Below are positions 1-40,933 of a stretch of 40,933 bases of DNA, piece by piece (within the stretch, counting starts at the first letter, position 1; each line of letters begins with the position of its first letter). Source of the stretch: an uncultured delta proteobacterium (GTDB lineage: Bacteria > Desulfobacterota > RBG-13-43-22); contig CAWDKY010000012.1 in the NCBI GenBank assembly GCA_963802945.1, positions 1-40,933 of the forward strand, in the 5' to 3' direction. The position numbers and the translations under genes were made by a program. The notes beneath the pieces are model-generated. The model had not been told where the DNA came from and did no database searches. It worked only from the letters and a program-made list of their open reading frames with translations.

Positions 1-2478
1 ATGTTTTTACCTATTCGTTCAGTTACGTATTGTTCTTCCCTTTACCGACCTTGATGGAAATATTTCCCATAGAATTCTTGAAAGATTGTTCTGGATTGCC
101 ACTGGAACCTGAAATTTTTGCTCCCACGTAACTCGCAGCGTAAGCGACATCCATCCTTCTTTATTATTAAATCCGCTGGCATGGATACCGTACGCAATAA
201 GAAAATCGTTTGAAGTGCCCAAACAACTTCCGTTAGCACTTTCATCGATACATGGTTTATGACCTGATGGATTGAATAATTTACGGGATTATTTCCAACG
301 TAGGAATACCGATCGTAATCGGCTGGATTAGAAGGATCTGGTATCATCGAATCCGGCGAAATGAACCTGCCTAGCAAGGGGTCATAATATCTTGAGCCGT
401 AAAAATATAGACCATTCGATCCGCCTACCGAGGCCTCGGCGCGCTGCCCTGTGAACCTGTATGTGGTTGGCGTCGTGCCGTAAGTGTACCTGGTTCTTCC
501 CAAGGGTTTGTAGCGCAGCTCGCCGACCCTTGCACCAACGTTGTTTGCCGTGACGCTGGTCGAACCCAGATGATCGCCCAATAGATAAGACAGGTTGGCG
601 ATTGGGTCTGTCGTTGATCCGGTGCGCATGGCTACCCGCGTGGAACCGGCGTAATAATATTTTGTCATGGCGCCGTTCCACTCGAAATAGTTGCCTATAT
701 AGATGGTGTGTGGTTGAACCTACAATGCCCTTTACGCGGTTGCCGTCGCCGTCATATAAGAACGTGCATTTGTACTTCCGGTTACACCGGTCAGCCGGTT
801 TTCGGCGTCATACGCAAGCGAGTAAGGGCTGCCTACATTGCGGGTGATCATGTTGCCATTGCAGTCGTAAGAGTAGGTATAGGTATAGGTTGTTGACGTG
901 GCTATCGATACGGCATGTGGGATGGTGCGATTTCCCGCCGTGCAACTAACCTGGGCATTATAGGTTAAATTTGTCTCACCAAAGGTCAGGTTGCCTGTGC
1001 TGCTCGAGTATGCATAGGTTGCAAGGCCAGTATGTGCCACCTGTGCCGCCGTGGCCTGGGAGGTATGCAGCCGGTTGGCGGCGTCATAGGTAAAGGCCTG
1101 CGTCTGCGTTCCTCCATTAGCATTATAGTCCATGATCGAGCTTATATTCCCAACATCATCGTAGGTGTACTCGAAGTTTTGCAAACTCGTGGTGCTGGTA
1201 TAGACACCGCTCTGCAGGTTTTGCAGCCGGCCACCTTGCCCGTCGTCCCAGATCGTAATAGCTGTAATTGTTTACCAGCACGGGTTATTGCTCGAGTTGG
1301 CTGCTCCCAGGTAACGATAATCTACCCGGCCGGATGCGTCATAGGCGGTTTTTTGAACATAGTAGTAGCTGTTGGTTGGGCTGAACAGGCTGTTAAGGTT
1401 CATCTGCGCGTTGTAGGTGTAAGACACCACCTCGCCAATCTGCCCGGCGCTGCCGCCCGGATATTTCATGGAGGAAACCAGCCCGGCCGAGTTGTAGCCC
1501 CATTGGGTCACGAAGGTGCCCGAAATAGTTGAGCCTGCCGTGGGGGTGACGTATTTGGTCTCTTGCAGCACCTGCCCACGCCGGTCATAGGTTCCAGGAT
1601 GTAATCACCCGAATTGTCCTCATGCGTGTCCGCTGCCCATCCCCGTAGGCTTGATTTTCTGTGTAATTATCAAAATCCTGCACGCCGTTGTACTGCTGGT
1701 CGAGAAAACGCCCAATTCATACCGTTCCAATCTGAATGGGAGACAGATTTCTCCAGAAAACTCGGCGGGATTACTCAACGACCATACCTGGGCTATGAAC
1801 TTCCCGCTCGAATCCAGCATGCCAGTCCACCGGTGTACAAGGTATTTGCCGAGAGAGTTGAGCATATCCTCGCTACGTAGAGTACGGTTATTACTGGTAG
1901 TGTTCATAGCTCGATCTTCCCACTGCTCCAGTTGCGTGATTATCCCAAAGCGCCGGTAATTGCTTTGTCCCTACGACGCCGGTGTCGAAAGGACAGGCGC
2001 GACCGGTTGGCTGTAGTGATCTCTTTGAAGGTAAAGTCCGCCTGGACGTTATCTCGCTCCGGTAGTAGAGCGATAAAGTCCTGTTGTTCCAAATTGTCGG
2101 CATTGCCGGTAAGTCTCACCTGCCTAAGCCGTTTTCGAAGGTAACGCGCTGGCTGCTGGCTGTCCAGCCCTTCTCGGCAGTGTGCTTCCGGAAAGGTGTC
2201 CTGCACGCAGTAGCACCATCATAAGCCTTACTCAGGCTGGGCAGTGTTCCGCTGCCGCAAGTTCCGCTGTAGCTCTTGCCGGTCAGCCTTCCCAGGTTAT
2301 CATAGCCCAGGCTGGCAGTTGCATCGCGGGCATCTACCTGGCTGATCAGGTTGCCCTGGGCGTTATACGCATCCGGACCAGGCCCCCATATCCGGGTCGC
2401 TCATACCTGGTTTTACGCCCGGCGGCATCGTAGGTCATGGTGGTGGTCGCCCCGCCGCGCACCGTGGTGGTCAAGCGT
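1..2478 (-). CDS. RHS/YD-repeat polymorphic toxin, partial at both ends and broken by many frameshifts
   Basis: Fragments 42-668, 732-1184, 1272-1571 and about 2210-2470 carry YD repeats (TMTYDAAGRK, YDNLGRL, YDAENRL). The RHS core reads YLLGDHLGSTS...FTGQR...GLYFYGSRYYDPLLGRFISPD...YSYVGNNPVNY. A one-base shift restores NPSGH, after which the variable C-terminal domain runs toward the window edge. Confidence 0.9.
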
Positions 2479-2617
2479 GAATACTGATCACTCCGGTTTC
2501 ATTTTGAATATGGGTGGCGATTAATTTTCTGGCAATCTCCTGGTTTTTTCGATAGGCGGGAGAGCTTTCAATGGCATAGATGAGGATATTAGTATCCAGA
2601 AAAACCTTATCTTTCAT
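2471..2617 (-). pseudogene. PIN-domain (VapC-like) toxin, 3'-truncated at the junction with the RHS segment
   Basis: MKDKVFLDTNILIYA is a PIN N-terminal motif. The ATG at 2617 overlaps the antitoxin 3' end, and the ORF stops after only 48 aa at GVISI. Confidence 0.8.
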
Positions 2618-2837
2618 GAAGGTCCTCACGGTTCCAGGTGCGTTTGCCGATTTTGGCCCTGGATTTAAGGTAAAAAGCATCCAGTCCTTCCAAGGTAGAA
2701 TGTTTAGTTTGGTTTATGGTTACCACCTCTTTTAATCTTTGGGAGAACAAAGCATTTAACGAGGTTTTCTTTTTTAAGGCGACTTTTCGGGCTTCTTCTA
2801 AGAGACGGCTGTCAACTTTTAAGGTAATATTGGCCAT
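2607..2837 (-). CDS. Antitoxin partner of the PIN toxin (RHH/DUF6364-like)
   Basis: 76 aa, MANITLKVDSRLLEEARKVA...SLNAL, with a C-terminal WNREDLHER typical of these antitoxins. It overlaps the PIN start. Confidence 0.8.
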   Translation of the reverse strand: MANITLKVDSRLLEEARKVALKKKTSLNALFSQRLKEVVTINQTKHSTLEGLDAFYLKSRAKIGKRTWNREDLHER

Positions 2838-2870
2838 AGGGTTTTCCTCTTTTTGTTGAGAATTGGTTTC

Positions 2871-2899
2871 ATATTAGCACAATAAATGTGCTGGGTCAA
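2871..2899 (-). promoter_or_regulatory. Sigma70-like promoter of the TA operon with an operator palindrome in the spacer
   Basis: Minus strand TTGACC-17nt-TAATAT. Inverted repeat AGCACA-ataaa-TGTGCT at 2876-2892. Confidence 0.65.
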
Positions 2900-2911
2900 G
2901 TCAAATATATT

Positions 2912-3092
2912 TTGGATTTTAGATTGCGAGTTGCGGGTTACGGGTTATGGGTTGATTTAATTTCGGATTTCGGAATTCGGATTGCGGAGTGAAAAGAATG
3001 AAAAAATACGAGTTGCGGGTTGTTTCCATTTCGGCTTGCCGATTGCGGATTGCGAATGCGAAATGAAAATTGGGAAATGGAGATTGGCAATA
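2912..3092. repeat. Degenerate heptanucleotide tandem-repeat element
   Basis: Period-7 units such as gatttcg gaattcg gattgcg and gttgcgg gttacgg gttatgg. Confidence 0.75.
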
Positions 3093-3270
3093 AAAAAACA
3101 GGTTGAGGGAAGAAATAGAGAATAAACAAGATAGTGGGATCACCCATTAAAAGGCCGAGATCAGGGGCTGACCCCATTACTGACCCTGCTGACCATTTTT
3201 CCTACAGGTCTCCGGCCACAAAATCCGTCAGGTCCTTTTCCCGGAGAATTCTTCGTTTTCTTCTTTATCT

Positions 3271-3471
3271 TCATCTCCTGTTTTGCCGGGCAATTGGATT
3301 ATCCATATCGGAAAAAACCCAGTATCCGAGTATGATGAGATTCACCGGAGAGATGGTGGAGAGAAGCCCATAAAGGATTGGATTTTTGCCGTGCTTGGCA
3401 GCGATCTTCCCGAAGCATACGGCGACATAAACGGTTATGAGTATGACGACCACATACCCGATGCTATTCAT
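3271..3471 (-). CDS. Small membrane protein, hypothetical
   Basis: 66 aa with two hydrophobic segments. AGGAG/AGGGA upstream of the ATG. Confidence 0.7.
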   Translation of the reverse strand: MNSIGYVVVILITVYVAVCFGKIAAKHGKNPILYGLLSTISPVNLIILGYWVFSDMDNPIARQNRR

Positions 3472-3585
3472 TTCCCTTCTCCTGTCAGGATGTCCAAGTC
3501 ACCATGTGAAATGAAAATATTACGAACCCCCATTCCGTGAAATTGCTCGTAAGGTCCGGCCTGCACCTGGGAATGACTGATGGTT

Positions 3586-3756
3586 CTATAATTTAAGATA
3601 TTCTAACAACTTGTACATCAAGACTGCTGGCCAAAAAATGGCTTTAAAGAAACCAAATACCCCCCACCAGAACGTGGTTGCCTGTTGGATGAAATAGATG
3701 GCCGCACCGACGAAAGCCATCCCGTAGATACCTCCAAACATTCCGTTGTTTTTCAT
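3586..3756 (-). CDS. 56-aa two-TM membrane protein not in the ORF track
   Basis: AAAGGAGG RBS, then MKNNGMFGGIYGMAFVGAAIYFIQQATTFWWGVFGFFKAIFWPAVLMYKLLEYLKL, ending in TAG. Confidence 0.8.
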   Translation of the reverse strand: MKNNGMFGGIYGMAFVGAAIYFIQQATTFWWGVFGFFKAIFWPAVLMYKLLEYLKL

Positions 3757-4323
3757 TGCCTGCCTCCTTTCATGATCATTCGACCAGCTAAGGTTCTTGT
3801 CCGCTCATCCACCCTACCCTGTCTCGATACCTAAGATTTAAAAATCGGAACCCTTCCCCGTTTTTCCTGTTAGGTATTCTAAAACTGATGCTCTCAAAGT
3901 CTTGTTTCGGGACTTCTTCCTTTAAAAAATAATTTGAGACTTTTTCGTTCGAAAAAGGATTATCTGTCAGCTATCACTTCACCCGGCCGTTTGGCCGGTC
4001 AACTTACTTCAAAAAACAAGGAAATGTTAACTTCACAAATTATGAAGACAGGACTATTAAGGATGAGTTCAAGGTTCAAAGTTTAAGGCGGCAGGCTCAG
4101 AGCTAAAAGCCCAAAAATAATAATAATTAAATAAAGGGGGAAAGGGGGGAAGTCAAGGTTTTTTTGCCGGTTTTTTGCCAGAGACAAAAAGTCAAAGGGA
4201 AAAGGGGGTCAGGCTGATCACGGGTACGATTTGAATTATCTTTTATTCCTTGAAAAATTAGGACACAATGGGGCCTTAAAATGGGCGATTTCTTGAGTGT
4301 TCCCGGTCTAAGTCAAAGAGGTA

Positions 4324-5325
4324 GTGAGGCTATCATTGGAAGCAGTAAAAAAATTCCTTTTTCGTTCCCTGCACCCTGATCTTTTTCTGGGGACAGCCAG
4401 CGACCGCTATGCCGGATGGATCGGGCAGATCTATTCCAAGGAGAAATATAATAAGCGGATCAGCCGGCGTCCCAAGGTGATCAAGGGAACAACTTTCAGC
4501 GAAGAAATCCTGCCGGTGGACAGTCTGGAGGAGTATTTTGAACACTTTTCCATCTTGGAGATCGATTATACCTTCTATCGCCTTTTACTGGATGATAAGG
4601 GCAAACCAACCCAGAATTATTTTCTGCTTAAAAAATACGGGGGTTTTTTAACCGACCAAGATTATCTTTTTTTGAAAGTCCCCCAAATCATCATTGCCAG
4701 GAAGGTGCATCAAGGTCGGGAGTTTGTATTCAATGAAACCTATCTGGACCCCGTTATCTTCATCGAGCGTTTCTACCGACCGGCCGTGGAATTATTGGGT
4801 CCCAAAATCAAGGGATTTGTCTTCGAACAGGAATATCACCGGCAGCAGGAGCGTATTCCGGTGACGGAGCTGGCCTCCTTGCTGGATCAATTTTTTAAAG
4901 CCATCCCCGAGGATGATCGTTATCATCTGGAGTTGCGGACCGAATCGTATCTACAGGAACCGGTGTTGGAGGTCATGGGAAAATACGGTGTGGGCCAGAT
5001 CCTTTCCCACTGGACCTGGCTGCCTCCTTTGGAAAAACAGTTCCAAAAATCCGGAGAGCGTTTTTTTAACTCGGGCGGGAAGGCCCTGATTCGCCTCATG
5101 ACCCCCCTGGGCATGCGCTATGAAGACGCCTATGAAAAGGCCTTTCCTTTTGATCGGATGATCGAAGGGATGCTTCAGCCCCGGATGATCGCCGATACGG
5201 TCGATCTGATGCACACCGGGCTTGAGCGGAATATCCAAATGCACATCATCATCAATAACCGCTCCGGCGGCAACGCCCCTTTGATCGCCCGTCAACTTGC
5301 CGAAAAATTTATAGAGAACTCATAG
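4324..5325 (+). CDS. DUF72 domain-containing protein
   Basis: LFLGTAS..YAGWIGQIY, LEEYFEHFSILEIDYTFY, LKVPQ, HLELR and IIINNRSGGNAP match the DUF72 pattern. Confidence 0.85.
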   Translation: MRLSLEAVKKFLFRSLHPDLFLGTASDRYAGWIGQIYSKEKYNKRISRRPKVIKGTTFSEEILPVDSLEEYFEHFSILEIDYTFYRLLLDDKGKPTQNYFLLKKYGGFLTDQDYLFLKVPQIIIARKVHQGREFVFNETYLDPVIFIERFYRPAVELLGPKIKGFVFEQEYHRQQERIPVTELASLLDQFFKAIPEDDRYHLELRTESYLQEPVLEVMGKYGVGQILSHWTWLPPLEKQFQKSGERFFNSGGKALIRLMTPLGMRYEDAYEKAFPFDRMIEGMLQPRMIADTVDLMHTGLERNIQMHIIINNRSGGNAPLIARQLAEKFIENS

Positions 5326-5392
5326 TCTTTTTATTGATTGAAATGGTGAAGAAATACTAAAAAGAACGTAAGATTGATTGCATTCAATTTTT

Positions 5393-5471
5393 GTCATTCC
5401 GTGCAAGCGAAGCGCGACACGGAATCCAGTATTTTCATTAAGTTCTGGATGCCGGCTTTCGCCGGCATGAC
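5393..5471. repeat. REP-like double-hairpin element (GTCATTCC...GGAATCCAG / CTGGAT...GCATGAC)
   Basis: Two palindromic units in inverted arrangement. Related copy at 9278-9355. Confidence 0.8.
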
Positions 5472-5560
5472 GGCCTTGATGGCGTTACCAGCAATTACGA
5501 CACCACCTCTTGAGGTGGAGGGGAGGGAGGGGGGTAACATAACTTAAGGCATCTGTATTA

Positions 5561-5588
5561 GTTTTTAGCCACGGACCCACACGGACAA
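5561..5588 (+). repeat. Short dispersed repeat (gccacggacccacacggacaa)
   Basis: Matches the reverse complement of 10063-10090 at 24 of 28 positions. Confidence 0.6.
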
Positions 5589-5609
5589 GTACGAACGTTA
5601 TTTTTCTAT

Positions 5610-6167
5610 TTATTGCCCTTGGTAATAAATACTATTCTGATATAAATGAAAGGCGCAGATCACCAAGGAATGGGTGATGCTTCCCTTGGCGATCAAATCC
5701 TTTATTTCCGGAAAAGGGCATCGAAGCACCTCGATTTCTTCACTCTCTTCCGGGGTGATCTCGGCAATCTTCTTTACGCCCTTGGCCAGAAAACTATGAC
5801 AGCGATTGTTTAAGAAGGCCGGGTTGGGATGTACGAAACCCAGATAATCCCACTGATCCGATTTATAACCGGTCTCTTCCAGAAGTTCTTTCTGTGCCGC
5901 GGCCAAAGGCGTATATCCGGGTTCCACAATACCTCCCGGTATTTCCAGGGTCACTTTTTCGATTCCAAAACGAAATTGGCGGATTAATATGACCTCTCCC
6001 TCCTCGGTCAGCGGTATAACGTTAACCCAATCATGGCTTTCCAAGATATAAAAAGGTGCTTCCCGAAGATTGCGAGGTAATTGATAGTGATCTTCCCGGA
6101 TGTTAAAGATTCGAAATGACCCGATGGTTGTTGAACGGATGCGTTTCCATCTTTCGGCCAGATTCAT
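5610..6167 (-). CDS. NUDIX hydrolase (ADP-ribose pyrophosphatase-like)
   Basis: Nudix box EIPGGIVEPGYTPLAAAQKELLEETG. The likely start is MNLAERW (ATG 6167) with an AAGGAG RBS. Confidence 0.9.
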   Translation of the reverse strand: MNLAERWKRIRSTTIGSFRIFNIREDHYQLPRNLREAPFYILESHDWVNVIPLTEEGEVILIRQFRFGIEKVTLEIPGGIVEPGYTPLAAAQKELLEETGYKSDQWDYLGFVHPNPAFLNNRCHSFLAKGVKKIAEITPEESEEIEVLRCPFPEIKDLIAKGSITHSLVICAFHLYQNSIYYQGQ

Positions 6168-6196
6168 AGGTTGATTCTCCTTTGTCAAGACATTAA

Positions 6197-6340
6197 CAGG
6201 TTGCTGAAAAAGGCCCATCTACTGCGTTGCCCTCATCCCTCCCCACCTTTCGGCGGGGCAGGCTTTGCGACGTACTTATATGTACGACTCATTCCTCGGG
6301 ATTTCAGGCGCCTTGTATCTTAACCTTTTTGAGCAACCTG
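6197..6340. mobile_element. MITE, 144 bp, with 17-bp TIRs and a TAA target duplication
   Basis: CAGGTTGCTGAAAAAGG / CCTTTTTGAGCAACCTG (1 mismatch). TAA at 6194-6196 and 6341-6343. Confidence 0.8.
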
Positions 6341-6474
6341 TAAAGATGAGTTTTTCATATCCGGTTAATTTAGGTTCAACCTGACCCTTAAAAATTTCTC
6401 TTCTGGTTTTATTCAAACGATTTCGTCAAGGATATTGCCTCTATGATATGAAGAAAAAGAATACCAAAGAATGC

Positions 6475-6503
6475 TTTACATTTCACAACTTTTTTTTTAA
6501 AAT
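6475..6503 (+). promoter_or_regulatory. Sigma70-like promoter upstream of ybaB
   Basis: TTTACA-17nt-TAAAAT, about 70 bp before the ATG. Confidence 0.5.
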
Positions 6504-6573
6504 AAAACTTTACTAGCTAAATCTCATCCAAAGATTATGGTGTTCGAAGAAAAAAGGGGCAGGAGAAAGTTTT

Positions 6574-6885
6574 ATGAAAAATTTAGGCAACATCATGAAC
6601 CAGGCCAAGATGATGCAAGAACGATTGGCAAAGATTCAGGAAGAAATGGGCAACAAGACCGTGGAGGCCTCATCCGGCGGCGGGATGGTAACCGTGACCG
6701 CTAATGGCCGTCAGGAGGTCCTTTCAATCAAGATAGAACCCGAAGTCGTCAATCCGGATGATGTTGAGATGCTTCAGGACCTGATCCAGGCCGCAGTAAA
6801 TGATGCCCTGCGAAAGGCCCAGGAATTGGTTGCCCAGGAGATGTCCAAGGTAACCGGCGGACTTAAAATCCCGGGGCTTTTTTAA
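6574..6885 (+). CDS. ybaB: YbaB/EbfC nucleoid-associated protein
   Basis: [16 protein letters not shown]...[17 protein letters not shown]; directly upstream of recR. Confidence 0.96.
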
Positions 6886-6887
6886 CC

Positions 6888-7499
6888 ATGGGACTATCTG
6901 TCTATCCACCACCATTGGCCCGGTTGATCGCTTCCCTTTCCCGCCTGCCGGGATTGGGCGAAAAGACGGCCACCCGGCTGGCCTTGCATATCCTTCGACG
7001 TCCTCAGGCCGAAGTGGCCGAACTGGCCCGCACCCTGACCGACGTCAAGGAGAAGATCCAGTCCTGTTCGATCTGTTTTAATTTAACCGAGGAAGACCCT
7101 TGTCCCTTTTGCCAAAATCACGATCGGAGATCAGGGATCCTGTGTGTTGTGGAAGGGCCAGGGGACCTGTTGGCCCTGGAAAAGGCCGGCGGTCTTAAAG
7201 GAAGGTATCATGTCCTTCAAGGGACTTTATCTCCTATCGACGGAGTCGGCCCCAAAGATCTACGGGTTCGTGAGCTTATGGAACGTCTCGAAAAGGAAAA
7301 TGTTTCCGAGGTCGTTCTGGCCATCAATCCTACGGCCGAGGGAGAGGCGACCGTCTCCTTTTTAGTGGAACAGATCAAGACCAGAAAACCGGAAATCCTA
7401 TTGACGCGGATAGCTTACGGGATTCCCATGGGAGGGGATCTCAAATACATGGACAATTGGACCATCAAGATGGCTTTAGACAGCAGGAGGGATGCATAG
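6888..7499 (+). CDS. recR: Recombination mediator RecR
   Basis: LPGLGEKTA HhH motif, C4 zinc finger CSIC...CPFC, Toprim motifs CVVE and EGEAT, and RIAYGIPMGG. Confidence 0.97.
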   Translation: MGLSVYPPPLARLIASLSRLPGLGEKTATRLALHILRRPQAEVAELARTLTDVKEKIQSCSICFNLTEEDPCPFCQNHDRRSGILCVVEGPGDLLALEKAGGLKGRYHVLQGTLSPIDGVGPKDLRVRELMERLEKENVSEVVLAINPTAEGEATVSFLVEQIKTRKPEILLTRIAYGIPMGGDLKYMDNWTIKMALDSRRDA

Positions 7500-9180
7500 C
7501 ATTATGTCGTCTGGAATGAAAAAAGGTTCTGAAATTATTATAGAGGTTTTGCAGGAAGAAGGGGTGGATGTTATTTTTGGATTTCCTGGAGGGCAAATTA
7601 TTCCTTTCTATGATGCCCTGTATCAATCTCCTATCCGGCACATATTAACTCGTCACGAACAAGGGGCGGCCCATGCGGCCGACGGCTATGCCCGGGCTAC
7701 CGGGAAGGTGGGGGTCTGCGTTGCAACTTCCGGCCCTGGAGCAACCAATTTAGTGACCGGTCTGGCCAATGCCCATATGGATTCTGTCCCCATTGTGGCC
7801 TTTACCGGACAGGTGCCCACCTCCATGATCGGCAACGATAGCTTCCAAGAGGCCGACATTTATGGGATCAGTATTCCTATTACTAAATACAATTACCTGG
7901 TCAAGGATATAAATGATTTGACCAGAATACTGAAAGAAGCCTTTTATATCGCCAGAACCGGAAGACCTGGCCCGGTTCTGATAGATCTTCCCCGGGATAT
8001 TCAAGAAGGAAAGATCAAATACAAACCGGTCAAGGAAGTCCAGATCCCCAACTACCATCCGACCGTGAAAGGGCATCCCAAACAGATCGAAGCCATGCTT
8101 AAGGCCATCAAGGAAGCCGAAAGGCCGGTGGCTTACGTGGGGGGCGGTGTCATCTCGGCCGGGGCTACCGAAGAATTGGCGGCCTTTATTCACTCGGCCA
8201 ATCTTCCGATCACCTCCACTTTGATGGGCAAGGGAAGTTTCCCGGAAGACGATCCCCTTTATCTCGGCATGCTCGGCATGCACGGGACCCGCTATGCCAA
8301 TTATGCCATTTATCATTCGGACCTGATCCTGGCCTTAGGGGTGCGATTTGACGACCGGGTGGCCGGCGATGTCAAAAAGTTTGCTCCCCAGGCCAAGATC
8401 ATCCATGTAGATATCGATCCGGCTGAAATCGGCAAAAGGGTCAATATAGATATCCCCATAGTCGGAGATTTGAAAACTGTATTGGCGCAAATCCAGGGGA
8501 GAATCAAATTGATCGAACGGAAAAAGTGGCTGGAGCAAATCGCCCAGTGGAAGAAGGAGTTCCCTTTGCATTATAAGAAGGAAGGAGAACTCAAACCTCA
8601 ATATATTTTGGAATGTGTTAATGCCTTAAAAAACCGTGAAATGATCGTAGTCACCGACGTGGGACAACACCAGATGTGGGCCGCCCAATATATCACCACT
8701 ACCAAACCCAGGTCATTCATTTCATCCGGTGGACTGGGAACCATGGGCTTTGGTTTCCCGGCGGCCAATGGGGCCCAGGTGGGCTGCCCGGATAAAACGG
8801 TGATCTTAATTTCCGGAGACGGCAGTTTCCAAATGAACATCCAGGAATTGGCTACGGCCCGGACTTATAATATTCCGGTTAAAATCTGTATCTTCAATAA
8901 CGGTTGTCTGGGTATGGTCCGACAATGGCAGGAATTGTTCTGGAATAAGCGCTATTCCCAAACCTGTTTTGAATTTAATCCCGATTTTGTAAAAGTGGCT
9001 GAGGGCTATGACATCAAAGGTAAAACGGTCCGATCGCCACAAGAAGTCATGCCTGCTCTTAATGAGGCCTTGTCCGTTAACGAACCTTTTTTAATCGATT
9101 TTCGGGTGGCCCCGGAAGAAAACGTCACGCCCATGGTCCCGGCCGGAAAAGGCATCAGTGAATTTATTGAAGAGAAATAA
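7492..9180 (+). CDS. ilvB: Acetolactate synthase large subunit (start may be 7504 or 7516)
   Basis: RHEQGAAHAADGYAR, TSGPGATN, TPP motif GDGSFQMNIQEL...NN, and GMVRQWQ. Confidence 0.97.
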   Translation: MHSIMSSGMKKGSEIIIEVLQEEGVDVIFGFPGGQIIPFYDALYQSPIRHILTRHEQGAAHAADGYARATGKVGVCVATSGPGATNLVTGLANAHMDSVPIVAFTGQVPTSMIGNDSFQEADIYGISIPITKYNYLVKDINDLTRILKEAFYIARTGRPGPVLIDLPRDIQEGKIKYKPVKEVQIPNYHPTVKGHPKQIEAMLKAIKEAERPVAYVGGGVISAGATEELAAFIHSANLPITSTLMGKGSFPEDDPLYLGMLGMHGTRYANYAIYHSDLILALGVRFDDRVAGDVKKFAPQAKIIHVDIDPAEIGKRVNIDIPIVGDLKTVLAQIQGRIKLIERKKWLEQIAQWKKEFPLHYKKEGELKPQYILECVNALKNREMIVVTDVGQHQMWAAQYITTTKPRSFISSGGLGTMGFGFPAANGAQVGCPDKTVILISGDGSFQMNIQELATARTYNIPVKICIFNNGCLGMVRQWQELFWNKRYSQTCFEFNPDFVKVAEGYDIKGKTVRSPQEVMPALNEALSVNEPFLIDFRVAPEENVTPMVPAGKGISEFIEEK

Positions 9181-9240
9181 CGGTGTAAGGTTCACGGTTC
9201 ACGGTATAGGGCTTTTCCTTAAACCTTGAACCTTAAACTT
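9181..9240. repeat. Inverted heptamer-repeat element
   Basis: ggtgtaa ggttcac ggttcac ggtatag, followed by complementary-type units ccttaaa ccttgaa ccttaaa. Confidence 0.7.
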
Positions 9241-9374
9241 GATAAACTTGTAAAAAGTCGCCGGAAGTTTTTTTTTCGTCATTCCGGCGAAAGCCGGAAT
9301 CCAGTTTTTAAAAGCAGTTATATTTATCCTGGACCCCGGCTTTCGCCGGGGTGACGACTTATTACGAACTTGTC
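9241..9374. mobile_element. MITE, 134 bp, with imperfect 20-bp IRs and a 6-bp direct repeat, containing a REP doublet
   Basis: GATAAACTTGTAAAAAGTCG / CGACTTATTACGAACTTGTC. AAACTT at 9235-9240 and 9375-9380. Internal GTCATTCCGGCGAAAGCCGGAATCCAG...CTGGACCCCGGCTTTCGCCGGGGTGAC. Confidence 0.75.
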
Positions 9375-9458
9375 AAACTTTGTGCTTTCAATATTTGTTT
9401 TTTTTTAACATCATAGTGCCCGGCAAGGGCCCAACTATTATCTGTGAGGTTATGAATT

Positions 9459-9965
9459 ATGCGTCAGGTCATTTCAGTCTTGGTTAGAAACCACCCCGGG
9501 GTATTGTCCCATGTGGCCGGCCTCTTTGCGCGGCGGGCTTATAATATCGAGAGTATCGTAGCCGGAATCACCGAGCGTCCGGACATCACCCGGATTACGA
9601 TGGTGGTCACTGGCGACGAGGCGACCCTGGAACAGGTGGCCAAACAGCTCAGAAAATTGATCGATGTCATTGGGGTTATCGATTTAAAATATTCCCAATC
9701 CATCACCCGGGAGCTGATCCTGATGACGGTCTATCTGCCGCCGGAAAAACGCGTTGAATTGATCCAGGTAGCCAATTCCTTCGGGGCCACTATTGTGGAC
9801 ATCTCCGATCAGACCGCCACGGTGGAGTTTTCCGGCAATGAACGGCGGATCAACACCCTGCTCATGGCCCTGGCCCCTTTCAAAGTTAAGGAGATCGCCC
9901 GAACCGGGCTGATCGCCCTGCCCTTGGAAAGCATTGTAACTGACAGCCGGGAATTTTTGGCCTGA
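9459..9965 (+). CDS. ilvN: Acetolactate synthase small regulatory subunit
   Basis: ACT domain ISVLVRNHPGVLSHVAGLFARRAYNIES, KQLRKLIDV, EIARTG; follows ilvB. Confidence 0.95.
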   Translation: MRQVISVLVRNHPGVLSHVAGLFARRAYNIESIVAGITERPDITRITMVVTGDEATLEQVAKQLRKLIDVIGVIDLKYSQSITRELILMTVYLPPEKRVELIQVANSFGATIVDISDQTATVEFSGNERRINTLLMALAPFKVKEIARTGLIALPLESIVTDSREFLA

Positions 9966-10099
9966 GGAAGGGGAACTACGATCCATCAGCCCTGAATAGA
10001 TCGAAGTCTGCCTTGCCAAAATAGCATCTAAAATCCTCTCCATCCTCCTTTACATTCCCTCGTTGTCCGTGCGAATCCGTGGCCAAAAACTAATGAGGT

Positions 10100-10213
10100 G
10101 TTCTGACCAGTAGTTGGGTTGACAGACAGTGTCAAAATAACTCCTTTTGTAGCTTTCAACAACAATTCTAAAGCGATCGGTCTGAAAATTAACGATTACT
10201 GTTGAAATGTGCA
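10100..10213 (+). repeat. Dispersed repeat of about 115 bp, possibly an IS-end remnant (copy 1)
   Basis: cagtagttgggtt..c.gacagtgtc...ataactc...attctaaagcgatcg...gaaaattaac aligns with 36787-36899. Confidence 0.75.
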
Positions 10214-10221
10214 AAAAATAT

Positions 10222-10460
10222 AAAAAGGTGACAGATTTATTTTTTAGTCTTTTTGGTCGACCCGGACCACAGAATTCCACTTGCCGTTCAATCTTCTTTT
10301 CAATTTCAAATAATCCTCATCCAAAGCAAAAACCGTTTGCCTGTTACGGCCTTGCTGGATGATATGATGTGGATAGTCTGCGATGACTATTTGCGATGTC
10401 CTTGGCCTGGCTAAACTTCTAATACACACCGATTAAAATCTATAAATCTGTTCCCTTTTT
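10222..10460 (-). mobile_element. Internally deleted RAYT-like (Y1 HUH transposase) element with IRs
   Basis: N-terminal PRTSQIVIADYPHHIIQQGRNRQTVFALDEDY is joined directly to a C-terminal ...GPGRPK. IRs aaaaaggtgacagatttat / ataaatctgttcccttttt match at 17 of 19. Confidence 0.75.
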
Positions 10461-10633
10461 GTACGCTTTAGGGACAGAATTGACACCAGCCCCTGTCAGA
10501 TCAACTACTTCCCGTGGCCCATTTTAACAGTGGAAGGCTTGCCCAGGATAAAAGCAGCCATTACATGATTCCACTTATTGAGGCCAAGTGAATAAAAGAT
10601 AGCCCCAGTAAATTTCAAACTAATGTCTTCAAA

Positions 10634-11897
10634 TCATCGCGATCGCGGATAGCTTTCGGCAATGGTTTTTCCAGCAGCCATCGCCAAAATTTCATTATTG
10701 CCGTCTTCGATGAGGGACGCCCTGGCATCCCGGAAAAGCTTTTCCGGCAGATATTCTCTGCAGAGGCCGTTGCCGCCGAAGAGTTGAATGGCTTCGTCAG
10801 CGACTTCGAGAGCAAGTCGAGTGCAGGTGATCTTAGAGGCGACGCTGTATTCAAGAAATGGTAGGCCGTTCGGCGGTGCCGAATTATAGGCTCTGACGGC
10901 CCGGGAAAGGGCCCGGCAAGTCTCCACTTTTGTAAACATCTCCGCCAGACGCTGTCTGACAGAATGATGCTCGATGATCGGTTTCCCGCCCTGGACACGC
11001 CCTTTGGCATAATTCAAGGCCTCTTCAAATGCCGCCCTGGCCAGTCCAGTGGCGATATTACCCATAATAGCGTTGGCGTTGCTCAGGATGGCTCTGTGAA
11101 GAAACATCAACATATCAGCGCCGAAAAGGAGATAATCCCCCGGTATCCGGGCGTTGTCAAAAAAGATTTCGCCCTGGTTCAAATCACGCTGACCCATTTT
11201 CTCAAGAGGTTTTCCTTTAGTTACGCCTGGAATGTCCAAAGGACAAAAGAAAACGCCCCCTCCTGAAATCCCTTTGGAAGCGTCCACTTCAGCAAACAAG
11301 AGAGCACAATTGGCTATGGTGCCGCCGGAAACCCAGGCCGCTTTTTGCCCGTTGATGACCCACTCCGTCCCATCTTGTCTTGCCCTGACATTCCAGCGCA
11401 CATCCGATTTTGCGAATATTTGTTCGTCGCAGGAAATCAAATCCGACCCGTGTTCCACTTCGGTAATAGCCCAGCAGCCGCGCAATGGATCCGTCTTTAC
11501 ACTGGCAGAAAGGCTTCACGAATCGGTCGGCAAGCCTCAGGTCGCCTGTGAGACGCGCCTTGGCGGCGATGAGGGCGAAAGGCATACTGATGACGCTAAG
11601 AAGCACGGTAAGGCCGAAGCTGCCCCATCCCAGCTCTTCGGTCACCATATGCGATTGAAGCGGAGTGAGACCTACACCGCCTACATCCGACGGTAGATAG
11701 GAACAGTGATACCCCTGGGCGAAGGCGGCCTTGAGGAAATCCCACAGCGGCGAGTCTTTCGCTATGGCTGCTTCGGCGCTCAGGCCGTCCAATTTTTTCG
11801 CCACCGGCCGCATGATCTCGGCGGCAAACTTGTGCGCGGCCTGTCGGAGGGCCATATCTTCCGCTGTCACACTCAAATCCAAATCGAGGTAATCCAT
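10634..11897 (-). CDS. Acyl-CoA dehydrogenase (one frameshift near 11485)
   Basis: ORFs 11289-11897 and 10634-11485 join: EELGWG, GCWAITE..HGSD, WVINGQKAWVS, KMGQR, AIQLFGGNG, EKLFRDAR..IEDG. Confidence 0.9.
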
Positions 11898-11938
11898 TCA
11901 ACACCTCCTTATTTCTTAGGATTTGAATAAAGTAATCT

Positions 11939-12733
11939 CTAATCCGGACGCATGGCATCAAGCTTCATAAATCCGAACGGTGCAAAGGCTTCGGGGTCCG
12001 CTTCCGCTACAATCTTGCCCGGCAGCATCGTGTTGTTGCCGACACTATGGACAGCCCCTAAGACTCGAACGATCTCTACCTCACCCCAATAGTCATGTTT
12101 CGAAGAACGAAAAACCATCTGAGCTTCACCCATTTTCATGGATTCTCGACGAAATCGAACGATTTCTCGCATGAGGCGGGGATTATAGTCGAACCCTTTT
12201 CTCTCCGGCGCCTGGAAAAATTTGAAATTATAGACGACGGTGTCCGACTCGTCTTTTAAGGTTTCCAAGAGCAGTTGTTGAACGGCCTCATCATTGAACT
12301 TACCGGTCATTTTAGCCGTGACCTCAAAGAAACGGGTGCCGTGGCGTTCCGTCCATCCTTCAATTAGATCACCGTTTTTATTCAAGGCGATATTGGCAAT
12401 CTTTTTCGGGTAACCGAAAACTTCCCGCCCCAGGATCAAAGCCATGTCATTAGTCACCGGCATGGACAGAATGTATATACCCTGTTCGCCGTTGTAATCC
12501 GCCAGGAGACATAGAGCACTTTCTAAATAGGAGACGCCGAAATTTGTCTTAGGATAGTTGGCGATAAAAGCAGCACCGACCGGTAATATGGCCGGCTTGA
12601 GAGGGGCCGGAAGCAGTCGCGCTACGATCTCCGATTTGGTTTCAAAATAAACAGTCAACATTTCCGCGCCGTAAAATTCAATTTGCGGCACATCATAAAA
12701 GGCCATTTCTTCCTTAGATTTGACAAAGCTCAT
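11939..12733 (-). CDS. Acetoacetate decarboxylase-like (Adc) family protein
   Basis: LLPAPL, YLESAL, and GREVFGYPKK containing the Schiff-base Lys motif. Confidence 0.9.
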   Translation of the reverse strand: MSFVKSKEEMAFYDVPQIEFYGAEMLTVYFETKSEIVARLLPAPLKPAILPVGAAFIANYPKTNFGVSYLESALCLLADYNGEQGIYILSMPVTNDMALILGREVFGYPKKIANIALNKNGDLIEGWTERHGTRFFEVTAKMTGKFNDEAVQQLLLETLKDESDTVVYNFKFFQAPERKGFDYNPRLMREIVRFRRESMKMGEAQMVFRSSKHDYWGEVEIVRVLGAVHSVGNNTMLPGKIVAEADPEAFAPFGFMKLDAMRPD

Positions 12734-13461
12734 AATCGACCTCCTTCTATTTATGATTCAAGTTTTCATTTGCGAGCGGCATTGTGGAGATTCATGCTGC
12801 TTCAAGCCGGTTCCCTACCTCTTTGCTGCCGCGGAATCCGGCCGTGTAAACCCGTAGTCACCTCAACTCCTGCCACAGTTTCAAAACCGGGTGGCATGTA
12901 AAGATTAAAATCAAAAAGTTTTGTCTTTTGATAAGTACTTCTTGTTTTATAGTTGAAGTATAGGAAGACAAAATTTGTGTGTCAATAGAAGTTTTATAGC
13001 AACATGTTGGGCTGATTAAGGAATACGATTCGAAATAATGCCTGCTCCGAAAAATTATCGAACACTCACTTACAGTAAGAGGAAGCTGTCGGTAAAAAAG
13101 CCCCCTTGACATATTTTTCAAGATCGCTACGTCATCGGAAGCACTGACTGCCTTTATAAGTCTTTAAAAAACATGACCTCAAAAATTAACGATTACTGTT
13201 TGAAATATTTAATTCGCCCCTCGATCAGATGACGCGGTTCGGAAAGTATTTCCATAAATGGTAAGGGAGTGTGGGCATCATCATTTTTCTTTTGACGAAA
13301 TCTCCTGGGAACAATACTATAAAAACGGCGATGTTGATGAAATAATAAGTTTCTAAGTGGCTGTGGTCAAATAGGTATGTACCAGGGTTTATTTGAATAT
13401 AATACTCCAGTCTTGTAAAAAGTGCTTTCGAGGAAGCTTCTTATGGGGATTTTGCTTAAAA

Positions 13462-13617
13462 GCCAGAAGGGCCTGACGGCTTTACGGCAAATGGAACCAC
13501 CCTGCCGGTCTCAATATAGGAGATTGCTGTGCTTATGCCTTGGTCAAATATTCCGGCGAACCGTTGCTCTTTAAAGGCAAGAATTTTTCGCGGACGGATA
13601 TTCTCTCAGTGTTTTAA
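13462..13617 (+). pseudogene. C-terminal remnant of a VapC/PIN toxin
   Basis: ARRA*RLYGKWNHPAGLNIGDCCAYALVKYSGEPLLFKGKNFSRTDI, with an internal stop and no N-terminus. Confidence 0.8.
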
Positions 13618-13701
13618 AACAGATCCTGAGGACCTTCCCTAAATATAATCCAGGTAATAAAGAGGCACTCTCTCCCTATTTTTTTCAATTTTAATTTCGA
13701 A

Positions 13702-15303
13702 TTATTTTCCGAAGCCGGCCTTGGCAAGGTCGGAACGGATCCAGAGCCGCGCAACCGCATAATCGGGGGGGATCAGGACATACCTTCGGCTCACATGGTT
13801 GGGAAGCGAGAATGGAGAGACGGTGTCGGAGCCGGTGAAGGCTTTGAGGAATTTCCGGTCACCACTTTCCATCGTGACCAGAATCGGGATGGGGGCGAAC
13901 GACGATGGGTGTCCGGATGGAATCGCCGAGCACTGATAGAGCACGCCCGCCTCGTCCCTCAGGTACCATGCCAGGGGCCAGAGGTAGGGAAGGGAGATGA
14001 AAGCCCGAGGAATTGAGCCGCAGGGAATTCCCGAAAGAAACCGCCGGATGTCACTGACAAGGGCCATCTGTTCCTCGCCCGTTTGGTGATAGACTATCGG
14101 TTCGGTGATCGGGTCAGCGGGACGCTCAAAGTTCAGGAGAAGTGTCCGCGGGAGGGAAAGAAGGATGAAAATTGTGCCGATCAAGATTGGGACCCAGGGT
14201 CGCTTCACCCATGCCGGGATTTCTATCAGCGTCACCCCACCATAACCGCTTAAGATCGCCATGGGGAGCAGGGGCGTAAGAAGGAGCCACGGTGTCTTAT
14301 AGGGGGGAAGGGCGAGGGAGACCCCGGCCGTCAGTAAGGCATAGAAGGTGAGGAAGAGGGCGAAAGGGCGGCGGAATCGGAAGGCGGAACAGGCCCCTGC
14401 CAGGAACAGGACCAGGATCGGCCATTCATAAAACAGGAGAAGGAAAAGATAAAAAGAGGCTGGATGGTTGTGAAGGGTCGCCGCTCCGACGCTCGAGGCT
14501 CCCAATGACAGCATCTCCCTCAGGTTCCACGCTAAGTTTCCCAGTCCCGCGGTGTTCTTAAAGAAGTCGCTGTAAGCCCCCACCACGAAGAGCAGTCCCA
14601 GGAGGGCCCCCACGAGGAAAGACAGGGGACGACGGGCCGCATTCCGGAATCCCGCCCGTAGGGCCGAGCGGAATCTTTCGCCCCCCGCCACCGCCCCAAG
14701 GGCCAGCGCCGCCACGACACACCCCCAGACGACGATAAAGGTCTCTTTTACGGTCACCATCCAGGCGCCAGCAAGAAAAAGACCCACAAGAGAAAAACCA
14801 CTCCTCCCCGAGGCAAAGGCGACCCCGCAACCCAAGAAGAGCGCCGTCGCGGTCAGGAAATCGATCTCCTGGATGGCATAGCGGGAATAATAGACAAACG
14901 AAGGGGAAAAGGCCAGAAGCCCGGCCGCCAGGATCAACCCAGGTTCCCTCAGGCGACTCCTGAAGGGGAGGAGAGTCAAGGGAAGGAAACATCCCGCAAG
15001 GGCATAAGGAAGTCGGATCCAGAAGGAGGACTCTCCACCGATTGCCATCACAGCGCCTCCCAGAAAGTATTGAAAGGGGCCGTGCCGGTTGGCAAACTCG
15101 TAGACGAAGGAACCGGAGCGGGCCACTTCGCGAAAAATGCTTGCCCCGATCGCTTCATCGCCGTGAAGCGGCCGGATCTCCAGGGCGGCGAGGCGGAGAA
15201 AAGCCCCGGCCGCCAGGATGGCGGCAAAAATCCATTTCGTAGTCCGACACCGGCCCGTTGCGCTTTCTGTTGAGCCGTTCATCCTGCAGGGTTCCCCGTA
15301 CAT
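13702..15303 (-). CDS. Polytopic GT-C-type glycosyltransferase, Agl23/TIGR03663-like
   Basis: RPLHGDEA, HGPFQY, FSPSFVYYSRYAIQE, KE, YKTPW and WPLAWYLR motifs with many TM helices. Confidence 0.75.
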   Translation of the reverse strand: MYGEPCRMNGSTESATGRCRTTKWIFAAILAAGAFLRLAALEIRPLHGDEAIGASIFREVARSGSFVYEFANRHGPFQYFLGGAVMAIGGESSFWIRLPYALAGCFLPLTLLPFRSRLREPGLILAAGLLAFSPSFVYYSRYAIQEIDFLTATALFLGCGVAFASGRSGFSLVGLFLAGAWMVTVKETFIVVWGCVVAALALGAVAGGERFRSALRAGFRNAARRPLSFLVGALLGLLFVVGAYSDFFKNTAGLGNLAWNLREMLSLGASSVGAATLHNHPASFYLFLLLFYEWPILVLFLAGACSAFRFRRPFALFLTFYALLTAGVSLALPPYKTPWLLLTPLLPMAILSGYGGVTLIEIPAWVKRPWVPILIGTIFILLSLPRTLLLNFERPADPITEPIVYHQTGEEQMALVSDIRRFLSGIPCGSIPRAFISLPYLWPLAWYLRDEAGVLYQCSAIPSGHPSSFAPIPILVTMESGDRKFLKAFTGSDTVSPFSLPNHVSRRYVLIPPDYAVARLWIRSDLAKAGFGK

Positions 15304-15632
15304 CTTGTCCCCGCCTTGTTTGGAGGGTCACCCGGATGAGCCGGACGGACATTTAACAATAATTTCCTTTTCATGGGAAGAATATAAAACAAGGGAAAGA
15401 CAGGATCAAGGAGAAAAATAGGGCGAAAAGCAGGGGGAAGAAGGTCGTTTTCTAGTGTAGATGGGCTTTACAGGTCGGGATTTTTAAATTTATTCCCGTT
15501 AGAAATATGGGAGAAAAAGTTAGACTCCCCGGCCTTTAACTTGAGGTGCCAGGGATCCTTTTTTTCCTTAGCCGCCTCCTTTCTTTGGGCTAACACAGAG
15601 CTTATCACATTGTCCAATTTTTAGGGACCACC

Positions 15633-16070
15633 TCAATCTTCATAAGGGCTGGTCAACTGCTGCCAGGAAGACGGTTTCTTGACCTCTCGATATGGACTTG
15701 TCAGTGTTTTGGGCTCCTCGCCGAATTTTCTATAAAGTTGTTGATAATTTTCAGGATCCCTATACCATCCGGGATATCTGGTGACATCAGACCATTCATA
15801 AGAAGATGTCCGTAAGGTCGGATCCCGAATCACCTGATTTTGTAAAGGATAATTAGGATTATAGACATAGGGATTATAGACATAGGGATTATAGGCATAG
15901 GGACTATAATAGGAAGGGGAACTCCCATAGGCATAGGGATTATTGCGCCATGAACTGGAACCCACCCCACCCGCCCCACTGTGACCCACTTGGGCCAGCG
16001 CGGACGGCAGACTTGATATCATCCCCAAAGCAATTATGAAAATAAAAATACTAAATCCTCTTTTCATCAT
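15633..16070 (-). CDS. Secreted Tyr/Pro-rich low-complexity protein
   Basis: AGGAGA RBS before MMKRGFS; signal peptide ending ALA; 15-bp tandem repeat at 15856-15900 encoding PY(A/V)YN. Confidence 0.7.
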   Translation of the reverse strand: MMKRGFSIFIFIIALGMISSLPSALAQVGHSGAGGVGSSSWRNNPYAYGSSPSYYSPYAYNPYVYNPYVYNPNYPLQNQVIRDPTLRTSSYEWSDVTRYPGWYRDPENYQQLYRKFGEEPKTLTSPYREVKKPSSWQQLTSPYED

Positions 16071-16180
16071 AAACTCTCCTTTTAAGGATAAATTGCCATC
16101 AAAAAAGGTCCTTAATTTAATAAGCAATTTATACACTATAATTGGCAAAAAGTCAATTATTTTAAAAAAGATGGGGATAT

Positions 16181-17041
16181 TTAAAATCCCAGCTTATAGA
16201 GCAAAAAAACAAGACTCGAGGCGCCCAGACAATAGATGCCAAAAAATTGCCAAAGCCCTTGTTCTAACCAACGGGAGAGCCACCGGAGGGCCAAGAGCCC
16301 TGAGATGCAACTAAAAACCATCCCCATGAGGCTGGGATAAAAGAGACCGACGAGGCTAACCCTATCCGATAAAAAGACCGGATGGGCCTTCAATAGTCGA
16401 AGAGCTTCGCGGATGATAATCGGTGGGGTAATTACAACGGCAAGTGCGAAGCTGAATTCCTCAGCCTTCACCTTTGAAATTCCATTTATTAATCCTACGG
16501 ATATCGTGGCCCCGGATCGGGAAAAGCCCCGAAAAGGAAGGCAGAGGCCTTGAATGGCCCCTATCCAAGATGTTTCTTTAAAACCCAGGACCGCCGATTT
16601 AGTTGACCGATCTCCATACATTCCCGCATAAATAATTAATAAACCCACTACAGCAAGACTCACAGCGATTAAGGCCAAATTGCCAAAAAGTAGCTCAACC
16701 TCTGCCTGAGGGACATGACTAAAAATAAATCGTTCGATAAGAAACTTCAAGGCAAGTCCAATGGCCCCGGTGAAGGCAGTGGCAACCAAGACCAGGGTGA
16801 AGAAACTCCAAAACTCCTTTCTTGACGAAAAAAAGTCCATTTTCCATGAATTCCAGAAATAGAAGATTACCGCAAACATCGTACCGGTATGCAACATCAC
16901 CAAGATAAGGGTCATCTCCGGATTGGTTGGGTCAAGACCCATCAATTTTTCAGCTAAAATGACATGGGCAGAACTGGAAATTGGCAGGAGCTCTGCTGCT
17001 CCTTGAACGATGGCCAAAATTAGAATTTTAATAATTGACAT
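16181..17041 (-). CDS. uppP: Undecaprenyl-diphosphate phosphatase (BacA)
   Basis: VQGAAELLPISSSAH, LHTGT, GFSRSGATI and AEEFSF motifs. Confidence 0.92.
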   Translation of the reverse strand: MSIIKILILAIVQGAAELLPISSSAHVILAEKLMGLDPTNPEMTLILVMLHTGTMFAVIFYFWNSWKMDFFSSRKEFWSFFTLVLVATAFTGAIGLALKFLIERFIFSHVPQAEVELLFGNLALIAVSLAVVGLLIIYAGMYGDRSTKSAVLGFKETSWIGAIQGLCLPFRGFSRSGATISVGLINGISKVKAEEFSFALAVVITPPIIIREALRLLKAHPVFLSDRVSLVGLFYPSLMGMVFSCISGLLALRWLSRWLEQGLWQFFGIYCLGASSLVFLLYKLGF

Positions 17042-17152
17042 ATAATAATCTTCAGCCTATTCATAATCTATAGAATTTTCCTAAAATAGTATTAGCCATC
17101 TCAGATCGATCCAATTCCTCTGGCCATTGGAGTACCCGGATAAAGGCTTATC

Positions 17153-17350
17153 CTATTCTTTTTTATCAGTCGTGTCTTTTTCAATTTCTTTGGGCTTGGA
17201 TGGTGTCTCTTCCTCATGACCATAAAGCCCGTTTTTAAATTCTTGGATTCCTTTCCCCAAGCCTTTCCCAATTTCTGGTAATTTCTTCCCACCAAAGATA
17301 AAAGCGGCTATTATTAAAATAACTATTAAATCTTGATTTATACCGATCAT
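17153..17350 (-). CDS. tatA: TatA/E twin-arginine translocase subunit
   Basis: N-terminal TM helix followed by FGGKKLPEIGKGLGKGIQEFK. Confidence 0.93.
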   Translation of the reverse strand: MIGINQDLIVILIIAAFIFGGKKLPEIGKGLGKGIQEFKNGLYGHEEETPSKPKEIEKDTTDKKE

Positions 17351-17751
17351 AACTACCTGCCTTCCTTTTTACCTATTTTATTGTAAAAAGATTAATTTAA
17401 CCTCTTTGTTTGTCTTCCAATAAATAGACTTATCCTGCTTAGCCCTTAATATTGGTTACGAGTAGTAATATACACCATTTTCAAACTTTTTAGAAATGGG
17501 GATTTATAGGAAGAAGCCCACAACTTTCCCCGAAAATTGCCTACCCTACCGAATTCAAATGGGACACCTACTACTATTCAAAAAAGATAACCCTAACAAA
17601 TAACGATTACGGATGGAAATATGGGAGAACTGGTTGGACTACCCCTTTTGTCTTATCTAACGTTTCTATGACTCCTTGAAATCGCCAACCTCTGCTTCAT
17701 CCCTACTTCTCAGAAAAAGAACCCCTGTGGACTGTTTAACTGGAGTCCTTT

Positions 17752-18249
17752 TTAATCGTTTTTACGATATTCAACGATATTAGCTTTGAAGCCCTTGGAA
17801 GACAAAAAATCTTGATACTGCCTTAAGGAGTCAAAAGGTCCGTGGGTGCCCATAATAGGACTAAGCTGACCACCAGCCGAATAGTCCATAATAAACAGTT
17901 TACCATCCAAGGTAAAAGTGGTTGCCCAGTGATTTGGAAGTCCCGCAAATTCGATAAAAATAAATTTAGCATTATAAGCTGGATTGATCCGATTCAAAGC
18001 GTCTTTGGCAAAAGCTGCCCCATCATAACACCTGCCTGATCTCAATTTGAAGGTTTCCTCGGGAGATCGAGGAACAAAACTCATCGGTCTTGTTTTATCA
18101 AACGTAAAATATTTATCCAACCACTTGGTCACGTCCTTGTAGGAAGCCCATTGGGCCACCGTCTCTTCATAGGATGCGGCCTGAAGCGGAACGCTGGCAT
18201 TCAAAAACACTACGAATAAGATCAACCCGACAATGAAAAACTTTTTCAT
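17752..18249 (-). CDS. Secreted transglutaminase-like / cysteine-protease-fold protein
   Basis: Signal peptide; SPEETF..RSGRCYDGA, NHW and IMDY give a Cys-His-Asp triad; AAGGAGG RBS. Confidence 0.65.
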   Translation of the reverse strand: MKKFFIVGLILFVVFLNASVPLQAASYEETVAQWASYKDVTKWLDKYFTFDKTRPMSFVPRSPEETFKLRSGRCYDGAAFAKDALNRINPAYNAKFIFIEFAGLPNHWATTFTLDGKLFIMDYSAGGQLSPIMGTHGPFDSLRQYQDFLSSKGFKANIVEYRKND

Positions 18250-18419
18250 CGTCCTTACCTCCTTCTTGATGGTTTATCTTGGATGAAGTCAGCATAAAAA
18301 TGAAAAAATTAAGAGTCACGGCCAAATAAATGGAATTTTTATCCCCTAAATTTCAAGTCCCTTTTATTGACTATAAGTTTGTAACCTTTAGGTTTTCATT
18401 TTATCACAGATGAAGAGTA

Positions 18420-18477
18420 CAGGAAGAAAGTCACCATCACACTTGACAATAGGCAATATCTGTATAGTTAAATCCTG
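18420..18477 (+). repeat. Dispersed repeat of about 55 bp (copy 1)
   Basis: caggaagaa...accatca.acttgacaat...ctgtata.t.aaatcctg aligns with 39125-39174. Confidence 0.65.
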
Positions 18478-18583
18478 TTTTTCCCAGCTATTATAGTACC
18501 GGCTCTAAATTAACCGAAATAGACTTTTATTATTTATTAAAGCACATAAATCGATCATTTATTATGCAACATCAAGACTTATT

Positions 18584-19063
18584 CTACTCGCCTTCCTTTT
18601 CAGTCTGATCCAAAAGCTCCCCCAGGGCATAGGCCGTGTCTTCGACTACTTTAATACAAAACTGGCGGCGACTATCGGGGTTTCCACGAAACGCCTTGAC
18701 TTGTTCCGGGTCCATGAAATTCACCCGGGCGATATTGGAGCAATAGATCCCTCCATATTCTTGGGTCAGGTCCTCAAATTTTTCAGAAATCTTCTGCCTT
18801 AAACGTCGCAGTTGGGGTTGCTCTTTCTCCTCCAAATTACCTCGACCATAAAGGCTGGAGATCAAGGCCACACCTCCTAACAAGGCCCCACAGATCCCCC
18901 GGCTGTCGGCGACAATGCCTCCCCCCAAGCCGCTCATGGCTTTGATCAACGATTCATTCCGAATATTCATCTTTTCCTGACCCACGGCCAGGATCGCCTG
19001 ACTTCAATGAAAACGATTTAGAAAAAGTTCCCTTGCCCGCCGTCTCATGTCCTCATTTGTCAT
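18584..19063 (-). CDS. C-GCAxxG-C-C family redox protein, selenoprotein (Sec at codon 20)
   Basis: GAGGTG RBS, then MTNEDMRRRARELFLNRFH-UGA-SQAILAVGQEK in frame with GLGGG...GICGALLGG...YC...FC. The UGA sits at the family's first conserved Cys, and a SECIS-like hairpin follows. Confidence 0.88.
18975..18993 (-). promoter_or_regulatory. Bacterial SECIS element
   Basis: UCCUGGCC-GUG-GGUCAGGA forms an 8-bp stem with a G-first loop, 18 nt after the UGA. Confidence 0.8.
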
Positions 19064-19380
19064 CCTGCACCTCATTTTAAATTTCTTTTTAGCCGAATAA
19101 AATTATTCCGGCTCCGTATTTTTTTCGCCAATAATAACGAAATTAGTTATCTTTTGCAAACAATCCCTTCCGTCCAAACGTTATGAAATAAAGTCAACTG
19201 GTTACAATTAGGACGCAAGTGCCTTGGTTTAAAACTGGGGTTATTATTTCTTGGACGTTCCCATGTCCTTTTAACCCTGGGCTGCCTGGTCTAACGGTTT
19301 GATACTTTCGAAGTCTATTCGAGCCATAAAATACTCCTTCAACTAATTCAATTCCGTCTCGGACAATAAGGCCCCAGGGA

Positions 19381-19830
19381 TCAACGCTTCATTACCAGGG
19401 CAGGGATTTTTGTATCGTTGTGAATGACACCAAAGGCAACACTGCCGAGGACTGCGGCTGCTAAAGCGCTCCTTCCATGAGAACCCATAACAATGAGATC
19501 TGCCTTTGACTTCTTGGCCTCTTTCACAATCTCTTCAACAGGATGCCCTGTAGTTATGACCGTCTTTGATTGGATACCGTTTTTTTCGCACAATTTCTTT
19601 AACTCTCCGGTATACCCTTCAGCAGCCTCCCGCAGATAATCCTCGATAGGCTCTATGACCTGCCTTGGCGTCTCCTCGGCAAGAACGGTTTGGCCTATCA
19701 ATGAGCGCTTATCGATAACGCTCAGGATAATGACCGAGGCCTTTAACTGTTTTGCAAGGTCAACCGCATACCTGGCTGTCTTTTGAGCTGCCTTTGACCC
19801 GTCTGTCGGCACAAGAATCTTTGAAATCAT
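19381..19830 (-). CDS. Universal stress protein (UspA family)
   Basis: KILVPTDGS, GHPVEEIV, ADLIVMGSHGRS and VLGSVA motifs. Confidence 0.95.
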   Translation of the reverse strand: MISKILVPTDGSKAAQKTARYAVDLAKQLKASVIILSVIDKRSLIGQTVLAEETPRQVIEPIEDYLREAAEGYTGELKKLCEKNGIQSKTVITTGHPVEEIVKEAKKSKADLIVMGSHGRSALAAAVLGSVAFGVIHNDTKIPALVMKR

Positions 19831-19987
19831 AAGCCCTCCTTTAATATTCTTCGCATTTAACCTGGAAATTATTTAACGACAAAGGCTTTCCGGTATTCAT
19901 CGTCTAATAGAGGAATTTCAAACATGGTTTTTAATTAGAGGTCGATAAGATTATCTACAGACATTTATGACTGAGGATAAGAAGGAA

Positions 19988-20467
19988 TTAAAATTGGGAA
20001 GTCTCTTTGTCAGGTTGAATCTCAAAGTAAATACGTTTAATGAAGGCAACTCTATCATCTGTTTTTTGCTCGTCATTTGGATTGCTGATTATGTCGTGTA
20101 TAATCTCAACCTTAATTTGTTCCCCCCTCATAGATTGCAATATTGGATACATTGAAATTGGTAAGGTTATCTTTACATCTAAGACCTCACTATTTTCCTC
20201 TCCAAATCGAATATTGCCAATATATTTTGTTTCATCATATCCAGAGACATATTTCTGTGGATGCTCCCTAAATTCAATCCGGATGTTAACATCCGTTTTT
20301 GTTTTATGACTCCAGGTTTCTTTCAAGGAACCTTTAACAAGTGTACCGTCCATCTCCATTTCTGCAGAAATATGTTGTTCACCATCTTCATAAAGGCCAC
20401 CAGAATAGCGGGCCATAGAAATTGTAGCTATTACTGTAGAATCTCTTGATGTCGATAAATCCATCAA
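19988..20467 (-). CDS. Hypothetical protein, AT-rich
   Basis: 159-aa ORF with a GGAGG RBS; no family recognised. Confidence 0.7.
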   Translation of the reverse strand: MMDLSTSRDSTVIATISMARYSGGLYEDGEQHISAEMEMDGTLVKGSLKETWSHKTKTDVNIRIEFREHPQKYVSGYDETKYIGNIRFGEENSEVLDVKITLPISMYPILQSMRGEQIKVEIIHDIISNPNDEQKTDDRVAFIKRIYFEIQPDKETSQF

Positions 20468-20928
20468 ATCCTCCGCATATTTTACATGTCTAACATTATT
20501 TTTTATGCTGAGGCAATCTTTTCTTTAATGGTCAAAACTTTCGGGGATTATACAAACCCGCAATTATCGATTACGGTTTATAATATACACTACATTCAAA
20601 CTTTTTGGAAATAAAGAAGAAATCCTTCTATTCTTTAGTGGTGTGTATCGGTCACTCATAAAGTTGCGGCCTCCATCTCTTTCAGCAAAGCGGTGATGCA
20701 TTTCCTACCAATGAGTAGTTCAGTGCCGAGGGACATCGGATTTACTCCCTATGGAATCAACGACAATTTAATTTCTTCCTCACAGAAACTACTTTCTTTG
20801 AGCCGGTGGTTCCGTGGTCTATTCGGGCCATAAAATACCCATTCAATTAATTCATGAACGTCACGCCTTTTTTAAAGTGCAAGATTCAAGATCTGCCCCT
20901 CTTCCCATTGGTAGCGATCCACTTTCTG

Positions 20929-21259
20929 TCACGGATTATCAAATTCCCTAAGCTCATCCCTATAAGTTCCCAGAATACTTTCCTCCGGTAAGATTCCTTC
21001 GATAAGCCATTGAAGCCATTCATCCAGGATCATCAATGCTTCTTCCCTTAAGCAATGCAGTGTCCATTTCCCCCTCCTGCTCCTCAACAGGGTTCCCTGC
21101 CAGGCTGTCCAGCCACTTCACCCCTTCATAGAAAACGTCGTCATAGCGGGGAGGTTTAGAAAATTTAATCTACTCCCTTTGTAATTTTTTTTCGGCTAGC
21201 TTGGCCTGAATTTGCTCTTTAAGATTCTTCCTATAAAGGGTGTCGTTGTTCAGGATCAT
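20929..21259 (-). pseudogene. Disrupted hypothetical gene
   Basis: Protein-like reading MILNNDTLYRK... with an in-frame TAG at 21170-21172 and an apparent frameshift near 21048. Confidence 0.35.
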
Positions 21260-21273
21260 AGAAGAACACCCCC

Positions 21274-21558
21274 TTATTGTTTCGCTCGTCTTTTTGTTTT
21301 TCCGTAGGGTTGTTTTTTTTCTTTTACGTAGAGTTGTTCGGATCTCTGCCGATCGAGTTTATCCCCTTTTGCTGATGTAACGGTTATCTCCTCTGGTGGT
21401 ATGGAAACAACCTTTCCGTCCCGCCAAACTATGATGGGATGGCCCCTCAGTTTATGCTCGGCCACGGCCTCGGCTACTGCTTCCCGTAAAGCCTTCTCGG
21501 CCATGATATCCAGAGGCATTTCTTTCATCAGGTTCTTTCGATTAGATGGACGCCTCAT
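21274..21558 (-). CDS. Small hypothetical protein of a type often found in TA-like neighbourhoods
   Basis: GGAGG RBS; AEKALREAVAEAVAEHKLRGHPIIVWRDGKVVSIPPEEI. Confidence 0.7.
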   Translation of the reverse strand: MRRPSNRKNLMKEMPLDIMAEKALREAVAEAVAEHKLRGHPIIVWRDGKVVSIPPEEITVTSAKGDKLDRQRSEQLYVKEKKQPYGKTKRRAKQ

Positions 21559-21599
21559 AATACCTCCGATTTTTTCCTTATCTCAGCGAAGCCGGTAAA

Positions 21600-21622
21600 G
21601 GTGGTCACAATTTGTGACCACC
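21600..21622. repeat. Perfect palindrome GGTGGTCACAA-T-TTGTGACCACC
   Basis: 11-bp arms around a CAATTTG core. Confidence 0.85.
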
Positions 21623-21630
21623 AAAGCGTA

Positions 21631-21951
21631 TTAATATTGGACATGAGCTGGTTGGCTAACATTAAGGACTTTTACCTCGTGATCAAGACGTCCTTCGAGT
21701 TTGTCTTTTTCCACCTCAAGGTCGTACCGGGCCTGCATATTCAACCAGAAACGTTCCGATTGGCCGAAATATTTAGATAGCCTCAGGGCGGTATCCGCAC
21801 TGATCGAACGTTTTCCATGAATGATTTGATTAATTCGGCGAGGATGTACACTGATGTCCTTCGCCAATTTATACTGGCTGATTCCCCGGGGCTTTAGGAA
21901 TTCTTCTAATAATATCTCGCCTGGATGAATGGGGGCAAATTTTCTATTCAT
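21631..21951 (-). CDS. higA: HigA antitoxin (HTH)
   Basis: PIHPGEILLEEFLKP, RINQII.GKRSISADTALRL and FWLNMQ motifs. Confidence 0.95.
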   Translation of the reverse strand: MNRKFAPIHPGEILLEEFLKPRGISQYKLAKDISVHPRRINQIIHGKRSISADTALRLSKYFGQSERFWLNMQARYDLEVEKDKLEGRLDHEVKVLNVSQPAHVQY

Positions 21952-21960
21952 GAATACCTC

Positions 21961-22242
21961 CTAATGATAATCTGCAATATCAACATCATAAGCATTCCCT
22001 TGGCGCCAATAAAAACAGATCCGCCATTGGTTGTTGATCCGAATGCTATGTTCCCCTTGACGATCCCCGGAAAGTTTTTCAAGCTGGTTTCCAGGGGGAA
22101 TTCGTAAATCTTCAATATGTTCGGCGGCGTCAAGAATTGCCAATTTTTTCCAAGCTGCCCTGTAAAGATTCGGAGGAAAATGTTTAAATGGAAGGCGGGC
22201 AAAGAGCCGCTCGGTTTCTTTGTTTTGAAAAGTTTTGATCAT
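21961..22242 (-). CDS. higB: HigB toxin (RelE-like)
   Basis: MIKTF, LRIPPGNQLEKLSGDRQG.HSIRINNQWRICF, C-terminal DYH; toxin precedes antitoxin. Confidence 0.95.
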   Translation of the reverse strand: MIKTFQNKETERLFARLPFKHFPPNLYRAAWKKLAILDAAEHIEDLRIPPGNQLEKLSGDRQGEHSIRINNQWRICFYWRQGNAYDVDIADYH

Positions 22243-22249
22243 TAGTTAA

Positions 22250-22278
22250 ATAATAGCGCAGCACGCTATTAATAGCAA
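22250..22278 (-). promoter_or_regulatory. higBA promoter with operator palindrome; probably leaderless
   Basis: TTGCTA-17nt-TATTAT-7nt-ATG with no RBS. Inverted repeat TAATAGCG-n5-CGCTATTA at 22251-22271. Confidence 0.75.
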
Positions 22279-22466
22279 GAAAAAAATTACATGAAGGCCT
22301 CCCTTGAAGGCCGGCATATTTTGGGGTCAGGCAATGGTAATACCGTATTGATAAATGCGGGATTAGGCATGTTATTGGCTCTTAGTTTTAAAACCGTACC
22401 ACAAACGAATTATTCCCCCTCATCAATCTAACTGTTTCTGATTGTCCAACTTTTCTCTTTCGCCCC

Positions 22467-22524
22467 AAAATAAAAACCCCATCTCTTATTTGAAAAATGG
22501 GGTTTGGTGGACTGCTTCATGGAC
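22467..22524 (-). terminator. Conserved box plus intrinsic terminator, copy A
   Basis: Minus strand GTCCATGAAGCAGTCC...AAACCCCAT-loop-ATGGGGTTTTT; near-duplicate of 23341-23400. Confidence 0.7.
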
Positions 22525-22534
22525 GATCCTTTGG

Positions 22535-22610
22535 TTTAGAGCTGTTAGCGATCAGCGTTCAGGAAAAAACTTATAAGATTTAGGCTGAATGCTGTAAGCT
22601 GATGGCTATT
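22535..22610. repeat. Inverted heptamer-repeat element
   Basis: gctgtta gcgatca gcgttca ... gctgaat gctgtaa gctgatg. Confidence 0.6.
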
Positions 22611-22679
22611 CGCTTTATATTTATGAAGCCGGATTAAAATAATTTATTTAAACCTATTAAAAATCAAAGTCAACAACTC

Positions 22680-23231
22680 CTATTTTCGCGAAGATTTCTT
22701 TAGGCTGTATCGGGCTTGTTTTTCCTTGAGATCAAATCCAATCTTCCTTTTTGTCTTAACAGGCGGAGCCATCAATGCCCGCAGGGCATCAAAGACCACT
22801 TTAAACTGGGAATCATATTTCTTTTCCATGTCTTCGAGTTTCTGTCTTAGCTCCTCATGGGTTCCCAAGATCTCCCTCAGCCGGGAAAATGTTCGCATGA
22901 TTTGAATGTTGACCTGGATTGCCTGCTTACTATTAAGAATACTGGAGAGCATTGCAACTCCATTTTCGGTGAATGCAAAGGGTAACTTTCGGGTACCTCC
23001 CCATCTTGATGTTCCAAATTGGAAGATCAAGTTTTTAACTTCTTGATTTGTCAATTGAAACATGAAATCCTCGGGGAACCGATCCCAGTTCCGCCTGACC
23101 GCCCTATTAAGATTTCCTGTGGTAACTCCATAGAGGGCAGCTAAATCGCGGTCCAGCATGACCTTCTTACCTCTTATCAAAAGGATCTTGCTTTCAATAA
23201 TTTCCTCTGGCACTAAATTTTTATCTTCCAT
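22680..23231 (-). CDS. ORF6N domain-containing protein
   Basis: IRGKKVMLDRDLAALYGV, LNRAVRRN..RFPEDFMFQLT, PFAFTENGVAMLSSILNS and RKIGF. Confidence 0.93.
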   Translation of the reverse strand: MEDKNLVPEEIIESKILLIRGKKVMLDRDLAALYGVTTGNLNRAVRRNWDRFPEDFMFQLTNQEVKNLIFQFGTSRWGGTRKLPFAFTENGVAMLSSILNSKQAIQVNIQIMRTFSRLREILGTHEELRQKLEDMEKKYDSQFKVVFDALRALMAPPVKTKRKIGFDLKEKQARYSLKKSSRK

Positions 23232-23286
23232 TTTTTCAATCCTTGGTTAATTTCTATCATTCGAGAATAGGGTGCACAGTGGAAAC

Positions 23287-23311
23287 TTGAAGTCGCAATT
23301 TGCGACTTCAA
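23287..23311. repeat. Perfect palindrome TTGAAGTCGCAA-T-TTGCGACTTCAA
   Basis: 12-bp arms around a CAATTTG core, about 55 bp upstream of the ORF6N start. Confidence 0.85.
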
Positions 23312-23340
23312 AGTCATTATTTTTTCCTTCCCTTTTCCAG

Positions 23341-23400
23341 AAAACAAAAACCCCATCTTCTTTTTCAAAAAATGGGGTTTTGTTGGACTGCTTCATGGAC
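23341..23400 (-). terminator. Conserved box plus intrinsic terminator, copy B
   Basis: Minus strand GTCCATGAAGCAGTCC...AAAACCCCAT-loop-ATGGGGTTTTT, downstream of coaX. Confidence 0.7.
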
Positions 23401-23602
23401 CAGCCTTAACAGGAAAACAGGATTCAAGGACCTGCGACGAGCTTAGGAGGATTCGAGGACCGTAGGCGGAGTGAACAGCATGGCACTTAACCCCATTAAG
23501 TATTTTCATAATTCGTGGTGTCTGAAACGAGCAAGCTTAAGGGTTTAGTTAAACACGTTGCCGGCATCAAGAAAATTAAATGTTTCCGGATCGCATTACT
23601 CC

Positions 23603-24394
23603 TTATATTCTGTTCCTTTCATAAATAATCCGCAGGCCCTCCAAGGTCAGGTAATCGTCCACCTCTTCAATCGTTTTGGATTCGGAAGCAATCAAGGGGG
23701 CCAACCCGCCGGTGGCGATAACCTTGGGTTTTTTGGGAACGGCATCAATAAACCGCTGAACCAGTCCATCCACCAGCCCGGTGTAACCGTAAACAATACC
23801 CACGTTCATACCGCTGATGGTGTCTTTGGCCAGGACGGTTTTGGGTTTGGAAAAAATTTCTACCCGGGGGAGCTTGGAGGCCTTTTGAAACAGGGCCTCG
23901 CAGGAAATCAGAATTCCCGGGGCGATGGCCCCGCCCATATATTCCCCTTTTTCGGAAACATAATCAAAGGTGGTGGCCGTGCCGAAATCAACCACGATTA
24001 GATTGGTCCGGTATTTTTCATAAGCGGCAACGGCATTGACGATACGGTCGGCCCCCACTTCCTTGGGGTTATCATAAAAGATCGGCATGCCCGTCTTGAT
24101 TCCCGGGCCGACAAAGAGAGGACGGAGATTAAAAAAACGTTTTCCGAATTCTTCCAGGGTAAAAATCATGGGCGGAACCACACAGGAGATGATCATGTGG
24201 CCGATCTGGTCCATTTCCAGACCCCGGTTGTCAAAAAGATTTTTTATCGAAATCCCCAGCTCATCCAGGGTGGCATCCCGTTCGGTCCGGATACGCCAAT
24301 CACAAAGACGAACAGGGCCGTCATAGACTCCCAGAACAATATTCGTATTGCCCACATCCATGACCAATAAAAGGTCTTTGGCTTTCTTAGGCAT
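23603..24394 (-). CDS. coaX: Type III pantothenate kinase
   Basis: [29 protein letters not shown] and ATGG motifs. ATG 24394 overlaps the glmM stop. Confidence 0.96.
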
Positions 24395-25738
24395 TGAATT
24401 CCCTTTCAATCACTCGTGCCGTTTCTTCAGCCAGCGCCTGAATTTCTTTTTCATTTTCCCCTTCCACCATAATCCGGACCAGGGGTTCAGTTCCCGAGAA
24501 ACGCACCAGAAGACGTCCCTTTTCGCCCAGCTTCTTCTCCACCTTTTTCATTTGTTGGATGACAGCCGGAAATTCCTCCAGTCCCCGTCGTTCCTTGATT
24601 CGGACATTCACCAGCTTTTGCGGGTACTGGTCCATAATATCGGATAAGTCGGAAAGGCTTTTTTCTTCCTTTTGCATAATGGCCAAAAGCTGCAGGGCGC
24701 TCAATATCCCGTCTCCGGTCGGGTTATGATCCAGGAATATCAAATGGCCCGATTGTTCCCCCCGAAGTTACAGCCTCTTTTGACCATTTCCTCCACCACA
24801 TAACGATCTCCCACCTGGGTCCGGATCAGGCGGATCCCCTTCTGTCTCATAGACACTTCCAGTCCCATGTTGCTCATCACCGTAGTGACCAGGGTGTTTT
24901 TTTTCAACCGCTTTTCCTTGAACATCCGGCTGGCGCAGATGGCCATGATCTGATCCCCATTGACGATTTCTCCGCTTTCATCCACAAAAACAACCCGGTC
25001 GCCATCCCCGTCAAAACTGATGCCCAGGTCGGCCTTTTTTTTCCGGACCATGGCACCGACCAAACCTGGATAGAGGGCTCCGCAATTCTTATTGATGTTT
25101 TCTCCGTTCGGTTTGGCACCCAGCAAAGTCACCTCGGCCCCCAATTCCTCAAAAACCGTCGGGGCGCATTTGTAAGTGGCCCCATGGGCGCAGTCCAGGA
25201 CGATACGAAGTCCATCCAGGGTCAATTCCTGGGGAAAGGTGTTTTTTAAAAAAACAATATAACGACCGATGGCATCATCAATCCGAAAGGCCTTTCCGAC
25301 CTTATTGGCCGTGACCTTGGAAGAAGAAAGCTCCTCGGAAAACATAAGGGATTCGATCCGTTCTTCCATCCGGTCCGGCAATTTAAATCCGTTCCCGGAA
25401 AAAATCTTGATCCCGTTGTCCTGATAAGCATTATGTGAAGCGGAAATGACGATGCCGGCATCGGCCCTCATGCTGGTGGTCAAGAAGGCAATGCCCGGAG
25501 TAGGCAGGGGTCCGACCAGAAGAACATCCCCTCCCATGGAACAAATGCCGGCCGTGATGGCCGTTTCGATCATATAGCCGGACAATCGGGTATCTTTTCC
25601 CACTACAATTTTATGCCGCCGATTCTTATCTTTAAAAATATAAGCACAGCCTTTCCCAAGCTGCAGGGCCACTTCCACCGTCATGGGGTGAACATTGGCC
25701 ACTCCGCGGATCCCATCAGTACCGAAAAATTTCCGCAT
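24387..25738 (-). CDS. glmM: Phosphoglucosamine mutase (frameshift in a G-run near 24760)
   Basis: [14 protein letters not shown] and DGDGDR. Adding one G restores GGEQSGH and joins the C-terminal TGDG...RFSGTEP. Confidence 0.95.
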
Positions 25739-25747
25739 GGTCTCGCC

Positions 25748-26387
25748 TCATTTCCTTTTATCTTTTTTAAGCTTAACTTCAACTTCCAAGGGCACCTCTT
25801 TGGCCAAATAAATCTGAAGATTCCGGAAATCCGGATAAGCCCGCTGTTTCAGATCAAACTTCAGTCCCTGAATGTCAATCGGTTTGGTGTTCAGGCTCTC
25901 TATTTTTTTTACCACATCTTCAGGCCCGGCGATTTCAACTTTTTCCGGATTGCTCTGAATCAATTCTACCTCATATCCCGTGGCCGGAGTTCCGGTCAGC
26001 GCGGGGATGAACGGCCACTTTTTTAATGATCAACTTATGTAGGACCACCGTCACCTGGGTGGGATTGATCCGGGTGATCTTAACCCCCCGGGGTAAGGGG
26101 ATCCCTTCGGAAGAAATGGGAAAAGAAACCGTTCCTTCCCGGGTGTTGGAAAGATCCAGGCTTTTACTCACATTTTCCGTGGAAAGGGCACGAACCAGGC
26201 TTCTTGGCCCGTTAATCCTGATCTCGATCCCGTGGACGACGTTATTGACCACGATCAGATCCTGGGGGATATTGATCAGTTCCAATGGAACGGTCAATCC
26301 CACTTCGGCCCGTTCTTCGCCGACCACAAAATACCACATGATGACGGCCAGAACGATGGCCAGGAGCTTGAAATGCCAGCTTCTCAT
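25748..26387 (-). CDS. cdaR: YbbR-like / CdaR regulator (frameshift near 26010)
   Basis: N-terminal TM anchor and YbbR-type repeats; located between cdaA and glmM; two ORFs join with a single indel. Confidence 0.85.
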
Positions 26388-27208
26388 GATCGCTCACCCT
26401 TGGAGCGTAACGGCTTTCGGGGCCCGAACAGCCAATATGTCCTGCGCCCGCTTTCCTTGGCGAACAAGGTTTGTAAAACCCTTTTCAGGGTGGTCGAATC
26501 CAACCCCCGGGTAAACCGGCCGTTGATGGCCACGGAGATACGCCCCGTCTCTTCGGACACCACCACCACCGCCGCATCCGCCTCTTCCGATAAACCAAGG
26601 GCCGCCCGATGCCTGGAGCCGTAACTTTTGCTCTCCTTGGTGTTTCTGGTCAAAGGAAAGTAACAGCCGGCCGCCGTAATCTTGTTGTTCTGGATGATGA
26701 CACCTCCGTCATGGATCGGGGATTGAGGATGAAAGATACTCACCAGCAATTCCCAGCTTACCCGGGCATCCAACATCGTTGCCGTTCTCATCTGATCATT
26801 CAGGCCGGTCTGCCGTTCCAAAACAATCAAGGCCCCGGTGAGGTGACTGGAGAGATAAACTGCGGCCGTAACCACTTCTTCGATGGCCTGAAGGGTTTCC
26901 GCCGGCGTCCTGACAAAGGGACTCCGGCCCACCTGGGCCAGAACCCTGCGGATTTCAGTCTTAAAAAGAATAATAATGACCAGAATGATCGAACCGAGAA
27001 AATTACTCAGAATCCAGTGCAAGGTGAGCAGTTCCATTCGGCGGGCAATTAAAAAGGCCACGAAGATAACCACCATGCCGATCAGGATTTGGACGGCCCT
27101 GGTCCCTTTGATCAATAAAAAGATTTGATAAATGATAAAGGCGACCACCAGGACGTCCAACACATCCTGCCAGCGAATATTCTGAAAGATAAGCCAGAAA
27201 CCGTTCAT
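26384..27208 (-). CDS. cdaA: Diadenylate cyclase CdaA
   Basis: Three N-terminal TM helices, GALIVLER, SPIHDGGV, GSRHRAA and VVSEETG. Confidence 0.93.
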   Translation of the reverse strand: MNGFWLIFQNIRWQDVLDVLVVAFIIYQIFLLIKGTRAVQILIGMVVIFVAFLIARRMELLTLHWILSNFLGSIILVIIILFKTEIRRVLAQVGRSPFVRTPAETLQAIEEVVTAAVYLSSHLTGALIVLERQTGLNDQMRTATMLDARVSWELLVSIFHPQSPIHDGGVIIQNNKITAAGCYFPLTRNTKESKSYGSRHRAALGLSEEADAAVVVVSEETGRISVAINGRFTRGLDSTTLKRVLQTLFAKESGRRTYWLFGPRKPLRSKGERS

Positions 27209-28065
27209 TCTTCCGCCGCCTCTTTAAGGGCATCCACCACGGCCAGGACCTGTTTGGCCGCAGCAACATTGTGTACCCGGACTATATTGGCTCCCTGCCA
27301 GGCCCCAATAGCTAAAGTTGCCGCCGTTCCCCAATCCCGGTTCATAGCCTCCTGATCGATTATCTTTCCGATAAAGGCCTTGCGGGAGGTCCCCAAAACA
27401 ATCGGCAGGTCCAGGTCTTGAAAATAGTCTATTCGTTTAATCAAGGTCAAATTTTGAGAAAAAGTCTTACCGAACCCGATCCCCGGATCGATTAAAATTT
27501 GTTCCCTGGGAATTCCCCGGCTCTTGGCCAAGGCGATGCGTTCAACAAAAAATTGGTGAATGTCCTTCAGGAGATGGTTATACTCTGGGTTGACCTGCAT
27601 ATTCTTTGGGGTCCCCTGCATGTGCATCAAGATGACCGGAGCCTGATAGTCGGCAATGACCTTGGCCAAACCGGGATCAAAACCCAGGGCAGTGATATCA
27701 TTAACCACGACAGCCCCGGCATCGAGGGCAGCCCTGGCCACTTCGGCCTTGTAAGTATCCACCGAAATAGGAATAGAAATTCTTTTGACCAATTCCCGGA
27801 TAACCGGGACGATCCTTTGGATTTCCTCTTCAAAGGAAATGGAATCGGAAAAAGGTCTGGTCGATTCCCCCCCGACATCCAGCAGGTCGGCCCCTTGGGC
27901 AGCCAGGGCCTCCCCCTGGCCTATCGCTTTCTCCCTTTGAATGAATAATCCGCCGTCAGAAAAGGAATCTGGGGTAACATTCAATATTCCCATGATTCTG
28001 GTTTTTTCCCCAAGGGAAAGGCGAAAGTTGCCCCCTTTCAATTCGTAGGTGTTATCTGGGATCAT
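27205..28065 (-). CDS. folP: Dihydropteroate synthase
   Basis: MGILNVTPDSFSDGG, GGESTRP, IDPGIGFGK, SRK and IVRVH. Confidence 0.97.
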   Translation of the reverse strand: MIPDNTYELKGGNFRLSLGEKTRIMGILNVTPDSFSDGGLFIQREKAIGQGEALAAQGADLLDVGGESTRPFSDSISFEEEIQRIVPVIRELVKRISIPISVDTYKAEVARAALDAGAVVVNDITALGFDPGLAKVIADYQAPVILMHMQGTPKNMQVNPEYNHLLKDIHQFFVERIALAKSRGIPREQILIDPGIGFGKTFSQNLTLIKRIDYFQDLDLPIVLGTSRKAFIGKIIDQEAMNRDWGTAATLAIGAWQGANIVRVHNVAAAKQVLAVVDALKEAAEE

Positions 28066-28145
28066 CGAAAAAACGTTTTTAGCTCAACAATGCAAGCTCA
28101 AAGGAAATACTCTTGCTTTCACCTTTGAGCCTTGAGCCATATTTT

Positions 28146-29987
28146 TCAAACCTTTTCCTTGGCTGATCCGGACCCATTCTGGATGGAATTTTCCAACCCT
28201 TCCTTTCCCTGGATGATTTGGTCAATGGTCTCTCCATCCAAGGTTTCTTTTTCCAGAAGCAATTGAGCCAGTCGATTCAGTCTCTCCAGGTTGCCTCTTA
28301 AGAGATCCTGGGCCTTTTGATAGGCGTCCAGGATCAATCGTTTGACTTCCAGATCTATTTTTCGGGCCGTTTCTTCACTATAATCCCGATGCTGGGCAAT
28401 CTCCCGGCCCAAGAATATCTGTTCTTCCTTTTTACCGAAAGTCAAGGGACCTAATTCTTCACTCATCCCCCACTCACAGATCATTTTTCGGGCCAAATCC
28501 GTGGCCCGTTCCAGATCATTTCCGGCCCCGGTGGAAATCTGTTTGAGGACCAGCTCCTCGGCCACCCTGCCCCCCAAAAAAATGACCAGATTATTGATCA
28601 GGTAATCTCTCGGATAGGTATGTTTCTCATCAATAGGGAGCTGTTGCGTCAGACCCAGGGCCCTTCCCCTGGGAATAATCGTCACCTTGTGTATAGGATC
28701 GGTTCCAGGCAGCAGCCTGGCCACCAGGGCGTGACCGGCTTCATGATAGGCGGTATTTTTTCGCTCCTCCTCGCTGATGATCATGCTGCGCCGTTCCGTC
28801 CCCATCATCACCTTATCTTTGGCGGTTTCAAAATCGGCCATATCAATTAAATCTCTTCCCAGCCGGGCCGCCAAAAGGGCCGCTTCATTGACCAGGTTTT
28901 CCAAGTCGGCCCCGGAAAATCCAGGGGTCCCGCGGGCCAGGATACTTAAATTGACTCCAGGGTCCAAAGGGGTCTTTCGGGTATGAACCTTCAGAATCTC
29001 TTCCCTGCCTTTGACGTCCGGGACCGGGACGACCACCTGACGGTCGAATCTGCCTGAGCGTAAAAGGGCCGGGTCCAAGACATCCGGTCGGTTGGTGGCC
29101 GAAATCAGGATCACCCCTTCACTGGATTCAAAACCATCCATCTCCACCAATAACTGGTTCAGGGTCTGTTCGCGTTCATCATGACCGCCTCCCAAACCTG
29201 CTCCCCGGTGGCGGCCTACCGCATCAATTTCATCGATAAAAATGATACAAGGGGCATTGCGTTTGCCCTGGATAAAAAGGTCTCGAACCCGCGAAGCCCC
29301 CACTCCGACAAACATCTCCACAAAATCAGACCCGCTGATACTGAAAAAAGGCACCCCGGCTTCCCCGGCAATGGCCTTGGCCAGCAAGGTTTTGCCTGTC
29401 CCCGGGGCCCCCATCAAAAGGACACCCTTGGGGATACGTCCCCCCAGCCGGGTGAATTTTTTGGGGTCTTTTAAAAAATCTATGATTTCCCTGAGCTCTT
29501 CCTTGGCCTCGTCGATCCCGGCCACATCGTTGAAGGTGACCTTGGGTCCCTGATCCGACTGGAGCCTGGCCCGGCTCTTGCCGAAGGCCATGGCCTTGCC
29601 GCCCCCAGCCTGCATCTGTCGCATAAAAAAGATCCAGACCCCGATCAAAAGAATCATGGGGAACCAGGAAATCAAAATGGTCATATACCAGGGGGAATCA
29701 TCAATGGGTTTGGCCGTGATGCGAACGTTATAGGTCCTTAAGATCTTGATCAGATCCGAATCCCTGGGGGCATAGGTCTTGAATTTTTTACCGCCGGCTA
29801 AAAAACCCTGGATATCGTCCCCCTGGATGGTGACACTCGTGATTTCGCCTTTTTCCACCATGGCCAGGAATTCGGTATAGCTCAAGGATTCTTTGGTGCT
29901 TTGAGGTTTATTAAATACATTAAAAAGAGCAATCATGACCAAACTAATGACCACCCACATGGCTAAATTTTTATAAAAAGGATTCAA
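28146..29987 (-). CDS. ftsH: ATP-dependent zinc metalloprotease FtsH (TTG start)
   Basis: Walker A GAPGTGKT, Walker B IFIDEID, HEAGH zinc motif, two TM helices. Confidence 0.98.
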
Positions 29988-30079
29988 TGCTCCACCCCTT
30001 AAGTTCTTATTACCAAATAAACTTTTATTTCAAATTATCACAAAATGCTTTGAAATTCAAAGCTATTTTACCTAAAATC

Positions 30080-31495
30080 TTATTTGAGGTATTCCATTTC
30101 CAGGGCCTTGGTGGAATGGAAATCTAAAGAGAAGGCCTGCCCGATATCCATTCCGGCTATCCAAACAATTTTCCCCCCGGACATGACCAAAGGGATGCGG
30201 TCCCTTATGACTTTGGGAACCTTGCGATCCATAAAGTATCGGCTTACTTTTTTAGAGCCCTTCATTCCCAGCGGCCGAAACCGGTCTCCAGGACGTTTAT
30301 TTCGAATCAGTAATGGCCAGACCAGCTTATCAAAATCCACCCTGACCGGGTTCTTTTTTGGGGGGAACGAAAACGATTTGGATAAGGTTTTAATTTCTTT
30401 CAAAGCCAACCTTTCTCCTGTCTCACGAATAAAAATCTCTCGTGGCCTTTCAATTTCATAGGCAAACGGCTTTATAGGTTGAAGATCGATAAGGGCCGGG
30501 CGAATCCGTATATGATCCTGGTCCCATTGGGCTGACCAGCCCTCCGGCAGGATGATTCGACCCTGTTTCCGTTGGCTTTGAGCAGCCGTCAAGGTCGAAA
30601 GGATGTGGACGGCCCGAATATGTCTCAGGTGTCCAAGGCTTTTTAGAATAGCTCTCTGGATCAATCGGGAACTCAAGGCTTGCGGAAGACCGACCAATCC
30701 GGAACGAAGGATAGAGGTCGTATGACCGTAATGGGAAAGAAGCGTCCCGGCAAGTTGATCGACTTTTTCCTGGAGGTATTCATCATCTTTCTGAAGCAAA
30801 CCGGCTGTCTGATTTATTTGGACGAGAATATTCGGAGAATATTTTTTCAGTTCCGGCAGAAGGTGATGCCTGACACGGGCACGTAGATAACGAAAATCCC
30901 GATTGGAGGCGTCTTCTTTATAAGGAATTTTTTTTGCTGACAGATAAGTTAATAGTTCCTGGCGATATACCCTGATCAGGGGGCGGATGATGGGTCCCCG
31001 TCTGACGGGGATCCCGGCCAGACCTCCCAAACCTGCACCCCGGATCAGGCCGATCAGGACTTCTTCGGCTTGGTCGTTGGCCGTATGAGCCAGGGCCACC
31101 CGGTCGGCTTTTTTGAATTTTGCAACCTCTAAGAAAGCTCGGTATCTGAGCTCCCGGGCTGCCTCTTGGAGGGATTTACCGCTTTCCCTTTGAAAATTTC
31201 TGACAGGCAGTTTCCGGCTAAAGAATGGACATCCCAGTTTTTTAGACCAGGCTCGAACAAAGGCCTCTTCTTCATCCGCCGCTGCCCGCAGACCGTGGTG
31301 ACAGTGGAGGACCATCAAGTCCAGATCCCATTTGGAACGCAGTTCGGCTAAGATGGAAAGTAAGGCCATGGAATCCGGCCCCCCGGAAACACCGATTAAG
31401 ATTCGAGCCCCCGGTTCGAACAGCTCGGTCTCTTTGATGAACGCCTCCACGGAAAGCAGCAGACCGGATTTAATATTCTTTTTGCCTTGAATCAT
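30080..31495 (-). CDS. tilS: tRNA(Ile)-lysidine synthetase
   Basis: PP-loop SGGPDS, HHGLR, ARELRY, AHTANDQAE and C-terminal GDRF.PLGM.GSKKV. Confidence 0.96.
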   Translation of the reverse strand: MIQGKKNIKSGLLLSVEAFIKETELFEPGARILIGVSGGPDSMALLSILAELRSKWDLDLMVLHCHHGLRAAADEEEAFVRAWSKKLGCPFFSRKLPVRNFQRESGKSLQEAARELRYRAFLEVAKFKKADRVALAHTANDQAEEVLIGLIRGAGLGGLAGIPVRRGPIIRPLIRVYRQELLTYLSAKKIPYKEDASNRDFRYLRARVRHHLLPELKKYSPNILVQINQTAGLLQKDDEYLQEKVDQLAGTLLSHYGHTTSILRSGLVGLPQALSSRLIQRAILKSLGHLRHIRAVHILSTLTAAQSQRKQGRIILPEGWSAQWDQDHIRIRPALIDLQPIKPFAYEIERPREIFIRETGERLALKEIKTLSKSFSFPPKKNPVRVDFDKLVWPLLIRNKRPGDRFRPLGMKGSKKVSRYFMDRKVPKVIRDRIPLVMSGGKIVWIAGMDIGQAFSLDFHSTKALEMEYLK

Positions 31496-32005
31496 TGGTT
31501 AAAAAATCAGTCGGGTTGGAATACTGAATCCACCTGATGTTGGCTCCCTTTTCCACAGAAAGGAAAAAGCCGATTCCGTTAAACTTCTTTTTAACTTAAC
31601 AAAAAAACTGATTTTATTGATAAGTTATCTTTCCTAAATCAATTTTTATACAACTTTGAAATAATGTATGCCAAGAAATAGTGTAAGTCAAAATAATTTC
31701 CTCTTACCTTTTTTGAAAAAACCCTTTCCCCTATAAATAGCCTCAAACCTGATTTAACCACTTCCCGGTCTTATTTTTGGTTTTTCTCTTGATCCCGGTT
31801 CTCCGGCTGATTTATACTGTACCCTCAGACGAACCAATTACAATTATTTTGTCCTTAACACTCATGGCTGCTAACCGGGTTTATCTTGATCCGGCAAAAC
31901 AGGAAAAGCCTTAGTCCAACACTTGGAAACCGTAGCCATTGAACCATTGGGAAGGTTTAACAAAGGATGGTCATTTCAGTTAAACCGGATTAGGAGGATG
32001 GGAAG

Positions 32006-34400
32006 ATGAAGATCAGACTTTGGATCATAATCGGAATTCTGCTTGTGGCCGGTGCTCTCGGCGGATGGTTTTTGATCGACCGATGCCAGAAGGATGGAGA
32101 ACTTACCCTTTCCGGACTGAAAGAAAAAGTAATCGTTTTACGCGACGAGAAAGGGATGGCCTACATCTATGCCCAAAACATGGATGATGCCCTGTTGGCC
32201 CAGGGGTTTGTCACCGCCCAGGATCGATTGTTTCAAATGGAACTGACCCGGCTGTTTTCTTCGGGTCGTCTTTGTGAGATGGCCGGTAAAGAGGCCAAAC
32301 CCATCGACATCCGCATGCGGACCATTGGTTTTTTTCGCCAGGCCCAAAAGCATGCCCAATTATTGAATGCCCCGACCAGACGGAATTTTCAAAGATACTT
32401 GGACGGTATTAATCTCTATATCAAAGAAGGGTCAAAGACCTTTCCCCTGGAGTTTAAACTCGCCGGTATTGTACCCCAACCCTGGCGTATTGAAGATGCA
32501 CTGACCATCATGTATTACATGAGTTGGGGGTCATCGGCCAATTTGCAGACCGAGATCATCGCCCAGATGCTGGTGGACAAAATCGGTCTGGAAAAAGCCA
32601 AAGCAATTTTTCCGCTCAATATCAATCCTGATGATAATCATCTGACCCGGCAGGCCGCCTTGAAAGGGCACAGTAAGACCCCAAGCTTGAACCTCGGGCG
32701 TGACCCGAACCTGATGGCTTATCTGGAGCCGAGTCCTCTGCATATAGGCAGTAATAACTGGGTAGTGAGCCCGAAATTTTCTCCGGGCGGGAAACCGATA
32801 CTGGCCAATGACCCTCATTTGGAAATCAGGATGATGCCGAGCCCCTGGTATCCCATCGGCATCATCACTCCGGAAATGAGATTTGTCGGGGTCGGCATAC
32901 CAGGCACCCCATCTTTAACCATCGGAAGAAGCGACCATATCGCCGTGGGTGTGACCAACAGTTATGGGGACACCCAAGACCTGTATATCGAAACCGTTGA
33001 TCCCAAAGACCCAAACCGATATCTGGAAGGCGGGGTATCCATACCCTTTCAATGGATTGAAGAAACCCTCAAGATCAAGGATAAAAAGGCGACTGAAGGT
33101 TATCGCAAAGAGACGATCCGGATCAGGATGACCAAGAGAGGCCCGGTGGTATCCGGGGTCCTTCCGGGATTGAAAACCGATCATGTAATCACCCTGCGCT
33201 GGGCGCCCTTTGAAACCATGGGACCCTCTCTGGGGCTGGACAAGGTCCAACAGGCCAGGTCCGTTGATGAGATTCGGGAGGCCCTCAAAGAGGTGAATTG
33301 GATCGGTCTCAATTTTGTCTTTGCCGACACCAAAGGAAATATCGGCTGGCAGACCTCTGGAAAACTGCCCATCCGGTCTCAGGGGGAGGGCACCCTGCCC
33401 TATATCGTTCGCGACGGCCGGGATAACTGGACAGGCTGGATCCCCTTTGAAAAGATGCCCCAGTCTTATAACCCGGAAAGGGGTTGGGTTGGAACCTGCA
33501 ATCACAAAACCTTCAAGGAAGACTACCCCTATTATTATTCATCCCATCTGTCTCCCTCCTATCGCTATCGGCGCTTGAGTCAACTTCTGGATGCGCCGGG
33601 CTTGAAGTCTGCTGACAGCCACTGGCAATTTCAGAGGGATACCATGAACCTGATGGCCAAGGAGATCACCCCGATCATGGTCAAGGCCCTCAGGACTCAT
33701 GAAGATACCAAGGTCATGGCCGATATCCTCAGCCATTGGAATTTTCAGGATGATCCTCAGGCGGCCGCACCGACTATCTTTCAGGCCGTGTACCGACAAT
33801 TCGCTCTCCTCGTTTTTACCGACAAATTGGGTCCGGAATTGGCCGGCACCATGCTCGACGACTGGTACTTTTGGCAGGAACGCCTGCAGGAAATGGTCGT
33901 CAAAGGGACATTCCCATGGTTTGATAACCATGAAAACAGACCAGGTAAAGGAAACGCGGGATGACCTATTCCACCAGGCGGCAATCGCTGCCTTTGAAGA
34001 GATAAGCCCGATCCTTGGCCGGGATCCGGAAAAGTGGTTGTGGGGCAAGGCGCACCAGCTTGAATTGGTCCATCCCATCAGACGCAAGGGATTTGGAAAG
34101 GGCCTGCTTGGCGGCGGCTCACACCCGATGGGAGGCTCGGGCGAGACCCTGTATCGGGCCATGTATGATTTCAAACATCCCTTCGGCGTAACCATTTCGG
34201 CTTCTTTGCGTATGGTGGCCGACCTGGCCGACAATGACCGGATCATGGCGGTCCTGCCGGGCGGGGTCTCGGCCCGTCGGTTCGACTCCCATTTCAAAGA
34301 TCAGATTAAGCCTTTCATGAATGGAGATAAGGTCTACTGGTGGTTCAGCGATAAGGCCATTAAAGAACATACCCGTCACACCCTGGTACTCAAACCTTGA
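32006..34400 (+). CDS. Penicillin acylase family Ntn-hydrolase (frameshift near 33930)
   Basis: QGFVTAQDRLFQMEL, GSNNW nucleophile and LANDPHL. The C-terminal WLWG.AH...SLRMVADL lies in the next frame. Confidence 0.92.
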
Positions 34401-34621
34401 TAATTTAAACGGCTATCATCGGAAAAAAATATTGCCACTTTTCTCTCTCCTTAACCATAGAAAAAAGCTATGACCCAAGGGATTATCTATCATGATTTCC
34501 AATTTGACCGATGATTCGACCTAATATATAAAAATATAAATCCCTTAGAAAGAAAAATTCGCTTGAAAATGATGATCTGTAGTTACAGGGTATCGCCTTA
34601 CGATCTTCAAAAAGTAACTTT

Positions 34622-35821
34622 ATGGAAAAGAAGGCAGTAATTTATCTCGACAATGCCGCCAGTTCCTGGCCCAAACCTGATGCGACCTGGCAGGCCATGG
34701 AGCATTTCATGCGCTCTATCGGCGCCAACCCGGGCCGCTCGGGGCACCGCCTCTCCATTGAGGCCGGCCGTATCCTAATGGAGGCCCGTGATGCCCTAGC
34801 CGATCTTTTCGTCGTTGATGACCCTCTTCGCATCTGCTTTACCAAAAACGCCACCGAGGCCTTAAACCTGGCCATCTATGGAACTCTTCGTCCCGGCGAC
34901 CACTGCATTACCTCCAGCATGGAGCACAATTCAGTGATGCGTCCTTTGCGCGACCTGGAGAAAAAAGGTCTCGAGATCAGTGTTGTAACCTGCTCTTCTC
35001 AGGGAGAACTCGATCCCCTGAAAATCGAAAAGGCTATAAAACCCAATACAAAATTGATCGTCATCACCCACGCCTCCAATGTGGTCGGGACCCTGATGCC
35101 GATCGGTGAGATCGGGAAGATCGCCCGCCGGCAGGGCGTATGGTTCTGTGTCGATGCCGCTCAGACCGCAGGCGCCTATCCGATCGACGTCAAAGCCATG
35201 CAGATCGATTTCCTGGCCTTTACCGGCCACAAGTCCCTGTGCGGGCCCCAGGGCACAGGCGGCCTGTACATCAGAAAGAGATTGGAAACAAAACTCGAAC
35301 CCCTGATACGGGGTGGGACGGGGAGTGGCTCTGAGTTCCAATGGCAACCTGAGTTTATCCCTGACAAGTACGAGAGCGGCACACCCAATACCTTGGGGAT
35401 TGCCGGTCTTGGTGCCGGGGTGCGCTTTATCCTTTCACAGGGTCTTGCAGAAATTCAAGCCAAAGAAAAGAGATTAACGCACAGACTCATCGAGGGATTA
35501 CAACCCATCCCCGGCGTTGTCGTCTATGGTTGCGGGGATGCCCATAAACAGGTAGCCATCTGCTCTTTCAACATCGACGCTCTTACCCCCTCTGAGGTGT
35601 CCATGGCCCTTGACGAGGAATTCAGCATCATGAGCCGACCAGGGCTGCACTGCGCCCCGGCTGCCCACCAGACCATCAATACCTTCCCCCAGGGAACCGT
35701 GCGTCTGAGCGCCGGGTTCTTCACCACCGAAAAAGAAATAGACCAGGCCCTGAAAGCCATAGAGAAGATCGCCGCCCGATCATTGAAACGAGGTGTCAAA
35801 CATGACCAAAAAGATCGTTGA
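34622..35821 (+). CDS. Cysteine desulfurase / selenocysteine lyase family PLP enzyme
   Basis: IYLDNAA, SMEHNS, DAAQ, FTGHK (PLP Lys), ESGT and RPGLHCAP. Confidence 0.92.
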   Translation: MEKKAVIYLDNAASSWPKPDATWQAMEHFMRSIGANPGRSGHRLSIEAGRILMEARDALADLFVVDDPLRICFTKNATEALNLAIYGTLRPGDHCITSSMEHNSVMRPLRDLEKKGLEISVVTCSSQGELDPLKIEKAIKPNTKLIVITHASNVVGTLMPIGEIGKIARRQGVWFCVDAAQTAGAYPIDVKAMQIDFLAFTGHKSLCGPQGTGGLYIRKRLETKLEPLIRGGTGSGSEFQWQPEFIPDKYESGTPNTLGIAGLGAGVRFILSQGLAEIQAKEKRLTHRLIEGLQPIPGVVVYGCGDAHKQVAICSFNIDALTPSEVSMALDEEFSIMSRPGLHCAPAAHQTINTFPQGTVRLSAGFFTTEKEIDQALKAIEKIAARSLKRGVKHDQKDR

Positions 35822-36398
35822 CTGCCGCGGACTAACGTGCCCGCAACCGGTCATAGAAACCAAGCAGGCCCTTGAAAAAAGTGATAAAGTCACCATCATC
35901 GTTGACAACCTTGCTGCCCGTGATAATGTGGTCCGCTTCGGGGAAAGCCAGGGAGGCAAGGTGACCATGCAAGAAAAAAAAGATGGAGTCTATATCACCA
36001 TCACCAAACCCAAGGACGGCCTGCACCCTGAACAAAAACAATCATCCCTATGCTTGACAACTGGGCCAGTCGTGGCGGTCATCCGTAGTGATCAGATGGG
36101 ACAGGGGGAAGAAAAGCTTGGGCGTGTCCTCATCCGCTCATTTCTCCATACCCTCACTGAAGTCACGGGACGGCCGGACACGATGATCTTCTTCAATACC
36201 GGGGTACGGCTGACTTCCGAGGGTTCGGAAGTGCTCGATGATTTGCAAGCCTTGAAGCAAAAAGGGGTCGTCATCCTGGTCTGCGGCACCTGCCTCGACT
36301 ATTTCGGCCTCAAGGAAAAAATCGCCGTCGGTCAGATTTCCAATATGTACACTATCGCTGAGACCATGCTGGCGGCCGGCCGTCTGGTTACGGTGTGA
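35802..36398 (+). CDS. yedF: Selenium metabolism protein YedF (TusA/SirA plus DsrE-like domains)
   Basis: VDCRGLTCPQPV, LGRVLIRSF, CGTCLDYF and SNMY; GAGGTG RBS. Confidence 0.9.
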   Translation: MTKKIVDCRGLTCPQPVIETKQALEKSDKVTIIVDNLAARDNVVRFGESQGGKVTMQEKKDGVYITITKPKDGLHPEQKQSSLCLTTGPVVAVIRSDQMGQGEEKLGRVLIRSFLHTLTEVTGRPDTMIFFNTGVRLTSEGSEVLDDLQALKQKGVVILVCGTCLDYFGLKEKIAVGQISNMYTIAETMLAAGRLVTV

Positions 36399-36412
36399 TC
36401 AAGGATAACCTA

Positions 36413-36646
36413 ATGGGGGATAAACAGTCACCATCGTATGGAGTGGTACTCTTTCAATCAGTCAACGGGGCGTTGCTGGCAGAAAAGCTCCTCAAAGAAA
36501 AGGGGGTTGAGTATAAACTCATCCCCGTGCCACGTCACTTGAGCTCAGACTGCGGCGTCTGCCTCCGCTTCCTACCTGAGAATGAACCCCAGGTCAAAGA
36601 AGCCATAGTCGGAAAAGTCGAGATCCAATTATTCAGTCCACTTTAA
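36413..36646 (+). CDS. DUF3343 protein (associated with Se-utilisation loci)
   Basis: LFQSVNGALLAEK...LIPVPRHLSSDCGVCLR; follows yedF. Confidence 0.85.
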   Translation: MGDKQSPSYGVVLFQSVNGALLAEKLLKEKGVEYKLIPVPRHLSSDCGVCLRFLPENEPQVKEAIVGKVEIQLFSPL

Positions 36647-36786
36647 AGCATAATTCTTTATTAATTTAATTGGTTACTCTAAAAACATTACATTCAGCTT
36701 GAAGGATTGCAGGACAAGAAAAAGGTTTGATCAAGGAGAAAAATAGAGCAAGAGCGGAATATCAGAAATAGATTCTCAATTTAAAT

Positions 36787-36899
36787 TGTCCTGAACAGTA
36801 GTTGGGTTAACGGACAGTGTCCAGATAACTCTTTTTATGGCTTACACCTACAACTATTCTAAAGCGATCGTTCCGAAAATTAACTGTTTGAAATATGCA
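36787..36899 (+). repeat. Dispersed repeat of about 115 bp (copy 2)
   Basis: Aligns with 10100-10213. Confidence 0.75.
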
Positions 36900-36928
36900 T
36901 AAGAAAAGCAGGACTAAAAATTCTGAAC

Positions 36929-38218
36929 TTATCTATTCTTTTTTTGTTTATTTTCATACATTATCTTGTCGGCCTGAGCAAGCAGGACATCGATGGAACA
37001 AGGATTTTGGGGATCAAAACAGGCCAGACCCAAGCTCAGGGAGAGTGTATAGGGACGCTTTGTTTGGAGAGGATGTTCATTTAAGACCTGCTCGAAGCGG
37101 TTAATCAGTTTTTCGGCTGAGGTCTCAAAGCTGTTCATGGCCAGAATGACAAATTCATCGCCTCCTATGCGGGCGATGATATCCGATTCCCGAAAGGTTT
37201 CTTTAAGTATCTGGGAAGTATCCACTAAGGCTTGGTCACCTTCTTGATGGCCGAAGGTATCATTAATTCCCTTCAAATTATCTAAGTCTCCAAAAATGAG
37301 TAGCATCTCTGTTCCCATCCGTTGGGCCGTCTTTAACCCCTGTTCGGCCAGGGTAAAAAAACCCCGGCGGTTATAGAGGCCGGTCAGGTCATCTTTAAGA
37401 GATAAAGTCTTGAGAGCTTCCTCGGCCCGCTTGCGTTCGGTGATGTCAAACATGGTAGACCTGATCATCAAGTAGTGCCCGGGTGAGTCGTAGATGACTG
37501 AGGCATTCAATAACACCGGGAACGTTGTACCATCTTTGCGAATTATTTCTAGTTCTAATTCCCCTACAAATCCTTCGGTTTTAAGGCGTGAAAAATTTTC
37601 CCGGAAGGTTGGCAGGTTCTCTGAGGCGATCAAGTCGGAAAACTTTTTTTCCCCAATCAGCTCGTTCCGGGTATATCCCAACCATCTAAGTTCAGTATGG
37701 TTGATTCGTTGGAATATGCCGTTTTCGTCTAATGAGTGATAGCCACAAGGGGCGTTGTTATATAGATCTTCAATCTCTTCCGCCGATTTACGCAGTTGGG
37801 CCGTTCTTTCCGCCACCTGGATTTCAAGCTTGGTCCGCAACCGACTCAGTTCGAGATGGGTCCTCACTCGCGCCAGAAGTTCTTCGCGCTGGTAGGGCTT
37901 GGAAATAAAATCAACTGCCCCGAGCCCGAATCCTTTCACATTTACATCGAGGTCTGTAAGACCGCTAATAATCATTACAGGGATATCGCGGCTATCTTCC
38001 TGCGCTTTAAGCCGTCGGCAGACTTCGAATCCATCTATGCCCGGCAAGCCGATATCCAGAAAAATCAGCCCGGGCGACTTGGACGCCACGGAGCGAAGCG
38101 CCAGTTCCCCGCTGTCGGCGGACCGCACCTGGAAGCCTCCAGTCGCCAAGATATTCGTAAGCAGCCTCACCACCATCGAATCATCGTCGACAATAAGTAT
38201 TTCATCTTGTTCGGGCAT
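36929..38218 (-). CDS. REC-PAS-GGDEF diguanylate cyclase response regulator
   Basis: REC domain (ILIVDD, LDI, KP), PAS/PAC domain (RKDG...DITERK), DDLTGLYNRRG, RESD I-site and intact GGDEF. Confidence 0.95.
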   Translation of the reverse strand: MPEQDEILIVDDDSMVVRLLTNILATGGFQVRSADSGELALRSVASKSPGLIFLDIGLPGIDGFEVCRRLKAQEDSRDIPVMIISGLTDLDVNVKGFGLGAVDFISKPYQREELLARVRTHLELSRLRTKLEIQVAERTAQLRKSAEEIEDLYNNAPCGYHSLDENGIFQRINHTELRWLGYTRNELIGEKKFSDLIASENLPTFRENFSRLKTEGFVGELELEIIRKDGTTFPVLLNASVIYDSPGHYLMIRSTMFDITERKRAEEALKTLSLKDDLTGLYNRRGFFTLAEQGLKTAQRMGTEMLLIFGDLDNLKGINDTFGHQEGDQALVDTSQILKETFRESDIIARIGGDEFVILAMNSFETSAEKLINRFEQVLNEHPLQTKRPYTLSLSLGLACFDPQNPCSIDVLLAQADKIMYENKQKKNR

Positions 38219-38291
38219 AGATCACATCCTTATCTTAGTTTTGATAATGAAAATCTTTTTACGTTCTGTGCAGTTTTAATATCAGGCAACA

Positions 38292-38330
38292 AATAAAAAA
38301 CCCCACCTCTCAAATGAGAAACGAGGTCTA
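38292..38330 (-). terminator. Terminator-like hairpin in the 5' leader of the DGC gene
   Basis: Minus strand GACCTCGTTTCTC-ATTT-GAGAGGTGGGGT followed by TTTTTATTT, about 75 bp before the ATG. Confidence 0.6.
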
Positions 38331-38725
38331 CCGTTCTTCCATCGACACTCTCTTTAACCGTTTAAAGACATCTGCCTATCAGAAAAGAGAAAATACACTT
38401 CGATTTGACGCTGACGCATCTATCACACCCGTTTATTCTTTGTTCCGTAGCCTTGATCTGATCATCCGGTTGATGAATTCCACCTTCCAGGACACCCGAG
38501 AAAAACAATGGTTTGTGGTTTGAATAATAAAAACGTTTACGGATCCCTTTCCCCTCCCAAAAGGGAAAGAGACCAATAAACGGTTTTTCTTTAATGCCTT
38601 TGGAACTTAATTATTCTATTACGGATTTTGAGCTAATACCCCTCACCATTGATTCTTCGGATTACCACTTTCTTGCTTGATTTTTCAGAATGGCTTGTTT
38701 TTAATTTTTATCATCTTGTTGATAA

Positions 38726-38741
38726 TGCAAGATGGATACCA
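38726..38741 (-). promoter_or_regulatory. Sigma54 -24/-12 promoter
   Basis: TGGTATCCATCTTGCA (GG-N10-GC), with an upstream AT-rich IHF-like tract at 38755-38795. Confidence 0.75.
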
Positions 38742-39124
38742 GAATTGATTATGGTTATTAAAATAAAATAATTAATAATATTAATTAGTTAAAAAGACGA
38801 AAAAAAGGAGAGATTGAACCGGAACAGTTTTTGGCCAAAAATTATCTGTAAAGGACAAAAAATGTTAAAAAAGTAAGATCAACGGCCTGATTATTTTGCC
38901 AAAACACCCAGACCCACAGGACACACTAAGGGCGATGTTATTATCGGTCTTGGTTGAGTCGGCCCTCCTGTTTTTGGTTTTAGTACACAGAACAATTAAT
39001 AAGAACTTGGTTTTTTGGGAATTCGAGTAGCCTATCTGAAGTTTACGAGGTTAAAGATTCTTTGCTATTTATCTCGATTACCGGGTACTCTTCTGATTTT
39101 TTCAAAATCGAATTTTGAGGATTT

Positions 39125-39174
39125 CAGGAAGAAGTTACCATCAAACTTGACAATGCCTGTATAATCAAATCCTG
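39125..39174 (+). repeat. Dispersed repeat of about 55 bp (copy 2)
   Basis: Aligns with 18420-18477. Confidence 0.65.
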
Positions 39175-39202
39175 ACTTTCACAATTTAAAGGGCGTTAGA
39201 AT

Positions 39203-40425
39203 CTAATCCAGGATCGCCGAATAAATAATGGTCTTTAACTGATTGCGAAAGTTAAAGGTGCCTTCCGGCATGAATTGGGTTAGAAAGATAACGATAAGGT
39301 TTTCCACAGGATCGATCCAGAAGGCCGTGCTGGCATACCCCCCCCAGTTATATTCACCAACGGAGCCGATTACCTGAGATTTTTCCGACCCCAGATGAAT
39401 TGCGAACCCCAGCCCAAACCCATTACCCTCGTTGGCAATCTGACTGAAGGTACTGACGGAAAGCTGGCTCAGATCCTGCCCATTGGGCAGATGATTCATG
39501 GTCATCAATTCAATGGTTTTACGCCCGAGTAACCGAGCGCCGTCCAGTTCCCCGCCGTTGAGCAGCATCTGACAGAAACGAAAATAATCCGCTGCCGTCG
39601 AAACCAGGCCTCCACCCCCGGAGAAGAAAGTCGGGAGTTTGGAGTAGGTGCTGTTGCCGGGATCATCAATTAATTGGAGGGTTTTATCCGGCCGTCGGCT
39701 GTAATTGGCTGCAAAACGCCTGATTTTTTCCGGCGGGACATAAAATGCTGTATCGACCATCTTAAGAGGATCAAAAATCTTTGTTTTCAAGTATTCATCA
39801 AAACGCATCCCCGACATCACTTCCACCAGATATCCGAGGACATCGGTTGAGACCGAGTAGTTCCACTTAGTTCCGGGTGAAAATTCCAGAGGCAGGAAGG
39901 CCAATTTTTCGATCATCTCCCGAAGCGTACCACCGCCGTCTAAGAACCCCAATATCGAGTTGGCGATAGGCGGCATCCACATTAGTCCTTTCCATAAAGG
40001 AATAGGTGAGCCCGGACATATGGGTCATTAGATCGCGAATGGTCATGGGTCTTTCAGGCCGGGAGGTCAGAAACAAAGGGTAGTTACCCGAACCATAGAC
40101 ACGAAGATTTTTCCATTCCGGAATGAACTTATCCACTGGATCGTTAAGCTGAAAATAGCCTTGTTCATAAAGCATCATCAAGGCCACGGAAGTGATCGGT
40201 TTGGTCATGGAATAAATGCGGAAGATCGTATCTTCGGTCATGATCTTGTTTCGTTCAATGTCCATCAAACCGAGGGGTGAAAGATAGGCCACCTGCCCAT
40301 GACGGGCCACTAGGGTGAGGGTCCCGGAAATTTTCTTGGGGTCCAATATACCGTTGTTTGAGGTGCTGGTCGATGCGGGCCAGCCGCTCACTTGACAGTC
40401 CGACTTCTTCAGGTTTTACGATCAT
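39203..40425 (-). CDS. Beta-lactamase-like serine hydrolase (two frameshifts, near 40345 and 39950)
   Basis: [15 protein letters not shown] start with an AGGAG RBS; FRIYSMTK (SxxK), [12 protein letters not shown] and WGG. Confidence 0.9.
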
Positions 40426-40494
40426 ATTTTAATACTCCTAATTTGTAAATTTATCTCTAACTTTTTATCATCTCGAGGTTTACAGCCTTTTCGT

Positions 40495-40585
40495 GTGATG
40501 CTGGATGCTGGATATTCATCTTTGTCCAATATCGGTTATCTAGGTTATCTAGTATCGGTTTTTGCTTTTATCCAGTATCGAGCAC
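40495..40585. repeat. Heptamer-repeat / inverted element
   Basis: gatgctg gatgctg gata ... tatccag tatcgag. Confidence 0.55.
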
Positions 40586-40590
40586 ATGGA

Positions 40591-40933
40591 TTAAATCAAT
40601 AAGGCCCCTCCATCCACTTGAAGGATGGTACCGGTAGTATAACTGCTTCTCATTAAATAGACAGCAGCTTCGGCCACATCTTCGGCTGTTCCAATCCTTT
40701 TAAGGGGGACCCTTTTGGCATAACCCTCGACGATGGCTTGGCGCTGATTTCCATAACTATTGAGCAATGGGGTATCAATCAAGCCGGCCCTTATGACATT
40801 AACTCTAATAGGGGCCAATTCCAGGGCCATAACCCGGGCAAAGGCTTCAATGGCTGCGACCGACGCCGATCCGACCGAAGAACCCTTGATGGCTCGTACG
40901 GCCGCATTTCCTGACATATAGGTAATGAGTCCG
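40591..40933 (-). CDS. SDR family oxidoreductase, C-terminal part (runs off the window)
   Basis: ALELAPIRVNVI..GLIDTP, PLKRIG.AEDVA and YTTG.ILQVDGG. Confidence 0.9.
   Translation of the reverse strand, partial: GLITYMSGNAAVRAIKGSSVGSASVAAIEAFARVMALELAPIRVNVIRAGLIDTPLLNSYGNQRQAIVEGYAKRVPLKRIGTAEDVAEAAVYLMRSSYTTGTILQVDGGALLI

Follow-up and report, generated by a model that had tools for sequence, protein, structure and literature searches.

Phage pac sites lie inside the small-terminase gene, and auxiliary or intragenic operators sit within the gene whose own product binds them. The operators of restriction-modification C proteins (C-boxes) lie upstream of the gene. REP/BIME units and the in-frame palindromic insertion elements of Rickettsia reach high copy numbers, scattered over many unrelated genes or intergenic DNA, and DNA uptake sequences, which are genome-wide and species-specific, impose peptides where they fall in coding regions. 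The element described here, which resides in ORF6N/PDC-S05-type genes, is an in-frame DNA palindrome of 27-33 bp whose arms, 10-16 bp long, flank the apex CAAWTTG. As in the case of intragenic operators and pac sites, it is a dyad-symmetric site physically tied to the gene for a predicted DNA-binding protein and, as in intragenic-operator systems, a minority of loci have extra copies close to the promoter. However, in contrast to intragenic operators, it occupies a fixed in-frame codon position across phyla, is found in two phases and has arms that covary freely, while binding by the protein is only putative; its palindromes are also far more symmetric than typical operators, 66 of 120 distinct examples being perfect. 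With the REP/BIME and Rickettsia elements it shares short hairpin units that may stand in tandem, differ in their arms and are translatable in a tolerant loop, but it differs from REP/BIME in being present at only ~18 copies per genome, essentially in one gene family, and in having no transposase among the flanking ORFs. The likeness to C proteins would lie in a small DNA-binding protein, often found in restriction-modification or defense loci, with palindromes beside its own gene; unlike C proteins, ORF6N carries the site within the gene, is not of the Xre-type HTH class and mostly lacks a restriction-modification neighbor. Finally, as with DNA uptake sequences, a DNA motif constrains the peptide in more than one reading frame, though the ORF6N element is specific to a gene family and spans many phyla. 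In the open literature searched on ORF6N, PDC-S05, RhuM and KilA-N, no description of such a palindrome was found.

The window analyzed here is a 40,933-nt stretch of contig CAWDKY010000012.1 from an uncultured delta proteobacterium (assembly GCA_963802945.1, genome size 4.37 Mb), and the features discussed below are collected in Table 1. Its ORF6N protein matches Pfam ORF6N over model positions 1-86 of 86 with 117.6 bits (cut-off 27.8) and the PADLOC PDC-S05 model PDLC04856 with an E value of 1.3e-58, while a 311-aa ORF6N paralogue on contig C53 matches PDLC04869 (E 2e-126). These matches make the ORF6N family a candidate anti-phage defense gene. A PDC-S05 representative is reported to have cut T7 and T5 plating ~1000-fold in E. 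coli B, and this tested protein, for which a RhuM domain is described, differs from the window protein (bioRxiv 10.1101/2024.09.26.614923). The ORF6N protein has at least 8000 relatives at E ≤ 1e-5, and only five cultured-phage records contain one; for this very large and functionally obscure family the palindrome provides a concrete, testable handle. The ORF6N gene forms a cassette whose borders are ~65-nt terminator-like repeats, of which the genome contains ~25 copies flanking cassettes. A higBA toxin-antitoxin pair lies between this cassette and a 38-nt ORF6N relic, beyond which is a 94-aa ORF that has no Pfam, NCBIfam or PADLOC match and whose atlas matches reach only 0.83, to unnamed clusters.

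Table 1. Features of the window around the ORF6N gene
Feature	Position	Strand	Description
Terminator-like repeat, upstream copy	23341-23407	-	Conserved 5' box, then hairpin and T-run; minus-strand terminator in scan
Free-standing perfect palindrome, 12+1+12	23287-23311	.	Centre 68 nt upstream of ORF6N ATG
ORF6N gene, 183 aa	22680-23231	-	Pfam PF10543 E 3e-34; PADLOC PDC-S05 E 1e-58
Internal palindrome, 13+1+13, one C.C mismatch	23005-23031	-	Inside ORF6N CDS; apex CAAWTTG; encodes LIFQFGTSR (L68-R76)
Terminator-like repeat, downstream copy	22467-22531	-	Direct repeat of 23341-23407; ends ORF6N cassette
higB	21961-22242	-	Pfam HigB-like_toxin E 3e-20
higA	21631-21951	-	HTH_3 E 1e-11
38-nt relic of VVTNCDH-type ORF6N gene	21585-21622	-	Perfect palindrome 21600-21622 with 15 nt of adjoining 3' coding sequence
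94-aa ORF	21274-21558	-	No known family; ATG 53 nt downstream of relic palindrome centre

The initial annotation had reported three hairpin-forming palindromes with a shared center, and these are real and occur far above chance frequency. Besides the internal palindrome, the window contains the 23287-23311 palindrome, which reads LKSQIATSS on the minus strand, and the relic palindrome, a perfect 11+1+11 repeat that reads VVTICDH on the plus strand and VVTNCDH on the minus strand, the direction of the gene. These two are the only perfect tight palindromes with arms of at least 10 nt in the entire window. In the whole genome, the center CAAWTTG is common to 9 of 45 such palindromes, and at least seven of eight flanking positions are paired at 16 of 693 CAAWTTG sites, where a binomial estimate gives ~0.3 by chance. 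The single-strand DNA fold energies of the internal, upstream and relic palindromes are -6.8, -11.8 and -11.1 kcal/mol, with z-scores against shuffles of -2.6, -5.4 and -6.4, respectively. A terminator scan flagged 23287-23311 on the plus strand only, that is, antisense to the ORF6N gene, and flagged neither the internal palindrome nor 21600-21622. In total, the genome holds ~18 copies of the element, 10 of them within ORF6N genes or pseudogenes.

Comparison of the internal palindrome across the family shows that the same codons form a stem of at least 10 pairs with no more than two mismatches in 75 of 79 ORF6N homologues from many phyla. These homologues, taken from genome contigs, were each compared with 500 synonymous-codon shuffles: the mean perfect stem is 9.4 pairs versus 4.2 in the shuffled sequences, with p ≤ 0.002 in 41 of the 79 genes and p ≤ 0.05 in 48. 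Among 45 distinct genes from viral contigs, imperfect stems, scored at +1 for each pair and -1.5 for each mismatch, average 9.1 versus 4.2 after shuffling, and p ≤ 0.01 is reached in 28. The arms also covary. In 149 distinct 33-nt sequence windows, 88.6% of cells are paired compared with 66.4 ± 0.6% after shuffling, with none of 500 shuffles reaching the observed value, and sliding the partner columns lowers the paired cells to 28-44%. Both-sided, compensatory changes are present at 15 of 15 stem pairs, the outcome expected if, as the initial annotation held, selection acts on DNA symmetry. Covariation extends to synonymous sites, where 20 of 26 TTC cases have GGA as partner and 13 of 15 TGC cases have GGC (Fisher 3e-5); of the serine codons, TCA accompanies Val in all 73 cases, and TCG accompanies Ala in 24 of 25. 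The synonymous shuffles, the covariation of the stem pairs and the covariation at synonymous sites agree, and the self-complementarity of this coding element is held by selection at the DNA level in many phyla and in both codon phases. In addition to mere pairing, the apex and the inner arm are kept as sequence, while variants of the central triplet leave the stem intact. This second, DNA-level constraint on a coding sequence forces paired amino-acid changes and fixes synonymous codons in many bacterial phyla, and codon-optimized or otherwise recoded ORF6N constructs would silently lose a conserved element. The element is dispensable in places, as certain lineages lack the outer arms, or even the entire palindrome, while retaining the peptide.

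Both peptide types named in the initial annotation, LxSQxxTS and VVxNCDH, are present in the homologues, and they prove to be one DNA palindrome in two codon phases: its center is in phase 0 in 139 of 152 palindromic genes and in phase 1 in the other 13. Thus, two unrelated-looking peptide motifs occupy the same ORF6N position because a single palindrome is read in two phases. Some genes also contain tandem units with differing arms, 2-4 in number, of which those in L232 (three of four palindromic), in L083 (three palindromic) and in the C53 gene (two palindromic) are examples.

The types of mismatch bear on whether the hairpin forms in RNA, where, including in some 5' leaders, it could control mRNA stability or translation. 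The stems are stable with a 3-nt loop, the variants of the central triplet spare them, and upstream copies in some cases adjoin the ribosome-binding site or fall within the first codons, all of which would suit such a role. However, among the 1634 pairs of 120 distinct palindromes, the 63 mismatches comprise 14 G.T (G.U in RNA), 23 A.C and 26 others, so that G.T is not favored over A.C (binomial p 0.19), though wobble pairing would ease the coding constraint. As G.T is not favored, the constraint is on DNA and not on a sense-RNA hairpin. The free copies, moreover, are symmetric and occur in either orientation, and an Rfam scan of positions 20000-25000 at E ≤ 1 gave no relevant family for the palindromes, its three weak sRNA-like matches all falling over the terminator-like repeat. 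Control by an mRNA hairpin is on this evidence quite improbable, and we rejected assignment of the palindrome to a structured RNA element on the same Rfam and mismatch grounds.

The core motif was found in 54 of 301 genomes of the phylum, compared with one genome for the reversed control pattern. Cross-tabulation showed that 48 of the 54 motif-positive genomes contain an ORF6N match at E ≤ 1e-20, and two of four exceptions examined were ORF6N genes that the query had missed. The neighborhoods of these genes are diverse: the 146 ORFs flanking 80 ORF6N loci are heterogeneous, with no constant neighbor and no transposase among them. Restriction-modification domains flank ORF6N in 8 of the 80 loci, and other ORF6N genes do so in 3; the C53 gene sits between hsdM and hsdS. 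The element goes wherever ORF6N genes go, without another constant partner. Classification as a REP/BIME-type or in-frame mobile element was rejected, given the low copy number and the confinement of the motif largely to ORF6N-bearing genomes.

The protein itself offers a possible partner for the site. The AF2 model of the ORF6N protein (pLDDT 74.7) predicts an N-terminal winged-helix-like or KilA-N-like domain followed by a C-terminal long-helix region, with the palindrome-encoded peptide forming the end of helix 62-72 and a low-confidence loop, residues 73-84. Weak fold matches of the model are to the Dachshund/Ski DHD and the Mbp1 APSES domain (Z ~4.8-6.3); Foldseek against the PDB returned nothing at E ≤ 1e-3 (E ≥ 0.15), and a sequence search of solved structures gave no match at E ≤ 1. 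The homodimer prediction scored 0.28 against a mark of 0.42. We tentatively favor, at less than even confidence, the reading that the palindrome is a hairpin- or cruciform-capable cis site recognized by the gene's own winged-helix-like product. The element would extrude as a hairpin or cruciform acting in cis, and the ORF6N product would recognize it by means of its predicted DNA-binding domain and a long helical region that may oligomerize. Embedding the site in the gene would keep protein and site linked, and binding could provide autoregulation, as a roadblock or operator, or could mark the locus as self for defense. The weak fold matches to DNA-binding, winged-helix-like domains count for self-recognition, whereas the location of the family-conserved site 200 nt inside the gene, away from the promoter, counts against it. 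Near-perfect pairing with freely varying arms is more typical of selection for base pairing than of a dimer operator. A broader version of self-recognition, in which the ORF6N gene is a minimal, self-contained element whose protein binds the hairpin or cruciform of its own coding sequence and thereby regulates or arms defense, drives the copying of palindrome-centered segments into tandem units and free excerpts and possibly moves the single-gene cassette, is distinctly unlikely; if it were true, the recognized DNA would encode part of the predicted DNA-binding domain. Single-gene ORF6N cassettes are found wedged among unrelated housekeeping genes in many phyla.

An extruded hairpin or cruciform might instead act purely through its structure, by way of host machinery such as supercoiling-sensitive transcription, replication pausing or structure-specific nucleases, without ORF6N binding, and with breakage and repair giving rise to relics and truncations. 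The retention of pairing while the arms vary, with every stem pair covarying and so many palindromes perfect, fits this explanation, as does the A/T-rich apex, and, given that no neighbor is constant, nothing else but host machinery is shared by all these phyla. In addition, the boundaries of truncations or relics fall, in four instances, no more than a few nucleotides from a palindrome edge; among these, the ORF6N gene of L217 is truncated at the 3' edge, the window relic begins at the 5' edge and the C30 267628 excerpt stops at the 3' edge. Given these four boundaries, the palindrome may still play a part in rearrangement. However, a purely structural role leaves unexplained why the element keeps to a single gene family and a single codon position, with the motif almost confined to ORF6N-bearing genomes, as well as the conservation of the apex and inner arm as sequence. 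We consider it somewhat unlikely.

One proposal of the initial annotation was that the free-standing copies are operators, and the data weaken it. The relic, which on the minus strand reads VVTNCDHLYRLR followed by a stop, is 97% identical over its 38 nt to same-genus ORF6N genes, and over 28 nt the 23287-23311 region matches the internal palindrome of the L070 ORF6N gene at 100% identity. By this likeness, one of the free-standing palindromes in the window, if not both, is a short excerpt of an ORF6N gene. Of three orthologous loci, two lack the 23287-23311 copy and the other has it in decayed form. In the family as a whole, an upstream copy is present in 22 of 133 genes, some of these copies belonging to truncated upstream genes, and it may overlap the ATG or lie as far out as about -77 nt. 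The spacing between upstream and internal copies is 216-317 nt, with no helical phasing visible by eye, and the arms of the two copies are not matched within a locus (6.2 of 10 positions, compared with 5.85 between loci; permutation p 0.10). We infer that the free copies in the window are by-products, either gene excerpts or relics, rather than conserved operators, though they may titrate or recruit the ORF6N protein.

Free copies are distributed unevenly. The expectation that palindromes are enriched near ORF6N genes was borne out, as 10 family palindromes fall in the 19.6 kb that lie within 250 nt upstream of genes, versus 10 in the remaining 192 kb of flanking DNA; palindrome-centered ORF6N excerpts outside genes thus lie preferentially just upstream of other ORF6N genes. 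Unbiased tiling of the ORF6N genes against the genome gave isolated short matches from the palindrome segment (seven loci) or the extreme 3' end (three), and none from any other part of the ORF6N gene. That only these two parts are found outside genes would be expected of a selfish palindromic module that sits in a permissive ORF6N surface loop and copies itself beside existing copies. Such a module would also account for the two codon phases at one place, the tandem intragenic units with different arms, the three different excerpts that stand in tandem upstream of one paralogue, the copy that lies within an unrelated ~250-nt repeat and the low confidence of the encoded loop. Yet its copy number in the genome is low, it hardly ever turns up outside the vicinity of ORF6N genes, all phyla have it at one set place in the protein, which the Pfam model includes, and the flanking ORFs supply no transposase partner. 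A selfish module is hence unlikely.

The initial annotation had alternatively viewed the outside copies as donor or recombination sites that diversify this segment of the protein or mobilize the adjacent toxin-antitoxin cassettes. The palindrome segment is where paralogues differ most, and in one same-genus genome palindrome-bearing ORF6N fragments lie on either side of higBA, as would be expected on that view. However, pairwise comparison of 27 genus-level paralogues gave 43 strong breakpoints, 31 of them at nt 390-479 and none at the palindrome (nt 180-239), and the cassette borders are marked by the terminator-like repeats, of which only 1 of 10 copies on contig C30 adjoins palindromes. The breakpoints do not support diversification from donor copies, and we hold donor or recombination sites to be very improbable. 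No public sequencing run contains half or more of the window, and no RNA run is listed as containing it. A weak hint toward such sites comes from contigs of four metagenome runs, derived from other organisms and of low likeness (88%), in which the relic abuts the terminator-like repeat.

The three palindromes described in the initial annotation, one inside the ORF6N gene and two free-standing, agree with the DNA in both sequence and coordinates. All three have the centre CAAWTTG in common, and the two free-standing copies are the only perfect tight palindromes with arms of at least 10 nt in the 40.9-kb window. Across the 4.37-Mb assembly, this centre is found in 9 of the 45 perfect tight palindromes with such arms, and of the 693 CAAWTTG sites, 16 are paired at 7 or more of 8 flanking positions, compared with ~0.3 expected by chance from a binomial estimate. 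As single-stranded DNA, the segments at 23005-23031, 23287-23311, and 21600-21622 have fold energies of −6.8, −11.8, and −11.1 kcal/mol (z of −2.6, −5.4, and −6.4), respectively. The palindromes of the window are beyond chance.

Palindromes of the window and the ORF6N gene
Feature	Position (nt)	Strand	Location	Detail
ORF6N gene, 183 aa	22680-23231	−		PF10543, E 3e-34, model positions 1-86 of 86
Internal palindrome, 13+1+13	23005-23031		inside ORF6N ORF	one C.C mismatch; encodes codons 68-76, LIFQFGTSR
Free-standing perfect palindrome, 12+1+12	23287-23311		centre 68 nt 5′ of ORF6N ATG	
Perfect palindrome, 11+1+11	21600-21622		between higA end and start of 94-aa ORF	

The internal palindrome was compared across 80 homologous loci from genome_contigs (51-80% protein identity), whose record titles place them in Nitrospirota, Planctomycetota, Verrucomicrobiota, Bacteroidota, Acidobacteriota, candidate phyla, and others. 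Anchors were located in all loci except L021, and the stretch bounded by the FxFxL and FTE anchors was subjected to 500 synonymous-codon shuffles per gene. The perfect stem averages 9.4 pairs in these 79 genes versus 4.2 in the shuffles, with p ≤ 0.002 in 41 genes and p ≤ 0.05 in 48, and 75 contain a stem of at least 10 pairs with two mismatches or fewer. In a second set, from viral contigs, a synonymous-shuffle test gave p ≤ 0.01 in 28 of 45 distinct genes; here one gut-type group retains the 6-pair core only and in one type the palindrome is entirely gone, and thus the palindrome is widespread, not universal.

Each of the 15 stem pairs has changed on both sides in a gap-free alignment of 149 distinct 33-nt windows. 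Paired cells amount to 88.6%, versus 66.4 ± 0.6% in shuffles (0 of 500 reach the observed value) and 28-44% after the partner columns are shifted by one to three positions, and double-change cells number 472 versus 144 ± 14 in shuffles; sequence relatedness inflates these counts and is retained in the shifted control. The third base of the Gly codon tracks the middle base of the Phe/Cys codon across the apex (TTC-GGA, 20/26; TGC-GGC, 13/15; Fisher 3e-5), and the Ser codon is TCA or TCG in 98 of 98 cases, TCA accompanying Val in 73 of 73 and TCG accompanying Ala in 24 of 25. Compensatory changes therefore alter two amino acids together or fix synonymous codons. The near-perfect symmetry, combined with free variation of the arms, points to selection on base pairing itself, whatever the reader.

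The two peptide types that the initial annotation gave for this variable position of ORF6N proteins are real, and they correspond to one palindrome in two codon phases. A palindrome score of at least 9 was found in 152 of 179 distinct coding segments, with the centre in phase 0 in 139 (e.g., LKSQIVTSS and LRFQIGTSK) and in phase 1 in 13 (e.g., EVVTNCDHL and ELVTICDRF). None of the 152 has a phase-2 centre, which, by our reading of the core, would give a stop codon in the commonest core variant. From one type to the other, the centre shifts by 2 nt relative to the FP anchor with no change in segment length, indicating, together with the two phases, that the conserved entity here is the DNA and not the peptide. 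ORF6N genes of many phyla harbor a DNA-level, self-complementary element that is specific to the gene family and used in two codon phases.

Two near-identical ORF6N copies at locus L001 on contig C30 of the source assembly (13293-13865 and 9851-10399) are distinguished by the loss of 1 nt ahead of the palindrome and the gain of 1 nt 96 nt further on; as a result, one copy reads the palindrome in the other frame, without the conserved AFTE motif, and is still open. Homologues L039 and L029 carry a second palindrome in the first ORF6N codons; it is part of an N-terminal extension and gives LKSQIVTS or LKSQNATS in frame. In L128 (genome G229, nt 405-1040), an in-frame TAG replaces the Trp codon right after the palindrome of an otherwise intact ORF6N gene.

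A stem of this kind could function as an RNA hairpin, a reading that we consider improbable and rank fourth. Among 120 distinct internal palindromes, 66 are perfect, and the 63 mismatched pairs of 1,634 comprise 14 G.T, 23 A.C, and 26 others (G.T versus A.C, binomial p 0.19). G.T pairs make up <1% of all pairs and are not favored, although wobble would be the least costly compromise between an RNA stem and the coding sequence, and no Rfam match was found for the palindromes. The constraint thus appears to act on DNA and not on sense RNA.

A relaxed scan of the source genome located ~18 sites with the core (G/A)TC(A/G)CAAWTTG(Y)GA(C/T), whose outer arms are variable yet complementary, and tblastn identified ~10 ORF6N paralogues or pseudogenes. 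Of the sites, 10 fall within these genes at a constant codon position; four are directly 5′ of two ORF6N genes (a single copy in the window and a tandem of three ahead of the paralogue at C30 267689); and four lie elsewhere, namely the 21600-21622 copy and three within a ~250-nt repeat. Copies of this repeat are located at C15 516516-516730, C14 129453-129663, C14 31278-31474, C19 1452-1656, and C27 60767-60918. The palindrome is degenerate in two of them, an IS110-family transposase gene is inserted ~110 nt from the palindrome in one, and another is immediately 3′ of an ORF6N gene.

The outside copies had been proposed as donor or recombination sites that diversify this part of the protein or mobilize adjacent cassettes. 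Maximum chi-square analysis of 27 genus-level paralogues (351 pairs) gave 43 pairs with strong breakpoints, 31 of them at nt 390-479, the homogenised 3′ end, and none at nt 180-239, where the palindrome lies. Palindrome-mediated shuffling is not supported, and we rank the diversification and mobilization idea last, as very improbable. Rearrangement boundaries fall within a few nucleotides of the palindrome edge where the L217 ORF6N gene is cut right after the palindrome, at the 5′ end of the relic at 21585-21622, and where the C30 267628 excerpt ends on its 3′ side. Tandem units that differ in their arms occur within the genes of L232 (three of four palindromic) and L083 (three) and within the C53 gene (two).

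The 21600-21622 palindrome together with 15 nt on its 3′ side in the gene direction (21585-21622) matches VVTNCDHLSRLR-type ORF6N genes from genomes of the same genus over 38 nt, at 97% identity, and its minus strand reads VVTNCDHLYRLR followed by a stop. The copy at C30 267628 is 100% identical over 39 nt, including 12 nt of upstream coding flank, to a truncated ORF6N gene of another genome; the copy at C14 31364 has 35 nt in common with an ORF6N gene (97%); and the match of the 23287-23311 copy is limited to the palindrome itself (28 nt, 100%). As a control for the bias of palindrome-only searches, 30 genus-level ORF6N genes were tiled in 33-nt pieces against the genome. Isolated matches outside ORF6N genes were obtained at seven loci for the palindrome segment, three for the extreme 3′ end, and none for other gene parts, with detection power highest at the palindrome, which is also the best-conserved DNA. 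By these matches, ORF6N-derived excerpts centred on the palindrome occur outside genes. The element could also be a selfish palindromic module, which we regard as unlikely and rank third.

Family palindromes are ~10 times denser within 250 nt 5′ of ORF6N genes (10 in 19.6 kb) than in the other flanks of the 80 loci (10 in 192 kb), and such a palindrome lies 150-420 nt 5′ of the internal copy in 22 of 133 non-redundant genes, a few of these palindromes belonging to truncated upstream ORF6N genes. The suggestion that the outside copies are dedicated operators is weakened, and the 23287-23311 copy is not conserved. Among three orthologous loci with the same LIFQFGTSRWGGTRK gene, the upstream DNA is unrelated in two, and in the third the terminator-like repeat is followed by an apparent half-deleted palindrome copy, as inferred from one comparison. 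Within a locus, upstream and internal arms agree at 6.2/10 positions, no better than the 5.85/10 between loci (p 0.10), and the position of upstream copies varies from overlap with the ATG to ~−77 nt. In L220 (same-genus genome G305, 1200-2350), a higBA pair 87% identical to that of the window has a different ORF6N fragment on either side, both with their palindrome.

The core motif GTCRCAAWTTGYGAC is present in 54 of 301 sampled genomes of the phylum and a reversed control pattern in 1, and 77 of the same genomes have an ORF6N protein match at E ≤ 1e-20. The motif is present in 48 and absent from 29 of the genomes with a match, and present in 6 and absent from 218 of those without, simple counts in which kin are not independent; of four examined among the six, two proved to be ORF6N genes missed by the query. 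No constant partner gene was found among 146 ORFs flanking the 80 loci. The nearest ORFs are heterogeneous (chaperones, glutamine synthetase, carbamoyl-phosphate synthase, primase, and NADH-dehydrogenase subunits), with restriction-modification domains at eight loci, another ORF6N gene at three, and an integrase and a transposase at one each. Because no partner gene travels with the palindrome, its reader is either the ORF6N protein itself or universal host machinery.

The AF2 model of the ORF6N protein (pLDDT 74.7) consists of an α/β N-terminal domain and long C-terminal helices, with the palindrome-encoded residues closing helix 62-72 and opening a low-confidence loop (73-84). Its fold matches, to the Dachshund/Ski DHD (Foldseek E 0.15-0.3; VIA Z 5.5-5.9), the baculovirus Orf22 N-domain (Z 6.0), and Mbp1 APSES (Z 4.8), are weak but point toward DNA-binding winged-helix-like domains. 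They are consistent with the described relationship between KilA-N and APSES domains. Given the co-occurrence, the lack of another partner, and the DNA-binding-like fold, we tentatively favor, as the likeliest reading, a cis site that can form a hairpin or cruciform and would be recognized by the ORF6N protein, in whose own coding sequence it lies. A purely structural element that works through host machinery is less probable and ranks second. No description of the palindromic element was found in a literature search outside subscription journals. As a putative cis-acting site linked to the gene of a predicted DNA-binding protein, it would be unusual in lying in frame, in two codon phases, across phyla, and with paired amino-acid changes.

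PADLOC matches the ORF6N protein to PDC-S05, a candidate anti-phage defence family (E 1e-58), and a PDC-S05 representative with a RhuM domain is reported in a preprint to give ~1000-fold protection against T7 and T5 (bioRxiv 10.1101/2024.09.26.614923). A 311-aa paralogue on contig C53 of the source genome contains two tandem palindromes and shows, at its C terminus, a weak PLD-like match (E 2e-4, below the cut-off). It lies between an hsdM broken into three ORFs and hsdS (L002 5586-8586).

Otherwise divergent ORF6N paralogues are homogenised at nt ~400-552 and in ~150 nt of 3′ UTR (e.g., window 22531-22830), and isolated 3′-end relics occur at C27 119375, C30 252525, and C30 258550, which suggests concerted evolution or cassette exchange of the 3′ end. 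A ~65-nt terminator-like repeat (conserved box, hairpin, and T-run) occurs in ~25 genome copies, among them those at window 22467-22531 and 23341-23407 and others within C30 258985-268502 and C53 82595-84942. The single cassettes enclosed by it contain ORF6N genes, a ParE-like/HTH pair, an MNT/HEPN pair, or a MaoC pair. The gene after it often starts ~20 nt on, and the repeat looks like a cassette-border element. There are hints that the single-gene ORF6N cassette is mobile. In other phyla (L030, L084, and L016/L026), single ORF6N genes are wedged among housekeeping genes, where they separate two genes for antiporter-like NADH-dehydrogenase subunits, divide the methyltransferase part of a methionine-synthase-like gene from its pterin/B12 part, or adjoin carbamoyl-phosphate synthase.
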